In this document: one piece after another, positions 1 to 11,972 of the stretch
How the letters are laid out: each line of letters begins with the position of its first letter
Position numbering within the stretch: position 1 is the first letter of the stretch
Translations under genes and position numbers: made by a program
Virus record (IMG/VR): IMGVR_UViG_2713896773_000004
Coordinates: 1-11,972 of that record
Reading direction: 5' to 3' (one strand)
Length of the DNA stretch: 11,972 nt
Source of the DNA: a virus
Lineage: Duplodnaviria; Heunggongvirae; Uroviricota; Caudoviricetes
The notes under the pieces: generated by a model
The model's database searches: none
The model's input: only the letters and a program-made list of their open reading frames with translations
What the model was told of the DNA's origin: nothing

Positions 1-29
1 TTTGAATAACTGAATAAGGTAATAAAACA

Positions 30-494
30 ATGACTCAACATATTGGCGTGAAGCTCATCAATGCTTACCCGATGACCCGTCTGGCATATAACGACTTTCG
101 TGGTTGGGAGTTACCAAGTGACGAAAACGGAAGTGATGAAGGTTATCTCGTCGAGTATCTGGATGGCGGAAAGCCAAACACCGATCGCTTCAACGGGTAT
201 GTGAGCTGGAGTCCGAAAGATGTGTTCGACAAAGCCTACCGACCAGTGGCGGGGCTTAGCTTCGGACTGGCTGTCGAAGCCCTGAAATCAGGCAAGCGTG
301 TCACCCGCGCAGGCTGGAACGGCAAGGGCCTGTGGCTTGAGCTGGTCCAGCAGTCGCCATCTGTGGACCTGCCGTACATTCGTTTAATTTATCCTGTGCC
401 GGGCAATGGTGCTATGCCATACCCAAATGGCGCTCGCGTGCCTTGGGCACCAAGCCAAACCGACGTCTTGGCTGATGACTGGCAAATTCTCTAA
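30..494 (+). CDS. Two-domain phage accessory protein; C-terminal DUF2829-like (Tad2-like) domain, N-terminal uncharacterised domain
   Basis: 154-aa ORF with ATG at 30 downstream of AAGG. C-terminal half has the motif series FGLAVEALKSGKRVTRAGWNGKG ... VPWAPSQTDVLADDWQIL, which I recognise from memory as the DUF2829 pattern (FGEAL.ALK.GK.V.R.GWNGK ... PW..SQ.D.LA.DW). N-terminal half (GYLVEYLDG ... YVSWSPKDVFDKAY) looks like a separate domain. No search was run. Confidence 0.55.
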   Translation: MTQHIGVKLINAYPMTRLAYNDFRGWELPSDENGSDEGYLVEYLDGGKPNTDRFNGYVSWSPKDVFDKAYRPVAGLSFGLAVEALKSGKRVTRAGWNGKGLWLELVQQSPSVDLPYIRLIYPVPGNGAMPYPNGARVPWAPSQTDVLADDWQIL

Positions 495-517
495 ACCAGT
501 TGCTTGGGGGGTGGTCT

Positions 518-727
518 ATGCGAGATGACGATTTTCACCATGTGGGCGATGGCCGCGGTAAGCGCCGAGTGTTCGTTAACGGCAACGAGGTCAAGCGCTG
601 CGTATGGGCGGATGTTAAGCGAGGAATAGCATGCTTCTACCCATACCCCATTCGGGTCCATAAGCGAAAGCGCGATGAAGTCTATACCCGCAAACTGCGC
701 GGCGTAATAACCGTCGAATTTATCTAA
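518..727 (+). CDS. Small basic hypothetical phage protein (about 69 aa)
   Basis: ORF in the track as 500..727 (TTG start). I prefer the in-frame ATG at 518, which follows a G-rich Shine-Dalgarno-like run GGGGGGTGG (505-513). Lys/Arg-rich (KRKRDEVYTRKLRG). No family recognised. Followed directly by a terminator. Confidence 0.45.
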   Translation: MRDDDFHHVGDGRGKRRVFVNGNEVKRCVWADVKRGIACFYPYPIRVHKRKRDEVYTRKLRGVITVEFI

Positions 728-728
728 C

Positions 729-753
729 AGGCTGCCTTCGGGTGGCCTTTTTT
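729..753 (+). terminator. Rho-independent terminator (UUCG tetraloop hairpin plus T6)
   Basis: AGGCUGCC-UUCG-GGUGGCCU forms an 8-bp stem with two G-U wobbles, followed by TTTTTT, immediately after the stop at 725-727. Confidence 0.6.
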
Positions 754-834
754 ATGCCTGCCGCTGAGCGGATGCGACGCGGTGACCGGGTCGGATGACC
801 TATTACCAATGGCCGGAAGGCTGGAGCAAAAACA

Positions 835-1587
835 ATGAAACTGAAACTTGATGCTAACGGAAATGTGGTCGTTGAAAACGGTATGCCTGTGTACATCCAT
901 GATGATGGCAAAGAAATCCCGTTCGACGCAGCCGCAGCGATGACCAAAATCACCTCCCTGAATGGTGAAGCTAAAACTCACCGTGAAGCGAAGGAGGCGG
1001 CGGAAGCCAGTCTCGCGAAATTCTCTGGCATCACCGATCCGACCAAGGCGCTCGAAGCCCTGGAGATGATGACCAAAATCGACCAGAAAAAACTGATCGA
1101 CGCTGGCGCTGTTGACCAGGTTAAGGCTGAGATTACCAAGGTATTCCAGCAGCAGCTGGATGAAGCGAACGGCAAGACCAAACAGCTCGAAAGCCAGCTC
1201 TACGACGAGATGATCGGCGGGCGCTTCGGTGGCTCCAAATTCATTTCAGAGAAGATGGCGATCCCGGCTGAGTTCGTGCGTTCCCACTTCGGTCAGAACT
1301 TCAAAATCGAAGACGGCAAAGTCGTGGCGTACGACGGGCAGGGCAACAAGGTGTTCTCTCGCACCAAGCCAGGCGAGTTAGCCAGCTTTGATGAGGCCCT
1401 GGAGTCTCTGGTCGAGTCGCATCCGCAGAAAGATTACATCCTCAAAGCGTCCGGTAACAGCGGCGGCGGTTCTCACCAGTCGCAGCACCAGGCCGGGCAA
1501 AAAACCATGAAACGCGATGCGTTTGATTCCCTGGATAACGCTGGCAAGCAAGCAGCGCTGAAAGACGGCGTCAGCATCGTCGATTAA
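835..1587 (+). CDS. Putative capsid scaffolding protein
   Basis: 250-aa ORF with AGGCTGGAG upstream. Charged, Ala/Lys/Glu-rich, predicted helical/coiled-coil composition, Gly/Ser/Gln-rich linker near the C-terminus. Sits immediately upstream of the major capsid gene with a 17-nt gap, the usual scaffold position. Confidence 0.55.
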   Translation: MKLKLDANGNVVVENGMPVYIHDDGKEIPFDAAAAMTKITSLNGEAKTHREAKEAAEASLAKFSGITDPTKALEALEMMTKIDQKKLIDAGAVDQVKAEITKVFQQQLDEANGKTKQLESQLYDEMIGGRFGGSKFISEKMAIPAEFVRSHFGQNFKIEDGKVVAYDGQGNKVFSRTKPGELASFDEALESLVESHPQKDYILKASGNSGGGSHQSQHQAGQKTMKRDAFDSLDNAGKQAALKDGVSIVD

Positions 1588-1604
1588 ATCGAAAGGAGCC
1601 ATAA

Positions 1605-2744
1605 ATGGCAGGCAATACCCTTACTGGTCTGATCCCGACCATCTATACCGCGCTGTACGTAGTGTCCCGCGAGCAAACTGGTTTTATTCCTGCGGTGGCG
1701 CGTGACGCGAAAGCGGATGCTGCTGCAAAAGACCAGACCGTACGTGCGCCAGTCGCACCTGCAGCCACCACTGAAGATATTGTCCCTGGACCTTCAGCGC
1801 CTAATTCTGGCGACCAGACCATCGGTGGTGTGGATGTCAAAATCACCAAATCCAAAATGGCCCCGGTGAAATGGAATGGTGAAGAGCAATTGGCTCTGGG
1901 CCCGGCTGGTACCTACAACACCATCCTGGCTGACCAGTTCAAGCAGGCTTTCCGTGCGCTGGCGAACGAAGTGGATGCGGATCTCGCTGCGCTGTACCTC
2001 AACTCCTCCCGCGCTGTTGGCGCGCCAAAGAATACCCCGTTCAGCATCAAAGACGATCTGACTGATGCTGCGTTGGCGCGTCAAATCCTGACCGATAACG
2101 GTGCGCCGACTACTGATTTGCGTATGGTGCTGGGTGGCGAAGCGATGGCATCCATCCGTGGTAAACAGGCTGTACTCTTCAAAGCGAACGAAGCGGGAAC
2201 CGACCAACTGCTGCGTGAAGGTGTTATCGGTCGCATCATGGGCTTCAACCTCCACGAATCCTTCAGCATCAAGCGTACCGCGAAAAGCGCTGCTGCTGGC
2301 TATAAGGTCAATGGCGCGAAGAAAGAGGGCGATATCATCATCGCTATCTCTGCTGGCACCGGCGGTATTGCTGCAGGTACTGCGGTGAAGTTCGCCGGTG
2401 ATGACAATCAGTATCTGGTCGTTGCGGCTACGTCTTCCACTATCACTATTAGCGCGCCGGGCCTCCGTCAGGATCTGGCAGACCAGGCTGATGTCACTGT
2501 GTTGAGCGAATTTGTACCGAACATGGCGTTTGACCGCGGGGCATTCCTGCTGGCCAGCCGTACCCCGGCGATGCCTGAAGGTGGCGATACTGCTGATGAC
2601 GTCATGAATGTGACCGACCCGGTATCTGGCATCACCTTCCAGGTGGCGCTGTACCGCCAGTACCGTCAGGTGCGTTATGAAGTGGGCCTGGCATGGGGTG
2701 TGGCTGCTGTGGCGCCACGTCATTCCGCCATCATCATGGGTTAA
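1605..2744 (+). CDS. Major capsid (coat) protein, P22 coat-like by motif resemblance
   Basis: 379-aa ORF with strong RBS AAGGAG about 8 nt upstream. Position after the scaffold gene and before connector genes. Segments GDIIIAISAGTGGIAAGTAVKFAGDDNQYLVV and the C-terminal GLAWGVAAVAPRHSAI resemble motifs I recall from P22 gp5-type coat proteins. Followed by a hairpin terminator/attenuator, typical of highly expressed capsid genes. Confidence 0.65.
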   Translation: MAGNTLTGLIPTIYTALYVVSREQTGFIPAVARDAKADAAAKDQTVRAPVAPAATTEDIVPGPSAPNSGDQTIGGVDVKITKSKMAPVKWNGEEQLALGPAGTYNTILADQFKQAFRALANEVDADLAALYLNSSRAVGAPKNTPFSIKDDLTDAALARQILTDNGAPTTDLRMVLGGEAMASIRGKQAVLFKANEAGTDQLLREGVIGRIMGFNLHESFSIKRTAKSAAAGYKVNGAKKEGDIIIAISAGTGGIAAGTAVKFAGDDNQYLVVAATSSTITISAPGLRQDLADQADVTVLSEFVPNMAFDRGAFLLASRTPAMPEGGDTADDVMNVTDPVSGITFQVALYRQYRQVRYEVGLAWGVAAVAPRHSAIIMG

Positions 2745-2748
2745 CCCA

Positions 2749-2770
2749 GGGGGCTTCGGCCCCTTTGTTT
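2749..2770 (+). terminator. Rho-independent terminator/attenuator after the capsid gene
   Basis: GGGGC-UUCG-GCCCC hairpin (2750-2763) followed by TTTGTTTT. Located between the capsid stop (2744) and the next RBS (AGGAGG, 2773-2778). Confidence 0.55.
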
Positions 2771-2782
2771 TCAGGAGGCCCA

Positions 2783-2983
2783 ATGGCCGGATTAACCAAA
2801 GAGCAGAGCGCGCAGCGTGAGGCTGAAAAGCTTGCCGCGCAGAACGGCGCTGAACAAACAGGTATTGAGCTGGTGGCTATGATGCGAGATACCCCGGAGT
2901 TCCCCGGCGGTCCGCTGAGCGCTGAGGTTCACCCTGACGAAGTCGATAACTGGCTGGCGCTGGACTGGCGACTGGAGGAGTAA
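2783..2983 (+). CDS. Small hypothetical head-module protein (66 aa)
   Basis: ORF track gives 2693..2983, but that start overlaps the capsid gene and its terminator. The in-frame ATG at 2783 has a consensus AGGAGG RBS 5 nt upstream. Acidic protein, no family recognised. Confidence 0.55.
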   Translation: MAGLTKEQSAQREAEKLAAQNGAEQTGIELVAMMRDTPEFPGGPLSAEVHPDEVDNWLALDWRLEE

Positions 2984-2985
2984 CT

Positions 2986-3297
2986 GTGAGCGATAAAGAT
3001 ATTGAGCAGGAAATTCAGGCCAAAGGCTTGAACGCGCCGCGCGTTACGCTGGGCGAGTTGAAGGCGAATATTAAGCATGCCGAGATCGTGAAGCACGTAT
3101 CCGTCACCGGGCAGGTGCTTCGCTGGGCGGTCATCACCACTCAAAACGGATTCGCAGTAACAGGGAATCCGTCGTGCTCAGTTTCCTCCGCTAACGACAA
3201 CGCTGAAATTGGCGAGAAAATTGCTATTGAGAACGCCGAAAGCGAGTTGTGGGCGTTGATGGGATATGCGTTAAAGCAGAAGCTTTTCGAAGCCTGA
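2986..3297 (+). CDS. Gp49-like small phage protein (PF13876-like pattern), function unknown
   Basis: 103-aa ORF with GTG start at 2986 preceded by GGAGGAG. Pattern TLGELKANI ... VTGQVLRWAVITTQNGFAVTGNPSCSVSSANDNAEIGEKIAIENAESELWALMGYALK matches my memory of the gp49/gp66-type small phage protein family. Not verified by search. Confidence 0.45.
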   Translation: MSDKDIEQEIQAKGLNAPRVTLGELKANIKHAEIVKHVSVTGQVLRWAVITTQNGFAVTGNPSCSVSSANDNAEIGEKIAIENAESELWALMGYALKQKLFEA

Positions 3298-3310
3298 GAG
3301 GAGCTCTGAG

Positions 3311-3793
3311 ATGATTAATGCCGATCCCCATTCGTCTGACTTCAACAGCTATGCCAGCGTTGGTGATCTGCGCGCGTTCGCTGCGGGGCGCGGATACACC
3401 ATCCCTGCTGAAGATGGCGAATGCAGCCAGATGCTGATGCAGGCAATGGACTTTCTGGAAGGGAAGGCCTGGCGCGGTCAGCGTTCCAGCGCATCACAGC
3501 CTCTATCCTGGCCGCGTTCCGGCGTGCGCTTCGATGGTGTTGACCTGTCGAATGATGCGATTCCACAGCGCCTGATTGATGCTCAATGTCGCCTGGCCAT
3601 CGAATCGCAGGAGATTGACCTCACCCCGTCGGTCGCTGGCGGTGGGGCGGTTACGATGGAGCGCGTCGAGGGTGCGGTAACAGTCCAGTATGAGCCGGGA
3701 ACGAATAAAGCTTCTCCGTCATTCCCATGGTTCTATTCCGCACTGCGCGGGCTTGTAGTGGGCGGCAACCAGGTCCGGGTCGAAAGGGGGTAG
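3311..3793 (+). CDS. Putative head-tail connector / adaptor protein
   Basis: 160-aa ORF with GAGGAG RBS. First of four tightly packed small genes between the capsid and major tail genes, the canonical siphovirus connector/neck block. Assignment is by position and size, not by recognised homology. Confidence 0.4.
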   Translation: MINADPHSSDFNSYASVGDLRAFAAGRGYTIPAEDGECSQMLMQAMDFLEGKAWRGQRSSASQPLSWPRSGVRFDGVDLSNDAIPQRLIDAQCRLAIESQEIDLTPSVAGGGAVTMERVEGAVTVQYEPGTNKASPSFPWFYSALRGLVVGGNQVRVERG

Positions 3794-3794
3794 C

Positions 3795-4148
3795 ATGGCA
3801 ATCGACTATCGCCGCATGCGCGCGACCGCGACCCGACTGCTGACCGAGAACGGGAAGGCATATCAGCTTACCCGCGGCGGCGGCACCATCCGTGACCAGT
3901 TCGGCAAAGAGGTCACCACCCCGGCCATTACCGCGACCGTAACCGGTGTTATCACCGAATACTCCTCCCGCGAAATCGACGGTTCCCTGATCGCCACCGG
4001 CGACAAGAAGCTGGCGGCCACTTTCGAGACGGAAGTGCGCATCGATGACCGCATCGAAATCGACAGCAAAAAGTGGCGCGTGGTACAGCCGAATCCGGTT
4101 AAGCCTGCCGATGTGCTGATCTCCTACAACATCCAGCTGAGGGCGTAA
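3795..4148 (+). CDS. Putative head-tail joining / head closure protein
   Basis: 117-aa ORF starting 2 nt after the previous stop (translational coupling), GGGGG upstream. Position and size fit a head-tail joining protein. Confidence 0.4.
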   Translation: MAIDYRRMRATATRLLTENGKAYQLTRGGGTIRDQFGKEVTTPAITATVTGVITEYSSREIDGSLIATGDKKLAATFETEVRIDDRIEIDSKKWRVVQPNPVKPADVLISYNIQLRA

Positions 4149-4150
4149 CT

Positions 4151-4750
4151 ATGGTGGGGTCTGTTAATCAGCCGTTCCTGGCTGCCATTCAGCTGTTCGT
4201 GGATGGCTCGAAGCAGGAGATGGACGAGGTGGTGCGCCGGACGGGTATTAAAATCCTCGCTCAACTGGTTGAGATGTCCCCGGTGGGCCAACCGGATATC
4301 TGGCAGGTCAACCAGACCGCGACGGCGTACAACACTGCGGTGCGGGAGCATAACGCGACCCTGCGTGATGACCCGGCTAATCTGACCAAATCAGGACGAC
4401 TTAAGCGCGGCCTGCGCGTCAACGACTCGATGGACATCAAAAAGCCTGAGGGCTATGTCGGCGGGCGGTTTAAAAACAACTGGTATGTGGGCTTTGACAG
4501 CCAGCCAAGCCAATCCAACGACACCCCCGACGCTTCCGGCCAGGGTTCCAACTCCCGCGGTCTGGCAGTGCTCGAGGTGTTCCGGGTAGGGCAGGTCAGC
4601 TCGATTTTCTTCACCAATAATCTGCCATATGCGGCAGCACTGGAGAACGGGCATTCCGGCCAGGCACCCGGCGGCATGGTGGGCATCACTGCGCTGGATG
4701 CCGCGCAGTTGTTCCGTGAGGCAATGAGCGAGGTGCGCAATGGCCAGTGA
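4151..4750 (+). CDS. Putative tail completion / neck protein (HK97 gp10-like position)
   Basis: 199-aa ORF starting 3 nt after the previous stop. Third gene of the connector block. Family assignment by synteny only. Confidence 0.4.
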   Translation: MVGSVNQPFLAAIQLFVDGSKQEMDEVVRRTGIKILAQLVEMSPVGQPDIWQVNQTATAYNTAVREHNATLRDDPANLTKSGRLKRGLRVNDSMDIKKPEGYVGGRFKNNWYVGFDSQPSQSNDTPDASGQGSNSRGLAVLEVFRVGQVSSIFFTNNLPYAAALENGHSGQAPGGMVGITALDAAQLFREAMSEVRNGQ

Positions 4751-5189
4751 CCAGTCAATGCGAATTGCTGAACTACTGGAGAGCCGCATTGCGGTTATCT
4801 GCTTATCGCTTGGGCTGCCCGTAGCCTGGCCGAACATACCGTTTACTCCCCCGGATAGCTCACCATACGGGCGTGTTTATGTTCTGCCGGCACAGACGGT
4901 GGGGCAAGACCTGGAAGGTCAATTGCGAACCTATCAGGGCATCCTGCAGCTCAACATCATTGCGCCAGCAGGCAGCGGCGTGACGCAGGCCAGAGGGCTG
5001 GCTAAATCTGTCGCTGATGCATTTCCTGAAGGGCTTGCGCTGGTGGATGGTGACCTGACTGTTTATATCAATGGGCCGCCGCAGGTGAGACAACCCATCC
5101 AGGACCGGCCAACCTCGGCGTCCAACGGGTCCAGTGGCTCCATAACCTACACCATTCCCGTCAGCATGCAGTACCGCGCTGACTACTGA
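4740..5189 (+). CDS. Putative tail terminator protein (gpU-like position)
   Basis: 149-aa ORF whose ATG (4740) overlaps the previous gene by 11 nt (ATGGCCAGTGA). Last small gene before the major tail gene, the position of the tail terminator in lambda-like clusters. Followed by a terminator. Confidence 0.45.
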   Translation: MASDQSMRIAELLESRIAVICLSLGLPVAWPNIPFTPPDSSPYGRVYVLPAQTVGQDLEGQLRTYQGILQLNIIAPAGSGVTQARGLAKSVADAFPEGLALVDGDLTVYINGPPQVRQPIQDRPTSASNGSSGSITYTIPVSMQYRADY

Positions 5190-5212
5190 CCCGCCAGATG
5201 GCGGGTTTTTTA
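5190..5212 (+). terminator. Rho-independent terminator
   Basis: CCCGCC-AGAU-GGCGGG perfect 6-bp hairpin (5190-5205) followed by TTTTTTATT, immediately after the stop at 5187-5189. Confidence 0.65.
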
Positions 5213-5235
5213 TTACCTAAATTCAGGAGAGTGCT

Positions 5236-6168
5236 ATGGCATTCGCAATCCCTAACGGCTCGCGTGTTAACGTGGCCAAGGCCTATCAGGCTCCCATCAC
5301 CTTTACCGCTGCCTCTAACGCTACTGAATGCGAACTGACTGTTGCATCTGCCGCTGGCATCCTGGCGGGCGACGTAGTGCAGGTGAGCTCCGGCTGGCTA
5401 AAACTCGATAATATGGTGCTGCGCGTTAAATCCGTAGCCGGTACCAAAATCGTGCTGGATTCGTTCGATACCTCTGACACCACCAAATTCCCGGCAGGCA
5501 CTGGCGCGGGCACGCTGCGTAAAATCGACACGTGGATCACGATGCCGCAGGTGATGACCCTCTCCACAGAGGGTGGTGACCAGCAGACCATCAGCGTGCA
5601 GTTCCTTGAAGACGATAAGGCCCGTACCATCCCGACCTTCAAAAACGCCGTGGTGCAGGTCTACACCTTCGCGCACGATCCGCTGCTGGCAATTTACAAG
5701 CGTCTGAGTGAACTTGACGAATCCAGCGACACCACTGCTGTGTGGTTCCATAACCCGCGCGGCAAAGCGGACCGTTATTACTCTGCCAAAGTGTCTTTCC
5801 AGAAGGTGCCTAAGACCGAAATCAACGCCGTGGAAAGCAACGAAGCGCGCATGAACTTCGAATCGGATATGCAGATTTACCCGATCGCCGATTCATCCGT
5901 TACGCCGCTGGCGTTCCTGACTGATCTGCCATCAACCAAAGCAGTTAGTGTTGGAGATGCGCTCGATTTAGCCGTCGTTATGCAAGGCGGCTCAGCCCCT
6001 TACACCTACGTGTGGAAGAAAGGAAGCTCCGCAATTCCGGGCAAAACCGCCTCGACGTTCAACATTTCGTCTGTCTCATCCGGTGATGCTGGCGTTTATA
6101 CCTGCGAAGTCACTGACGCCGCAGGCAAGACCCTAACGTCGGCGGCATGCACCGTTACTGTCAGCTAA
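5236..6168 (+). CDS. Major tail (tube) protein with C-terminal Ig-like domain
   Basis: 310-aa ORF with RBS CAGGAGAG. Sits between the tail terminator and the G/GT chaperone, as lambda V does. C-terminal roughly 80 aa (AVSVGDALDLAVVMQGGSAPYTYVWKKGSS ... SGDAGVYTCEVTDAAGKTLTSAACTVTVS) has the Y-x-C and W hallmarks of an Ig-like domain of the kind appended to many phage tail tube and capsid proteins. Confidence 0.7.
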   Translation: MAFAIPNGSRVNVAKAYQAPITFTAASNATECELTVASAAGILAGDVVQVSSGWLKLDNMVLRVKSVAGTKIVLDSFDTSDTTKFPAGTGAGTLRKIDTWITMPQVMTLSTEGGDQQTISVQFLEDDKARTIPTFKNAVVQVYTFAHDPLLAIYKRLSELDESSDTTAVWFHNPRGKADRYYSAKVSFQKVPKTEINAVESNEARMNFESDMQIYPIADSSVTPLAFLTDLPSTKAVSVGDALDLAVVMQGGSAPYTYVWKKGSSAIPGKTASTFNISSVSSGDAGVYTCEVTDAAGKTLTSAACTVTVS

Positions 6169-6175
6169 CCAATCA

Positions 6176-6200
6176 GGCCCGGTTCGCCGGGCTTTATTTC
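6176..6200 (+). terminator. Rho-independent terminator after the major tail gene
   Basis: GCCCGG-UUCG-CCGGGC hairpin (6177-6192) followed by TTTATTTC. Confidence 0.6.
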
Positions 6201-6384
6201 GCAATGAGTACCGCTGGCGAATTTTCTGTATTCGCATTACCCATCTTTTCAAACTGCGCCTTCACACGCGCTCTCTAACCAAGAACCTTTCAGAAAGCGT
6301 TCCTGAGAACTGCCGTTAGTGCCGGTGGGCCTCTTGGGGCGGCTTTTCTGTGTGAACAGGTTCGCTTTTTAAAAGGTACACACC

Positions 6385-6915
6385 ATGAATCACCCAACCG
6401 TCTCAGTGAATGGGGTCTCCGTCCGCGTTGATGACGAAGGCCGGTACAGTCTTAACGATCTTCATGCGGCAGCGGTAGCTAACGGAGAGGCTACTGAGTC
6501 ACAAAGGCCCAGCGTCTTCCTGCGTAGCGCGCAGATCAAACGCTTCGTTAAAGCGCTAAAATCCAAAGCACTAAAAAGTGCTTCGGAACAAAATCAACCA
6601 CTTAAGGTTATAAAAGGCGGTGATCAAAGTGGTGCATGGGGCATTGAACTTCTGGCAATCCGCTATGCCGCCTGGATAAAGCCAGAGTTTGAGATTGAAG
6701 TGTACGAAGTATTTAGAACAGTGGTGCGTCTTGGTATCAGTGCCATGTCCCGCCTGAACAAAATCGACCACATCATCAACACTGAAACCAAGGCAATTAG
6801 CCAGTGTGCCAGCCAAATGGCCAAGTGGGGTGTTGGTGGTCGCAAGCAGCTATTACATGCAGCCCGGGATCGCGTCGCCGACGAAGTCCAGATGTATCTG
6901 CCCGGCATTAACTAA
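6385..6915 (+). CDS. KilA-N domain protein (moron)
   Basis: 176-aa ORF with AAAAGG upstream. N-terminus VSVNGVSVRVDDEGRYSLNDLHAAA ... SVFLRSAQIKRFVKAL ... GAWGIELLAIRYAAWIKPEFEIEVYEVF matches the KilA-N pattern I recall (V..G..IRV...GRYSLNDLH.A ... F.R ... W..P.F). C-terminal roughly 70 aa unrecognised. Lies in a 786-bp gap between the major tail gene and chaperone G, with terminators on both sides. Confidence 0.6.
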   Translation: MNHPTVSVNGVSVRVDDEGRYSLNDLHAAAVANGEATESQRPSVFLRSAQIKRFVKALKSKALKSASEQNQPLKVIKGGDQSGAWGIELLAIRYAAWIKPEFEIEVYEVFRTVVRLGISAMSRLNKIDHIINTETKAISQCASQMAKWGVGGRKQLLHAARDRVADEVQMYLPGIN

Positions 6916-6916
6916 T

Positions 6917-6941
6917 ACCCGCTACGGCGGGTTTCGTTTTT
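6917..6941 (+). terminator. Rho-independent terminator after the KilA-N gene
   Basis: ACCCGC-UACG-GCGGGU hairpin (6917-6932) followed by TTCGTTTTTCT. Stop codon at 6913-6915. Confidence 0.6.
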
Positions 6942-6954
6942 CTAAGGAACCGAA

Positions 6955-7293
6955 ATGACCAAATTCTCCCTGATCCCGAACCCGACCTTCTCCGTTACCG
7001 CCAGCATCCCGCGCGCTGGTGCTGAAGACGGCAAGCTGACCTTTACCTTCCGCCACAAGACACTGGAAGAGCTGCGCTCTATGGATGAAAAGCTGCAAAA
7101 GTCGGCTGAAGGTAAAAAGGCTGCTATCGAGCCGCAGGCCGACTACCTCATGGAAATTGTCGAGGGGTGGGCACTACCTGACGAGTTCACCCGCGACAAC
7201 GTTATTGTCCTTCTTCAGAACTACCCGCGCGCGTTCGACAGCATCGGTCTGGCCTACACCAAAGAGCTGATGGGTATCCGCGAAAAAAACTAA
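6955..7293 (+). CDS. Tail assembly chaperone (lambda gpG-like)
   Basis: 112-aa ORF with AAGGAA RBS, immediately upstream of the tape measure gene. Ends with a slippery heptamer A_AAA_AAC immediately 5' of its stop codon, and the -1 frame continues open to the tape measure start. Confidence 0.65.
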   Translation: MTKFSLIPNPTFSVTASIPRAGAEDGKLTFTFRHKTLEELRSMDEKLQKSAEGKKAAIEPQADYLMEIVEGWALPDEFTRDNVIVLLQNYPRAFDSIGLAYTKELMGIREKN

Positions 7294-7598
7294 GGCAGGT
7301 CGCCGCAGCGTTGTACACGCCGGGACCGACTCTCGCGGAGTTAGCCGCTTTTGGTTTGACGCCTGAGGACGTGGAGGAAGAGGTGGGTATCCTGCCCTCT
7401 GTGTGGAAGTCTTTCACCATCTTCTCTGCCCTGGCAACCCAGTGGCGCGTCGGCGCGAGCGGGGCGACCGGCCTTGATTACAACGTTCTCCCCTGGATGT
7501 TCGAGTTACACGGGGTTGAGGATGCGGCGGCCTGCATGGCTGACCTTCAAATTATGGAAAGCGAGGCTCTCAAGGTAATGCATAAGGAGACGAAATAA
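6955..7598 (+). CDS. Tail assembly chaperone frameshift fusion (gpGT-like), made by -1 programmed ribosomal frameshift at 7284-7290
   Basis: 0-frame codons GAA AAA AAC TAA place the heptamer A_AAA_AAC at 7284-7290. After a -1 slip, reading continues CTA AGG CAG ... (LRQVAAALYTPGPTLAEL...) to the TAA at 7596-7598. This is the same frame as track ORF 7311..7598, which has no credible independent start (TTG, no RBS). Predicted fusion is about 214 aa. Confidence 0.6.
7284..7290 (+). other. -1 programmed ribosomal frameshift slippery heptamer A_AAA_AAC
   Basis: AAAAAAC in X_XXY_YYZ register relative to the G reading frame, directly upstream of the G stop codon. Confidence 0.6.
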
Positions 7599-10500
7599 TG
7601 ACAGACCAGATCGCCTCGATTACTTTGCGGGCCGATGTTTCTGACCTGAAAACAGCCAGCAACGAACTGGATAAACTCGGCCAGGCGGCGGCCGGTGCTG
7701 TAGATAAAGCAGATGATCTGAATAGCGTGTTTCGCGCTGGCGCTGAATCTGCGAAGCAAGGCAGCGAAGGACTCAAGGAGCAGCAGAACGCGCTCAAAGG
7801 GCTGCTGGAGAATATCGACCCGGTTACCAAGGCCTTAAACCGCCTGGATGAGCAGCAAGAATCGCTGCGGAAATTCCAGGCCAAAGGTTTCCTGGATACC
7901 GATACCTTTCAGGCATACAACAAAATCCTGGATGACACCCGCCTCAAGCTGACCGACACCGGAGAAGCCGCGGCGCGCGCTCAGGCTGAATTAGCCGCTA
8001 CCCAGGCGGCAGAAAAGCAGTCCGCAGCGTTAAAGAACCTTCTTGGATCCATCGACCCGACTATCCGCGCGTTCAATTCGTTGGATGAACAGCACGCACA
8101 GCTGGTGGAACATTTCGAAGCTGGGCGCATTAACGGTGCTCAGTTCGAGCACTTCAACACAATCCTTAACCAGACGCGTGAGCGCCTCTCTGGTGTCGCT
8201 GACGTACTACCAGAGGCGCTATCCCGGCAGGAAGCTGCTGCCCGGCGCGCTGGAATCTCCGTTGGTCAGTACAGCGCAGCAATGCGCACGCTTCCGGCGC
8301 AATTCACCGATATCGCCACGCAGCTGGCTGGCGGTCAGTCGCCGTTCCTGATTCTGCTGCAACAGGGCGGGCAGATTAAAGACCAGTTCGGCTCGGTTCA
8401 GGGGGCGCTGTCCGGCGTCGGCGAATACATCCGCAGCATGGCTGGGATGATTAACCCTACCACAATCGCACTTGGTGGGCTGATTGGCACGATCGGCCTG
8501 CTGGCTGCCGCAGCGTATAACTCCTCGGAGCAATTTGAGCAGGTGGCACGCTCTGTCATCATGATGGGTGGGGCTGGCTTCTCCTCAATGCAGCAGCTCA
8601 ACCAGGCCGCTGAGGAAGTGGCTGGCAAGACGAATACATCGATTAGCTCCACCGTCGATACGCTGGTTACGTTGAACGATACTGGCAAATATACCGCAAG
8701 CCAGATGAAGCAGGTCGCAACGACCATCACCCTCATGGGTAAGGCCGGAAATGATACCAAAGCGGCAATAAGCGACTTCGGAAAGATTGTCAGCGATCCG
8801 GTTAAAGGGCTTGCCAGCCTCAATGAACAATATGGTTTCGTTGATGAAGCCATGATCAAGCACATTATCCAGCTACGTAAGCAGAAGGGTGAGCAGGCGG
8901 CTGTTACCGAAGCTATTGAGCTGTTTGCAGGCGTCATGGCAAAGCGCGCAGAGGAGACCAACAAAGCGACCGATAATATCGGTCAAACGTGGGAAAACCT
9001 TAAAAAGAGCGCTTCTGACACCTTTGGCGATATAGGTATTACCGTGCGCGCATGGGGAAACCAGATCATTGATATTTTCGAACTGGTTAAATCCTCGATC
9101 AAAGACTTGTTCCTCAATATCACCTCTCTGGACGCCAAGTTCACCAGCACCATCGCTGGCTGGGCAGACAAAATCCCGGGTGGCGGTGCGCTGGCTAATT
9201 TCCTCGGCATGGACGTTGAGGCAATGAAAAAGGCTGGAGCGGAGGCGGACAAAGAGATTGAGGCGAACAAAAAACGCTATAACGAGCTTTGGAAGCGCGT
9301 CACTGCGCCTAACGCACAGGCAAACTATGAGGCTGAAGCGCGAGGGTCTAACGTAAAAGGTGATGGAGGAACAAGTCGAGAATCAAGAGACGCAGTCTCG
9401 AAGCTTGCACAAGACTCAGACAAAAAGACCAAAGAGGCAAAAGCCACGCTGGATGCTGGCGATCGCACCCTGGAGAACTACCGCGCCCAGGCCAGAACGT
9501 TAACTGAAACGCTCGAGACCCTCCGACAAACAGGCGAAACCCACGCTAAAAACACCGAGTTCAGTAAACAGCAATCTCGATTTGCTGAATTGGATGAGGC
9601 AGCCAAAACCCGCGCGTTGACTGCTCAGGAAAAATCTTTACTGTCGAGCCGTGAGGCGATTCTGAACGCCGCCAAGGTGGTTGATCAGAAGAACAAGGAA
9701 GTAGAGGCGCAGCAGAAGATTAACGGCCTGGCGCAGCAGGCGAATAAATACGTCACGCAGATGTCGGAAAAAACCGATGCATTGCGTGATAGTGTAGGCC
9801 TCAGCAGTCGGCAAACGCAGCGCATGATGGAAGAGGCACAGCTTCGCCAGGGCTGGCTCAACGGTGGCGGTAAGCTTGATGATGCTGGCTATGAGAAAGA
9901 ACTGGCAGCCCTCAGAAATTATTACGCTGAAGAGGATAAGCTGCGCGGCGATTGGAAATCAGGTGCTATCAGCGGCTGGAATGAGTATCTGGACGCTGCC
10001 ACCAATACCTACGATGCCGTGAAGAATGTTGCCAGCTCCACGCTAACAGGCCTGAGCGACATGCTGACCGAGCTCATGACGACCGGCAAAGCATCGGTCA
10101 AAGAGTTCGGCAAATCCATGCTCAAGATGATCCTGGATGTGACGAACCGCCTCATGGTGGCCTACGCGGTGCAAGCTGCTATGGGATGGATCAGTGGGAG
10201 CGCGGGAGGTGGCGCTACACCCGGCGGTGCTTATGCCAATGCGGCCGCTGGTGTAACGTTCAATGCTAAAGGCGGCGTATACGAATCACCCGGCCTCAGT
10301 AAATATGTGAATGGCGTCTACGATTCTCCTCAATATTTCACATTCCAGGGCGCGTCGAAGTTTGCCAAAGGCGGGGTATTCGCTGAGGCAGGGGCTGAGG
10401 CGATCATGCCGCTGACGCGGGATTCTGCTGGTCGGCTTGGTGTCAGGGCGCAAGGCGGGGGCGGTGCGCAGCCTCAGGTCAATATTGATATCTACGTTGA

Positions 10501-10651
10501 TAACAAGGGCAACACATCATCAAATACGTCCGGAGACGGCAGTGCTGCGGCGCGTGCCTTAGGCAAGGAAATTGAAGCAAAGGTTACGGAGATCCTCGTG
10601 AGGGCCGCTCGGAGTGATGGTTTCCTGGGCAAAACGTTCCAACCCAAATAA
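7598..10651 (+). CDS. H: Tail tape measure protein (lambda gpH homologue)
   Basis: 1017-aa ORF whose ATG overlaps the upstream stop (TAATG), RBS AAGGAGA. Segment [53 protein letters not shown] is near-identical to the lambda gpH segment I recall ([49 protein letters not shown]). Also has hydrophobic Gly-rich segments and a Gly/Ala-rich C-terminus typical of tape measure proteins. Confidence 0.9.
   Translation: [1017 protein letters not shown]
7790..8188 (+). repeat. Intragenic tandem duplication in the tape measure N-terminal region (two diverged copies of about 54 aa, period 79 aa)
   Basis: Residues 65-118 ([54 protein letters not shown]) and 144-197 ([54 protein letters not shown]) align without gaps at about 44% identity. 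Nucleotide copies are diverged, sharing short strings such as ATCGACCC. Confidence 0.7.
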
Positions 10652-10693
10652 GAAACTGCTGTGATTCTGAGATGGGAATATCATCTGCACCTG

Positions 10694-10722
10694 GTTACAG
10701 CGACACATCCCTTGGTTATCAT
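10694..10722 (+). promoter_or_regulatory. Candidate sigma70 promoter for the first island gene
   Basis: GTTACA (10694-10699), 17-bp spacer, TATCAT (10717-10722). Predicted start about 10729, upstream of RBS AAGGGG (10742-10747). Pattern match only. Confidence 0.3.
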
Positions 10723-10753
10723 GAGCTAAACCATGCTAATCAAGGGGATGATA

Positions 10754-11128
10754 ATGAAGGCGCTCAAAATTGGCCTTGCAGGGATTGTTGTTATTTACTT
10801 GCTCATCAATGCCAGTAAATCACAAGAGATAAAAAGCGAAGATATACCTGCGTTTGCTAAAAGTGAGTCAAATGTATGGATAGCTAATACACTGGGCCAG
10901 CCGGGCGCAGACGTCATCAAAAGCTCTACCTACTACCTTAAGCGTGAGATTCCAGAAGAGGATATTGTTTATGGCTATCTTTGTGGAACCATAACAACTG
11001 GCGAAAGATTCTTTACTGAGGTCTCGATCAATAAGCGCAAGCACACGTCTGGCATTTTCAAAAATATGATATTTGATAAACGCAATGCAAAGACGTTTAA
11101 TCAGATCTGGAACACTGAGTGTAAGTAA
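10754..11128 (+). CDS. Hypothetical secreted or membrane-anchored protein with N-terminal signal peptide (cargo island gene A)
   Basis: Track ORF 10733..11128. I prefer ATG 10754 (or 10748), 6 nt after AAGGGG. N-terminus MKALKIGLAGIVVIYLLINA-SKSQ has a basic n-region, hydrophobic core and Ala at the putative cleavage site, with no lipobox Cys. Mature part has two Cys. Local GC is about 40%. No family recognised. Confidence 0.55.
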   Translation: MKALKIGLAGIVVIYLLINASKSQEIKSEDIPAFAKSESNVWIANTLGQPGADVIKSSTYYLKREIPEEDIVYGYLCGTITTGERFFTEVSINKRKHTSGIFKNMIFDKRNAKTFNQIWNTECK

Positions 11129-11149
11129 CCATCAAGATCACCCAACACA

Positions 11150-11175
11150 GCCTCGCATACGCGGGGCTTTTTTAT
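11150..11175 (+). terminator. Rho-independent terminator after island gene A
   Basis: GCCUCGC-AUAC-GCGGGGC hairpin (one G-U wobble) at 11150-11167, followed by TTTTTTAT. Confidence 0.6.
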
Positions 11176-11203
11176 ATCTGTAGCCGAGAGGCAGGAGAAC
11201 GTT

Positions 11204-11461
11204 ATGGAAATGACTGTAGGATTCCCTGAAATGGGTTCGCGATTTGAATCTGTAAGCTTCGATCCAGATTTAGAAATTAAAATGATAAAGACTGTCAGAA
11301 CCAAAATTACAGTTTGCAAGCTTGAGCAAATCAATGCGCCTCATGAACTGGTGTTTATCTATCAGGAGGATTTCAATCCAGGCAGCTCTTTTGCCGAAGT
11401 CGAAGCACGCGCCAAAGAATATGCCAGTAAGGCAATTGCCGGATTGAAAACCCCGGCTTAA
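11204..11461 (+). CDS. Hypothetical small acidic protein (cargo island gene B, 85 aa)
   Basis: ORF with AGGAGA RBS 6 nt upstream of ATG 11204. AT-rich codon usage unlike the structural genes. Its stop codon lies in the loop of a hairpin that can terminate the convergent minus-strand gene. No family recognised. Confidence 0.5.
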   Translation: MEMTVGFPEMGSRFESVSFDPDLEIKMIKTVRTKITVCKLEQINAPHELVFIYQEDFNPGSSFAEVEARAKEYASKAIAGLKTPA

Positions 11462-11467
11462 CCGGGG
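11447..11467 (-). terminator. Candidate rho-independent terminator for minus-strand gene C
   Basis: Plus-strand CCCCGG-CTTAA-CCGGGG (11451-11467). On the minus strand the hairpin is followed by UUUU (complement of AAAA 11447-11450), 8 nt downstream of the gene C stop. The U-tract is short, so strength is uncertain. Confidence 0.4.
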
Positions 11468-11474
11468 CAAAGCA

Positions 11475-11705
11475 TTATTTGATGCGATGGTAGATGTTAT
11501 CAGCCCTGGCGTACAATTTGGATACCGCCTCGGCACGACCTTGCTCTTGCATCGTCATTTTTGATGTATCTCCACCGTAGGCCTTCGTCATATACTCAGT
11601 AACGCGCTTGCGAAAAGCTCCAGCATCACCTGATTCGACAGTGGCAACAGCTAATAAAAACGCTAAGGCTTCATCCTGCTGGTCTTCTTTGTTAAAGCTC
11701 ATCAT
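11475..11705 (-). CDS. Hypothetical small protein encoded antisense to the late operon (cargo island gene C, 76 aa)
   Basis: Minus-strand ORF starting ATGATG (complement of 11700-11705) with AGGAG 3 nt upstream (complement of CTCCT 11709-11713). Protein MMSFNKEDQQDEALAFLLAVATVESGDAG..., no family recognised. It is the only credible minus-strand gene in the window. Confidence 0.55.
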   Translation of the reverse strand: MMSFNKEDQQDEALAFLLAVATVESGDAGAFRKRVTEYMTKAYGGDTSKMTMQEQGRAEAVSKLYARADNIYHRIK

Positions 11706-11753
11706 AAACTCCTGTTATACCGAGGCCATCAGCCGCACCGTCGGCAATTAATG

Positions 11754-11774
11754 CGCCAGTGCCCACCACTGGCG
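11754..11774. repeat. Perfect 8-bp inverted repeat with 5-bp spacer upstream of gene C
   Basis: CGCCAGTG-CCCAC-CACTGGCG, located about 50-70 bp upstream of the gene C start codon on the minus strand. Candidate operator or RNA hairpin. Confidence 0.4.
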
Positions 11775-11834
11775 GGCTGAATCCACAACATAACCAGGTA
11801 TTTTGATTTGTAACATCCTGATATTCAGACAGTA

Positions 11835-11857
11835 GCCACCTTCGGGTGGCTTTTTTT
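11835..11857 (+). terminator. Rho-independent terminator (perfect UUCG tetraloop hairpin plus T7) immediately upstream of gene M
   Basis: GCCACC-UUCG-GGUGGC (11835-11850) followed by TTTTTTT (11851-11857). The RBS GGAG and ATG of the next gene follow within 12 nt. Confidence 0.7.
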
Positions 11858-11868
11858 ATGGAGCAAAT

Positions 11869-11972
11869 ATGGCAGTTGAAACATACAGCTGGCGCTCGCA
11901 GCTCGGTGCTGGGGCGATTGAATATAGTCAAACGGTGCGCGCTGCGCAGTTCGGTGATGGCTATGAGCAGGT
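11869..11972 (+). CDS. M: Minor tail protein M (lambda gpM-like), 5' partial, continues beyond the window
   Basis: ATG at 11869 with GGAG 5 nt upstream. Translation MAVETYSWRSQLGAGAIEYSQTVRAAQFGDGYEQ matches the N-terminal pattern of lambda M as I recall it (MKTFRWKVKPGMDVASVPSVRKVRFGDGYSQ), including the FGDGY motif. Truncated by the window end. Confidence 0.7.
   Translation, partial: MAVETYSWRSQLGAGAIEYSQTVRAAQFGDGYEQ

Follow-up and report, generated by a model that had tools for sequence, protein, structure and literature searches.

The closest described relatives of the protein analysed here are Tad2 sponges and proteins in which Tad2 or another sponge domain is joined to a second domain. 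In phage SPO1 Tad2, 1''-3' gcADPR is contacted by W25, N26, W73, S76, T78 and D79, and the equivalent residues of HgmTad2 are W21, N22, W87, S90, T92 and D93 (Li et al.). Tad2 homologues vary widely in the systems that they inhibit, and several of those tested inhibited none. Published fusions join Tad2 to Acb4 and to Sequestin (Tal et al.), and the Acb4-Tad2 fusion of the Pasteurella phage Pm86 was shown to cancel defence by both type I Thoeris and type I CBASS (Tal et al.). A Tad2 homologue from a prophage of E. coli AIEC_UM149 is marked ‘Experimentally verified: Yes’ in its row of Supplementary Table 12 of Yirmiya et al. (10.1101/2023.05.01.538930). In the crystal of RyR Tad, gp68 of Pectobacterium phage CB1, the N-terminal domain makes a domain-swapped dimer with strand β1 inserted into the partner protomer, and this N-terminal part alone (gp68_N) gave no inhibition of type I Thoeris (Fedorova et al., 10.64898/2026.06.04.730250). 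The same study describes the neighbourhood of the virion RNA polymerase gene in N4-like phages as an anti-defence hotspot, and lists Tad3 among its inhibitors. Tad3 to Tad8 are described as binders of TIR or effector proteins.

The window (the whole stretch of 11,972 nt that was analysed) comes from an Enterobacterales prophage of the lambdoid siphovirus kind and covers its head-to-tail morphogenesis region. Its first 840 bp share 97.5–98.5% identity with prophages in 11 complete E. coli genomes. The gene studied here, ORF 30..494 (+ strand, ATG start, 154 aa; phrog_872, N4 gp49 type), encodes a protein with an N-terminal sponge-associated domain and a C-terminal Tad2 domain, and one of the proteins 99% identical to its product is named from Enterobacter kobei. 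A likely ribosome-binding site, TAAGGT, can be read at 15..20 (+ strand), 9 nt ahead of the ATG. In the best-matching E. coli prophage, the genes for the small and large terminase, the portal (DUF4055) and a Mu F-like minor head protein lead up to the Tad2 gene, which is followed by genes for a DUF6651 scaffold-like protein, a P22-type major capsid protein, a connector and the tail. The window shows the same arrangement around the gene, with the minor head gene ending at position 9 and the scaffold-like gene (835..1587) and major capsid gene (1605..2744) lying on the 3' side.

No sigma-70-like promoter for the Tad2 gene was found in the window or, in the related prophage L001, over 700 bp of upstream sequence, and because no promoter of its own was detected, the gene is probably transcribed together with the late structural genes. 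The candidate description of the gene as a ‘moron’ with its own promoter was rejected on the same search. Base composition was uninformative as to a recent insertion, the GC content of the first 240 bp being only slightly lower (0.45 versus about 0.55). The founding Tad2 paper (10.1101/2023.05.01.538930) argues that sponges should accumulate early, whereas this gene is found in a late structural operon.

A preliminary description, made from the letters of the window, had read the C-terminal half of the ORF as DUF2829/Tad2-like and the product as a candidate anti-defence protein of the Tad2 family, naming a profile search against Pfam DUF2829 and a comparison of an AlphaFold model with Tad2 structures as checks. 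Both checks agree with it. The sponge domain spans aa 76–154 (255..491, + strand). Pfam PF11195 was matched by aa 77–154 over profile positions 2–73 of 73, with 72.4 bits and an E value of 4.6e-20, against a gathering cut-off of 25 bits. A phmmer search of the PDB matched SPO1 Tad2 at E 5.4e-11, as well as MoTad2 (Myroides), SptTad2 and HgmTad2/AcrIIA7. The AlphaFold2 monomer model of the full-length protein (pLDDT 86.6) was aligned by Foldseek to the Tad2 crystal structures (SPO1, Myroides, Spt and Hgm) with a probability of 1.00 and target-normalised TM scores of 0.78–0.83 for the best chains, in agreement with the Tad2 fold of an N-terminal helix and an antiparallel sheet. The six gcADPR-contacting residues of SPO1 Tad2, in the order given above, align with W96, N97, W139, S142, T144 and D145 of the 154-aa protein; among 42 two-domain homologues, W96, N97 and D145 never vary, and conservation of W139, S142 and T144 is 90% or higher. 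On profile, fold and ligand residues, the domain belongs to the Tad2 family, and the view of the product as a candidate anti-defence protein is further supported by its 60% identity to the experimentally verified AIEC_UM149 homologue.

Between its conserved ends, the Tad2 domain contains a hypervariable middle of about aa 102–134 (334..431, + strand), where mean pairwise identity among the 42 two-domain homologues drops to 26%, compared with 68–74% at the Tad2 ends and 71% in the N-terminal domain. In other Tad2 proteins the equivalent insertion sets additional ligands or cyclic-dinucleotide binding (Li et al.); here the segment is short, so that a cyclic-dinucleotide site like that of HgmTad2 is not to be assumed. 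This specificity-shaping middle also differs from that of the verified AIEC_UM149 homologue. The domain is 44–51% identical over the aligned core to the Tad2 domain of the Pm86 fusion, Tad2_71 and SPO1 Tad2, and the best local-alignment score among tested proteins was that of the Pm86 Tad2 domain (36 of 71 residues identical). Reading the ligand spectrum from the closest tested protein was tried and abandoned: Tad2_68, Tad2_70, Tad2_71, Tad2_76, Tad2_82, SPO1 Tad2 and Pm86 all fall at 41–51% identity over the aligned core, none standing out clearly as the nearest. Since the inhibition ranges of Tad2 homologues vary so widely, the ligand spectrum is unreadable from sequence, and the Thoeris types that the protein inhibits cannot be predicted.

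The two-domain architecture is common. The phrog_872 profile matches aa 1–153, its full length, at E 2e-60. Homologues of the protein number 4,932 in a collection of 5.8 billion proteins, the best 120 being mostly 150–170 aa long, and matches in 93 phage records, including Kapi1, Louie, Vibrio phages and N4-like/G7C-like phages, span at least 80% of it. The exact protein sequence occurs in public assemblies, in 2,031 indexed blocks. Identity to the AIEC_UM149 homologue, 60%, extends over the full length (E 1e-68). The supplement of the founding paper (10.1101/2023.05.01.538930) contains at least 102 strings with SWSPK, a motif of the N-terminal domain, and the matches listed all stand in its Tad2 tables. 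By sequence, the 154-aa protein is a member of an N4 gp49-type subfamily, one member of which has been experimentally verified. The premise of the preliminary description that known Tad2 proteins are short and single-domain does not hold, given the 159-aa verified homologue, N4 gp49 and the published fusions with Acb4 and Sequestin. The two-domain architecture is not new, and the gene is an ordinary member of the known Tad2 family. To our knowledge, the extra domain itself is not discussed in these papers.

The N-terminal domain comprises aa 1–73 (30..248, + strand) and is modelled as β-β-α-β-β-α; it belongs to no curated family. The AlphaFold2 model of aa 1–75 reached a pLDDT of 94.7, which indicates a separate, independently folding unit. 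The claim of an extra N-terminal domain of about 75 aa was thereby confirmed in substance, the domain measuring about 73 aa and having free-standing homologues. The same description suggested that the domain may alter or broaden ligand specificity, which is conjecture. Searches with aa 1–75 returned no Pfam match at E ≤ 10, no NCBIfam match at E ≤ 0.1, no meaningful PDB sequence match and no PDB profile match, and NCBIfam likewise has no model that matches this domain, the full-length protein, the small ORF at 518..727 or the Acb4 ORF of the window. Residues conserved in the domain are R17, Y20, R24, W26, E32, D36, E37, Y39, E42, Y43, D45, N50, Y57, W60 and K63, and its net charge is acidic.

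Profile comparison by hhalign related the domain to the N-terminal domain of RyR Tad with a probability of 97.3% and an E value of 2.8e-11 over 70 columns, and a BFVD fold search returned a Yersinia phage RyR-domain protein with a query-normalised TM score of 0.75. Judged from the profile alignment, the two N-terminal domains are homologous. RyR Tad thus resembles the 154-aa protein in having this domain followed by a gcADPR sponge domain; it differs in that the sponge domain is RyR repeat-like rather than Tad2, and in that the CB1 N-terminal domain is divergent, lacking the RGW..P.DE and DGGK.N loops that are near-invariant in the main family. As the CB1 copy is divergent, the negative result obtained with gp68_N may not generalise to the main family. 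The first strand (β1) of our protein was modelled with confidence in the isolated domain but was unformed and of low confidence in the full-length model, a contrast that gives an indirect hint of a domain swap in the 154-aa protein as well.

Other identities considered for the domain were Acb4, Tad3 and DUF1653 (PDB 3BE3). Acb4 (PF13876) was suspected at first because of the family name ‘N4 gp49/Sf6 gene 66’ and the published Acb4-Tad2 fusions. It was rejected on three grounds: neither aa 1–75 nor the free-standing homologues gave a Pfam match at E ≤ 10, compared with PF13876 scores of 101 bits for Pm86 and 119 bits for N4 gp48; hhalign against an alignment of 18 Acb4 sequences gave a probability of 0.2%; and in N4 the PF13876 protein is gp48, the N-terminal domain being carried, together with Tad2, by gp49. 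As for Tad3, no chain of that name was among the fold-search matches.

A census of the N-terminal domain was made with a profile of 30 sequences searched against representatives of 50% identity clusters, yielding 2,701 clusters with E ≤ 1e-3, of which 1,292 reach E ≤ 1e-10. Among the best 144 new representatives, Pfam assigned the partner as Tad2 in 45, Sequestin (PF21825) in 39, Acb4 (PF13876) in 15 and the Acb2/Tad1 hairpin in 2, with WDGH, AP2 and HNH seen once each; custom HMMs run on the representatives added one Tad1 and one RyR partner, and about 30 of the 144 had an unannotated partner. The domain precedes Tad2 (38) or Sequestin (21), and also follows Tad2, Sequestin or Acb4. Triple-domain proteins such as Acb4-Ndom-Sequestin and Ndom-Sequestin-Tad2 (Ndom being the N-terminal domain) were seen too, so that the domain can stand at either end of a protein or in the middle with a sponge domain on each side. 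In the supplementary tables of Tal et al., at least two sequences have the domain ahead of Lockin, and SWSPK occurs at least 94 times in what appears to be the table of Sequestin homologues. Tal et al. searched for fusion partners among Pfam families only, so a domain for which Pfam has no model would have been missed.

The domain is also frequent as a free-standing protein of about 73 aa. One such gene has a class II ribonucleotide reductase gene on one side and glutaredoxin/PhoH genes on the other, and no known sponge gene was called in the 4 kb flanking it in each direction. Another is found directly upstream of a separate RyR-domain gene in the head module of a podovirus, and a third adjoins the gene for the virion RNA polymerase in an N4-like phage of Erwinia, within the hotspot of Fedorova et al.

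The preliminary description had also combined the Tad2 gene with a small basic ORF and a terminator upstream of the scaffold gene into a compact accessory unit. Both elements exist. The ORF (518..727, + strand, 69 aa) matches phrog_3540 at E 3e-31, has a net charge of about +8 as counted from its sequence, and has homologues of 44–54% identity in phages of Vibrio, Klebsiella, Acinetobacter and Pseudomonas. The terminator is an intrinsic-terminator-like hairpin with a UUCG loop and a U6 tail (729..754, + strand), and the HK639 record has a terminator annotated at the homologous spot, marking this element as part of the head-module backbone. The proposed unit, on the other hand, is not borne out by related genomes. 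In the E. coli prophage ET729, whose homology with the window begins at position 504, the small ORF and terminator follow the minor head gene directly, without a Tad2 gene; HK639 keeps the terminator and has neither the Tad2 gene nor the small ORF. Comparison with these two genomes sets the Tad2 gene apart as a cassette of its own, of about 0.5 kb, adjacent to the small ORF.

A second sponge gene lies in the same head module. The ORF at 2986..3297 (+ strand, GTG start, 103 aa) encodes an Acb4 homologue (PF13876, 55.9 bits, E 6e-15). The closest E. coli prophage, L001, lacks the stretch 2985–3318 that contains it, and the gene is present in only one of three prophages that encode an identical Tad2 protein. 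Together with the Tad2 gene 2.5 kb upstream, this independent insertion of an Acb4 (anti-CBASS) gene suggests that the phage is equipped with a two-gene kit against defences based on nucleotide signalling.

We place at roughly 75% the probability that ORF 30..494 encodes an anti-signalling protein of the N4 gp49 type, in which a Tad2 sponge directed against Thoeris is combined with a dimerising or scaffolding N-terminal module, the whole carried as a head-module cassette. In the proposed mechanism, the Tad2 domain would assemble into a homotetramer with pockets at the protomer interfaces, and would sequester ADP-ribose-derived signals made by TIR proteins (3'cADPR/gcADPR). With its signal sequestered, the Thoeris effector would never be activated, and the phage would escape abortive infection. 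The N-terminal domain would act as a domain-swapped dimerising or scaffolding unit, as does its homologue in RyR Tad, joined by a linker of about five residues to helix α1 of the Tad2 tetramer core, and it may have a further activity of its own. The gene itself is an inserted cassette of about 0.5 kb, with the minor head protein gene on one side and the remainder of the head module on the other. That the Tad2 half acts as published for its family is highly probable, given the predicted fold, the ligand residues and the verified relative at 60% identity. For the N-terminal domain, a dimerising or scaffolding role is the most likely one by analogy with RyR Tad. Against the reading as a whole stand the varied inhibition ranges of Tad2 homologues, the middle region unlike that of the verified homologue, and the late setting of a gene whose product should, on the argument of the founding paper, accumulate early. 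A dimerising role alone does not explain the free-standing genes, a conservation above that of the sponge domain, or the conserved polar and aromatic residues.

These same observations favour a second reading, which we regard as possible but hold tentatively: the protein may be a dual inhibitor, its N-terminal domain being an autonomous anti-defence module that serves as a sponge for another signal or binds a defence protein, in a fusion of two specificities like Acb4-Tad2 and Acb4-Sequestin. Fusion to known sponges was the logic behind the discovery of Sequestin (Tal et al.), and the domain is fused to Tad2, Sequestin, Acb4, the Acb2/Tad1 hairpin, RyR and Lockin, irrespective of order, as Acb4-Ndom-Sequestin illustrates. 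It is common alone: one copy stands among phage nucleotide-metabolism genes, where no known sponge gene was called for 4 kb to either side, and another is a separate gene just upstream of a RyR-domain gene. It is also strongly conserved in the two-domain family, its mean identity of 71% being accompanied by many conserved polar and aromatic residues. Its net acidic charge argues against a classical nucleotide pocket. Taken generally, and with the same reserve, the domain would represent an unrecognised autonomous anti-defence family, sponge for another signal or binder of defence proteins, that is fused to at least six unrelated sponge families and common alone, and that was overlooked because neither Pfam nor NCBIfam has a model for it.

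Two further readings concern the protein as a whole, and we consider both improbable. One makes it a virion or assembly protein, whose N-terminal domain binds capsid or scaffold and which serves as a minor head or decoration component rather than primarily as an immune evader. The gene follows that for the Mu F-like minor head protein and precedes those for the scaffold and capsid, a position consistent with this reading, as are the free-standing domain and RyR gene inside the head module of another phage, and a published census had to leave aside sponge domains joined to a decoration fold resembling Dec (PDB 6E3C). However, the closely related head modules of HK639 and ET729 have no Tad2 gene, which is therefore dispensable for assembly, while in N4-like phages the same protein is encoded in the replication-side anti-defence hotspot beside the virion RNA polymerase gene, and other copies lie among nucleotide-metabolism genes. 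The other, an AcrIIA7-like anti-CRISPR role as annotated on some phage homologues, is the least probable of all and is largely refuted. Type II CRISPR-Cas is not normally carried by E. coli and its relatives, which counts against such a role. The DUF2829 family does include AcrIIA7, which was matched at E 8e-08 and 1e-06, and ‘anti-CRISPR protein’, a label that traces to AcrIIA7, is the annotation of homologues in the phages Louie, Huey, Mimir124 and phi1_146050. Nevertheless, Cas9 inhibition by HgmTad2/AcrIIA7 or other Tad2 homologues was not reproduced in vitro or in vivo (Li et al.), and the founding paper (10.1101/2023.05.01.538930) argues that DUF2829 proteins are anti-Thoeris and not anti-CRISPR.

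The gene itself, a further Tad2-type sponge from a very common enterobacterial prophage with an architecture already verified, adds little to what is known. Its setting and its N-terminal domain are of some wider use. The sponge genes of this prophage, Tad2 and Acb4, were inserted independently into the head module of a temperate siphovirus, directly beside the scaffold and capsid genes, and are not parts of a dedicated early anti-defence locus, an arrangement that bears on the timing of sponges relative to structural proteins, which often trigger signalling defences. The N-terminal domain, for which there is no curated family, is very widespread and keeps company with Tad2, Sequestin, Acb4, Tad1, RyR Tad and Lockin. 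Its presence could be used to find new sponge families through fusion or adjacency. If it does form an autonomous anti-defence family, the prophage protein would be a dual inhibitor and the domain a ready flag for further anti-signalling genes.

Compared with the known systems, the protein shares its Tad2 fold (target-normalised TM of about 0.8) and gcADPR-contacting residues with SPO1 Tad2 (gp34.65; PDB 8SME/8SMF/8SMG), which is a single 89-aa domain without an N-terminal module and with a different β2-β3 insertion. With HgmTad2/AcrIIA7 (PDB 8KBI-8KBM) it has in common the DUF2829 fold and the gcADPR site; HgmTad2 binds cyclic dinucleotides through a 41-residue insertion (Li et al.), whereas the corresponding segment here, counted from the alignment, has about 30 residues of other sequence. 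The Acb4-Tad2 fusion of Pm86 (ORF47, 185 aa) likewise places a small domain ahead of Tad2, but that domain is Acb4 (PF13876, 101 bits), to which the N-terminal domain of the 154-aa protein is unrelated. The same combination of domains is found in N4 gp49 (YP_950527, 160 aa; 43% identity over 152 aa, E 9e-45), and N4 also carries an Acb4, gp48, as does the window at 2986..3297. In N4, gp48 and gp49 are adjacent, within the N4-like anti-signalling hotspot and beside the gene for the virion RNA polymerase, whereas the two genes of the window are separate insertions in a siphovirus head module. The AIEC_UM149 homologue (IMG gene 2729517083, 159 aa) differs from the protein in the middle of the Tad2 domain, where it has the SPO1-like ASALGYGFGEYVGEP in place of QQSPSVDLPYIRLIYPVPGNG, and at positions 142 and 144, where Ile and Gly replace Ser and Thr. 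It has the same two domains, with an N-terminal domain that is near-identical as read from the alignment, and both proteins carry the GWNG and C-terminal Tad2 motifs.

In an alignment of the two-domain homologues, which carry both the N-terminal domain and the Tad2 domain, the N-terminal domain and both ends of Tad2 are conserved. The middle of Tad2 (protein residues 102-134, window positions 334..431), by comparison, alternates among several unrelated-looking cassettes with insertions and deletions, which are SPO1-like in some homologues and Pm86-like in others. The occurrence of swapped cassettes between conserved flanks suggests, at the sequence level, that the specificity region of Tad2 may be exchanged as a module. 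Several homologues of the Tad2 protein are labeled "anti-CRISPR protein" in GenBank (PQ850616, Louie; PQ850609, Huey; PQ310662, Mimir124; and PP889499). This label presumably derives from AcrIIA7, a DUF2829-family protein, and is probably misleading, because Cas9 inhibition has been published as not reproducible.

The small basic ORF at 518..727 (plus strand, 69 aa) belongs to phrog_3540, and is 44-54% identical to versions in phages of Vibrio anguillarum, Klebsiella, Acinetobacter and Pseudomonas. In Klebsiella phage ST405-OXA48phi1.3, its homologue lies 3' of the coat gene. The small ORF changes position independently of the Tad2 gene.

A homologue of anti-CBASS 4 (Acb4) is encoded at 2986..3297 (plus strand, 103 aa, GTG start; Pfam PF13876, 55.9 bits), with its start directly abutting the stop of the upstream ORF. 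Sequence comparison revealed that the ~335-bp stretch containing this gene (2985-3318) is absent from both the closest E. coli prophage and HK639, a related phage lacking the Tad2 gene. Among prophages with an identical Tad2 protein, the Acb4 gene was found in only some.

In the tail region, a KilA-N domain protein is encoded at 6385..6915 (plus strand; Pfam PF04383; phrog_129, "transcriptional regulator"), inside an unaligned stretch of the window (6199-6916). The gene fills a variable slot flanked by the major tail protein gene on one side and the tail assembly chaperone gene on the other; this slot holds a "tail tip fiber protein" gene in the closest E. coli prophage and is empty in other relatives. 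The major tail protein itself (5236..6168, plus strand) has a C-terminal Ig-like, Hoc-like decoration domain according to its PHROG matches, with phrog_584 spanning residues 1-216 and phrog_2973/4069 spanning residues ~139-309; Pfam matches detect the Ig domain in its relatives. Two further plus-strand ORFs lie 3' of the tape measure gene: one of 131 aa (10733..11128), with no match in PHROG and Pfam scans at the thresholds used, and one of 85 aa (11204..11461), with no significant match in a Pfam scan alone.

Among 144 representatives of proteins carrying the N-terminal domain (50% identity clusters), this domain is also joined to non-sponge or unannotated partner regions. In P0275 it is joined to a ~157-aa region that, by eye, is a candidate MazG/HisE-like pyrophosphohydrolase. 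P0348, assigned by eye, is apparently the sole WDGH-domain match in the Pfam scan of the 144. P0254 and P0289 contain a fusion to a recurrent "DYAWAWHCNIAMAAFDAG" domain. The partner region lacks annotation in ~30 of the representatives, and such partners could conceal new sponge families.

The N-terminal domain also occurs as a free-standing gene (86 aa) in a metagenomic podovirus contig (L011, 4001-4641), where a separate RyR-domain gene (117 aa) begins 27 nt after it. Like the Tad2 gene of the window, the pair is located within a head module, here 3' of the GP7 capsid and Bbp16 genes. Whereas RyR Tad, the sponge protein of phage CB1 (gp68), joins an N-terminal-domain homologue and an RyR domain in one fused protein, L011 encodes the same pair as two genes, a split version of this arrangement.

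Follow-up and report, generated by a model that had tools for sequence, protein, structure and literature searches.

The window analysed here (the whole stretch of 11,972 nucleotides) contains a lambdoid head-tail module orthologous to that of Escherichia phage HK639 (GenBank HM208537; King et al., 2011, J Bacteriol 193:5784, via PMC9378689), with 86% nucleotide identity over 70% of its length. Several cargo genes are interspersed with the structural genes (Table 1), including a small gene at 518-727, a KilA-N domain gene in a slot that is empty or occupied by other genes in relatives, orf131, for which a family search gave no match, and an orf85/orf76 cassette that is 90.3% identical to positions 14452-15145 of phage HK97, annotated there as "moron product" and "reverse moron product". 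The GC content of the cargo (0.40-0.46, and 0.42-0.46 in the orf85/orf76 cassette) differs from that of the backbone (0.54-0.60), suggesting that the cargo genes are foreign.

Table 1. Hairpins and cargo-related features of the window (hairpins given as arm-loop-arm + tail).
Feature	Position	Strand	Stem	Sequence	dG (kcal/mol)	Remarks
T1	729..753	+	729-748	AGGCUGCC-UUCG-GGUGGCCU + UUUUUAU	-12.8	U6 run
T2	2748..2770	+	2748-2765	AGGGGGC-UUCG-GCCCCUU + UGUUUU	-12.4	
T3	5188..5212	+	5188-5207	GACCCGCC-AGAU-GGCGGGUU + UUUUAUU	-15.1	U6 run
T4	6175..6200	+	6175-6194	AGGCCCGG-UUCG-CCGGGCUU + UAUUUCG	-14.0	weak tail
T5	6917..6941	+	6917-6932	ACCCGC-UACG-GCGGGU + UUCGUUUUU	-11.8	
T6	11149..11175	+	11149-11168	AGCCUCGC-AUAC-GCGGGGCU + UUUUUAU	-14.2	U6 run
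T7	11834..11857	+	11834-11851	AGCCACC-UUCG-GGUGGCU + UUUUUUAU	-12.7	U7 run
Predicted terminator of orf76	11441..11468	-	11468-11450	GCCCCGG-(UUAAG)-CCGGGGU + UUUCAAUCC	-14.2	
KilA-N domain gene	6385..6915	+				PF04383, 56 bits; cargo in tail-tube/chaperone slot
Sigma-70 promoter-like site	10694..10722	+		GTTACA-17-TATCAT		9 of 12 matches; ahead of orf131
orf131	10733..11128	+				cargo gene; low GC (0.40)
Cassette like HK97 genes 22/23	11204..11705					orf85, + strand, 11204-11461; reverse orf76, - strand, 11475-11705

All seven plus-strand hairpins with T tracts listed in the initial annotation were found where it had placed them, and its coordinates for the AGAU (5196-5199) and AUAC (11157-11160) loops were exact; the minus-strand site at 11468-11450 was missing from its list. 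These seven sites are built like intrinsic terminators. Under strict criteria (a tetraloop, a stem of at least 6 bp with at least 5 G-C pairs, and at least 5 T in 8), the plus strand yielded 7 sites against 0.08 +/- 0.29 (maximum 2) in 1000 dinucleotide shuffles, and the minus strand yielded one. The seven hairpins are all held in the non-coding share of the window, which amounts to 882 bases (7.4%), and 7 of the 8 intergenic gaps of at least 38 nt contain one; the only long gap without a terminator is occupied by the promoter-like site. The stems of T1 to T5 lie 1, 3, -2, 6 and 1 nt from the preceding stop codon, respectively. T1 follows the small cargo gene, 86 nt ahead of the scaffold gene; T2 follows the major capsid gene, and its interrupted tail UUUGUUUU continues into the ribosome-binding site (RBS) of the gene that follows; T3, which overlaps the tail-terminator stop codon, is 28 nt ahead of the major tail (tube) gene, which in turn is followed by T4; and T5 separates the KilA-N gene from the chaperone gene G, 22 nt downstream. 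T6 lies 20 nt past the orf131 stop, and T7 merges with the RBS of gene M, whose ATG is at 11869. T7 had been considered the strongest of the series; by energy, the T3 and T6 hairpins are more stable, and the longest unbroken U run (7) is that of T7. The U tracts of T2, T4 and T5 are interrupted.

Four of the loops are UUCG, and not five as initially counted, since that of T5 (6923-6926) is UACG, a member of the UNCG class. The canonical C(UUCG)G closing pair is present only in T1, T2 and T7, T4 being G(UUCG)C. Hairpins of the C(UUCG)G type, which these three sites match exactly, are reportedly extra stable (Tuerk et al., 1988) and are reported to be over-represented in E. coli terminators (d'Aubenton Carafa et al., 1990). 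Across relatives, UNCG loops predominate at T1, T2, T4, T5 and T7. Nevertheless, T2 is the only site with a conserved loop; at the others UUCG, UCCG, UACG, UAAG and UCAG are interchanged, and T3 displays 21 unrelated loops. Thus, the UUCG motif appears to be a preference rather than a requirement.

Conservation was counted over distinct relatives, approximately 50 per site. At T1, a hairpin with a 7/8 T tail was found in 45 of 49 relatives behind a variable upstream flank, the diversity of the tail being 0.00 versus 0.17 at third codon positions. T2 was kept in 30 of 31 relatives, with the UUCG loop in 24 of the 30, and its diversity (stem 0.00-0.09, loop 0.03, tail 0.06) contrasts with 0.24 at third positions. 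The stem and tail of T3 were kept in 49 of 50 relatives, with a diversity of 0.04-0.07 in the stem and 0.03 in the tail, compared with 0.56 in the loop and 0.34 at third positions. Such values, far below those of synonymous sites, together with a T3 loop that varies freely, indicate that stems and T tracts are under purifying selection. In the T3 alignment, 98.4% of the cells were paired and one pair shifts from G-C to A-U, a single compensatory change, and the covariation score of T3 was reached by 10 of 500 shuffles; T1 showed no covariation beyond G.U intermediates (score reached by 127 of 500 shuffles). Because formal covariation is weak, support for the structures comes instead from conservation and turnover. 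The latter is most evident before gene M, where a hairpin with a T-rich tail was present in 51 of 52 relatives and at least six unrelated stems are fused to the same UUUUUAUGGAG. Since these unrelated stems share one spot, selection at this site seems to act on the presence of a terminator and not on a particular sequence.

T1 to T7 are an ordinary feature of an already known kind, the whole picture being documented for HK97 and HK639. The HK639 record marks as "terminator" positions 4901-4922, 9019-9040, 10003-10029 and 10850-10873, which correspond to T1, T3, T4 and T5, whereas equivalents of T2 and T6 are present in its sequence but unannotated in that record. HK639 differs in its loops (its T4 has UACG), in the cargo between T4 and T5 (an unknown gene of 226 aa in place of KilA-N), and in lacking a gene 22/23-like cassette before M. 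The HK97 record (GenBank AF069529; Juhala et al., 2000, J Mol Biol 299:27, via PMC3594210) gives putative terminators past the portal and capsid genes, on both sides of the major tail gene and past each moron. Its 22/23 moron pair and both terminators are 90% identical to window positions 11181-11873; the T7 equivalent is annotated at 15107-15129, and that of the minus-strand site, for gene 23, as "terminator, putative". Moreover, the hairpin ahead of the HK97 tail-tube gene includes a 22-nt block, loop included, identical to T3; the capsid, neck and tube N-terminal domains bear no detectable relation to those of the window. HK97 also differs in the place of the cassette (before J instead of M) and in the GAAA loop of its post-capsid hairpin. 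In lambda, hairpin/T sites occur between D and E, past E, before J and past J, the second of which lies 3 nt past gene E and has a C(UUCG)G loop and the tail UGUUUC; in contrast, the lambda tube gene V has no flanking hairpins (gaps of 7 and 15 nt).

Q antitermination turns on lambdoid late operons (PMC2629481), and the initial annotation had proposed a Q-like factor for this one. This inference is supported by a contig (L261) that is 100% identical to window positions 1-8352, because it encodes a PF03589 "Antitermination protein Q" (contig positions 1061-1870, 118.7 bits, 269 aa) 8.4 kb upstream, followed by strong tR'-like terminators at 1992-2017 and 2284-2305. Holin and lysozyme genes come next, with a further terminator past them at 3524-3547. 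A Q-family gene was found at the same place in HK639, where four annotated terminators likewise separate it from the lysis genes, and in six (L011 and L013-L017) of the eight prophage relatives retrieved together with 10 kb upstream. The arrangement resembles the pR' - qut - tR' region of lambda, in which a Q-family gene adjoins a short leader ending in strong terminators and the lysis, head and tail genes follow on one strand. Nevertheless, the PF03589 protein belongs to a family other than that of lambda Q, and no qut or pause element was identified here. This gene order supports the reading of the operon as a Q-type late operon.

The seven sites are likely to be genuine Rho-independent terminator hairpins, of two classes, inside the Q-dependent late operon of an HK639-like lambdoid prophage. 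The first class is cargo-associated and comprises T1, T5, T6 and T7 plus the minus-strand terminator (11468-11450), all of which close an add-on (moron) unit: a Tad2-like gene plus the small gene, KilA-N, orf131, and the pair resembling HK97 genes 22/23. The second class, T2, T3 and T4, belongs to the backbone, bracketing the capsid and tail-tube genes whether cargo is present or absent.

The initial annotation had assigned the terminators a function in tuning mRNA stoichiometry by termination, which is a poor fit: T3 combines the highest hairpin stability with a strong U run and directly precedes the high-output tail-tube gene, and many relatives retain the T4 hairpin but have no T tract there, pointing to mRNA stability instead. 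An explanation compatible with the main one, which we consider possible but tentative, is that T2 and T4, perhaps also T3, act mainly after transcription, their stem-loops blocking 3'-5' exonucleases on the cut or nibbled late transcript, so that the capsid and tail-tube segments would outlive the rest and set protein ratios. The two genes flanked by these hairpins are exactly those of the most abundant virion proteins, and termination could hardly tune ratios during late growth if Q-modified polymerase ignores terminators. All 28 distinct relatives have the same inner T4 stem (GCCCGG/CCGGGC), while the T count of the tail ranges from 2 to 8; the T tract is missing in 16 of 54 loci, those with an empty 41-nt slot, as it is in the hairpin past the HK97 tail-tube gene, and is weak in 13 further loci. 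T2 combines a short stem and a poor tail with a conserved extra-stable loop, and has a match past lambda gene E. However, most cargo-bearing relatives have good T tracts at T4, and T3, given its place ahead of the tube gene, would protect the low-copy neck-gene segment instead; its U6 tract is perfectly conserved, which is what a true terminator should show.

It is less probable, and in our opinion unlikely, that lytic read-through of T1 to T5 depends mainly on translation and not on Q. A ribosome at the stop codon would cover the 5' arm and prevent folding, and termination would be confined to spurious transcripts, untranslated or uncoupled. In E. coli, tR2 placed 8-9 bp after the stop codon of a translated gene is "almost fully repressed", and its efficiency reaches approximately 0.9 only beyond 30 bp (PMC4824070). 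The stop-to-stem distances of T1 to T5 are -2 to +6 nt, and every variant of T3 overlaps the stop codon. Because of this location, the claim that late transcription must be antiterminated by Q is not compelled, and Q need not be the sole route to read-through. Nonetheless, the contig encodes Q and carries tR'-like terminators, and antitermination by Q is the established route in phages of this group; ribosomes would leave uncovered both T6 (20 nt past a stop) and T7 (with the nearest plus-strand stop 128 nt away), which still need bypass. The tight spacing may simply reflect genome compaction, and the same logic would disable T5 on translated KilA-N mRNA.

Even more doubtful is a role of the hairpins chiefly as recombination joints, whose palindromes and T tracts would offer microhomology for lambdoid cargo and module swaps, terminator activity being incidental. 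Cargo slots do start and finish precisely at T4/T5 and at the T tract preceding M, the T1 flank becomes constant from the T tract onward, and the T3 block is shared with HK97 despite flanking proteins that are unrelated or only partly related. However, the stems at the M junction are too diverse to be shared homology, neither the restriction of T tracts to the coding strand nor the 7 to 1 strand bias is explained, and terminators travelling with cargo are already predicted by the moron model. Finally, that the hairpins are functionless chance palindromes is extremely improbable, as only a generic scan (19 weak sites versus 12.1 expected) leans that way, and the idea is already refuted by the shuffles and by the conservation of intergenic, coding-strand sites that are also annotated in HK639 and HK97.

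Returning to the two classes of terminators, the proposal that they insulate the KilA-N gene and the cargo island holds in that some of them delimit cargo. Each of the 20 distinct tail-tube/chaperone slots that carry cargo has T5 at its right end, and no empty slot has it; in relatives without the 22/23-like cassette (L006-L009) the T6 hairpin directly abuts M, the cassette bringing its own T7. Nevertheless, the presumed insulating role of T5 is weakened by its position 1 nt past the KilA-N stop, where translation reportedly represses terminators. Morons have their own promoter and their own terminator (PMC3594210). Sigma-70-like sites are scarce across the window (2 versus 7.4 expected), no promoter-like site with at least 8 of 12 matches was found upstream of KilA-N, and there is no room for one ahead of orf85 after T6; the moron label is incomplete for KilA-N and orf85. 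As for T4, termination cannot be its only conserved role, because the hairpin survives without a T tract, and that role may be mRNA stabilisation. In the repressed prophage, the cargo-associated terminators would keep cargo-derived or earlier transcription out of the structural genes. During lytic growth, established Q biology suggests that Q-modified RNA polymerase from the late promoter would read through all the sites, with ribosomes stopping -2 to +6 nt before T1 to T5 probably masking these hairpins as well.

PHROG and Pfam searches identified the 11,972 bases of the window as the head-tail portion of a lambdoid siphovirus late operon. The closest sequenced phage was Escherichia phage HK639 (86% identity across 70% of the window); prophages 89-96% identical to the window were found in twelve complete E. 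coli genomes, and the IMG/VR contig UViG_2713896773_000003 (hereafter L261) is 100% identical to window positions 1-8352. When the tail-tube protein was compared with phage genomes by tblastn, HK639 gave 92% identity and the next matches remained below 41% over the tube domain; the latter, from virulent T1-like and Webervirus-type phages, were set aside as too distant, and too different in regulation, to be informative. In the tail region, a slippery A AAA AAC sequence (seven A, 7283-7293) directly precedes the stop codon that ends chaperone G, and the next ORF continues in the -1 frame, so that a G-T fusion chaperone is the expected product of a programmed frameshift at this site.

Genes and hairpins of the window, in order of position
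Feature	Position	Strand	Remarks
Tad2-like gene (Thoeris anti-defence 2-like)	30-494	+	PF11195, 72 bits
Small gene	518-727	+	
T1	729-753	+	U6, unbroken
Scaffold-like gene	835-1587	+	
Major capsid protein	1605-2744	+	
T2	2748-2770	+	U tract interrupted, UUUGUUUU
Six small head-completion, connector and neck genes	2783-5189	+	
T3	5188-5212	+	U6, unbroken
Major tail (tube) protein	5236-6168	+	C-terminal Ig-like domain
T4	6175-6200	+	U tract interrupted, UUUAUUUCG
KilA-N domain gene	6385-6915	+	
T5	6917-6941	+	U tract interrupted, UUUCGUUUUU
Tail assembly chaperones G and T	6955-7293 and 7311-7598	+	
Tape measure protein	7598-10651	+	
orf131	10733-11128	+	no PHROG or Pfam family
T6	11149-11175	+	U6, unbroken
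orf85	11204-11461	+	no PHROG or Pfam family
Terminator of orf76	11441-11468	-	overlaps orf85 stop codon
orf76, reverse gene	11475-11705	-	no PHROG or Pfam family
T7	11834-11857	+	U7, unbroken
Minor tail gene M (start only)	from 11869	+	

The seven hairpin-plus-T-tract sites reported in the initial annotation (T1-T7) were all confirmed at their positions, and the coordinates of the AGAU and AUAC loops proved exact; among the five loops described as UUCG, four have this sequence and the fifth, in T5, is UACG (6923-6926). Stems comprise 6-8 bp with 5-6 G-C pairs and all loops are of 4 nt, so that every site lies within the limits for the G+C-rich stem of an intrinsic terminator (stem of about 5-14 bp, loop of 3-8 nt). 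The classical C(UUCG)G form is found only in T1, T2 and T7; the UUCG loop of T4 is closed by a G-C pair, T5 has the form C(UACG)G, and the loops of T3 and T6 are unrelated. Predicted hairpin free energies range from -11.8 (T5) to -15.1 kcal/mol (T3). The site before gene M, T7, had been regarded as the strongest; although its U run is the longest, its hairpin is not the most stable.

A strict scan (tetraloop; stem ≥6 bp; ≥5 G-C pairs; ≥5 T in 8) yielded these seven sites and no others on the plus strand, with a single poor site on the minus strand, and 1000 dinucleotide-preserving shuffles contained 0.08 ± 0.29 strict sites per strand, with a maximum of two. All seven are intergenic, each located 3' of a gene and on the strand that is transcribed; they fall within the 7.4% of the window (882 bases) that is non-coding. 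Of the eight intergenic gaps of at least 38 nt, seven hold one of them. An eighth terminator, not listed previously, closes the reverse gene orf76 on the minus strand at 11468-11450 (GCCCCGG-(UUAAG)-CCGGGGU plus UUUCAAUCC, -14.2 kcal/mol). An Rfam search of the whole window gave no match at the hairpins, a fluoride riboswitch match being at chance level (E = 0.76), and folding of positions 6300-6375, in the spacer between T4 and the KilA-N gene, revealed no unusual structure (z = -0.19).

T1-T7 are probably genuine intrinsic terminators, and of two kinds. T1, T5, T6 and T7, together with the minus-strand site, would close add-on (cargo) units, and T2, T3 and T4, the backbone hairpins, bracket the two most abundant virion proteins. 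During lytic growth, all seven would be read through by Q-modified polymerase; in the lysogen, they would halt transcription arising from cargo promoters or stray promoters.

About 300 related loci were collected and their junctions compared site by site. T1 with a 7-of-8 T tail was present in 45 of 49 distinct sequences; its upstream flank occurs in at least three unrelated forms and the sequence is constant from the T tract onward, which indicates that T1 closes a variable cargo slot. This slot, located between a minor head gene and the scaffold gene, is occupied in the window by the Tad2-like gene and the small gene; the exact sequence of the Tad2-like protein is indexed in 2031 assembly-collection blocks, and is therefore very widespread. 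T2 was retained in 30 of 31 distinct sequences (loop UUCG in 24) and T3 in 49 of 50, with 21 different loops. Nucleotide diversity was compared with that at third codon positions of the genes flanking each hairpin. At T3, third positions reached 0.34, against 0.04-0.07 in the stem arms, 0.56 in the loop and 0.03 in the T tract; the corresponding values were 0.17, 0.07-0.19, 0.16 and 0.00 for T1, and 0.24, 0.00-0.09, 0.03 and 0.06 for T2. Constraint on stems and T tracts is similar to that on first and second codon positions, except for the 3' arm of T1, whose diversity about equals that of synonymous sites, and among these three sites the UUCG loop itself is conserved only at T2. The possibility that the T3 loop is a mutational hotspot was rejected, since its diversity (0.48-0.64) is no higher than that of the more variable neighboring third positions (mean 0.34, 95th percentile 0.65) and is consistent with neutrality. 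Pairing was preserved at T3 in 98.4% of cells, with a G-C to A-U change at one pair only, and its covariation score was weak, being reached by 10 of 500 shuffles; at T1, changes proceeded via G.U intermediates and did not exceed shuffles. No support is claimed from covariation, and the case rests on conservation, placement and turnover.

The slot between the tube and chaperone genes provides a natural comparison of a cargo terminator with a backbone hairpin, as the same slot exists with and without cargo. It was empty in 29 loci (41 nt in 16, 64-65 nt in 13) and carried cargo in 25, with at least 12 different slot lengths. The 16 loci with a 41-nt slot keep the T4 stem GCCCGG/CCGGGC and lack the T tract entirely, and the 13 loci with a 64-65-nt slot have a weak T tract; among relatives, the T4 tract varies from absent to U8. 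All 20 distinct cargo-bearing slots (324-1413 nt) are bounded on the left by the T4 hairpin and on the right by a hairpin of the T5 type that has a T-rich tail. This distribution indicates that T5 travels with the cargo and that T4 belongs to the backbone.

Turnover was also evident at the junction before gene M. An anchor at the end of the tape measure gene matched only 12 other loci, because the C-terminus of this protein varies, and the start of gene M was used instead. Of 52 distinct sequences, 51 have a hairpin with a T-rich tail before M; at least six unrelated stems occur there, all fused to the same UUUUUAUGGAG ribosome-binding region. Such exchange of unrelated terminators at a single spot is the strongest sign that termination as such is the selected property. 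Between the tape measure gene and M (10652-11868 in the window), relatives carry from one to several different genes in slots of 1050-2449 nt. In the prophage relatives L006-L009, the cassette formed by orf85 and orf76 (similar to HK97 genes 22 and 23) is absent and T6 abuts M; in the window, this cassette, with its own T7, has been inserted between T6 and M. A further cargo slot of the HK639-like prophage family is the scaffold-capsid junction, a hairpin-free stretch of just 17 nt in the window; in one relative, the E. coli CX21 prophage (L007), a reverse helix-turn-helix gene (2583-3323, minus strand) lies between the scaffold and capsid genes.

A moron is a unit with its own promoter, active in the lysogen, and its own terminator, which lies between genes that adjoin each other in related phages and differs from its neighbors in base composition (definition of Juhala et al., 2000, quoted in PMC3594210); closure of the add-on units by terminators agrees with this definition. 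The tube-chaperone slot and the 22/23-like cassette lie between genes that are adjacent in related phages, and a 3' terminator follows KilA-N (T5), orf131 (T6) and the cassette (T7), orf76 having its own on the minus strand. The GC content of orf131, orf85 and orf76 (0.40-0.46) is below that of the backbone (0.54-0.60); that of KilA-N is marginally so (0.51), and that of the Tad2-like gene is the same as the backbone (0.54). A promoter-like site (GTTACA-17-TATCAT, 10694-10722, 9 of 12 matches) precedes orf131, in the sole long gap without a terminator, and another (8 of 12 matches) precedes orf76. A relaxed promoter scan (at least 8 of 12 matches) found none upstream of KilA-N, and no room is left for a promoter between T6 and orf85, so that the moron status of these two genes is incomplete.

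The initial annotation proposed that late transcription must be antiterminated by a Q-like factor. The window itself contains no regulator gene, and it is the upstream context in the identical contig that supports a Q-type operon. L261 encodes at 1061-1870 a 269-aa protein matching Pfam PF03589, 'Antitermination protein Q' (118.7 bits, cut-off 26.7), directly upstream of the late genes. Two strong terminators come next (1992-2017, and 2284-2305 with the loop UUCG), succeeded by a P21-type holin, a lysozyme and a C(UUCG)G terminator after the lysis genes (3524-3547); the terminase and head genes follow in the same orientation. Inspection by eye gave one weak promoter candidate (TTGCAT-17-TAGATT, 1913-1941), and no qut or pause element was identified. 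HK639 has an annotated Q gene with four terminators after it, and of eight prophage relatives for which 10 kb of upstream sequence was retrieved, six have a PF03589 or PF06323 gene at the corresponding position. The window holds few sigma-70-like promoter matches (2 versus 7.4 expected), which makes it most likely that transcription of the structural genes enters from upstream. The arrangement fits the textbook scheme, in which lambdoid late operons are switched on through Q antitermination (PMC2629481). Nevertheless, the data do not force the conclusion that antitermination is obligatory: T1-T5 start between -2 and +6 nt from the upstream stop codon, and in E. coli repression of the terminator tR2 was nearly complete at 8-9 bp from a translated stop codon, its efficiency peaking at about 0.9 only at distances above 30 bp (PMC4824070). 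Ribosome masking could therefore account for part of the read-through, and could weaken T5 as an insulator of translated KilA-N mRNA.

Much of this punctuation recurs in known phages. In HK639, GenBank 'terminator' features align with T1, T3, T4 and T5, and the sequence holds unannotated equivalents of T2 and T6. The gene 22/23 region of HK97 is 90% identical to window 11181-11873; its genes are labeled 'moron product' and 'reverse moron product', and each strand carries one putative terminator, the two corresponding to T7 and to the minus-strand hairpin. The HK97 head-tail module is largely unrelated, but its layout is the same, with putative terminators after the portal gene, after the capsid gene, before and after the major tail gene and after each moron. 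The annotated 'terminator' after the HK97 tail-tube gene (7443-7462) lacks a T tract, like T4 in relatives with an empty slot. In lambda, hairpin/T sites lie between D and E and on either side of J; in addition, a C(UUCG)G hairpin (7163-7180) followed by UGUUUC, located 3 nt downstream of capsid gene E, is very like T2. Backbone-type hairpins recur at capsid and tube genes in HK97 and the window family, and at the capsid gene only in lambda. A 22-nt block of T3 (ACCCGCCAGATGGCGGGTTTT, window 5190-5211) recurs unchanged in HK97 (6693-6714, between genes 11 and 12), including the loop AGAT, which is freely variable within the window's own family. By BLASTP the proteins encoded upstream show no relationship, and similarity between the tube proteins is limited to the C-terminal Ig-like domain (50% identity). 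The block may be a mosaic joint common to both, or an intergenic cassette that was exchanged recently.

Protection of mRNA segments from 3' exonucleases is a well-known principle in bacterial operons. For the backbone hairpins, two features point to a possible role of this kind on the capsid and tube mRNA segments: HK97 and about 30% of relatives keep the T4 hairpin but not its T tract, and the extra-stable T2 loop is conserved. Taken further, T2, T3 and T4 might form a conserved, termination-independent device that cuts the late transcript into segments of differing stability, a reading we regard as rather unlikely. It would let these hairpins set the ratios of capsid, neck and tail-tube proteins after transcription, and proximity to stop codons would hide them from the polymerase whenever the upstream gene is translated. 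Tuning of protein ratios by partial termination, as previously proposed, fits poorly, because Q-modified polymerase would ignore the terminators anyway and because T3, whose hairpin is the most stable and whose U run is unbroken, is located immediately upstream of the gene for the tail-tube protein, the one needed in greatest amount among tail proteins.

The seven sites look functional and are conserved, but they are orthologous or analogous to terminators already annotated in HK639 and HK97, and Q read-through, moron terminators and UUCG-type loops in terminators belong to the standard frame. Only the doubtful proposal that the backbone hairpins act as stability elements, and not as terminators, hidden by stop-codon proximity, would be mildly novel; confirmation would mean that lambdoid phages also control structural protein ratios at the post-transcriptional level, on a principle already established for bacterial operons. 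The importance of the finding lies mostly in annotation, as it provides a clean map of transcription punctuation for the widespread HK639-like prophage family and marks the cargo slots through which this family exchanges anti-defence and add-on genes, including the Tad2-like gene, KilA-N and the HK97 22/23-like pair.

Follow-up and report, generated by a model that had tools for sequence, protein, structure and literature searches.

A pseudoknotted leader RNA predicted to sequester the ribosome-binding site heads a KilA-N cassette in a phage tail operon

In the window (i.e., the whole stretch of 11,972 nucleotides analyzed here), a KilA-N gene lying between two tail genes is preceded by a structured 5′ leader of ~130 nt (6256-6384), which comprises a small hairpin, a long rod pairing an anti-Shine-Dalgarno (anti-SD) strand with the Shine-Dalgarno (SD) sequence, and a pseudoknot. 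Folding models predict that this leader sequesters the ribosome-binding site (RBS), and one and the same leader family is shared by unrelated open reading frames (ORFs). The KilA-N gene alone is ordinary, being a member of a large, uncharacterised family in a known variable slot; the new part is the conserved pseudoknotted leader, which is absent from Rfam. We favor, with moderate confidence, the reading that the 786-bp segment carrying the gene is an accessory cassette, exchanged horizontally at a slot prone to recombination within the late (tail) operon of an HK639-like prophage, and that the leader gates its translation.

Results

A variable slot between the tail-tube and chaperone genes

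The segment (6169-6954) separates the tail-tube gene from the gene of chaperone G and contains a single ORF (6385-6915, 176 aa). Its left flank is the gene for the major tail (tube) protein (5236-6168; PF08813, E 9.6e-45; C-terminal Ig domain; phrog_584), and its right flank is the gene for tail assembly chaperone G (6955-7293; PF08748, E 2.5e-27). T, the -1 frameshift extension of G (7311-7598; DUF1799, PF08809), follows in frames read from the sequence, and the slippery A_AAA_AAC at 7284-7290 is the route from G into T. All these features, and the terminators, leader elements, and KilA-N gene described below, lie on the + strand. The profile matches on both sides bear out the insertion, with its coordinates, that a first-pass annotation of this DNA had proposed. 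That annotation also took the two tail genes to be neighbors where there is no insert, and this is seen in a relative, the E. coli prophage ET729, in which the slot is empty and the two genes are adjacent, 65 bp apart.

A different gene occupies the same slot in HK639 and 11 other relatives (E. coli prophages, including ABWA45 and VREC0761). Furthermore, in relatives whose flanks are 96-97% identical, the KilA-N gene is missing or replaced by other genes. Since relatives show an empty slot or other cargo, the KilA-N gene is, as judged by genome comparison, accessory cargo and not a tail gene. The view of the first-pass annotation that it is cargo in a tail operon thus holds, and the gene is not universal among relatives. 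Unrelated phage backbones carry this gene too, at 83% DNA identity. Other defence-related cargo within the window is a Tad2-like gene at 30-494.

Terminators on both sides and no recognizable promoter

Terminator T1 (6175-6199) consists of a hairpin (6175-6194) followed by UUUAUUU (ΔG -14 kcal/mol, z -3.0). It is kept in ET729, HK639, ABWA45, and VREC0761 and is a backbone element, because the empty-slot relative has it too. Terminator T2 (6917-6941; hairpin 6917-6932, then UUUCGUUUUU; ΔG -11.8 kcal/mol, z -2.8) is common to all filled versions of the slot regardless of cargo and absent from the empty one. Terminators are also annotated at the two equivalent sites in the HK639 record. In addition, a weak hairpin, CGAAU-UUUCUGU-AUUCG (6218-6234), occupies the site where other cassettes have their own upstream terminator, and aligns with the GC-hairpin and T-run of those loci. 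Over the leader family described below, a terminator lies ≤90 nt upstream in 114 of 131 leaders (87% directly behind one) versus 27 of 655 random windows.

A consensus scan revealed no sigma-70-like site in 6169-6384. Over 134 leaders it revealed no position-conserved promoter either, inside the leader or upstream of it; matches of 8/12 occurred in only 32 of the 134 and were scattered. As a consensus search, such a scan can overlook weak, activator-dependent or non-sigma-70 promoters. Since no sigma-70 promoter was found, independent transcription of the cassette lacks support. The gene had been described as independently punctuated; this is right for the terminators, both of which are computed hairpins bracketing the gene, and unsupported for a promoter, as the consensus scan showed no position-conserved sigma-70 site in the cassette or 5′ of it.

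Two candidate elements were rejected. The A/T-rich box 3′ of the GCGC hairpin, which reads TATAAT at some loci, was considered as a -10 element, yet it is conserved neither in length nor in sequence, it has no correctly spaced -35, and a start there would remove the covarying pseudoknot strand. A 24-codon upstream ORF (6204-6278) has no SD and is not conserved among other leaders.

The KilA-N protein and its late-operon habitat

The KilA-N gene (6385-6915; PF04383, E 3.8e-15) has 506 homologues, and its ORF matches phrog_129 over residues 1-174 (E 4.6e-58). The KilA-N domain, which had been suggested from the sequence, is confirmed by the profile search at residues 9-113 (6409-6723), with 56.1 bits on PF04383 (cut-off 23.8); the profile also hits each of the 30 homologues in the alignment. 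The AlphaFold2 model has a pLDDT of 79, with the N-terminal domain mostly >84 except for a loop at about residues 61-70. With close homologues only, the pLDDT was 59; adding a 30%-identical KilA-N family rescued the N-terminal domain and left the C-terminal helices at 60-73. The top PDB match of the model is the Mbp1 APSES DNA-binding domain (1bm8), a weak one (E 0.068, probability 0.85), and the model also matches 29 viral KilA-N models at E ≤ 1e-3. The domain is thus predicted to be DNA-binding, of the KilA-N/APSES type. By domain content, the protein can be placed in the antirepressor-class domain-shuffling network (KilA-N, Rha, AntA, P22_AR_N, ANT, T5orf172).

Homologues of 79-95% identity lie 3′ of the Rz lysis genes in the P22-like phages ST104, SE1, and UPF_BP1, and in ST64B. 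Others of the same identity lie between tape measure and M (a Providencia phage) or in the tail region (Salmonella phage 29485). Judging from these positions, the subfamily normally resides in late operons, 3′ of Rz or within tail clusters. The location in a tail operon had been regarded as odd for a family usually found in early regions; it is not, as the close homologues are always in late regions. PADLOC-DB 2.0.0 gave no family at E ≤ 0.1 for the KilA-N protein, and nothing for HK639_13 or for the ORFs 3′ of the tape measure. In the literature searched, no experimental work on homologues of this subfamily, including sb54 and orf45, was found.

The C-terminal region had been called unrecognised, possibly carrying a new function. 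Pfam is indeed silent on the last 63 aa, and PF10549 (cut-off 25 bits), even when relaxed to E ≤ 5, hits neither the window protein nor any of 29 close homologues; a PDB fold search also returned nothing informative for this part. Profile and pairwise comparisons point to a helical, ORF11CD3-like module at residues 114-176 (6724-6912). An hhalign match to the 30%-identical family (99.5% probability) runs up to residue 148, and in the part so aligned the proteins of that family reach 16 to 18 bits on PF10549. By BLASTP, the Rha protein of an Stx2a phage aligns to the last residue of the window protein (E 4e-4), and residues 123-175 of this Rha protein match PF10549 (E 6.9e-24). Against the ORF11CD3 segment of the Stx2a Rha protein alone, hhalign gave E 0.0017 at a probability of just 15%. 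The C-terminus is, therefore, probably not new; it appears to be a divergent form of the ORF11CD3 module, a known shuffled domain shared with Rha, P22_AR_N (P22-Ant-type), and KilA-N proteins.

Architecture of the leader

The first-pass annotation overlooked the leader at 6256-6384. At its 5′ end stands a small GCGC-N8-GCGC hairpin (6256-6271; ΔG -6 kcal/mol, z -3.9), in whose stem changes are compensated (GUGC:GCAC, GCUC:GAGC). The rod-shaped hairpin (6285-6377; MFE -39.1 kcal/mol, z -2.5) is built of helix P0, which pairs anti-SD with SD (6285-6290:6372-6377), P1a (6292-6299:6363-6370), P1b (6300-6305:6357-6362), P2 (6306-6315:6340-6349), and P3 (6321-6323:6328-6330); the window copy of P1b has two U-U mismatches. 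The pseudoknot joins CCAAGA in the 5′ flank (6279-6284) to UCUUGG in the apical loop (6332-6337), where a conserved GG (6337-6338) adjoins. The conserved asymmetric internal loop GUGUGAA (6350-6356), in which ≥86% of sequences keep G6352, G6354, and A6355, is probably a hinge permitting pseudoknot formation. A k-turn reading of this loop does not fit its register. An alternative helix of CCUGAGA with UCUUGGGG, first taken as a switch, was dropped because the 5′-flank pseudoknot accounts better for the covariation; locus L034 fits the flank pairing and not the internal site.

Covariation and burial of the SD

About 45 diverged leaders each fold independently into the same SD-burying rod. Changes on both sides are found in 34 of its 35 base pairs, a result replicated with IMG/VR sequences. 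RNAalifold on a plain MAFFT alignment recovered just 18 pairs, and the covariance-model route was therefore used. By this route 87.8% of alignment cells pair, versus 71.4% in shuffles and 33 to 48% when partners are slid, counts that are biased toward structure by alignments fitted to the covariance model. The pseudoknot was absent from the model used for alignment; over 36 sequence types, its helices average 6.5 bp with their own partners versus 4.55 bp with swapped partners (p ~1e-14 to 1e-16). The gene strand is rich in G-U pairs, which the opposite strand would have as A-C mismatches, and they thus indicate an RNA made from the gene strand.

In every case the SD stands in the 3′ arm, 8 to 13 nt before the ATG, and its changes are matched by covarying changes in the anti-SD (CCUUU:AAAGG, CCUA:UAGG, CCUUA:UAAGG). 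In the family, the SD core is unpaired with a median probability of 0.008, versus 0.36 for control ORFs (p 2e-30); the window value is 0.002. This SD-core measure was used in place of a wider one (-14 to -5), which was too diluted and showed no difference.

Rfam 15 (4227 models, among them C4 antisense RNA, IsrK, riboswitches, and ribozymes) run over the whole window at E ≤ 1 gave only a chance fluoride hit elsewhere. A search of 6160-6400 relaxed to E ≤ 10 yielded nothing beyond chance hits below threshold (13 to 19 bits); C4 was not matched. No earlier description of the leader was found in Rfam 15 or in the literature searched.

Spread of the leader family

The same leader is present in >200 loci, 5′ of KilA-N, Rha, AntA, P22_AR_N, ANT, KilAC, T5orf172, HNH, and tail-tip-like genes. 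A covariance model from KilA-N leaders alone retrieves the HK639_13-type leaders at 72 to 75 bits (HK639 74.5), and in oriented loci all its matches are on the gene strand. Leaders score 130 bits in phi80 and 101 to 123 bits in Stx2a phage. Among temperate enterobacterial phages, the bearers include phi80 (rha), HK620, epsilon34, and at least 73 records of Stx2a-converting phages. A same-strand upstream ORF is present in 131 of 146 surveyed loci, the cassettes being nearly always co-oriented with late genes. Upstream of these 131 cassettes stand late genes, among them Rz (48), tail tube (13), and DUF6246 (12), besides genes for lysozyme, the tail terminator, and the tape measure. Tandem cassettes occur in phi80, in Stx2a phage, and at seven further loci (L042, L118, L131, L096, L049, L038, and L019).

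Discussion

The cassette is made up of a terminator, the ~130-nt structured leader, the ORF, and a second terminator. In the mechanism that we infer, which concerns the transcription source, the translational repression, its trigger, and the protein's target, it would be promoterless and transcribed in the late operon by Q-modified polymerase reading through T1 and T2, an arrangement that would spare the downstream tail genes. In the late transcript, the leader would fold into the rod, placing the anti-SD on the SD, and the pseudoknot, tying the apical loop to the 5′ flank, would lock the fold. Since the SD would be paired within the locked rod, KilA-N translation would be very low, or conditional on opening or cutting of the leader (by RNase III or some other factor of host or phage). 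An activating step must be assumed, because a rod this stable (-39 kcal/mol) would apparently shut off translation altogether. The ORF product is a small protein of two modules, the KilA-N/APSES-type DNA-binding domain and the helical ORF11CD3-like tail, and would have no role in tail assembly.

A classical moron is a possible, if unlikely, description of the same segment. Here the gene would be expressed in the lysogen from its own promoter, insulated by T1 and T2, and would benefit host or prophage through superinfection exclusion or BstA-like abortive infection, the leader only tuning translation. The terminators on either side and the differing slot content among relatives would fit, as would the Tad2-like gene as further defence-related cargo in the window. 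BstA of phage BTP1, which has a KilA-N-like N-terminus, shows that prophage proteins of this kind can be defence proteins (PMC8585504). However, BstA has 307 residues and a distinct C-terminal domain, whereas the window protein has 176 aa and no PADLOC match. The bstA gene also differs in location, sitting by the prophage repressor locus. Morons of the HK97/HK022 type carry a promoter by classical definition, whereas the consensus scan found none in 6169-6384 and none position-conserved over the 134 leaders. Co-orientation with late genes (131/146) and the location behind a terminator (87%) also suit read-through better.

More doubtful is a selfish, homing-type cassette, in which leader and ORF would spread among co-infecting phages via recombination or nuclease-assisted conversion, with KilA-N as a domesticated or degenerate relative of a site-specific nuclease and the leader limiting the cost to the carrier. 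The leader also stands 5′ of HNH_3 and T5orf172/MUG113 (GIY-YIG-like) ORFs, and both the tandem cassettes and the 83% identical gene in unrelated backbones would be expected of a mobile unit. Iyer, Koonin and Aravind reportedly proposed in 2002 that KilA-N/APSES domains have the same fold as the modules with which LAGLIDADG nucleases bind nucleic acid. In T4, the homing-endonuclease genes I-TevI, mobE, and segB lie in phage operons with analogous RBS-sequestering hairpins and terminators (PMC2988022). Nevertheless, the 176-aa protein contains no nuclease motifs, most leader-linked ORFs are of DNA-binding or antirepressor types and not nucleases, and the slot junctions show no target-site signature apart from the terminators in common.

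To a further reading we likewise give little weight, namely that the leader belongs to an undescribed class of regulatory RNA and, far from being a passive clamp, works as a switch or addressing element. A factor of host or phage (protein, RNase III, small RNA or metabolite) would be sensed by the conserved internal loop and the pseudoknot, and co-resident prophages would cross-control antirepressor-class genes via RNA. The hypervariable, covarying pseudoknot, with its 36 types, could then be a cassette-specific address like the c4 loops in P1/P7 immI. The c4 antisense RNA of P1/P7 and the sar RNA of P22 likewise exert RNA-level control on antirepressor-class genes, and the specificity of c4 is set by short complementary elements that vary in a compensatory manner. 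Unlike in c4 and sar, the pairing partners in the window are all in cis, no separate small RNA gene is seen, and the Rfam C4 model does not match. If true, such cross-control would include antirepressor-class genes of Shiga-toxin phages.

It is very improbable that the inverted repeat acts as DNA, either as a recombination site (integron attC-like) or as a protein operator. The cassettes do form array-like series, an imperfect palindrome conserved in structure and variable in sequence does lie between ORFs, and an operator role would suit the small GCGC palindrome just as well. However, gene-strand G-U pairs are frequent, the SD is always in the 3′ arm with a covarying anti-SD, a pseudoknot makes sense for a single strand only, and no integrase gene was seen adjoining the surveyed cassettes. 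Finally, a lineage-specific tail-assembly or virion component is hardly credible, as its sole support is the position between the tube and chaperone genes, whereas relatives with nearly identical flanks lack the gene or carry others, homologues adjoin lysis genes in podoviruses, and the domain is a DNA-binding fold.

Under the reading that we favor, an exchanged accessory cassette gated by its leader, the cassette design outweighs the KilA-N gene, in that a single covarying pseudoknotted RNA family heads antirepressor-class genes of late operons. If true, gating by the leader would explain how potentially harmful regulatory genes are tolerated inside essential operons. Furthermore, it would offer a handle on the long-unexplained Rha/Roi-type phenotypes, in which phages fail to grow in hosts deficient in IHF because of the product, and would open prophage cross-induction in pathogens to a new point of control. 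According to the phi80 record, Rha is an inhibitor of DNA synthesis in IHF- hosts; thus, at least one such product harms phage in some hosts.

Parallels to such gating exist. In IS10, fold-back inhibition shields the transposase from read-through transcripts, and the T4 genes I-TevI, mobE, and segB resemble the window gene as accessory genes in an essential operon whose RBS is paired in read-through transcripts. In contrast to the window leader (~130 nt, with a covarying pseudoknot, a conserved internal loop, many ORF families, and no internal promoter found), the T4 and IS10 hairpins are simple, and an internal late promoter lets promoter-proximal transcripts escape.

The closest counterpart of the slot is that of gene 13 in HK639 (NC_016158), which shares with the window its flanks (86% DNA identity), the tube-G position, the terminators, and the leader type; its cargo, in contrast, is an unrelated protein of 226 aa with a Phage_Tail_Tip-like segment. 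The rha gene of phi80, the Rha/Ant genes of Stx2a phage, and orf45 of ST104 share with the window the terminator, the leader family, and an ORF of ~170 to 190 aa with an N-terminal DNA-binding domain, and the Stx2a phage also the ORF11CD3 tail that aligns with the C-terminus of the window protein. Unlike the window gene, these genes encode a Phage_pRha or P22_AR_N N-terminus and are sited after Rz and not in the tail cluster.

The KilA-N insert and its protein

The window covers the head-tail portion of the late operon of an HK639-like siphovirus prophage. It begins with Tad2-like, DUF6651, P22-type coat, connector, tail terminator and tail tube (5236-6168) genes; beyond the insert lie chaperone G (6955-7293), the T extension, reached via the slippery sequence A_AAA_AAC at 7284-7290 and continuing to 7598, and the tape measure gene (7598-10651). 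The 786 bp between tail tube and G (6169-6954) contain a single ORF (6385-6915, 176 aa), which matches KilA-N (PF04383, E 3.8e-15, residues 9-113) and, over its whole length, phrog_129 (E 4.6e-58). On either side of the ORF is a terminator hairpin with a U-run, namely T1 (6175-6199; ΔG −14, z −3.0) and T2 (6917-6941; ΔG −11.8, z −2.8). The first-pass annotation, which had reported a KilA-N gene between two terminators here, therefore described the insert accurately, and its call of the domain is confirmed by the HMM search; its interpretation is supported only in part.

The protein has 506 homologues at E <= 1e-5; nearly all of those listed are from Enterobacterales, about 176 aa long and named only "KilA-N domain-containing protein". 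The AlphaFold2 model (66-sequence alignment) has a pLDDT of 79, mostly above 84 in the N-domain. Its best match among solved structures is the Mbp1 APSES DNA-binding domain, albeit weak (E 0.068), and its top viral matches are KilA-N proteins. A helical hairpin follows (residues 100-146 and 152-171), with conserved LN(K/R)xDHxIxxE, SxCA and WGxGGRK. Pfam assigns nothing to the C-terminal part, as the annotation had noted, but the suggestion of a new domain there probably does not hold. A profile-profile match of 99.5% probability extends through residue 148 to a KilA-N family at 30% identity, whose members score 16-18 bits on PF10549 over exactly the aligned stretch. Furthermore, BLASTP aligns the protein up to its last residue with a Rha protein of a Stx2a phage (E 4e-4), of which residues 123-175 match PF10549 at E 6.9e-24, and hhalign against the Rha ORF11CD3 segment alone gives a weak match (E 0.0017). 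Together, these three lines suggest that the C terminus is probably a divergent copy of ORF11CD3 (PF10549), a known but functionally uncharacterised shuffled module. By analogy with the genes that share its leader, the protein would most likely be a DNA- or repressor-binding regulator.

A conserved, pseudoknotted leader RNA

The part of the cassette most worth further work is its leader (6256-6384). The upstream non-coding 170-215 nt of subfamily genes align across unrelated backbones, and a recurrent block was found in 47 loci from Enterobacterales and a few other Gammaproteobacteria: a terminator, about 20 nt further a GCGC-N7/8-GCGC hairpin, an A/U-rich linker, and a structured region of about 100 nt ending at the Shine-Dalgarno (SD) sequence. 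About 45 diverged leaders, folded singly, form the same rod, closed at its base by a helix between an anti-SD and the SD; in the window these are ACCUUU (6285-6290) and AAAGGU (6372-6377), and the rod has a ΔG of −39.1 kcal/mol (z −2.5). A covariance model seeded with 20 KilA-N leaders placed every copy in the oriented loci on the gene strand. With scores of 64-75 bits it also recovered the leaders that precede unrelated cargo in HK639 and in the relatives ABWA45 and VREC0761, all absent from the seed. In the model alignment, which is fitted to the model and hence biased toward the structure, 87.8% of cells pair, as against 71.4% in shuffles and 33-48% with partners slid by 1-3 columns, and both sides change at 34 of 35 pairs. 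An independent IMG/VR set agrees (84.6% versus 75.7%; 28/35 pairs).

The single-sequence folds are free of that fit, and so is the test of the pseudoknot. Its 5′ strand, of 6-8 nt (CCAAGA, 6279-6284), immediately precedes the rod, and its 3′ strand (UCUUGG, 6332-6337) lies in the apical loop, on the 3′ side. The strands vary in sequence yet stay complementary, in 48 distinct combinations of 36 types (for example, CGAGAG:CUCUCG, CACAGAA:UUCUGUG, CACCGAA:UUCGGUG, CAUCGAA:UUCGAUG, CGCAGAG:CUCUGCG and CCCGAG:CUCGGG). The helix averages 6.5 bp with its own partner and 4.55 bp with partners swapped between sequences (Mann-Whitney p ~1e-14 to 1e-16). Among unpaired bases, conservation is highest at the GG that follows the pseudoknot strand and at G.GA of the asymmetric internal loop GUGUGAA (6350-6356); for the rod apex to reach the base, this loop would need to serve as a hinge.

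Rfam 15 gave no match to the whole window, or to 6160-6400 at permissive settings, and the literature searched yielded no description of the leader. As far as we can tell, it is undescribed. By blastn it occurs in 140 phage records, including phi80, HK620, epsilon34, CUS-3, Sf101, SPN3UB and 73 Stx2a-converting phages; none of the 60 records listed has an RNA annotation at the match, which falls under a CDS or no feature.

Genes and regions that carry the leader

A pattern scan of IMG/VR found at least 120 stretches, and all 80 loci returned had a full-length leader match. KilA-N proteins account for 116 of the 149 ORFs starting at the model's ATG. The others encode HNH_3 (6), Phage_Tail_Tip-like (5), AntA (4), P22_AR_N+ORF11CD3 (3), T5orf172/MUG113 (2) and ANT/KilAC (1) proteins; a further six fall into five clusters that no Pfam family matches, and another six were too short to cluster. 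Rha-family genes of phi80, HK639 (second copy) and Stx2a phages are also linked to the leader, and tandem cassettes are common. The leader-linked genes are those of the antirepressor-class domain-shuffling network that Iyer, Koonin and Aravind reportedly described in 2002. The annotated phi80 rha CDS (JX871397, 2588-3142) begins 36 nt upstream of the model's ATG (2624) and overlaps the leader's 3′ arm; the downstream ATG, with its SD at the conserved position, is probably the true start. In the Stx2a-converting phage LC645410, whose record has no gene annotation there, two cassettes lie inside the lysis cluster (1599-3656), one (P22_AR_N+ORF11CD3) between the lysozyme and Rz genes and the other (Rha+ORF11CD3) after Rz.

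KilA-N genes had been said to belong in early regions, which is not so for this subfamily. Homologues at 79-84% identity lie between Rz and the packaging genes in the P22-like ST104, SE1 and UPF_BP1, and also in ST64B; a 61% homologue occupies the tape measure-M interval of a Providencia phage, and a 95% homologue the tail region of Salmonella phage 29485. KilA-N genes do occur in the nin region, 19 nt downstream of rusA, but these are more distant (SfV orf44 and mEp460 gp48, with N-domains at 40% identity). The genes upstream of cassettes are late ones (Rz in 48 of 131, tail tube in 13, DUF6246 in 12, more rarely lysozyme, tail terminator, K or tape measure); downstream, G, Nu1 and DUF2560 are among the neighbors. 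In 114/131 cases the 90 nt before the leader contain a terminator, versus 27/655 for random windows.

Expression of the cassette

Strong intrinsic-terminator hairpins follow several structural genes in the window (729-748, 2748-2765, 5188-5207, 6175-6199, 6917-6941 and 11149-11168), as annotated in HK639, an arrangement implying that the operon as a whole relies on processive antitermination for its expression. The SD core has a predicted unpaired probability of 0.002 in the window and a median of 0.008 in 126 leaders, against 0.36 for 400 control ORFs of the same loci (p 2e-30). We lean toward a reading in which the antiterminated polymerase of the late operon would transcribe the cassette, ignoring T1 and T2, while the leader would restrict translation of the KilA-N gene to a very low level or make it conditional. 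RNase III, cutting the 21-bp lower rod, is a candidate for opening it. According to the phi80 record, DNA synthesis in IHF- hosts is inhibited by Rha. At least one of the products encoded behind this leader is thus harmful to the phage under altered host conditions, which makes tight control plausible.

A classical lysogen-expressed moron or defense gene, flanked by its own terminators, is unlikely here: a consensus scan of 6169-6384 found no sigma-70-like promoter, only 32 of 134 leaders have a weak match, at scattered positions, and PADLOC returned no match for the protein. The A/T-rich linker was rejected as a −10 element, because a start there would delete the covarying pseudoknot strand. 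The logic of the cassette resembles IS10 fold-back inhibition. It also resembles that of T4 homing-endonuclease genes, which have hairpins sequestering the ribosome-binding site and terminators around them (PMC2988022); a selfish homing-type cassette is an unlikely explanation. That the conserved region is a DNA-level recombination site is very improbable: G-U pairs are frequent on the gene strand, which points to an RNA of that strand.

The slot and its cargo

The notion that the KilA-N protein is a tail component can be practically dismissed, for the gene is cargo, as the annotation proposed, and cannot be needed for tail assembly. HK639, the closest phage (flanks at 86% DNA identity), has an unrelated 226-aa gene in the slot, with terminators annotated on both sides. 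Twelve complete E. coli genomes have the flanks at 88-97% identity; in one, ET729, the slot is empty, with 65 bp separating tube from G, and the other 11 have a Phage_Tail_Tip-like gene, in some cases accompanied by an additional ORF. In the alignment the left junction lies directly 3′ of the T1 U-run; T1 is also at the empty site, and T2 is in every filled slot regardless of cargo. An identical 176-aa protein is recorded in 113 assembly-collection blocks, and all 24 contigs read place it in the tube-G slot. The KilA-N gene itself is unremarkable, belonging to a known family and occupying a variable slot that was also known.

The alternative cargo, a protein of 226-290 aa, has a segment that resembles a tail-tip fiber domain (J C-terminal, PF09327), as in HK639 (L001, 7077-7757), L005 (6574-7365), L004 (6929-7801) and phi80 (L216, 4201-4929). 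It too has the leader RNA upstream, and might act as a decoy that blocks the receptor or as a spare module for receptor binding.

Other genes of the window also vary. A 154-aa ORF among the head genes (30-494, plus strand) resembles the Thoeris anti-defense protein Tad2 (PF11195, E 4.6e-20); it is absent from two of six related contigs (L014, L015) and so is probably another accessory, anti-defense gene. A Phage_gp49_66-family ORF (2986-3297) and a 75-aa ORF (500-727), both on the plus strand, vary among related prophages and are thus further small variable head-region genes. A second variable slot follows the tape measure gene (10652-11972; G+C 0.41-0.43 versus ~0.55-0.59 in the flanks). Its first ORF, of 131 aa (10733-11128; promoter-like site 10694-10722, terminator 11149-11168), has a hydrophobic N terminus. 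An ORF of 85 aa follows (11204-11461), and convergent to it, on the minus strand, lies one of 76 aa (11475-11705) that has a promoter-like site of its own. The genes found there in relatives are quite different, namely a zinc-ribbon protein, an Arc/Mnt-like pair with a Bro-N antirepressor, or, in HK639, a YafO toxin.

Follow-up and report, generated by a model that had tools for sequence, protein, structure and literature searches.

A predicted -1 frameshift at A_AAA_AAC joining the G and T tail chaperone frames of an HK639-like siphophage or prophage

INTRODUCTION

The -1 frameshift that joins G and T of phage lambda into GT is said to have been worked out by Levin, Hendrix and Casjens in 1993 and by Xu, Hendrix and Duda in 2004. 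The lambda G:GT ratio is about 30:1 (PMC5009743), and a ratio that is likewise high is expected at the locus described here. The sequence AAAAAAC has been published as the slippery site for tail-chaperone frameshifting in other phages, namely in gp12/gp13 of Acinetobacter phage vB_AbaS_Loki, where it lies against the stop codon, and in gp93/gp94 of phiCbK-like phages and in HCTV-2. A_AAA_AAC has also been experimentally proven to give low-level -1 frameshifting in E. coli at the A6C site of IS1 insA-insB', for which no stimulator is established (Sharma et al.). Among phages with the same protein families as the present locus, two already carry a joined "frameshift product" coding sequence in the annotation of their depositors, namely Serratia phage vB_SmaS-Smarc2 (MT980831) and Klebsiella phage Shelby (MK931445).

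Here, we analyzed a stretch of viral DNA of 11,972 nucleotides (the window) and conclude, from sequence and conservation, that this HK639-like siphophage or prophage very probably expresses G and T in the manner of lambda G/GT, through a -1 shift at A_AAA_AAC.

RESULTS

Position and product of gene G

The genes that frame the element are as follows.

5236..6168, plus strand: major tail tube protein gene with a C-terminal Ig-like domain (Pfam Phage_tail_3, E = 9.6e-45, and Ig_3/Ig_2; synteny with HK639)
6955..7293, plus strand: gene G, predicted tail assembly chaperone, 112 aa and 12.7 kDa by standard decoding (open reading frame and Pfam)
7598..10651, plus strand: tape measure protein gene (Pfam TMP_2, E = 1e-52, and Tape_meas_lam_C, E = 3.9e-21)

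G and the -1 frame that overlaps it are flanked by the major tail gene and the tape measure gene, which is the gene order of a G/GT-type element; a KilA-N moron sits between the major tail gene and G. The Shine-Dalgarno sequence of G, TAAGGA, is found at 6943-6948, 6 nt 5' of the ATG, and the tape measure gene has a strong Shine-Dalgarno sequence of its own (TAAGGAG, 7583-7589). Residues 1-112 of G matched Pfam Phage_TAC_4 (PF08748) over the full model, positions 1-124 of 124, with an E-value of 2.5e-27 and 96 bits against a gathering cut-off of 21.1. An AF2 model of G, built from a 10-sequence alignment, was of moderate confidence (mean pLDDT 69.6, pTM 0.56), and a Foldseek search of the PDB with this moderate-confidence model gave no meaningful match (best E-value 2.1). 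Sequence-profile searches of the PDB for relatives of solved structure returned nothing below an E-value of 0.48, and NCBIfam models gave zero matches to G and T.

Anatomy of the junction

The 3' end of G reads ATG GGT ATC CGC GAA AAA AAC TAA and includes an A7 homopolymer at 7283-7289. The features at and beyond the junction are as follows.

7284..7290, plus strand: slippery heptamer A_AAA_AAC, in phase with G (P-site AAA at 7285-7287, A-site AAC at 7288-7290)
7291..7293, plus strand: stop codon TAA of G, directly abutting the heptamer
7290..7598, plus strand: T segment, coding in the -1 frame (102 codons, 7290-7595, and stop codon TAA, 7596-7598), DUF1799, predicted to be read only after the shift
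6955..7598, plus strand: predicted GT fusion coding sequence, join(6955..7290, 7290..7598), 214 aa and 23.7 kDa
7311..7598, plus strand: open reading frame of the -1 frame counted from its first TTG, called by PGAP as a separate "DUF1799 domain-containing protein"

With a TGA upstream at 7179, the -1 frame stays open from 7182 to the TAA at 7596-7598, the last A of which doubles as the first base of the tape measure ATG at 7598 (TAATG). Translation of this frame after the shift reads LRQVAAALYTPGPTLAEL... An earlier note on this DNA had described a G that ends GAA AAA AAC TAA and a -1 frame open to TAATG, had given the same post-shift translation, and had estimated about 12 kDa for G and about 23 kDa for GT; all of its sequence statements hold, the translation was confirmed, and the masses came to 12.7 and 23.7 kDa when computed (214 aa for the fusion).

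AAAAAAC by itself is not rare in the window, where it occurs 6 times against 2.06 expected, and 7 of 200 shuffled sequences reached 6. The significance of the heptamer comes instead from its being the only in-phase X_XXY_YYZ heptamer within the 37-codon overlap, from its TAC_4/DUF1799/tape measure setting, and from its presence in phase at 114 of the 115 related loci that we compared, which extend down to about 46% protein identity.

The T segment matched Pfam DUF1799 (PF08809) with an E-value of 7.7e-17 and 61.7 bits (gathering cut-off 26), with T residues 21-97 covering model positions 1-80 of 80. A single PHROG profile, 17368, spans both proteins over its 213 positions, with G at 13-107 and T at 115-213, and the same pair of G and DUF1799 is found in 1163 phage records. 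When fused GT served as the query in a word-indexed protein search, 17 matches were obtained, none of them a genuine full-length fusion. Two candidates were rejected as GT fusions: in P0001 (214 aa), G is joined to a different tail protein segment, and in P0003 (189 aa), the -1 frame is extended upstream behind an unrelated N-terminus.

Conservation of the shift site and of the -1 frame

The in-phase heptamer persists in distant loci from Enterobacter, Serratia, Erwinia and Leminorella at 46-50% protein identity. A stop codon (TAA, TGA or TAG) lies directly 3' of it in all unique junction haplotypes but one (L031), in which the stop comes one codon later. We compared the 23 degenerate invariant-residue codon columns of G across 97 unique haplotypes, and only the AAA and AAC of the heptamer were without synonymous variation. 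In L020, L023, HK578 and pAEv1818, a -1-frame TGA arising from CGT GAA reduces the overlap to exactly the heptamer. The pN/pS was 0.42 in the G frame 5' of the heptamer, and for the first 16 codons of T it was 0.46 in the -1 frame versus about 1.3 in the other two frames; over both segments, the alternative frames gave 0.8-1.6. The frame under purifying selection changes from that of G to -1 precisely at the heptamer. A search for related loci from a 7-sequence T alignment returned mostly the same close relatives and no new junction types. Loci considered as counter-examples and dismissed were L054, which runs into an integrase gene, with divergence setting in immediately past the A-run, L113, which carries a nonsense codon in T, and L069, which has an A8 run and a second homopolymer-length shift.

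Possible starts within the T segment

The choices made by PGAP for the start of the T segment are inconsistent, given that they fall on the equivalents of either TTG 7311 or GTG 7383. TTG 7311 is preceded by just a weak AGGT, 10 nt upstream, and GTG 7383 has GGAGG (7373-7377) upstream at 5-nt spacing. Within the window's own clade, T codon 8 is TTG or ATG, and codon 32 is GTG with the GGAGG 5 nt upstream, which makes both positions candidates for some additional internal initiation. We surveyed starts and Shine-Dalgarno sequences in 16 representatives. In the distant relatives, the first possible -1-frame start lies 17-44 codons past the shift site at a position that is not conserved, mostly without a Shine-Dalgarno sequence, and the N-terminal T motif L..A.A.YTP.P is kept even by relatives without a start codon in that stretch. 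The T frame thus shows what is looked for in a G/GT arrangement, namely constraint that begins at the shift site and no conserved initiation signal, with the caveat of the clade-specific GTG 7383 and its GGAGG.

We considered that both routes could operate, with the frameshift making GT and low-level initiation at 7383 or 7311 making a free T-domain protein with a role of its own. The plausible Shine-Dalgarno sequence and GTG in the window's clade, together with a PGAP model that picks the 7383-equivalent start in one genome, are consistent with this. We nevertheless regard it as unlikely, given that the 7383 start is not conserved outside the clade and would yield a truncated Pfam domain, and that lambda T acts only within GT (review, PMC5009743).

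That the DUF1799 frame is an independent gene, started at TTG 7311 or GTG 7383 with no frameshift at all, is very improbable. It would account for the separate PGAP call from a 7311- or 7383-equivalent start, for the well-spaced GGAGG and for the TTG or ATG found at codon 8 throughout the clade. However, coding constraint in the -1 frame sets in at the heptamer, upstream of both starts, and a protein begun at 7383 would lack part of the Pfam domain, which begins at T residue 21. The GGAGG itself falls within the codons of a conserved acidic DVEEEV and may just reflect coding sequence, and in the distant relatives the first 17-44 codons contain no start and the position of the start is not conserved. 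An independent gene would also leave unexplained the synonymous invariance of the heptamer, the fused PHROG profile and the joined annotations. The open reading frame 7311..7598 is best read as part of GT and not as a gene of its own.

Transcriptional slippage

Where bacteria make productive use of transcriptional slippage, the run is generally about 9 residues or longer. The alternative that RNA polymerase adds an extra A in the A7 run at 7283-7289, thereby placing G and T in frame with a junction ...EKK-L..., is very unlikely: although the metagenome-derived L069 has A8 and G and T fused in frame at the DNA level, its second homopolymer-length shift downstream suggests sequencing error, a subset of the Serratia relatives reads GGA AAA AAC with six A residues only and still keeps the heptamer intact and in phase, and the more distant homologues of Pseudomonas phiAH14a and Ralstonia have G_GGA_AAC in the same phase and abutting the stop, a canonical ribosomal heptamer whose A3 is not prone to slippage.

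Search for stimulators of the shift

RNAalifold applied to 14 diverse relatives found 3 pairs only and no covariation. In a single-sequence fold of 7284-7383, the minimum free energy had a z-score of +0.61, and 144 of 200 shuffled sequences folded at least as well. An Rfam E-value scan of 6800-7800 gave no match. No conserved upstream Shine-Dalgarno-like stimulator was seen by eye in the aligned junctions of the relatives. The 3' stem-loop or pseudoknot and/or upstream Shine-Dalgarno-like element that mark stimulated signals of the dnaX or IS3 type were accordingly not found at this site.

DISCUSSION

In the mechanism that we propose, ribosomal frameshifting at A_AAA_AAC, most ribosomes would translate 6955..7293 and terminate at the TAA at 7291 to give the 12.7-kDa chaperone G, and a minority would slip back 1 nt on the heptamer at 7284-7290 and read the -1 frame to the TAA at 7596. 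The product of the slip would be a 23.7-kDa G-T fusion, the C-terminal half of which is DUF1799. On the lambda analogy, the tape measure protein, whose gene follows directly, would be coated by G and by the G portion of GT, and recruitment of the major tail protein would fall to the T portion. We infer the ribosomal nature of the shift, its efficiency and the chaperone functions of the predicted products. In E. coli, A_AAA_AAC shifts with low efficiency (PMC5009743), which we counted against this mechanism; the same low efficiency would set a high G:GT ratio.

The slip may involve tandem Lys/Asn tRNAs, tRNA-Asn in the P site while the A site is occupied by the stop codon, or tRNA-Lys in the P site. 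The junction ...IREKN-LRQVAAALYTPGPTLAELAAFGLTPEDVEEEVGILPSVWK (EKN|LRQ) is predicted only if tRNA-Asn takes part in the slip; a slip of P-site tRNA-Lys, or transcriptional slippage, would yield ...IREKK-LRQ... instead. The TAA at 7291-7293 is a candidate stimulator in its own right, as a "shifty stop." A tentative extension, which we consider doubtful for the moment, is that in the Phage_TAC_4/DUF1799 family the sole stimulator is a stop codon abutting a deliberately weak A_AAA_AAC or G_GGA_AAC, such that the G:GT ratio would arise from kinetic competition, with release factor acting at the UAA or UGA on one side and the tRNA in the P site (Asn or Lys) re-pairing at -1 on the other. If this were true, the G:GT ratio would respond to the termination capacity of the host.

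The earlier note had proposed that a programmed -1 frameshift fuses G to T and had denied 7311..7598 the status of an independent gene. Both points are supported by the invariant synonymous sites, the switch of frame, the T residues that are conserved upstream of any start in distant relatives, PHROG 17368 and the joined annotations. Its expected junction, EKN followed by T sequence, applies if tRNA-Asn is involved and changes to EKK under a Lys slip or transcriptional slippage. The note was also correct that the heptamer differs from the G_GGA_AAG of lambda and abuts the stop, but these traits are not distinctive, given that both have been described for other phages.

The locus is an ordinary, previously unannotated case of the well-known chaperone frameshift of long-tailed phages and is not novel; the main value of the analysis is the correction of annotation. 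In HK639, the T segment is unannotated and RefSeq names the G gene "tail length tape measure protein," the same wrong name that is carried by PHROGs 569 and 680. A joined coding sequence can be flagged for the whole 1163-record family, which includes HK578-like, T1-like, Serratia, Ralstonia and Pseudomonas phages, and a domain of unknown function would gain a role once DUF1799 is recognized as the T part of GT. The locus also joins those at which no RNA structure is visible and a low-efficiency heptamer placed against a stop codon appears to suffice, consistent with the low GT:G ratio that such systems need.

When compared with known systems, the likeness to Loki and the phiCbK-like phages lies in the published slippery site, and the hosts differ. 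IS1 differs in that its product is a transposase fusion and not a structural chaperone. To our knowledge, the IS1 stop codon is also not directly adjacent to the heptamer. With lambda, the locus shares two overlapping open reading frames between the major tail and tape measure genes, the second in the -1 frame, and a slippery heptamer near the end of G, with no strong stimulatory structure evident here. The lambda heptamer, which we verified at 10109-10115, lies five codons before the lambda G stop, whereas A_AAA_AAC directly abuts the stop here, and the KilA-N moron ahead of G is a feature of this window. Comparison by hhalign with lambda G and T gave probabilities of 0.3% for G and 0.9% for T, i.e., no detectable homology, and thus our functional model is based on analogy and Pfam family membership. 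By that analogy, the element would work like lambda G/GT, and it is not a member of the gpG/gpT protein families. The lineage of the window (HK639 and E. coli prophages) has no frameshift annotation, unlike Smarc2 and Shelby, which share its families, gene order and -1 arrangement at 45% and about 32% identity over the GT query, respectively. Shelby differs at the site itself, with GCA AAA GTT TAA, in which an A_AAA tetramer and not a full heptamer lies one codon before the stop, and Smarc2 has the identical A_AAA_AAC followed by TGA.

Anatomy of the G/T junction

Across the end of the gene for the tail assembly chaperone G the sequence reads ...ATG GGT ATC CGC GAA AAA AAC TAA GGC AGG... (within 7270-7600), and the slippery heptamer A_AAA_AAC stands in phase directly before the stop codon. 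The features around this junction are listed here.

5236..6168, + strand: tail tube protein with an Ig-like C-terminus (Pfam)
6385..6915, + strand: KilA-N ORF between the tube gene and G (E 3.8e-15; PHROG 129, "transcriptional regulator")
6955..7293, + strand: G ORF, 112 aa, C-terminal ...MGIREKN*
7283-7289, + strand: A-run
7284-7290, + strand: in-phase heptamer A_AAA_AAC
7291-7293, + strand: G stop codon, adjoining the heptamer

G matches Pfam Phage_TAC_4 over its full length (E 2.5e-27). The -1 frame is open between an upstream stop at 7179 and the TAA at 7596-7598, which overlaps the ATG (7598) of a 1017-aa ORF encoding the tape measure protein (Pfam TMP_2, Tape_meas_lam_C). Translated from the C of AAC, this frame reads LRQVAAALYTPGPTLAEL..., and the segment, T, matches Pfam DUF1799 (E 7.7e-17), with the domain beginning at segment residue 21. 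The site at 7284 is the sole in-phase X_XXY_YYZ heptamer within the 37-codon overlap of G and the -1 frame. The sequence facts of an earlier note (the end of G, the heptamer, the extent of the -1 frame, the TAATG overlap and the LRQVAAALYTPGPTLAEL translation) were all correct, and its product sizes of about 12 and 23 kDa agree with the 12.7 kDa that we computed for G and 23.7 kDa for the 214-aa fusion, GT.

Among sequenced phages, Escherichia phage HK639 is the closest (89.8% identity over 6917-7650) and shares the gene order. The place of the KilA-N ORF, between the tail tube gene and G, is a variable moron slot: HK639 has another hypothetical gene there and E. coli ABWA45 a "tail tip fiber protein", and in E. 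coli ET729 the slot is empty. A terminator-like hairpin lies 3' of the KilA-N ORF (6917-6932), and just past the tube gene, near 6176-6200, a GC-rich hairpin with a T-rich tract after it was seen by eye. The head-morphogenesis part carries a Tad2-like ORF (30..494, + strand, 154 aa; Thoeris anti-defence 2-like, PF11195, E 4.6e-20), which looks like an inserted anti-defence moron given that, judged by synteny, the matching HK639 interval contains only an annotated terminator.

Conservation of the heptamer and switch of the frame under selection

The comparison set was made up of 115 related loci from genomes and viral contigs, together with HK639 and E. coli prophages. Of the 115, 114 have the heptamer in phase, and it is kept in Serratia, Erwinia, Leminorella and Enterobacter relatives at only 46-60% G identity. 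A subset of Serratia loci reads GGA AAA AAC, having lost the seventh A with A_AAA_AAC intact. A stop (TAA, TGA or TAG) directly follows the heptamer in all unique junction haplotypes except that of locus L031, where it comes one codon later. In the set of 97 unique G+T nucleotide haplotypes, an invariant, degenerate residue is encoded by 23 codon columns of G; synonymous variation occurs in 21 of them, and the two without any make up the heptamer (AAA and AAC). Bare AAAAAAC is not rare in the window (6 copies against 2.06 expected; at least 6 in 7 of 200 shuffles), and its significance here rests on phase, overlap position and conservation. The five other copies lie at 1087, 1499, 9269 and 9768 (+ strand) and 5205-5211 (- strand); by arithmetic on coordinates, none of the four on the plus strand is in slippery phase with the ORF that contains it (835..1587 or the tape-measure gene).

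The frame under selection changes at the same place. Among 16 representatives, pN/pS over the last 15 G codons was 0.42 in the G frame and 1.63 and 0.84 in the others, whereas over the first 16 codons past the heptamer it was 0.46 in the -1 frame and 1.31 and 1.30 in the others. At the heptamer, upstream of TTG 7311, protein-level purifying selection therefore moves out of the G frame and into the -1 frame. The Arg codon preceding GAA is CGT in loci L020 and L023, phage HK578 and Aeromonas phage pAEv1818, giving a -1-frame TGA that limits the frame overlap to exactly A AAA AAC; the shift site is thereby pinned to the heptamer.

Mechanism and alternative explanations

We consider a programmed -1 ribosomal frameshift yielding G and GT to be the best explanation of these sequences, and a highly probable one. 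The earlier note had read the junction in this way, and heptamer conservation, the frame switch, a fused PHROG profile and joined coding sequences in relatives bear it out. Three slip modes would each agree with the sequence: tRNA-Lys and tRNA-Asn slip in tandem; tRNA-Asn slips in the P site while the stop codon occupies the A site; or tRNA-Lys slips in the P site on A_AAA before AAC is decoded. The previously predicted junction, EKN-L, would hold for the first two, but the third would give EKK-L. No conserved RNA structure was found 3' of the heptamer, an Rfam scan gave no match, and reading through the aligned junctions of the representatives showed no conserved upstream Shine-Dalgarno-like element. 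A "shifty stop" contribution is plausible, as we infer from the abutting stop codon being the sole conserved flanking feature. The chaperone roles of the products rest on the lambda analogy and on their Pfam families: coating of the tape measure protein would fall to G and to the G portion of GT, and recruitment of the tube protein to T. Structure-based checks were uninformative.

Internal initiation at GTG 7383, which is preceded by GGAGG at a 5-nt spacing, may make a minor contribution beside the frameshift. As the sole route to T, however, independent initiation is unlikely given the frame-switch evidence: constraint on the -1 frame begins at the heptamer, upstream of TTG 7311, and the overlap is reduced to the exact heptamer in the four cases described. 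The T N-terminus, L.[AQ].A.A.[YF]TP.P..[ED]L..FG, is conserved across lineages, and in distant relatives the first ATG, GTG or TTG of the -1 frame lies 17 to 44 codons downstream, at an unconserved position and usually without a Shine-Dalgarno sequence. The proposal that the ORF 7311..7598 is not an independent gene is thus supported. Transcriptional slippage in the A-run is likewise unlikely as the source of GT, since relatives with A6 or G_GGA_AAC keep a ribosomal heptamer without a long homopolymer.

Three loci considered as counter-examples give no argument against the frameshift model. L054 has AAAAAAT TAG followed by unrelated sequence encoding an integrase N-terminus (Arm-DNA-bind_3, E 7.5e-29) and, judging from that sequence, is a prophage interrupted right after G. 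This viral contig diverges from all relatives right after the A-run (L054:2829-3564), with the integrase N-terminal part (Arm-DNA-bind_3 and a SAM-like domain) about 100 nt on; either an integrase-bearing element or an assembly join therefore adjoins the G stop, with T removed. L113 has a nonsense codon in T. In L069, an A8 run places G and T in one continuous frame, and T is broken later by a further change of homopolymer length, G5 instead of G4 (L069:2820-3070); these changes are likely sequencing errors, and the A8 run illustrates the form of a constitutive GT allele. Two database proteins also resemble a GT fusion, but P0001 is G joined to a minor-tail-protein-L-like segment and P0003 runs from a head-tail adaptor (DnaT_2) N-terminus into the -1 frame via the A-run (...ARKKLRQVAAAL...). 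Their probable origin is either a deleted prophage or a gene call in which the open -1 frame was extended upstream. In six Serratia, Enterobacter, Erwinia and Leminorella loci (L018, L019, L022, L031, L033, L035), a terminator-like GC-rich hairpin and T-run follow directly on the T stop, ahead of the tape-measure gene; the window's clade has, in place of this arrangement, a T stop overlapping the tape-measure ATG.

Annotation and comparison with known systems

T is absent from the HK639 annotation, and the RefSeq name for G is "tail length tape measure protein", a mislabel found on NC_016158 10887..11225 (L001:7039-7377) and many relatives. PHROGs 569, 680 and 17368, the families for G and T, bear the same name. 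This label is a propagating error, and the true identity is chaperone G with its T extension. PGAP annotates E. coli prophages with a free "DUF1799 domain-containing protein" whose start is the equivalent of TTG 7311 or GTG 7383. The practical value of our analysis lies in correcting these annotations and in assigning a role to DUF1799, that of the T domain in a GT fusion.

The first half of the 213-position PHROG 17368 profile is matched by G and the second by T, so fused G-T proteins exist as a family. A tblastn search with the fused GT query matched 1163 phage records, including HK578-like Dhillonvirus, T1-like Drexlerviridae (Tunavirus, Webervirus) and Serratia, Ralstonia and Pseudomonas phages; nearly all rows among the matches listed were in two pieces, which we read as two frames. 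Depositors annotated joined coding sequences in Serratia phage Smarc2 ("pre-tape measure frameshift protein") and Klebsiella phage Shelby ("tail assembly chaperone frameshift product"). The junctions of Smarc2, HK578, pAEv1818 and Shigella phage SH6 have A_AAA_AAC and a stop, as in the window, whereas those of Pseudomonas phiAH14a and a Ralstonia phage have G_GGA_AAC and TGA, the second heptamer found in this chaperone family, and that of Shelby reads GCA AAA GTT TAA. The G and T proteins of lambda have no detectable homology to those of the window. In IS1, A_AAA_AAC is a proven shift site whose stimulator is not established (PMC4066793, PMC12428005). The heptamer type and its placement against the stop, which the earlier note had singled out as distinctive, were already described in other phages. 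AAAAAAC next to the stop codon has been published for Acinetobacter phage Loki, AAAAAAC has been reported in phiCbK-like phages (PMC3556154), and A_AAA_AAC in haloarchaeal virus HCTV-2 for g-t expression (PMC5009743). The predicted frameshift pair of the window is a previously unannotated case of a known type of system.

What the first reader, a model, noticed from the sequence alone, without database searches (positions are those of the whole stretch)
7790..8188. Ancient tandem duplication of a helical module in the tape measure N-terminus
Two 54-residue segments 79 residues apart align at about 44% identity without gaps. Lambda gpH appears to have a single related module (LDAARFDEQMARVRRHF region), and this protein is 1017 aa against 853 aa in lambda. 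Tape measure length sets tail length, so module duplication would give a longer tail. The diverged nucleotide copies indicate an old event.
Basis: partly seen in the sequence, partly recalled or inferred. Interest (0 to 1): 0.4.

Follow-up and report, generated by a model that had tools for sequence, protein, structure and literature searches.

The report
Repeated helical module in tape measure
The tail tape measure protein of this E. coli/Enterobacter prophage carries two old copies of a 66-residue helical unit that occurs in one to five copies in related phages and is absent from lambda; this is ordinary modular length variation in a tail ruler, not a new mechanism.

Summary
In the 1017-aa tape measure protein (TMP, 7598-10651), aa 65-118 and 144-197 align without gaps at 23/54 identity. 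No shuffle of 2000 reached the observed score (p about 2e-9). The conserved unit is 66 aa (aa 57-122 and 136-201) with a 79-aa period.

The unit is one instance of a widespread family. A profile of it finds 478 protein cluster representatives, essentially all TMP-sized. They carry one to five tandem copies just upstream of the TMP_2 domain, and coliphage T1 gp38 has one. No Pfam or NCBIfam model covers it. AlphaFold predicts three helices (pLDDT 91) with an invariant Pro and a conserved Gly at the breaks.

Copy number changes by recombination. One relative has a single c1/c2 hybrid unit, an exact 79-aa collapse. Near-identical Pantoea-type TMPs carry 4 or 1 units.

The lambda claim fails. Lambda's LDAARFDEQ segment is an N-terminal leader that precedes the units in other proteins, and lambda has no copy. 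The two units therefore explain 159 of the 164 extra residues.

The longer tail is inferred, not shown. The old divergence is supported, but in-place duplication is not established.

The parts
7598..10651 (+). Tail tape measure protein gene, 1017 aa, lambda family
   Evidence: ORF. Pfam TMP_2 179 bits and Tape_meas_lam_C 75 bits. TIGR01541 159 bits. Collinear with lambda gpH and 87.6% nt identical to the HK639 TMP gene. The exact protein is on record in E. coli.
7598..7765 (+). N-terminal leader, aa 1-56 (MTDQIASITLRADVSDLKTASNELDKL...)
   Evidence: Shared with P0145, P0030 and P0046. Lambda-type TMPs carry a different leader in the same position. This reading comes from the sequences directly.
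7766..7963 (+). Module copy 1, aa 57-122 (c1; Pro75, Gly97); common subtype
   Evidence: Profile match E 2e-28. Predicted helices at aa 59-73, 75-95 and 101-121, pLDDT 91. 50-58% identical to the single units of other TMPs.
7964..8002 (+). Ala/Gln-rich linker between the copies, aa 123-135
   Evidence: Lies between the two profile matches and is helical in the 265-aa model.
8003..8200 (+). Module copy 2, aa 136-201 (c2; Pro154, Gly176); rarer subtype
   Evidence: Profile match E 5e-27. 97% identical to HK639 c2, and 62-66% identical to the single units of P0144 and P0145.
8237..8866 (+). TMP_2 domain, aa 214-423, beginning with the conserved AGISVGQY...QLAGGQSP block used here as an anchor
   Evidence: Pfam PF06791, E 1e-52. 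The block is aligned with lambda gpH aa 55 onward.
9947..10171 (+). Tape_meas_lam_C domain, aa 784-858
   Evidence: Pfam PF09718, E 4e-21.
6955..7293 (+). Tail assembly chaperone G
   Evidence: Pfam Phage_TAC_4, E 2.5e-27. PHROG 569.
7284..7598 (+). -1 frame extension (T part of GT). It runs from the slippery A_AAA_AAC at 7284-7290 to a stop that overlaps the TMP start codon (TAATG).
   Evidence: Read from the sequence. The ORF 7311-7598 matches DUF1799, E 6e-17. The frameshift itself is inferred from the lambda G/GT precedent.

Best explanation
The repeat consists of two diverged copies of a 66-residue, three-helix unit: helix, invariant Pro, helix, Gly-containing loop, helix. The consensus is Q..eL..LLgqIDPv.aAL.rLD.qq.kL......Glld.d.F..Yn..l...R..L.

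The unit belongs to a family that sits between the N-terminal leader and the TMP_2 domain of lambda/T1-type tape measure proteins of phages infecting Gammaproteobacteria. Copy number in the family runs from zero in lambda, through one in T1, to five. It changes by in-register recombination between units or between genes.

Each unit plus its linker adds about 75-79 residues to the head-proximal (N-terminal) end of the ruler without any compensating loss elsewhere. The two units here make this protein 159 residues longer than lambda gpH in that region.

Steps shown: the units exist, they form a family, copy number varies, total protein length rises with copy number, and recombinant forms exist.

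Steps inferred: tail tube polymerisation stops where the tape measure ends, so the extra residues should lengthen the tail. The estimate is roughly 35-38 tube rings against 32 in lambda.
For: - Repeat significance.
- Family size: a profile of ten units (A1) finds 478 cluster representatives at E<=1e-3 and 218 at E<=1e-10. They are almost all 850-1300 aa, with some up to 1975 aa and some short fragments, and carry 1-6 matched stretches.
- Copy numbers: my own count gives 102 proteins with one unit, 31 with two, 9 with three, 5 with four and 1 with five. The units are tandem, with periods of about 60-80 aa, in the N-terminal 40-390 aa.
- Host range: tblastn finds the unit in 70 phage records, under TMP annotations in nearly all rows listed. 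Hosts include Pseudomonas, Escherichia, Klebsiella, Stenotrophomonas and Pectobacterium.
- T1: gp38 (PDB 9L9P_B) has one unit at aa 60-119.
- Length: over 108 full-length representatives, total length rises with copy number (slope 48-60 aa per copy, Spearman 0.39-0.41, p about 3e-5). The part after the anchor block does not change (rho 0.00).
- Versus lambda: the region before the anchor is 159 aa longer here, out of a total difference of 164 aa.
- Recombination, case 1: P0145 has this protein's leader and a single hybrid unit. Its first 30 positions match c1 at 29/30 and its last 36 match c2 at 25/36, an exact 79-aa collapse.
- Recombination, case 2: within one 90%-identity cluster, TMPs of 1195 aa carry 4 units and those of 969 aa carry 1, with near-identical flanks.
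- Duplication age: sister copies within one protein range from 17% to 68% identity, so duplications of several ages exist.
- Ruler principle: in-frame deletions and duplications in the TMPs of lambda and TP901-1 change tail length in proportion (Katsura & Hendrix 1984 and Pedersen 2000, as summarised in PMC5099701).
Against: - No tail length is available for this prophage or for HK639.
- The TMP N-terminus has not been resolved in any structure. In T1 only residues 921-956 were built, and most of lambda gpH* is unresolved.
- The invariant Pro and >=90% conserved Gly at fixed positions, together with the confident compact model, suggest a folded helix-loop-helix unit rather than a continuous extended helix. 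Such a unit would add less length per residue.
- T1 (957 aa, about 34 rings) has only about 2 more rings than lambda (853 aa, 32 rings by my own knowledge) for 104 more residues.
- A simple spacer would not need this degree of sequence conservation.
- The length correlation uses cluster representatives that are not phylogenetically independent.
Confidence: 0.6

Rival explanations
1. The units are folded helical-hairpin domains with a job of their own, and ruler length is a side effect. One candidate job is forming part of the hexameric trans-envelope conduit that gpH* builds after ejection. Others are docking the G/GT chaperone, or meeting the tail terminator or the leading DNA end at the head-proximal end of the tube. 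Copy number would then tune that function, and each unit would add much less than 0.15 nm per residue to the tail.
For: - Pro is invariant at unit position 19, and Gly is at least 90% conserved at position 41, across 78-80 diverse units.
- The AlphaFold model of one unit has pLDDT 91 and pTM 0.68, with helices 3-17, 19-39 and 45-65.
- Its best superpositions are antiparallel helical hairpins, at 0.6-0.8 A over 45-49 residues.
- Independently predicted viral TMPs fold the same way (TM 0.78-0.88).
- Lambda gpH* is reported as hexameric and as the main component of the periplasmic channel. Hexamer models of gpH residues 1-319 form a tube (PMC12617516).
- T1 gains few rings for its extra N-terminal residues.
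Against: - Lambda works with no unit. Near-identical TMPs carry 1 or 4 units. Hybrid units occur. No fixed number or particular copy is therefore required.
- Monomer AlphaFold models tend to fold long helices back on themselves.
- Neither Foldseek search gave a significant match (best E 0.56 in PDB and 0.007 in BFVD).
- No interaction data exist.
Confidence: 0.25
2. This rival concerns origin only. The two-copy arrangement was not made by a tandem duplication in this lineage. It came from recombination joining two TMP genes that each carried one unit of a different subtype: a leader plus c1 from one, and c2 plus a lambda-type TMP_2 region from the other.
For: - c1 is 52-56% identical to the single units of P0173, P0155, P0153 and P0218.
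- c2 is 50-66% identical to the single units of P0144, P0150 and P0029, which follow lambda-type leaders and precede the same ALSRQ..AGISVGQY block.
- c1 and c2 are only 37% identical over 66 columns.
- 69 units in the family are nearer c1 and 13 are nearer c2.
- TMP genes here are visibly mosaic. P0145 and P0314 change partners on either side of the unit region.
Against: - The same pattern would follow from one very old duplication with later losses.
- The unit is short (66 aa), so subtype trees are weak, and 114 units are ambiguous.
- All close relatives (HK639, P0121, P0123, and 12 complete E. coli genomes) already have both copies. No intermediate is seen.
Confidence: 0.4
3. The similarity is a chance or compositional effect of two Ala/Gln/Leu-rich coiled-coil stretches, not homology.
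For: The region is helical and compositionally biased. It gives weak sub-threshold matches to SMC, Rad50 and other coiled-coil families.
Against: - No shuffle of 2000 reached the observed score; Gumbel p is about 2e-9.
- The alignment is ungapped, with fixed IDP, LDEQ, G, F and R positions.
- The same unit is recovered with E down to 1e-56 in hundreds of TMPs.
Confidence: 0.01

Closest known systems
Bacteriophage lambda gpH (tail tape measure protein; PDB 8IYK/8K35)
   Same: Same family. It has the TMP_2 and Tape_meas_lam_C domains, aligns collinearly from the AGISVGQY block to the C-terminus, and holds the same gene position after G/GT.
   Different: Lambda has a different N-terminal leader and no unit. 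The region before the anchor block is 47-55 aa in lambda against 206-214 aa here. Lambda gpH is 853 aa against 1017 aa.
Escherichia phage HK639 tape measure protein (YP_004934045, 1024 aa)
   Same: Closest sequenced phage. The gene is 87.6% nt identical over 83% of its length. It has the same leader and the same two units at the same positions; c2 is 97% identical.
   Different: c1 is only 63% identical, and a central stretch (about aa 470-600) diverges. The repeat is not annotated in the record.
Coliphage T1 gp38 tape measure protein (PDB 9L9P chain B, 957 aa)
   Same: Homologous over aa 1-884 (E 1e-103). It has a similar leader and one unit at aa 60-119. Its virion structure is solved: about 34 tube rings with a 42 A rise.
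   Different: T1 has one unit, not two. A different helical segment (..AELMELKAAELG..) follows the unit. Only residues 921-956 are resolved, so the unit has no experimental structure.
Tandem repeat units of other tape measure proteins (11/18-residue Trp/Phe repeats of TP901-1, p2 and mycobacteriophages; Belcaid et al. 2011; Mahony et al. 2016)
   Same: Same principle. Repeated units inside a TMP are gained and lost, and they are proposed to allow tail length to vary. Experimental duplication or deletion changes tail length in proportion.
   Different: The unit here is 66 aa with a 60-80 aa period. It is predicted to be a three-helix unit with fixed Pro and Gly breaks. It is confined to the N-terminal end, next to TMP_2, and is not a run of short aromatic-marked repeats.

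Membership tests
Lambda-family tail tape measure protein | TMP_2 domain (PF06791) above Pfam's gathering score | tested here: met
   179.3 bits against a cut-off of 30.2, at aa 214-423.
Lambda-family tail tape measure protein | Lambda C-terminal tape measure domain (PF09718 / TIGR01541) | tested here: met
   PF09718 scores 75.3 bits against a cut-off of 23. TIGR01541 scores 159.4 bits against 104.75.
Lambda-family tail tape measure protein | Gene lies after the major tail gene and a G/GT chaperone pair with a -1 slippery site | tested here: met
   The major tail gene is at 5236-6168. Phage_TAC_4 is at 6955-7293, with A_AAA_AAC at 7284-7290 and a DUF1799 frame running to 7598.
Lambda-family tail tape measure protein | Sets tail length in the virion | not testable with these tools
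   No virion data were found for this prophage or for HK639.
N-terminal TMP module family defined here (profiles A1, A3 and A5; no Pfam or NCBIfam model) | Significant match to a profile built from units of other proteins, with Pro at position 19 and Gly at position 41 | tested here: met
   Two matches, E 2e-28 and 5e-27. The residues are Pro75/Gly97 and Pro154/Gly176.
N-terminal TMP module family defined here (profiles A1, A3 and A5; no Pfam or NCBIfam model) | Located between the N-terminal leader and the TMP_2 anchor block, in tandem when multiple | tested here: met
   The units are at aa 57-122 and 136-201, and TMP_2 starts at aa 214.
Short aromatic tandem repeats of TMPs (11/18-aa Trp/Phe units; Belcaid 2011) | Units of 11 or 18 residues marked by Trp or Phe at fixed spacing | tested here: not met
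   The period is 79 aa and the unit is 66 aa. An 11/18-residue aromatic periodicity within the unit was not tested separately.
Short aromatic tandem repeats of TMPs (11/18-aa Trp/Phe units; Belcaid 2011) | Copy number differs among relatives through duplication and loss | tested here: met
   Between 0 and 5 copies across the family. There is a hybrid collapse and a 4-versus-1 difference within a 90% cluster.

The most novel reading that the evidence does not exclude
The unit may be a discrete folded helical-hairpin domain rather than a passive spacer. As a hexamer (or trimer) it would build a stackable segment of the post-ejection trans-envelope DNA conduit, or a head-proximal plug. Its copy number would then be selected to match the host envelope or genome-end accommodation rather than tail length. 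That would make the N-terminal end of lambda/T1-type tape measures a modular channel-building array.
Probability: 0.15. Interest if true: 0.55.

Novelty: new member of a known kind. Interest (0 to 1): 0.3.

Why it matters
Tape measure proteins are the textbook molecular ruler, and repeats within them are already known to come and go. This case adds a defined unit that is recognisable by profile and is not in Pfam or NCBIfam. It accounts for most N-terminal length variation among lambda/T1-type tape measures.

The data also offer natural experiments: a hybrid one-unit form, and 4-unit versus 1-unit forms in otherwise near-identical proteins. These would allow a direct measurement of how many nanometres of tail one unit buys. 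That number would show whether the unresolved N-terminal part of the ruler is an extended helix or is folded back. It also bears on recent claims that gpH* is hexameric and forms the periplasmic channel.

For annotation, the unit could be made a domain model. The claim that lambda carries a copy should not be propagated.

Tried and rejected
- The search for homologous proteins returned only short or partial proteins, all under 470 aa and under 330 aa. It could neither give full-length relatives nor confirm further examples of the hybrid form. The full-length picture came from the search of protein representatives.
- AlphaFold on aa 1-265 with 14 sequences was poor (pLDDT 52.7) and was used only for secondary structure.
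It was rerun as alignment A5.
- Foldseek against PDB and BFVD gave no significant hit, so no fold family is claimed.
- The profile-profile test of lambda-type leader against unit was negative, so the idea that the leader is a degenerate third copy was dropped.
- A relaxed profile scan found no third copy in this protein.
- The literature search for HK639 gave no morphology. The search for gpH N-terminus and chaperone binding gave nothing specific.
- Of 5426 complete E. coli genomes, 12 hold a match covering at least 80% of the N-terminal region as a single aligned piece, and none shows a one-unit variant.
- Chance or compositional similarity was rejected.
Full report
**Setting**

The window is the structural arm of a siphovirus-type prophage. 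In order it holds:
- a scaffold-like gene and the major head gene (835-2744);
- head-tail adaptor, neck and tail terminator genes (3311-5189);
- a major tail protein with an Ig-like C-terminal part (5236-6168);
- a KilA-N gene (6385-6915);
- a tail assembly chaperone (6955-7293) with a -1 frame extension;
- a 1017-aa ORF at 7598-10651.

That ORF is a lambda-family tape measure protein (TMP). TMP_2 scores 179 bits at aa 214-423, Tape_meas_lam_C scores 75 bits at aa 784-858, and TIGR01541 scores 159 bits. The nearest sequenced phage is Escherichia phage HK639, at 87.6% nt identity over 83% of the gene. The exact protein is on record in E. coli, and its 90% cluster has members from Enterobacter, Salmonella and Citrobacter.

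**The observation**

The finding's coordinates are in frame and cover aa 65-197. Segments aa 65-118 and aa 144-197 lie 79 residues apart and align without gaps at 23/54 identity. Local alignment of the two halves of the N-terminal region scores 111. Shuffles give 28.9 +/- 5.5, none of 2000 reaches the observed score, and the Gumbel p is about 2e-9.

It spans 66 residues, aa 57-122 (c1) and 136-201 (c2), joined by a 13-residue Ala/Gln linker.

The DNA copies are about 50% identical, and third codon positions match at 21/54. Only 10 of 24 conserved residues share a codon, and the longest common run is 9 nt. The repeat is real, it is not a compositional artefact, and it is old.

**What the unit is**

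Relatives found with the N-terminal 265 aa showed the same unit, all aligning without gaps. It appears twice in a Buttiauxella protein and once in Symbiopectobacterium, Enterobacter and Regiella proteins.

A profile of ten units was searched against 1.84 billion cluster representatives. It found 478 proteins at E<=1e-3 and 218 at E<=1e-10. Almost all are of TMP size, and they carry one to six matched stretches.

Counted with my own threshold among the best 150, the numbers are:

| Units per protein | Proteins |
|---|---|
| 1 | 102 |
| 2 | 31 |
| 3 | 9 |
| 4 | 5 |
| 5 | 1 |

The units are tandem, with periods of about 60-80 aa. They lie within the first 40-390 residues, directly upstream of the conserved ..PAQFTD..QLAGGQ.. 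block of TMP_2.

tblastn finds the unit in 70 phage records, under TMP annotations in nearly all rows listed. Hosts include Pseudomonas (B3, JBD25 and others), Escherichia, Klebsiella, Stenotrophomonas, Pectobacterium, Cronobacter, Acinetobacter, Salmonella, Erwinia and Xanthomonas. Coliphage T1 gp38 (PDB 9L9P_B) has one unit at aa 60-119. Neither Pfam nor NCBIfam has a model covering aa 57-201; only sub-threshold coiled-coil noise appears.

Across 78-80 diverse units, the Pro of the IDP motif is invariant. Two Leu and a Gly are at least 90% conserved.

With that alignment, AlphaFold gives a confident model with pLDDT 91 and pTM 0.68. It has helix 3-17, the Pro, helix 19-39, a five-residue loop holding the Gly, and helix 45-65. 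Foldseek finds no significant match in PDB. The closest superpositions are plain antiparallel helical hairpins. In BFVD the best matches are other long TMP-sized phage proteins, only one of them named as a TMP in the table, that were independently predicted to fold the same way.

'Helical module' is therefore right. The fixed helix breaks suggest a helix-loop-helix unit rather than one continuous helix.

**Lambda**

It is not.
- That segment is the N-terminal leader of lambda-type TMPs. The same leader precedes one or two true units in P0027, P0029, P0144 and P0150.
- The unit profile has no significant match in lambda gpH. The only weak partial hit is at aa 412-440, at 8 bits.
- hhalign of the leader profile against the unit profile gives 2.4% probability.

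Lambda thus has zero units. In a three-way alignment, the stretch before the AGISVGQY block is 159 residues longer here than in lambda. That equals two 79-residue periods plus one residue, out of a total length difference of 164.

**Copy number is dynamic**

Three observations show this.
- P0145 (983 aa) has this protein's leader and a single unit. Its first 30 positions match c1 at 29/30 (c2 at 15/30). Its last 36 match c2 at 25/36 (c1 at 10/36). The switch falls at LDEQ, giving an exact in-register 79-residue collapse of the pair.
- Inside one 90%-identity cluster (Pantoea vagans and metagenomes), TMPs of 1195 aa carry four units and TMPs of 969 aa carry one. Leaders and downstream regions are near-identical, and the 226-residue difference equals three periods.
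- Sister units within one protein range from 17% to 68% identity, so duplications of several ages exist.

Over 108 full-length representatives, total length rises with copy number (slope 48-60 aa per copy, Spearman about 0.4, p about 3e-5). The part after the anchor block is unrelated to copy number (rho 0.00). The units therefore add net length. These representatives are not phylogenetically independent, so the p-values are only indicative.

**Origin of this pair**

c1 belongs to the common subtype. It is 52-56% identical to single units in P0173, P0155, P0153 and P0218. c2 belongs to a rarer subtype and is 50-66% identical to single units in P0144, P0150 and P0029. c1 and c2 share only 37% over the 66 columns.

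Two histories fit. The duplication may predate these lineages, with later losses. Alternatively, the pair was assembled by recombination between two genes with different subtypes. I cannot separate the two. 'Ancient' holds in both cases, but 'tandem duplication in this lineage' is not shown. All close relatives (HK639, P0121, P0123) have both units, and the 12 complete E. coli genomes that hold this region match it as one uninterrupted piece.

**How it most likely works**

Established knowledge is that tail tube polymerisation proceeds from the tip complex along the TMP and stops at its N-terminal end. In-frame deletions or duplications in lambda gpH and TP901-1 TMP change tail length in proportion (Katsura & Hendrix 1984 and Pedersen 2000, as summarised in PMC5099701).

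On that basis, two extra units at the head-proximal end should lengthen the tail. The estimates are as follows.
- At 0.15 nm per residue and a 4.2 nm ring rise (the T1 value), one 79-residue period is about 2.8 rings and the pair about 5.7 rings.
- Scaling from lambda (853 aa, 32 rings by my own knowledge) gives about 38 rings.
- Scaling from the lambda-to-T1 step (+104 aa for about +2 rings) gives about 35 rings.

This step is inference. No tail measurement exists for HK639 or this prophage in the papers searched. The TMP N-terminus is unresolved in every structure consulted.

**The main rival**

The conserved Pro and Gly and the confident compact model suggest the unit is a folded domain with a role of its own. 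Recent work reports that lambda gpH* is hexameric in the tube, slides down to make room for the DNA end, and forms the periplasmic channel after ejection. Hexamer models of residues 1-319 in that work form a tube (PMC12617516). Stacked hairpin units could contribute to such a conduit, or could dock G/GT or the terminator.

Against a strict requirement, lambda needs none, near-identical proteins carry one or four, and hybrids are tolerated. The two readings are not exclusive. They differ in the predicted nanometres per unit, which is measurable.

**Comparison and novelty**

The protein is a member of the lambda TMP family, and all sequence-level criteria are met. Repeated units that are gained and lost in TMPs are already known, namely the 11/18-residue aromatic repeats of Belcaid 2011 and Mahony 2016. 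The unit here differs in kind: it is 66 aa, has three helices, and is confined to the N-terminal end. It appears uncurated, although I cannot exclude an earlier description outside the library searched (one search gave none). I rate it a new member of a known kind, of modest interest. The value lies in a clean profile and in natural variants that make the length contribution of the unresolved N-terminal region testable.

Noticed in passing
window 6955-7598: The tail assembly chaperone G (Phage_TAC_4) ends with a canonical -1 slippery heptamer A_AAA_AAC (7284-7290) just before its stop at 7291-7293. The -1 frame stays open to 7598 (DUF1799), and its stop overlaps the TMP start (TAATG). The HK639 record labels the G homologue 'tail length tape measure protein' and annotates no GT product.
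   Followed up: partly
window 6385-6915: A KilA-N domain protein (176 aa; PHROG 'transcriptional regulator') sits between the major tail gene and the chaperone gene. This is a moron-like insertion. HK639 has a 227-aa hypothetical gene flanked by annotated terminators at the same place.
   Followed up: partly
window 10733-11128 and 11204-11461: Two ORFs lie directly after the TMP gene. The first has no Pfam or PHROG match; the second has no Pfam match and was not scanned against PHROGs. In lambda gene M follows H at once. HK639 has a lipoprotein, a hypothetical gene and a YafO-family toxin between the TMP gene and the minor tail genes.
   Followed up: no
P0127/P0313 (1195 aa) versus P0314/P0316/P0320 (969 aa), one 90%-identity cluster: Pantoea-type TMPs with near-identical leaders and downstream regions carry four units or one unit, a 226-aa difference equal to three periods. 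The single unit is of a different subtype, so the unit region was exchanged rather than simply deleted.
   Followed up: partly
L002 (lambda) gpH aa 412-440: RQEELNKALKDGKILQADYNTLMAAAKKD gives a weak partial match (8.1 bits) to the second half of the unit profile. Several other TMPs show weak second hits in mid-protein. Degenerate unit-like hairpins may exist in the central ruler region.
   Followed up: no
T1 gp38 (PDB 9L9P_B) aa about 130-190; P0030 and P0046 aa about 125-200: A second kind of N-terminal segment (..AE(I/L)(L/M)E(L/M)KAA(E/Q)LG(L/V)..) lies between the unit and the TMP_2 block in these proteins. Units spaced 140-149 aa apart in P0133, P0134, P0141 and P0143 suggest that another unit type is interleaved.
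   Followed up: no
window about 9000-9400 (TMP aa about 470-600) versus L001: The central part of the TMP diverges sharply from HK639 while both flanks are near-identical. This indicates mosaic exchange inside the gene, and megablast covers only 83% of the gene in two pieces.
   Followed up: no
BFVD hits Q45Q04 (phage Jk06 JK_13P, 165 aa) and A0A0N7CDB0 (Salmonella phage 36, 158 aa): Small proteins of two Enterobacteriaceae phages (Escherichia phage Jk06, Salmonella phage 36) superpose on the unit model (TM 0.74-0.77, about 25% identity). The E-values (0.1-0.2) are not significant.
   Followed up: no

Follow-up and report, generated by a model that had tools for sequence, protein, structure and literature searches.

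We conclude that positions 10652–11868 of the DNA analysed here (the window, 11,972 nt) are an island of swappable accessory genes, of a kind already known in phages. To a more specific reading we assign a probability of roughly 60%, namely that this is a hypervariable two-module moron locus at the junction between the tape measure gene (H) and gene M of an HK639-like siphophage or prophage of the Enterobacteriaceae, its modules having the roles proposed below. Morons are where temperate phages keep their exclusion, defence and conversion genes, and this kind of feature is therefore well known. The initial annotation had pointed to an AT-rich island of about 1.2 kb with three genes at this place, and the base composition bears it out: the GC fraction is 0.444, against 0.555 in positions 1–10651, and no other stretch of equal length in the window falls under 0.512. 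From left to right, the features of the island and its flanks are as follows.

10651, plus strand: stop of the tape measure gene (Pfam TMP_2 and Tape_meas_lam_C)
10652–10693, plus strand: spacer 3' of the tape measure stop codon
10694–10722, plus strand: ORF1 promoter-like site (sigma-70 PWM; -35 GTTACA, 17-nt spacer, -10 TATCAT)
10706–10750, plus strand: conserved leader hairpin, with the -10 hexamer in its 5' arm and the SD AAGGGG (10742–10747) buried in its 3' arm
10754–11128, plus strand: ORF1, 124 aa
11139–11175, plus strand: inter-slot linker with an intrinsic terminator (stem 11149–11168 and T-run)
11204–11461, plus strand: ORF2, 85 aa
11451–11467, minus strand: ORF3 terminator hairpin CCCCGG-CTTAA-CCGGGG, followed by TTTT, between the convergent genes
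11705–11475, minus strand: ORF3, 75–76 aa
11706–11833, minus strand: ORF3 5' region, with SD AGGAG, a hairpin (11777–11761) and a promoter-like site
11814–11787, minus strand: that promoter-like site, weak (score 6.1), with -35 GTTACA (11814–11809), 16 nt and -10 TATGTT (11792–11787)
11834–11868, plus strand: right-edge terminator (stem 11834–11851 and T-run) and the SD GGAG of the next tail gene, together the right linker of the cassette
11869–11972, plus strand: 5' part of the gene for minor tail protein M, cut by the end of the window, with FGDGYEQ in the N-terminus

ORF1, ORF2 and ORF3 are all real genes under purifying selection: dN/dS is 0.07 for ORF1 (against one homologue), 0.13–0.19 for ORF2 and 0.02–0.05 for ORF3, and about 1 or more when the frames are shifted. 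Full-length relatives of the M protein match PF05939 (Phage_min_tail). Two further open frames were set aside; a 48-aa ORF at 10672–10818 (plus strand) is probably no gene, and a mechanical ORF at 11692–11931 (minus strand) is not one, crossing as it does a terminator and entering M on the wrong strand. The spacer that follows the tape measure stop codon aligns partially and weakly with the end of a 74-aa gene in the relatives L005 and L021. Perhaps it is what is left, in degenerate form, of the 3' part of that gene, which is present here in some relatives; the similarity being weak, this origin is one that we infer. The candidate promoter, the terminators, the opposite-strand gene and the right-edge terminator that had been listed for the island were all located in the sequence, the signals (promoter-like sites, two terminators on the plus strand and one on the minus strand) as consensus matches only.

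The statement that H is followed directly by M in lambda-like phages holds for HK97, which has no H–M insert, but not for the HK639-like lineage, in which all the relatives examined carry cargo there: HK639 has a lipoprotein, a 190-aa protein and a YafO toxin, and Enterobacter prophages have further combinations. Between H and M the inserts are unrelated and the cargo differs completely among close relatives, which supports the horizontally acquired, independently organised moron island that the initial annotation had proposed. Homology breaks at 11173, where the similarity of L025 and L026 to the window stops within the inter-slot linker that also lies 3' of their ORF1, and at 11836, where that of L025 resumes. 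The same linker is found 5' of ORF2 behind a 137-aa lipoprotein, a 128-aa protein and a P22-type ant, and the right linker is homologous up to the start codon of the next gene, which is M in the window and J in HK97.

Two elements of the initial annotation had to be given up. The first is that none of the three proteins could be recognised: ORF2 and ORF3 are gp22 and gp23 of HK97, labelled “moron product” and “reverse moron product” in the HK97 record, with 90.3% nucleotide identity over 693 bp and 93.4% amino acid identity between ORF3 and gp23. The second is that the island is a single three-gene unit. ORF1 is partnered by gp22/23 in L024 and L027, by the 190-aa protein and YafO in L025, and by a 59-aa protein and Fic in L026. 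For their part, gp22/23 are found with the 137-aa lipoprotein, with a 128-aa membrane protein, or with the 74-aa protein and a Zn-ribbon membrane protein. The convergent gp22/gp23 pair always stays together, whether at H–M (before M), at I–J (before J) or after ant in a P22-like phage. By this sequence comparison the island has two slots, filled by ORF1 and by the gp22/gp23 cassette as separate modules; conserved linkers with terminators join the slots, which assort independently of each other. Cargo exchange would occur by recombination within short conserved sequences, of which there are three: the leader and the linkers that contain the inter-slot and right-edge terminators.

Morons in the sense of Juhala et al. 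(2000) are described as inserts between neighbouring genes, of odd composition, with their own promoter and terminator and expressed from the prophage (PMC3594210). Here there is extra DNA between genes that are adjacent in a relative (H and M adjoin in HK97 and lie 1.2 kb apart in the window), and its composition is unlike that of the flanking genes (GC 0.444 against 0.555). As to the signals, again as consensus matches only, the terminators are clear, the ORF1 site is strong, the ORF3 site weak, and ORF2 has none.

In the first slot, ORF1 stands behind a leader. The promoter-like site scores 10.1, which ranks second among the sigma-70 matches of the window when both strands are counted, and is kept upstream of the ORF1 homologues (in L005 the -10 is TATAAT). 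The hairpin has a dG of -19.8 kcal/mol (z = -3.6), with 0 of 200 shuffles folding equally well. In a set of 47 distinct leaders the paired share of cells is 89.9%, compared with 28–47% in slid controls; one pair covaries (C-G 22, U-A 17), and the G-U pairs are compatible with plus-strand RNA only. This hairpin occurs in 83 viral contigs, upstream of at least ten unrelated families of envelope proteins. About 75 of 88 leader copies stand directly after a tape measure gene and nine at the I–J junction, and the module always lies within the late tail operon and in its orientation. An unbiased scan for the hairpin only found GTTACA in 55 of the 83 copies, with TTACAT at the same position in five others; in 22 of the 83 the GTTACA -35 is absent and the hairpin directly follows the tape measure stop. 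Most of the alternative cargos behind an ORF1-type leader are lipoproteins, and all their PHROG families are of unknown function; by BLASTP, ORF1 and the 128-aa alternative cargo are unrelated. In Rfam, the leader hairpin, the ORF3 5' region and the terminators are all without a family: the covariance models gave nothing near the gathering threshold in 10500–11972, and no match whatever in 10694–10756.

In the mechanism that we propose, module A (10694–11128) would be a portable expression unit made up of ORF1, a sigma-70-like promoter in front of it, and between them a leader hairpin in which the SD is sequestered. As the -10 hexamer sits inside the 5' arm of the hairpin, transcripts from the module's own promoter should miss that arm and be translatable; in late read-through transcripts the hairpin would fold and hide the SD. 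ORF1 would be made in lysogens as a membrane-anchored or secreted periplasmic protein with a role in envelope binding or immunity, and its target might be a component of an incoming phage or a bacteriocin, by analogy with HK97 gp15, Ltp and the colicin M immunity protein.

The most probable alternative, though an unlikely one, is that the cargo, ORF1 included, is made mainly from the late transcript in lytic growth and masks a receptor or another part of the envelope, which would save progeny from being wasted on debris or on cells already infected; the hairpin would then serve RNase III processing or the stability of the late polycistronic mRNA, and not expression specific to lysogens. Receptor masking by T5 Llp is said to have been proposed as a means of sparing progeny phage. 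In keeping with such a scheme, the hairpin is more conserved than the -35 (the 22 of 83 copies just mentioned), the leader module never leaves the late tail operon or its orientation, and the stem, at about 17 bp, has the length that RNase III needs in a substrate. Most copies, however, carry a good promoter-like site with the -10 at a fixed position inside the stem, the base composition and flanking terminators are typical of independently expressed morons, and a hairpin that buries the SD would lower late expression unless it were processed.

The second slot holds the gp22/gp23 cassette. ORF2 points the same way as the late operon and lacks a promoter-like site; no strong plus-strand promoter match was found between 11129 and 11203. 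It has 12 homologues, with a conserved C-terminal half; its AF2 model is unusable (pLDDT 44), and its only family match is a weak one, to phrog_11851 (E 4.6e-4, function unknown). ORF3 is probably a small all-helical protein. The identical protein (P0021) is present in 579 contigs and indexed in 958 collection blocks, and phmmer against the full library found relatives in about seven clusters of small proteins only. The stop codon of ORF2 sits in the loop of the hairpin that terminates ORF3 (11451–11467); HK97 annotates the homologous site as a minus-strand terminator, and it is kept in six of six cassettes. The 5' region of ORF3 is conserved in six cassettes, that of the divergent L022 included; its weak promoter-like site has one aligned position common to five of them, and in the sixth (L020) it was read by hand. 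The motif GTTACA-N10-11-YTGGTTAT is common to the ORF1 and ORF3 promoter-like sites and has no third occurrence in the window. Searched for as a structured 5' UTR, the ORF3 5' region gave a fold z of -1.1, which is not significant, and no covariation among the six cassettes. A small upstream ORF in the same region was rejected because of a 1-nt indel in L022, and a sigma-54-like TGGCGC-N5-TTGC (11758–11744, minus strand), present in four of the six cassettes and lost in L020 and L022, was treated as chance.

Module B (11139–11868) consists of a terminator, ORF2, the minus-strand terminator, the reverse ORF3 with its 5' region, and the second plus-strand terminator. In the same mechanism, ORF3 would be expressed from the prophage, and ORF2 made only on antiterminated late read-through, in transcription that would run antisense across ORF3. 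The ORF2 and ORF3 states would switch between lysogeny and lysis, and ORF2 would most likely counter ORF3. The two genes may be, in short, a pair switched between lysogeny and lysis. In L021 ORF3 is about 99% identical and ORF2 only about 58%; the alleles reassort, and such a lack of co-divergence argues against a tightly co-evolving protein pair.

ORF2 and ORF3 could also be a toxin–antidote or abortive-infection module equivalent to the YafO and Fic modules of the second slot, one protein inhibiting growth and the other neutralising it; we consider this doubtful. The other occupants of the slot are indeed two-gene modules with toxin domains (the 190-aa protein with YafO_toxin, the 59-aa protein with Fic), ORF2 and ORF3 are strictly co-inherited, and ORF2 is the faster evolving and, like many antitoxins, is largely disordered by prediction. 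Nevertheless, the genes are convergent and form no operon, so that the layout of a type II toxin–antitoxin system (a co-directional operon with a known domain) is absent; the alleles reassort; and, as ORF2 is without a promoter-like site, a steady supply of antidote in the lysogen is hard to see. Searches of Pfam, NCBIfam, PADLOC and PDB sequences did not point to any known family of defence or toxin–antitoxin proteins. No toxin or antitoxin domain was found in ORF2 or ORF3 (Pfam, NCBIfam, PADLOC), scans of all three proteins against Pfam, PHROGs, PADLOC and NCBIfam gave nothing significant, the PADLOC-DB 2.0 HMMs matched zero families up to E 1, and neither the single proteins nor an ORF3 family profile had a match in the PDB sequence search.

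Returning to our preferred two-module reading, it can be pushed a step further, to a leader that is an undescribed portable transcript-origin switch combined with a gp22/gp23 that is an undescribed defence/self-antidote pair, a conjunction that we think rather improbable. In the switch, the module's own promoter would start transcripts inside the hairpin loop and turn translation on, and late read-through with the full hairpin would turn it off; in the 22 of 83 copies that lack GTTACA, the hairpin cannot serve to tell two transcript origins apart. In the self-antidote, ORF3 would act in lysogens, and late-made ORF2 would shut it off and avoid self-inhibition on induction.

As for the product of the first slot, the mechanical ORF begins at 10733, and translation likely starts at 10754, judging by the SD AAGGGG at 10742–10747. 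The N-terminus, MKALKIGLAGIVVIYLLINASKSQ, forms a hydrophobic helix that is either a signal anchor or a cleavable signal; it has no cysteine and hence no lipobox. The model predicts an N-terminal membrane anchor followed by a cystatin-like periplasmic domain, a helix with a four-stranded sheet as in the Cmi family. The domain has two invariant cysteines, and the family is rare and mostly from Enterobacter. Foldseek comparison of the model with PDB and BFVD gave no match under E 0.001, and the fold is a generic one, common to many functions. By analogy with the systems compared below, ORF1 probably serves in the envelope, as a factor for immunity or exclusion. It is unlikely that ORF1 helps the host apart from any phage exclusion, as a lysogenic-conversion or bacteriocin-immunity factor that might act in the periplasm to inhibit a protease or a colicin M-like toxin. 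The predicted fold is shared by proteins of many functions, ORF1 has no sequence similarity to Cmi or to cystatins, and the slot after the tape measure gene, shared with many envelope cargos, points to a phage-related role.

Finally, that all three genes encode conserved parts of the virion or of tail assembly, with an incidental GC difference, is very improbable and largely refuted by the comparative sequence data: they do lie inside the tail cluster, ORF1 and ORF2 in the late orientation, but they are flanked by terminators, ORF3 is antisense to the operon, the gp22/23 pair also stands beside ant in a P22-like phage, and in close relatives that share the tail genes the junction is occupied by unrelated genes or by other combinations, cargo so completely different that the three cannot be conserved parts of the virion.

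None of this overturns current views. What the island offers is a compact and well-bounded hotspot after the tape measure gene, in which no fewer than ten envelope proteins, unrelated to one another and of unknown function, stand behind one conserved promoter and hairpin, and the leader is a simple sequence handle with which to harvest genes for envelope proteins from prophages. HK97 gp22/gp23, a pair annotated 25 years ago, emerges as a mobile unit that occurs in phages of three architectures. As we found no paper on its function, or on a “reverse moron”, it is a reasonable target for functional tests. The leader also yields a testable idea, that of a moron in a late operon that would be silent in late transcripts and yet expressed in lysogens.

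Several known systems invite comparison. Ltp of TP-J34, Llp of T5 and Cor of phi80 and N15 are small Sie envelope lipoproteins encoded near tail or receptor-binding genes, and they prevent related phages from entering. These lipoproteins have a lipobox cysteine, whereas ORF1 has none, and no sequence relationship to them was detected. The colicin M immunity protein Cmi (PDB 2xgl) likewise has no detectable sequence similarity to ORF1 by Pfam or PDB sequence search; there is no colicin gene near ORF1, and the fold match to Cmi is no better than that to eukaryotic cystatins or VirB8.

HK97 gp15, the product of a moron, is an exclusion protein of the inner membrane, with an effect that is tied to the tail region of the incoming phage (Cumby et al. 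2012, in PMC3594210), and it is expressed from the prophage (PMC3594210). Like ORF1, a predicted envelope protein, it is small and is encoded in the tail cluster, adjoining the tape measure gene and of distinct GC; it has its own promoter and terminator, and ORF1 has promoter-like and terminator-like sequences. It differs in being YebO-like and in its place, 5' of the tape measure gene, ORF1 being downstream, unrelated in sequence and predicted to have a folded periplasmic domain. For the second slot the counterpart is the cassette of HK97 genes 22/23 itself (NC_002167; Juhala et al. 2000 as annotated), which has the same convergent layout, terminators and ORF3 5' region. It differs in lying at I–J and not at H–M, and in being without the upstream terminator linker; gp22 is annotated there with 120 aa because the TAA stop of ORF2 is CAA. 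Tha and Ith, a prophage defence gene and its inhibitor, are mutually antisense and switch between lysogeny and lysis (PMC11087260). That system belongs to Staphylococcus phages, in which overlapping genes in the lysogeny module encode a HEPN RNase and its inhibitor, whereas ORF2 and ORF3 are convergent and have no recognisable domain; what the two would share, by analogy, is a putative lysogeny gene and a small counter-gene on the opposite strand, with opposing transcription that makes the two states mutually exclusive.

The tape measure gene is separated from the next tail gene, which starts at 11869, by 1,217 bases with a GC content of 0.444; the remainder of the window has 0.555, and every stretch of equal length there has at least 0.512. 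The protein encoded from 11869 has FGDGYEQ in its N-terminus, and its full-length relatives match Phage_min_tail. The features of this region are:

7598-10651, + strand: tape measure gene (Pfam TMP_2, Tape_meas_lam_C)
10694-11128, + strand: module A, carrying ORF1
10694-10722, + strand: promoter-like site GTTACA-17-TATCAT ahead of ORF1
10706-10750, + strand: leader hairpin (dG -19.8 kcal/mol, z = -3.6), overlapping the promoter-like site
10754-11128, + strand: ORF1 (dN/dS 0.07)
about 11139-11868: module B, whose DNA matches the gp22-gp23 segment of HK97 at 90% identity
11149-11168: intrinsic-terminator-like hairpin with T-run
11204-11461, + strand: ORF2 (dN/dS 0.13-0.19)
11467-11451, - strand: stem of a terminator-like hairpin between the convergent ORF2 and ORF3
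11705-11475, - strand: ORF3 (dN/dS 0.02-0.05)
11834-11851: intrinsic-terminator-like hairpin with T-run

The initial annotation had described an AT-rich island of 1.2 kb ahead of M with three small ORFs, one of them on the opposite strand, a candidate promoter and several terminators including one at the right edge; all of these are found here, the signals as sequence matches. Judged by their substitution pattern the three ORFs are genuine genes, the dN/dS of shifted frames being about 1 or above. The proposal that the island is a moron also holds structurally: it is an insert relative to HK97, it deviates in GC and it has flanking signals. The promoter-like site ranks second among the sigma-70 matches on both strands of the whole window. 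The top match, TTGATA-17-TTTAAT (11073-11101, +), lies in the 3'-terminal part of ORF1, its distance to the downstream terminator at 11149-11168 being about 45 nt; the two together could yield an RNA of about 65 nt (11073-11176). The match may be a chance occurrence in AT-rich coding sequence.

The island had also been taken for a single three-gene unit, a view that the related loci contradict, as its two halves assort independently. It very probably consists of two independent modules, whose positions are occupied in the following combinations:

slot A ORF1; slot B gp22/gp23 (related loci L024 and L027, the latter collinear with the window at 96%)
slot A ORF1; slot B a 190-aa protein and a YafO toxin
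slot A ORF1; slot B a 59-aa protein and Fic
slot A a 137-aa lipoprotein; slot B gp22/gp23
slot A a 128-aa membrane protein; slot B gp22/gp23
slot A a 74-aa protein and a Zn-ribbon membrane protein; slot B gp22/gp23

The nearest sequenced phage, HK639 (86% over window 736-10465), has a lipoprotein together with the 190-aa protein and YafO. Against two further relatives (L025 and L026) homology ends at 11173 and restarts at 11836, and slot B is therefore flanked by two short, conserved, terminator-containing linkers, at which cargo could plausibly be exchanged by homologous recombination. We regard the island as exchangeable accessory cargo and not as virion structure, with a probability of about 0.95.

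The leader hairpin has the -10 hexamer in its 5' arm and the Shine-Dalgarno sequence AAGGGG in its 3' arm, and the ORF1 start codon follows 3 nt past the end of the 3' arm. When IMG/VR was scanned with the promoter and 5' arm only, the 3' arm being excluded from the query, about 88 of the 98 matches nevertheless had a complementary 3' arm; a hairpin-only scan gave 83 full copies. In a set of 47 distinct leaders, standard pairs make up 89.9% of pair cells, versus 28-47% with the partner slid, there is one clean covarying pair (C-G 22, U-A 17), and several G-U pairs fit the + strand RNA only. There is no Rfam match. We consider it likely that this hairpin is a selected RNA structure. The hexamer GTTACA is present in 55 of the 83 hairpin copies and TTACAT stands at the same position in 5 more, but in 22 of the 83 the hairpin comes immediately after the stop codon of the tape measure gene and there is no -35 element, so that the hairpin is the more conserved of the two. 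The motif GTTACA-N10-11-YTGGTTAT is common to the promoter-like sites of ORF1 (10694-10719, +) and ORF3 (11814-11790, -); these are its only two occurrences in the window against 0 expected, a statistic biased by the post hoc derivation of the pattern.

At least ten unrelated ORF families lie downstream of the leader, nearly all with a lipobox, a signal peptide or a transmembrane N-terminus, and their PHROG matches carry no functional annotation except "lipoprotein". Roughly 75 of the 88 copies are directly 3' of the tape measure gene or of the 74-aa gene that follows it, at 631 to 5,385 nt from M. This 70-74-aa gene of unassigned function (in the related contigs, L005 7714-7938, L013 6162-6386 and L021 2397-2609) often separates tape measure gene and leader and also precedes the leader in a P22-like contig; window 10652-10693 may be the scar of its 3' end. 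Nine copies (L030, L053, L056, L067, L069, L070, L093, L094 and L096) are at the I-J junction, ahead of a lipoprotein of about 160 aa (phrog_8179, no assigned function); the same junction houses the gp22/gp23 cassette in HK97. One more, in a P22-like phage, precedes a DUF6694 lipoprotein.

The geometry of the leader suggests a possible means of separating expression by transcript origin: transcripts from the moron's own promoter would start in the hairpin loop, leaving the Shine-Dalgarno sequence free, and late read-through RNA would fold the hairpin. This reading is weakened by the quarter of hairpin copies that lack a promoter, and the hairpin might instead act in RNase III processing or in mRNA stability.

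ORF1 itself defines a new orphan family, small (eight close homologues, the named ones from Enterobacter) and absent from the phage records searched, although the exact protein is recorded in 144 collection blocks. It is the first gene 3' of the tape measure gene in all four places examined. Its N-terminus is a hydrophobic helix without a lipobox, and the family has two invariant cysteines. The AF2 model is confident (pLDDT 80.5, pTM 0.70), predicting a helix at 28-46, four strands and a C-terminal helix, with no significant Foldseek match; since the fold is generic, it is a lead rather than an assignment. Lysogens probably produce ORF1, as a protein of the envelope. It may act there as an immunity or exclusion factor by binding something that arrives in the periplasm, a tentative suggestion based on its topology and a fold class common to inhibitors and immunity proteins, on its position beside the tape measure gene with alternative cargos that are nearly all envelope proteins, and on a known example, gp15 of HK97: this membrane protein, encoded by a moron, excludes phages in a manner that depends on the tail region of the incoming phage (PMC3594210).

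As for module B, it had been thought that none of the three proteins was recognisable, but ORF2 and ORF3 are already annotated in the public HK97 record as gp22 and gp23 ("moron product" and "reverse moron product"), ORF3 being 93% identical to gp23. HK97 carries the cassette at its I-J tail gene junction; the window has it directly ahead of M, as do many prophages of Enterobacter and E. coli, and in one contig it is 3' of ant in a P22-like immI region. The forward gene (85-96 aa) and the reverse gene (75 aa) co-occur in every case examined, and homology extends from just 5' of the ORF2 Shine-Dalgarno sequence as far as the following gene's start codon, regardless of which gene that is. The inter-slot terminator likewise precedes gp22/gp23 behind other upstream genes, ant among them. 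In ORF2 the C-terminal half is conserved and the N-terminal third is variable with indels; its structure prediction (pLDDT 44) is unusable. Most gp22 homologues end at 85-96 aa; HK97 gp22 (L001 6024-6386) is annotated at 120 aa, overlapping gp23, because the TAA stop of most others (window 11459-11461) is CAA there, and this C-terminal extension may be non-functional. The ORF3 family is very small: a full-library phmmer search connects it to about seven clusters of small proteins, 43-50% identical and with the common motifs LAFLLA..MAES and YAKADNIYH.IK; Pfam and PDB searches gave no relative. The predicted ORF3 5' UTR has a 7-bp hairpin, GCCCGCC-AGU-GGUGGGC (11777-11761, -), whose G-U pairs are workable on - strand RNA only and which is kept in six of six cassettes without compensatory changes. 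A sigma-54-like motif nearby (TGGCGC-ATTAA-TTGC, 11758-11744, -) is found in four of six, lost in L020 and L022, and is probably due to chance.

The arrangement of the two genes points to expression that is mutually exclusive. A conserved 5' region and a terminator serve ORF3 separately; ORF2 lacks a promoter-like site and is flanked on either side by a + strand terminator, and is therefore expected only under antiterminated late transcription, which on reaching ORF2 would run antisense across ORF3. This arrangement resembles Tha/Ith of staphylococcal prophages (PMC11087260), and a conflict-related role fits the toxin-type alternative occupants of slot B (YafO, Fic). We give a rather low probability to a switch of the two genes between lysogeny and lysis in which ORF2 would counter ORF3. 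A tight protein pair is disfavoured on three counts: the genes are convergent and not an operon, no toxin or antitoxin domain is detectable, and the alleles reassort, as in L021 (5104-5620 against window 11204-11705), where ORF3 is about 99% identical (one non-synonymous change, pS 0.25) and ORF2 about 58% (40 changes, pS 0.76), a discordance that points to recombination between them.

Other sites in the window and its relatives are also variable or of note. The gene at 30-494 (+), which lies 5' of those for scaffold and P22-type coat protein, has a 154-aa product that matches Pfam PF11195, Tad2-like (Thoeris anti-defence 2-like; E 4.6e-20), in its C-terminal half; it is a possible anti-defence gene of the head region. 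Between the tail tube and tail assembly chaperone genes, 6385-6915 (+; GC 0.507) encodes a 176-aa KilA-N domain protein (E 3.8e-15) in another variable slot, which in relatives is empty or holds a 226-aa protein or proteins of 262-320 aa, some of these with weak Phage_Tail_Tip (PF09327) matches. Some relatives have a 249-aa gene of unassigned function between L and K, and in one E. coli prophage an IS3-family element separates I from J; L-K (listed for L002, L012, L016, L024, L026 and L027) and I-J (L002 and L016) are further variable junctions of the same tail cluster.

With respect to known systems, none of the three proteins has a family match in PADLOC, NCBIfam or Pfam, and the island belongs to none of the defence, toxin-antitoxin or Sie families compared. 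By their sequences ORF2 and ORF3 are members of the HK97 gp22/gp23 family. We found no earlier description of the shared promoter and hairpin leader, of the two-slot architecture with conserved linkers or of the gp22/gp23 pair in three phage architectures; the leader, the layout and the mobility of the pair are useful, yet would not surprise a phage genomicist.

Follow-up and report, generated by a model that had tools for sequence, protein, structure and literature searches.

Identification of a convergent gene pair in a phage late region

The 11,972-nucleotide (nt) stretch of DNA analyzed here (the window) comes from a temperate enterobacterial siphophage or prophage and represents its late region, with a capsid gene of P22 type and a lambda-like tail. 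Two small convergent open reading frames (ORFs) recognized in an initial annotation were recovered near its right end. Gene B (positions 11204 to 11461, plus strand) encodes 85 amino acids (aa), lies in the orientation of the late operon and has no promoter of its own. Gene C, on the minus strand, had been drawn from 11475 to 11705 (76 aa); its true start is most likely the second ATG, at 11702, rather than that at 11705, which gives a product of 75 aa (11475 to 11702). ATG 11702 is spaced 6 nt from the SD sequence AGGAG (11713 to 11709, minus strand), is the sole ATG in most relatives and is the start called by RefSeq in a near-identical Escherichia coli prophage (L002). The gene order in that prophage is TMP, cargo genes, B, C, M and L onward.

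Positions 11181 to 11873 of the window aligned with positions 14452 to 15145 of phage HK97 at 90% nucleotide identity, and amino acid identity to the HK97 proteins was 93% for B and 93 to 95% for C. Judged by this similarity, the pair is a homologue of HK97 gp22 ("moron") and gp23 ("reverse moron"), and hence already annotated rather than new. The HK97 entry as deposited (AF069529/NC_002167; Juhala et al. 2000) labels the block with Gp22 as "moron product," Gp23 as "reverse moron product," a minus-strand gene 23 terminator and a plus-strand terminator. A reverse moron is also annotated in HK022 and ES18; thus, a gene reading against the late operon within a tail cluster, which had been considered unusual, is of a classical kind.

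The remote-homology and structure searches that had been proposed for the pair returned no usable family for either protein, a three-helix model for C and an unusable model for B. Sequence and profile searches of Pfam, PHROG, PADLOC, NCBIfam and PDB identified no relatives of C, and searches of Pfam, PHROGs, PADLOC and NCBIfam with B gave only a weak match to phrog_11851 and nothing usable. Distant homologues of B and C likewise yielded nothing usable from these four collections, and PDB profile searches produced no match. AlphaFold2 modeled C (pLDDT, 78.7) as a soluble protein with helices at residues 5 to 24, 29 to 42 and 51 to 74, whereas the B model (pLDDT, 46.9) was not usable. C has 11 acidic and 11 basic residues and no membrane segment (maximum Kyte-Doolittle value over a 19-residue window, 1.42). 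The plain three-helix bundle predicted for C yields no functional clue. Literature searches on the function of HK97 gp22/gp23, on "srb" and on DUF1327 found nothing relevant, and no data on the expression or phenotype of either gene were recovered.

B and C form a mobile cassette

Homology to HK97 stops sharply at both ends of the B-C block, at ∼11181 and ∼11873, with the left edge placed at 11149 where the block lies between TMP and M. In enterobacterial temperate phages, at least four insertion points were identified. In the window and L002 the cassette sits downstream of TMP and a 131-aa cargo gene and upstream of an M-like gene; in HK97 and three further loci (L003, L062 and L063) it is found between tail genes I and J; in L004 it follows a P22-type ant (antirepressor) gene; and in L025 to L027 it is located between lysis genes and HNH/terminase genes. 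Protein identity in the last lineage is 49% for C and 42% for B. The G+C content of the cassette is 46.3% (B, 42%; C, 46.5%), compared with 55.5% for the structural genes (positions 1 to 10651) and 57% for the next tail gene. The four insertion contexts coupled with the low G+C content therefore make B-C a mobile accessory cassette, a moron in the classical sense.

By the Juhala/Hendrix definition (summarized in PMC3594210), a moron is additional DNA separating genes that lie side by side in related phages; a base composition unlike that of the neighbors, together with a promoter and terminator of its own and expression from the repressed prophage, are further criteria (PMC3594210). The cassette is such additional DNA, with sharp boundaries at four positions, and its base composition deviates from that of its surroundings. 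As for transcription signals, C has a predicted terminator and, in all lineages, a −10-like TAnnnT hexamer at a fixed distance, within a putative promoter that is weak by consensus, and B lacks a promoter.

Transcription signals flanking B and C

A plus-strand intrinsic terminator (11149 to 11175; ΔG, −14.2 kcal/mol), with an 8-pair stem followed by TTTTTT, closes the preceding 131-aa cargo gene and ends 28 nt before the B start codon. It is retained, with variation in the loop, in every TMP-M locus and in L004, whereas the DNA further upstream differs, and it would keep transcription lacking antitermination out of B. Between the terminator and B lies the conserved left boundary and ribosome-binding region, GCCGAGAGGCAGGAG (11183 to 11197, plus strand), near which the HK97 homology starts; in the HK97 context itself, homology begins 23 nt before the B ATG, and in L025 B begins ∼20 nt after the late gene before it. 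A promoter/terminator scan found no promoter-like site before B. As B lacks a promoter and is flanked by terminators, it is probably transcribed solely within the late operon, here by a terminator-resistant (antiterminated) polymerase.

The hairpin CCCCGG-CTTAA-CCGGGG at 11451 to 11467 was confirmed in the window. It overlaps the last codons and the stop codon of B, with the TAA (11459 to 11461) in its loop, and on the minus strand it is followed by UUUU (11450 to 11447). Predicted folding energies were −14.7 kcal/mol for the minus strand and −12.1 kcal/mol for the plus strand. The promoter/terminator scan did not call this hairpin because the minus-strand T-run is only 4 nt long, and a six-pair, all-G/C hairpin is only mildly unlikely by chance in 12 kb (∼0.3 expected by our estimate). 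The comparative evidence is that a G+C-rich hairpin occurs 10 to 20 bases past the C stop codon in every lineage, usually followed by UUUU on the C strand. The stems differ between lineages (CCCCGG/CCGGGG, CCCCGA/TCGGGG and GTCCCCGC/GCGGGGAC, the last being GUCCCCGC/GCGGGGAC in RNA form), and in the C-only locus L028 the stem is ATAGCC/GGCTAT (AUAGCC/GGCUAU as RNA). Maintenance of the structure with different sequences argues that the hairpin is real, and HK97 annotates the matching hairpin as the gene 23 terminator. The earlier suggestion that it can terminate C is thus upheld by the anatomy, namely the hairpin structure kept across lineages and the minus-strand UUUU. We read it as the predicted intrinsic terminator, or 3′ stem-loop, of C, which the last codons of B merely overlap. 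The position of the B stop codon relative to the loop varies: HK97 has CAA at this point and reads on to 120 aa, in the L003/L018 lineage the stop lies a few bases past the hairpin, and in L025 a TAG sits at the edge of loop and stem. Placement of the B stop codon within the loop, as seen in the window, is accordingly not the conserved property.

The right edge of the cassette is formed by a plus-strand intrinsic terminator, also predicted initially and placed here at 11834 to 11858 (stem-loop at 11834 to 11851 plus a T-run; ΔG, −12.7 kcal/mol), just before a lambda M-like tail gene (ATG at 11870). Compensatory stems (GCCACC/GGTGGC, GCCGC/GCGGC and GGCGAC/GTCGCC) were found across all contexts, including the C-only locus L028, and a matching terminator is annotated in both HK97 and ES18.

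C is preceded by a putative promoter and a structured leader

A putative C promoter was located at 11787 to 11825 (minus strand), with a −10 element TATGTT (11792 to 11787) and a −35 element GTTACA (11814 to 11809) separated by a 16-nt spacer. It was not called by a strict consensus scan; it is weak by consensus, and its −35 element is poor. In every lineage, the distance from a TAnnnT hexamer to the invariant TCAGCC downstream of it is exactly 6 nt, and its position predicts a transcription start at ∼11781/11780. Upstream, a conserved element, AATATCAGG (11825 to 11817, minus strand), adjoins the plus-strand terminator. In many lineages this element is part of a CTGAT-N5-ATCAG palindrome, which suggests some form of regulation. 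The −10 element, the leader described below and the terminator are kept even in loci that carry C alone.

The 5′ leader of the C mRNA (11703 to 11781, minus strand) is 79 nt long and structured. Three helices were identified: P1 (11780 to 11775 with 11734 to 11729; UCAGCC/GGCUGA), P2 (11774 to 11767 with 11761 to 11754; a hairpin of 8 to 9 bp) and P3 (11744 to 11738 with 11725 to 11720), the arms of which flank the 3′ arm of P1. A covariance model (R1) matched positions 11702 to 11781 of the minus strand with 69.9 bits. In a MAFFT alignment of 24 diverse copies, P2 was paired in 92% of cases, and 5 of its 8 pairs had changed on both sides. In a model-fitted alignment of 99 copies, which leans towards the model by construction, pairing was 96.9% for P2 (double changes in 6 of 8 pairs) and 82.6% for P3 (5 of 6). 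None of 500 shuffles of the latter alignment reached the observed covariation score, and controls in which the helices were slid paired at 36 to 49%, against 90.4% observed. Helices P2 and P3 are supported by covariation. P1 does not vary in sequence, so covariation is uninformative on it; P1 also crosses P3, and the fold therefore represents a pseudoknot or two alternative structures. The G-U pairs of the leader are valid on the minus (C-sense) strand only. Single-sequence folding of the window leader gave a z-score of −0.52 against shuffled sequences and a minimum free energy structure that differs from the comparative fold; thermodynamics alone therefore lends the leader fold no support.

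Searches of Rfam 15 with the leader and the hairpin, in the window and in a canonical copy, gave only chance-level matches (E value, ≥1), and a search of nine loci at Rfam gathering thresholds returned no match except an unrelated sar RNA. A literature search for the leader sequence found no paper containing it. Several further candidates were discarded. An upstream mini-ORF (AUG GCU GAU UAC CUC UGA) is conserved in neither length nor stop codon, and the window does not have that AUG; pairing of the 5′ arm with the SD sequence as a general switch is lineage specific; and σ54 and σ28 motifs, compared by eye, did not fit the leader.

The leader heads putative polymorphic cassettes

An exact-pattern scan of viral contigs gave at least 120 matches, and of the 120 listed, five were chance matches inside ordinary genes and were removed following the covariance-model search. 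Among the matches listed, the leader precedes 106 ORFs belonging to at least 26 (about 26 to 30) unrelated cargo families. Most of these ORFs encode 63 to 103 aa, two families encode 175 to 211 aa, and a handful are C-like. Nearly all of the products are without known function; one carries a DUF1883 and one a zinc ribbon. Known phages with the leader include HK97, HK022 (before gp23, "srb"), ES18 (before gene 25), HK633, mEp213, mEp043 and SPN3UB, and some phages carry two copies. The leader was also present, unannotated, in 146 of 5,426 complete E. coli genomes (∼3%).

Many of the cargo genes lie opposite a small partner gene in the late direction. In 37 of 89 other cassettes, compared with 72 of 2,000 random segments, the convergent partner gene carries at its start the motif that precedes B, GCCGARAGGCRGGAG, with up to three mismatches. 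The partner product often starts with MTLEQRVEALE, and in some cases a B-like domain is fused to it; the ES18 partner is a DUF1327 protein. Taken together, the leader-headed loci resemble a system of two-gene cassettes that are polymorphic between conserved flanks.

A further reading, which we advance only tentatively, is that the promoter-leader region of C belongs to an undescribed class of cis-regulatory RNA heading polymorphic cassettes in enterobacterial temperate phages. The layout of such a class would comprise the TAnnnT −10 element, UCAGCC, the P2 hairpin and a P3 helix enclosing AUGGCUGAUUA, and its 5′ end could pair with the P3 loop. One common control region would then serve the ∼26 to 30 families of unrelated small proteins, many partners of which begin at the boundary GCCGARAGGCRGGAG. 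If the cassettes are interchangeable effector/antidote pairs, the leader could couple their expression to the state of lysogeny or lysis, for example if late antisense transcripts, or a factor of phage or host origin, act on it. The control region is in any case not private to C, given that the same promoter and leader stand before dozens of unrelated small ORFs in HK97-, HK022-, ES18- and mEp-type phages. It offers a searchable flag for a large set of uncharacterized prophage accessory genes and their possible late-expressed partners, and it is a candidate new regulatory RNA. Of the findings presented here, the structured leader common to these loci and the organization of the cassettes most merit follow-up.

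Proposed roles of B and C

The reading that we prefer, and to which we give about an even chance, is that B-C is a mobile, low-G+C cassette with reciprocal expression, in which C is expressed in the lysogen and B is made late and relieves the phage's own lytic cycle from C. Expression timing, antisense silencing and antagonism between B and C are the parts of this scheme that we infer. C would constitute a self-contained minus-strand unit, consisting of a weak σ70-type promoter, leader, SD sequence, ORF and intrinsic terminator, and would be expressed from the repressed prophage. The initial annotation had proposed expression of C when late transcription is off, and both the anatomy of the unit and precedent from other phages agree with this. 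B would be made only when antiterminated late transcription reads through to it. Since C has a putative promoter of its own and B would depend on late read-through, expression of the two would be reciprocal, with C in the lysogen and B late in the lytic cycle.

Late transcription that passes B would continue through 11462 to 11858, antisense to the ORF, leader and promoter of C, and would silence C through transcriptional interference and the formation of RNA duplexes. That read-through from B or from the late operon must be antisense to C was part of the original proposal, and judging from the layout and the phi80 precedent (see below), any such transcript would necessarily cover the entire C gene together with the leader and promoter. 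In the lysogen, the hairpin at 11451 to 11467 and the terminator at 11149 to 11175 would tend to prevent antisense read-through, that is, they would provide insulation rather than production of antisense RNA, and antisense to C is expected only from antiterminated late transcription. C would act as a prophage-expressed effector, most plausibly one that interferes with other phages by analogy with Tab/anti-Tab and Tai/Ati, and B would be the late-made partner that frees the prophage's own lytic cycle from it.

Linkage of B and C and alternative explanations

Both genes were intact ORFs in every locus carrying them. Against nine diverged relatives, dN/dS was 0.07 to 0.28 for B and 0.02 to 0.06 for C. 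B and C are genuine genes under purifying selection, and for C this answers the proposal that conservation of its ORF be checked in related elements. The anatomy, coding status, mobility and linkage of the pair can be read directly from the loci compared. B lay convergent beside C in all 25 loci first recovered with C, and a spacing of ∼12 to 16 nt between the genes was kept in these 25 close loci and in lineages whose C proteins share 45 to 49% identity. A convergent B is also present in lineages of distant homologues (P0017/L025 and L053 to L057; P0020/L032 and L059; and P0027, P0028 and P0002).

The most serious alternative, which we consider rather unlikely, is that B and C are functionally unrelated accessory genes that hitch-hike together, their convergent overlap being a matter of compaction and the antisense transcription having no regulatory role. 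C-family genes do occur alone, between M and L in L028, in a non-late context in L029 to L031 and downstream of an N-like gene in L033, so B is not needed for C to be tolerated. B-like domains, in turn, are found opposite other cargo families (L060, L089, L110, L139, L140 and L152); in L060 the B-family gene faces an unrelated 176-aa reverse gene. Divergence of the two genes is uncoupled in L004, where C is 99% identical and B 58%. In the C-only locus L028, tail gene M ends right at the C terminator, and an overlap of stop codon and terminator can thus arise without B. Given the uncoupling in L004, a tight, specific interaction between the B and C proteins is not implied. Mere hitch-hiking nevertheless sits poorly with a pair geometry that is maintained at four or more insertion sites and at protein identities as low as 36 to 49%, with the finding that every B-family gene for which downstream DNA is present has a convergent reverse partner, and with the fact that two experimentally studied systems of similar layout are functional pairs.

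It is far less probable that the locus is a type I toxin-antitoxin or antisense-sRNA system, an analogy drawn initially, in which the C mRNA would encode a toxin held in check by a plus-strand RNA ending at 11834 to 11858. Every cassette does have a strong plus-strand terminator just beyond the C promoter, and the C mRNA carries a conserved structured leader. The scan, however, detected no plus-strand promoter-like site within 11475 to 11834, and the one candidate AT-rich plus-strand stretch is not conserved across lineages. C, with its low hydrophobicity and soluble three-helix model, is not a short hydrophobic peptide, and it is tolerated without B. The leader and terminator are common to ∼26 to 30 unrelated ORF families, including those of 175 to 211 aa, and the G-U pairs assign the structure to the C-sense strand. 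Equally improbable is a protein addiction module of the type II kind, with C as a stable toxin and B as a labile antitoxin stabilizing the prophage: two small adjacent genes do move as one unit, and the Tab study likens defense/counter-defense pairs to addiction modules (PMC10884400), but the genes are convergent rather than cotranscribed, B has no promoter and would be absent from the lysogen exactly when an antitoxin is needed, Pfam, NCBIfam and PADLOC returned no toxin or antitoxin family match, and C-only loci exist.

Comparison with known systems

The HK97 gp22/gp23 pair shares the hairpin, plus-strand terminator and leader of the window pair. It differs in its insertion site (between I and J rather than between TMP and M), in the read-through of gp22 past the stop position, which extends it into an overlap with gp23, and in an 11-aa tail on gp23 caused by a 2-bp indel. 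HK022 gp22/gp23 ("srb") and ES18 gp24/gp25 have the same promoter-leader and layout with different proteins.

With hok/sok-type type I systems and excludons, the locus shares the possibility of overlapping transcription from opposite strands and an mRNA with a structured leader; it differs in having no dedicated antisense RNA gene and no membrane-peptide toxin, and in that C is tolerated without B.

In phi80, the reverse gene taiEcA interrupts the Q-dependent late operon next to atiEcA, an arrangement described as a "noncontiguous operon" (He et al. 2024, PMC11364771), and the level of TaiEcA falls when Q is expressed (PMC11364771). B-C resembles this system in placing a reverse prophage gene in the late operon beside a small late-direction counter-gene, and the lowering of the reverse product by late transcription in phi80 is essentially the regulatory idea put forward in the initial annotation. 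The window has this geometry, with a reverse gene in the late operon; the antiterminator and late promoter lie outside it. TaiEcA, by contrast, has 204 aa and is unrelated to C, and the phi80 genes are divergent with overlapping 5′ ends, whereas B and C converge. BLASTP and HMM searches gave no match between TaiEcA or AtiEcA and B or C. Carriage of the leader by phi80 tai was considered and rejected, the leader motif being absent from phi80.

The closest layout is that of JBD26, in which tab, on the minus strand and with a promoter of its own, and atab, in the late operon, each encode 83 aa and are arranged convergently with an overlap (PMC10884400). The lysogen produces Tab, which prevents incoming phages from assembling their tails (Patel et al. 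2024, PMC10884400), and anti-Tab, produced in the late phase, binds Tab and protects the cycle of the resident prophage (PMC10884400). As with C and B, a reverse gene of ∼80 aa (the promoter of C being putative) converges with a promoterless late-direction gene of ∼80 aa. The differences are that tab lies between terminase genes, that the JBD26 genes overlap by 47 nt and that C also occurs without B. No homology to Tab (JBD26 gp31) or anti-Tab (gp30) was detected (hhalign probability, 0.1 to 1.9%). The layout is almost exact, but given no detectable similarity and no PADLOC match, the pair is filed as working like these families rather than as a member of them. With moderate confidence, and by analogy of arrangement, B-C is thus taken to work like the Tab/anti-Tab and Tai/Ati systems while belonging to neither family, which places a 25-year-old "function unknown" moron of the model phage HK97 in the architectural class of prophage defense and late counter-defense pairs.

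A promoter-leader cassette shared by unrelated small genes

The promoter and structured 5' leader of gene C, the reverse member of the convergent B-C pair, form a cassette (11703-11825, minus strand) that was also identified at L187 (1576-1656), L188 (1578-1656) and L001, the HK97 locus (4524-4603), and that recurs at approximately 95 further loci among the matches listed. Its parts are AATATCAGG, a TAnnnT −10 element, UCAGCC, the P2 hairpin and the P3 helix around AUGGCUGAUUA; helices P2 and P3 of the leader are backed by covariation. Downstream of the leader, approximately 26 to 30 unrelated small ORF families were found in enterobacterial phage contigs among the matches listed. Rfam 15 holds no entry for the C leader, and no description of the promoter-leader was found in the literature. 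Five single phage contigs (L155, L084, L078, L121 and L079) each carried two leader copies at separate sites with differing cargo genes. A CTGAT-N5-ATCAG palindrome (11817-11834, minus strand, and equivalent positions elsewhere) separates the C promoter from the plus-strand terminator. Several lineages (L015 and L061 to L064) have it in perfect form, and the window copy is degenerate; the palindrome could be the operator site of some regulator.

Possible exchange of gene pairs between conserved flanks

A second conserved boundary was identified at the ribosome-binding region of B, GCCGAGAGGCAGGAG (11183-11197, plus strand). This boundary marks the start of the convergent late-direction partner gene in many cassettes (L068, L070, L072, L097, L105, L152 and others). 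The partner's product has the sequence MTLEQRVEALE and, after it, a C-terminus that varies and is in some cases a B-like domain. The arrangement suggests that polymorphic gene pairs are swapped between conserved flanks. A mosaic junction was located in the related locus L004 (5104-5623), whose cassette is placed downstream of a P22-type arc/ant region. C (99% amino acid identity) and the leader of C differ very little from their counterparts in the window, but B is only 58% identical, which implies recombination at or near the common hairpin. B-family genes following the tape measure protein (TMP) gene also face other reverse genes, namely an unrelated 176-aa gene (phrog_18578) in L060 (3001-3857) and a very distant C-like gene of 100 aa (phrog_25324) in L061 (3001-3606); both loci carry the leader in a short form without P2.

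Upstream of B, a 131-aa gene (10733-11128, plus strand; GC content, 40%) without a family match lies in a unit spanning 10694-11175, with a promoter-like site ahead of it (10694-10722, plus strand) and its own terminator (11149-11175, plus strand). Its product has an N-terminal hydrophobic segment (Kyte-Doolittle, 2.19), and its position is occupied by other genes in relatives, such as a zinc-ribbon gene in L002. It looks like a separate forward moron.

Comparison with HK97 gp22 and gp23

The C profile also matched two very long proteins, P0016 (2,118 aa) and P0023 (2,815 aa), over approximately 30 residues, and in one of the two proteins 22 distinct stretches were matched; these matches are probably a repetitive coiled-coil artefact. 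In HK97 itself (L001, 4024-4524), the annotated gp22 (120 aa), which has an overlap of approximately 120 nt with gp23, results from CAA in place of the TAA that most relatives carry. A 2-bp insertion gives gp23 an 11-aa C-terminal extension running through the terminator hairpin. Most relatives carry neither extension, and both may be recent or nonfunctional.

Follow-up and report, generated by a model that had tools for sequence, protein, structure and literature searches.

Morons of lambdoid phages were treated by Juhala et al. (2000), as summarised in PMC3594210. Genes 22 and 23 of phage HK97 are annotated as encoding a "moron product" (Gp22) and a "reverse moron product" (Gp23) and lie, with putative terminators, between the tail genes I and J. 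A study of the Salmonella transcriptome documents a prophage gene that lies antisense to the lytic genes and is transcribed on its own, and calls this kind of location typical of moron loci (PMC7067206). In the GenBank annotations of moron phages that we examined, only terminators are marked and no folded leader. With regard to the structures discussed below, 5'-terminal stem-loops of the ompA type stabilise bacterial mRNAs, and integron gene cassettes carry attC sites that are folded strand-specifically. The put RNAs of the lambdoid phage HK022, which lie directly behind a promoter, fold into two stem-loops over some 70 nt (PMC9378689), and AgvB and AsxR are prophage non-coding elements at moron sites, the AgvB genes (51-60 nt) being found at the PR' moron site, where they are convergent with the moron CDS.

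The window (the whole stretch of 11,972 nucleotides that was analysed) is a lambdoid late region, in which an island of deviating GC content (0.444 vs 0.544 for the window) with three ORFs is located between a tape-measure ORF of 1017 aa (7598-10651) and the start of a lambda-M-like minor tail gene (11869-11972, plus strand; the identical region is annotated as 'phage tail protein' in E. coli). Two of the island ORFs are a forward moron gene homologous to HK97 gp22 (11204-11461, plus strand) and, convergent with it, gene C (11475-11705, minus strand), which is homologous to gp23. Genes 22/23 of HK97 are thus direct homologues and are likewise inserted between conserved late genes, with low GC content and their own predicted terminator; the difference is that the HK97 cassette lies between I and J whereas that of the window lies between the tape-measure and M genes. 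Gene C encodes 76 aa from the ATG at 11705-11703 or 75 aa from a second ATG at 11702-11700 (both on the minus strand), and its product is 95% identical to HK97 gp23 and gave no Pfam or PHROG family. The gp22-like gene, gene C, the leader and the terminator together are 90% identical at the DNA level to HK97 14452-15145. In HK97 a T-to-C change removes the gp22-like stop codon (Gp22 is 120 aa there and 85 aa here), and a 2-nt indel lengthens Gp23 to 86 aa compared with 76 aa for gene C. As would be expected for a moron, the same cassette was found at other junctions in other phages, the GC content deviates and in E. coli ABWA45 a different gene precedes the same M gene.

The first island ORF (10733-11128, plus strand, 131 aa, no Pfam or PHROG match) looks like a separate forward moron, with a promoter-like site (GTTACA-17-TATCAT, 10694-10722) and a terminator-like hairpin with a T-run (stem 11149-11168, from the terminator scan). 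In E. coli LR536430 it is replaced by a gene for a zinc-ribbon protein and similarity to the window starts near 11140. Imperfect inverted repeats were seen around its start at 10788-10825 and 10710-10760 (15 nt with 87% and 13 nt with 85% complementarity).

Both ends of the reverse-oriented unit are marked by terminators. A predicted intrinsic terminator of gene C (CCCCGG-UUAAG-CCGGGG then UUUU; 11447-11467, minus strand) corresponds to a site annotated for HK97 gene 23, and its hairpin sits in the 3' end of the forward gp22-like gene, straddling the stop codon of that gene. This predicted terminator of its own and the annotation of the HK97 homologue as 'reverse moron product' agree with the view, taken in an earlier sequence-only reading of this DNA, that gene C is a stand-alone unit. 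The cassette is closed on the outside by a strong plus-strand intrinsic terminator (AGCCACC-TTCG-GGTGGCT then T7; 11834-11858), which was listed by the terminator scan (11834-11851) and ends 10 nt short of the M-like start codon. Equivalents of this terminator are annotated in HK97 and ES18, and its stem covaries in relatives (GCCACC/GGTGGC vs GCCGC/GCGGC). Most plausibly, it stops unmodified plus-strand transcription, e.g. from the forward moron, from reaching the tail genes in the lysogen. Q-modified late transcription of lambdoid phages reads through terminators and would be expected to pass this one too. The cassette would then use both strands, with the terminator on the plus strand and the promoter and leader on the minus strand. 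In eight other E. coli genomes the match to the window (98-99%) begins only at 11848, inside the terminator hairpin, and continues into the M gene; at least in ABWA45 a different gene lies upstream, and a mosaic junction is thereby placed within the terminator. In four viral contigs (L075, L044, L098 and L111) a GC-rich hairpin without a T-run was present at the terminator position.

The 163-bp spacer between gene C and the M-like gene (11706-11868) contains, at 11754-11774 and thus 49-52 nt ahead of the start codons of gene C, the inverted repeat CGCCAGTG-CCCAC-CACTGGCG, the 8-nt arms of which are 100% complementary and separated by 5 nt. The sequence-only reading had noted it as a perfect 21-bp palindrome in an AT-rich 5' region, unlikely to occur by chance. 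Its presence was confirmed; since the CCCAC spacer is asymmetric, it is an interrupted inverted repeat and not a perfect palindrome, and the surrounding 163 bp have a GC content of 48.5%, compared with 54.4% for the window and 46.3% for gene C, and are therefore not AT-rich. Chance occurrence was examined using dinucleotide-preserving shuffles of the window or of the 163-bp spacer. The whole window contains one perfect 8-bp inverted repeat with a loop of 3-8 nt (and seven when gaps up to 40 nt are allowed), vs 1.28 +/- 1.26 with the 3-8 nt loop in the shuffles, so that at this scale the repeat is not unlikely by chance. For the spacer alone it is mildly unusual, given that 1.3% of the shuffles contain such a repeat. 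As judged from the homologues described below, the non-randomness of the repeat rests on conservation and covariation in relatives and not on this single sequence.

The spacer that separates gene C from the next late gene, about 160 nt in length, proved to be a conserved non-coding cassette. A sensitive DNA search with 11700-11868 gave matches in 301 of 5426 complete E. coli genomes and in 62 phage records; among the phage matches, many of the weakest are confined to the terminator hairpin. In most matches the similarity starts at the inverted repeat and extends away from gene C, into unannotated regions. The conservation in homologous islands on which the sequence-only reading had made its proposal depend was thus found, and it argues that the repeat is functional. 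Each annotated case that was inspected has the element directly 5' to a small ORF that opposes the late genes, with a late gene next on the other side. Five different late-gene junctions were seen to carry the cassette: I|J in HK97, HK022 (gp23), mEp506 and the MB06232 prophage, M|L in ES18 (gp25) and SPN3UB, H|M (the tape-measure and M genes) in the present window, the position after Rz in HK633 and mEp213, and S|R (holin/endolysin) in an Stx2a phage. The cassette is also present, with 99.8% identity, in three E. coli genomes, where it lies at the H|M junction wherever the context was read.

Further relatives were collected with a pattern located outside the repeat (GGGCTGA...CCAGG...CCTGA) in viral contigs and with a second pattern in species genomes, where 12 of the 32 matches were due to chance and were removed by a hairpin filter. 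The roughly 20 species genomes that carry the element are all Enterobacteriaceae and include Citrobacter, Enterobacter, Kluyvera, Phytobacter, Atlantibacter, Dryocola, Pantoea, Buttiauxella and Pseudocitrobacter, whereas a protein-based search of the species genomes for relatives of gene C found none. The resulting alignment (A7) comprises 90 distinct sequences in the gene-C sense. The covariance model built from it (R1) finds a single copy in the window, at 11700-11798 on the minus strand (76.8 bits), and likewise a single copy in each of nine cassette-carrying loci. Two leader copies about 2 kb apart were present in an Enterobacter bugandensis contig (CAXYPO010000002.1; L154 and L162), and one prophage can therefore carry more than one such cassette.

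On the minus strand the repeat corresponds to a stem-loop, P2 (RNA 5'-CGCCAGUG GUGGG CACUGGCG-3'; 11754-11774), that is preserved by compensatory changes. Across the 90 sequences its pairs are formed in 98.2% of cells, and 4 of the 8 pairs change on both sides; since the aligned sequences are related, such cell counts overstate the number of independent events. The changes include swaps of the whole stem (CCAGUG/CACUGG, CCCAUG/CAUGGG, UCCAUG/CAUGGA, UCAACG/CGUUGG and CCGGUG/CACCGG), and pair 3, which occurs as U.G in 41, C-G in 27 and U-A in 22 sequences, looks like a classical path via a wobble intermediate. None of 500 column shuffles reached the values observed for covariation of P2 and of P3, a second hairpin described below, sliding the partners by 1-3 columns lowered pairing to 29-47%, and RNAalifold found the P2 stem unprompted. 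The loop is not invariant and the spacer between the arms varies from about 5 to 7 nt.

The non-Watson-Crick pairs were strongly strand-specific. Read in the gene-C sense, the P2 cells concerned are 63 G.U and 13 mismatches, and in the opposite sense 3 G.U and 73 mismatches; the same bias is seen among the 26 distinct stem variants, and the predicted fold is more stable in the minus sense for 54 of 56 variants. The individual leader of the window is not unusually stable in a single-sequence fold (z = -1.2), in which a competing hairpin (GCCCGCC/GGUGGGC) is preferred. This 7-bp hairpin (GCCCGCC-AGU-GGUGGGC, 11759-11777, minus strand) is the minimum free energy fold for the window variant, with its GUGGG loop in P2, and a similar CCCGUC/GGUGGG pairing is open to the common P2 variant. 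The variants with swapped stems cannot form it, and the competing hairpin is therefore probably not conserved.

These results bear on the two functions that the sequence-only reading had proposed, of which the first was an operator, i.e. a site in duplex DNA at which a dimeric repressor would act on the promoter of gene C. In its favour are the perfect 8-bp arms, the closeness to a presumed promoter, the conservation in relatives and a position that would be about +5 to +30, where a bound protein could act as a roadblock. The half-sites are however not conserved: the 26 stem variants include complete replacements in which only the complementarity is kept, the 5 to 7 nt spacer would shift the half-sites on the helix, and an asymmetry of 63 vs 3 G.U is meaningless for duplex DNA. 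In addition, the expected recurrence of the palindrome was not seen, with no second copy in the 12-kb window when up to 3 mismatches were allowed, the element precedes 28 unrelated cargo families (see below) with no common regulator gene, and the neighbouring ORFs gave no match to a DNA-binding family. Given that a duplex site for a symmetric protein shows neither stem swaps nor strand bias, the operator reading fails and we regard it as very improbable; a palindrome beside a promoter need not be an operator.

The second proposal, a hairpin that blocks transcription entering from the M side, was not supported either. Neither strand has a U-run after the stem, the flanks being CAUUAAUU on the minus and GGCUGAAU on the plus strand, and the repeat is for this reason not a terminator; the terminator scan, too, does not list 11754-11774. 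Furthermore, M lies on the other strand, and no transcription is therefore expected to enter from that side.

The strand bias also bears on the idea that the repeat belongs to an RNA of the plus strand, be it a small RNA with this hairpin at its 5' end and the 11834-11858 terminator at its 3' end (for instance an AgvB-like sponge against GcvB) or the late mRNA, in which it would form a structure. A hairpin followed after about 60 nt by a strong terminator does resemble an Hfq-type small RNA, the conserved block begins at the hairpin in many phages, and the plus strand carries CACAACA at 11785-11791. This motif is the GcvB R1 target consensus (PMC4104026). As in AgvB and AsxR, we are dealing with a prophage non-coding element at a moron site, which in the plus sense has a CACAACA motif and a terminator end. 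It differs from them in that it is flanked by late structural or lysis genes and that its functional strand is the opposite one, i.e. the mRNA-sense strand of the reverse ORF. Read in the plus sense, P2 has 73 mismatches and 3 G.U and its fold is the weaker one in 54 of 56 variants, a promoter for such an RNA would need to sit in the non-conserved cargo region, and CACAACA is a non-conserved part of a variable stretch (TTACACATT in HK97). For AgvB (RF02702) and AsxR (RF02703), both of which are in Rfam, 10500-11972 gave no match at E<=10 and the nine loci gave none at E<=0.5. An AgvB-like or other plus-strand Hfq small RNA was ruled out by the Rfam result, by the location and size of AgvB and by the strand test, and for a plus-strand RNA element in general we see very little likelihood.

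The remainder of the leader is built around two invariant blocks. The hexamer UCAGCC (11775-11780, minus strand), immediately 5' of P2 and proposed here as the region of transcript start, is invariant in all 90 sequences, and GGCUGA (11729-11734), also invariant, lies in the loop of P3 (CCGACGG-UGCGGCUGAUGG-CCUCGG in the window; 11720-11744, minus strand), which is separated from P2 by a linker of about 9-20 nt and is predicted in nearly all variants. P3 reads GGAGGGA-UGGCUGAUUA-CCUCUG in most relatives. The foot of P3 covaries (CAGAGG/CCUCUG, CGGGGG/CCUCCG, GAAGAGG/CCUCUUU and ACCGAGG/CCCGGU), with changes on both sides of 6 of 6 pairs in the 90 sequences, and like P2 it is strand-biased, with 45 G.U in the minus sense vs 21 in the plus sense and a more stable minus-sense fold in 72 of 76 variants. 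Its 5' arm resembles a Shine-Dalgarno sequence and its 3' arm an anti-Shine-Dalgarno sequence, and the Shine-Dalgarno sequence of gene C itself (AGGAG, 11709-11713, minus strand), read from the sequence, follows. UCAGCC is complementary to GGCUGA and may form a pseudoknot or an alternative outer helix with it; the pairing is broken in a few sequences, and with both sides otherwise invariant, covariation speaks neither for it nor against it.

Complementary blocks of this kind suggest that the leader might act as a riboregulator that switches pairings on a protein (e.g. CsrA on GGA), a small RNA, a ligand or temperature, with P2 as the scaffold of the sensor. The invariant single-stranded blocks, the chain of mutually exclusive segments (AUCAGG:CCUGGU, CCUGG:UCAG, UCAGCC:GGCUGA and P3), the GGA in the common P2 loop (GUGGGA), in the 5' arm of P3 and in the Shine-Dalgarno sequence, and the P3 loop, which is invariant, unlike that of P2, are all compatible with this. 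None of the alternative pairings covaries, however, GGA is missing from both the P2 loop and P3 in the variants of the window and of HK97, there is no evident conserved core of the ligand type and no Rfam family matches. We therefore hold it unlikely that the leader is a riboregulator in which P2 serves as the sensor scaffold.

A rejected candidate within P3 is a leader peptide (AUG GCU GAU UAC CUC in many copies), the AUG of which is missing in the window, in HK97 and in other variants and lies only 1-2 nt from the Shine-Dalgarno-like run. An HK022 put-like antiterminator was also dismissed. Put RNA and leader have in common a pair of stem-loops that span some 70 nt close behind a promoter, putative in the case of the leader, and the occurrence in a lambdoid phage; putL and putR as read from HK022 have no sequence resemblance to the leader, and the leader covariance model has no match in the HK022 put locus (L132). 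The leader differs further in being followed by a short ORF and a terminator, where read-through would have no obvious purpose.

The sequence 5' of UCAGCC suggests where transcription of gene C might begin. A -10-like hexamer (TATGTT, of the form TAnnnT; 11787-11792, minus strand) follows CCUGG-n and is a candidate element of the gene C promoter. In 54 of 54 sequences that were gathered by a pattern without that motif, nTAnnnT follows CCTGG, and UCAGCC comes after a gap of variable nucleotides that measures 6 nt in 52 of them and 7 nt in the other 2. CCUGG-n-TA-nnn-T and what follows it thus resemble a -10 element (G at -14), its discriminator and a start site. A -35 element could not be recognised for this putative promoter, and at this place the consensus scan reports none on the minus strand. 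Where a -35 element would be expected, the sequence is taken up by P1, an inverted repeat with a variable centre (AUCAGG...CCUGGU; 11793-11822, minus strand) and with arms that are conserved in relatives. Candidate roles for P1 are a promoter spacer, an operator or a part of a longer leader. Since P1 also looks like a minus-sense hairpin (its minus-sense fold is the more stable in 49 of 58 variants), the transcript could start further upstream, in which case P2 would not be 5'-proximal. A promoter upstream of P1 (TACTGT) was considered and rejected, the motif not being conserved in the Stx-type or TACTGA variants. The Stx-phage variants (L008, L022, L026, L085 and L086) are without the terminator hairpin, and the coding sequence of the next late gene starts only about 8 nt past P1. 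Because of these 8 nt and the lack of conservation of TACTGT, the downstream start of transcription is preferred. A sigma-54 promoter overlapping the stem (TGGGAC-N-GCGCA) was rejected as a poor match by eye in a stem of non-conserved sequence. Literature searches found no published transcript data for reverse-moron genes.

The leader is also joined to ORFs in a regular manner, which couples it to translation. An ORF follows 112 of 116 leader copies, with a median length of 78 aa and ATG as start codon in 107, and mostly starts 22-28 nt after GGCUG. The ORFs themselves are diverse: the 87 unique cargo products fall into 28 clusters without BLASTP similarity to each other, and in the annotated phages other than HK97 the cargo ORFs cannot be aligned with gene C (7-16% identity) while the non-coding element aligns well. 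Pfam and PHROGs gave no informative family for gene C and the other cargos tested. The usual cargo is a helical protein of 60-100 aa; larger cargos of 268, 210 and 154 aa occur in the viral contigs L121, L066 and L041, respectively, and may be defence or enzyme genes on the same leader.

One conserved structured element joined to many unrelated small genes, with strand-specific folding, recalls the attC sites of integrons, and the repeat could accordingly be a hairpin formed by minus-strand single-stranded DNA, acting as a signal for recombination or replication and as an attC-like handle for cargo exchange. Structure is conserved rather than sequence, at least 28 unrelated cargos, spread over five genomic positions, share this flanking element, and strand bias alone cannot separate RNA from single-stranded DNA, because G.T is the mismatch best tolerated in the latter. 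The element is nevertheless located 5' of the ORF and runs into the Shine-Dalgarno sequence and start codon at fixed spacing, which points to translation, and P3 has Shine-Dalgarno-like and anti-Shine-Dalgarno-like arms. Beside the cassette, the annotated phages have neither a dedicated recombinase nor an integron integrase, and ordinary homologous recombination between the conserved leader and the late genes would suffice for the exchange of cargo. We consider a single-stranded DNA signal barely probable, and judge the resemblance to integrons, by analogy, to be one of population genetics only and not of mechanism.

Starting from the observed conservation, pairing, strand of folding, fixed spacing to the ORF and diversity of the ORFs, we consider it likely that P2 is a stem-loop in the structured 5' leader RNA, encoded on the minus strand, of a portable cassette for reverse-oriented morons. 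In the gene-C sense such a cassette would consist of the reverse complement of the plus-strand terminator, which would shield the next late gene, followed by P1, gGnTAnnnT, 6-7 variable nt, UCAGCC, P2 (8 bp), the linker, P3, the Shine-Dalgarno sequence and the start codon. Transcription would start a few nucleotides before or within UCAGCC, which would leave P2 about 5-10 nt from the 5' end of the transcript. P2, possibly stacked on a UCAGCC:GGCUGA helix, could then protect the 5' end from decay, and P2 and P3, folding autonomously, would keep the ribosome binding site usable whatever cargo is attached. The leader would in this way be a context-insulating stabiliser for genes that are expressed from a repressed prophage. 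That its specific role is that of a 5'-proximal stabilising hairpin which, with P3, keeps the ribosome binding site usable for any cargo is put forward tentatively, and a regulated switch that uses the invariant complementary blocks is given a small chance. With hairpins of the ompA type P2 shares a short GC-rich stem near the putative 5' end of the mRNA, in which the pairing is conserved and the sequence is not; it differs in being only one part of a larger conserved leader, which also has a second hairpin and single-stranded blocks that do not vary.

In terms of known systems, the leader is that of a moron transcription unit with a structured 5' UTR. The gene pair is already known and annotated in HK97. 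With Rfam 15 the window gave only weak matches below the gathering scores, driven by the plus-strand terminator, and the nine loci gave none at E<=0.5. Literature searches on reverse morons, srb and moron leaders returned no description of a folded leader, and searches with the conserved sequence blocks returned only unrelated primers. To the extent checked (Rfam, annotations and the searched literature), a folded leader common to unrelated cargos thus appears to be undescribed.

Morons carry many of the prophage genes that alter the host, including those for exclusion, defence and virulence, and their expression from a silent prophage is usually dismissed with the phrase "own promoter and terminator". 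Here one folded leader, present in HK97, HK022 and about 5% of complete E. coli genomes, fronts dozens of unrelated small proteins, and the reading of the repeat as an RNA stem in the leader of gene C, and of this leader as a portable expression cassette for reverse morons, is one that we hold with good confidence. The covariance model offers a combined sequence and structure signature for finding such genes, and to judge from its many partners the leader would be a compact natural 5' UTR compatible with many coding sequences. A common leader suggests one mode of expression for these genes. A more speculative and rather unlikely extension is that it is a pseudoknotted riboregulator common to at least 28 cargo families, which would give all reverse morons of enterobacterial lambdoid prophages a single post-transcriptional input, its conserved sequence doubling as a homology handle for the swapping of cargo. 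If this were true, the common input would be a host protein, a small RNA or a physical signal, and the leader would define a cassette system for lysogenic-conversion genes.
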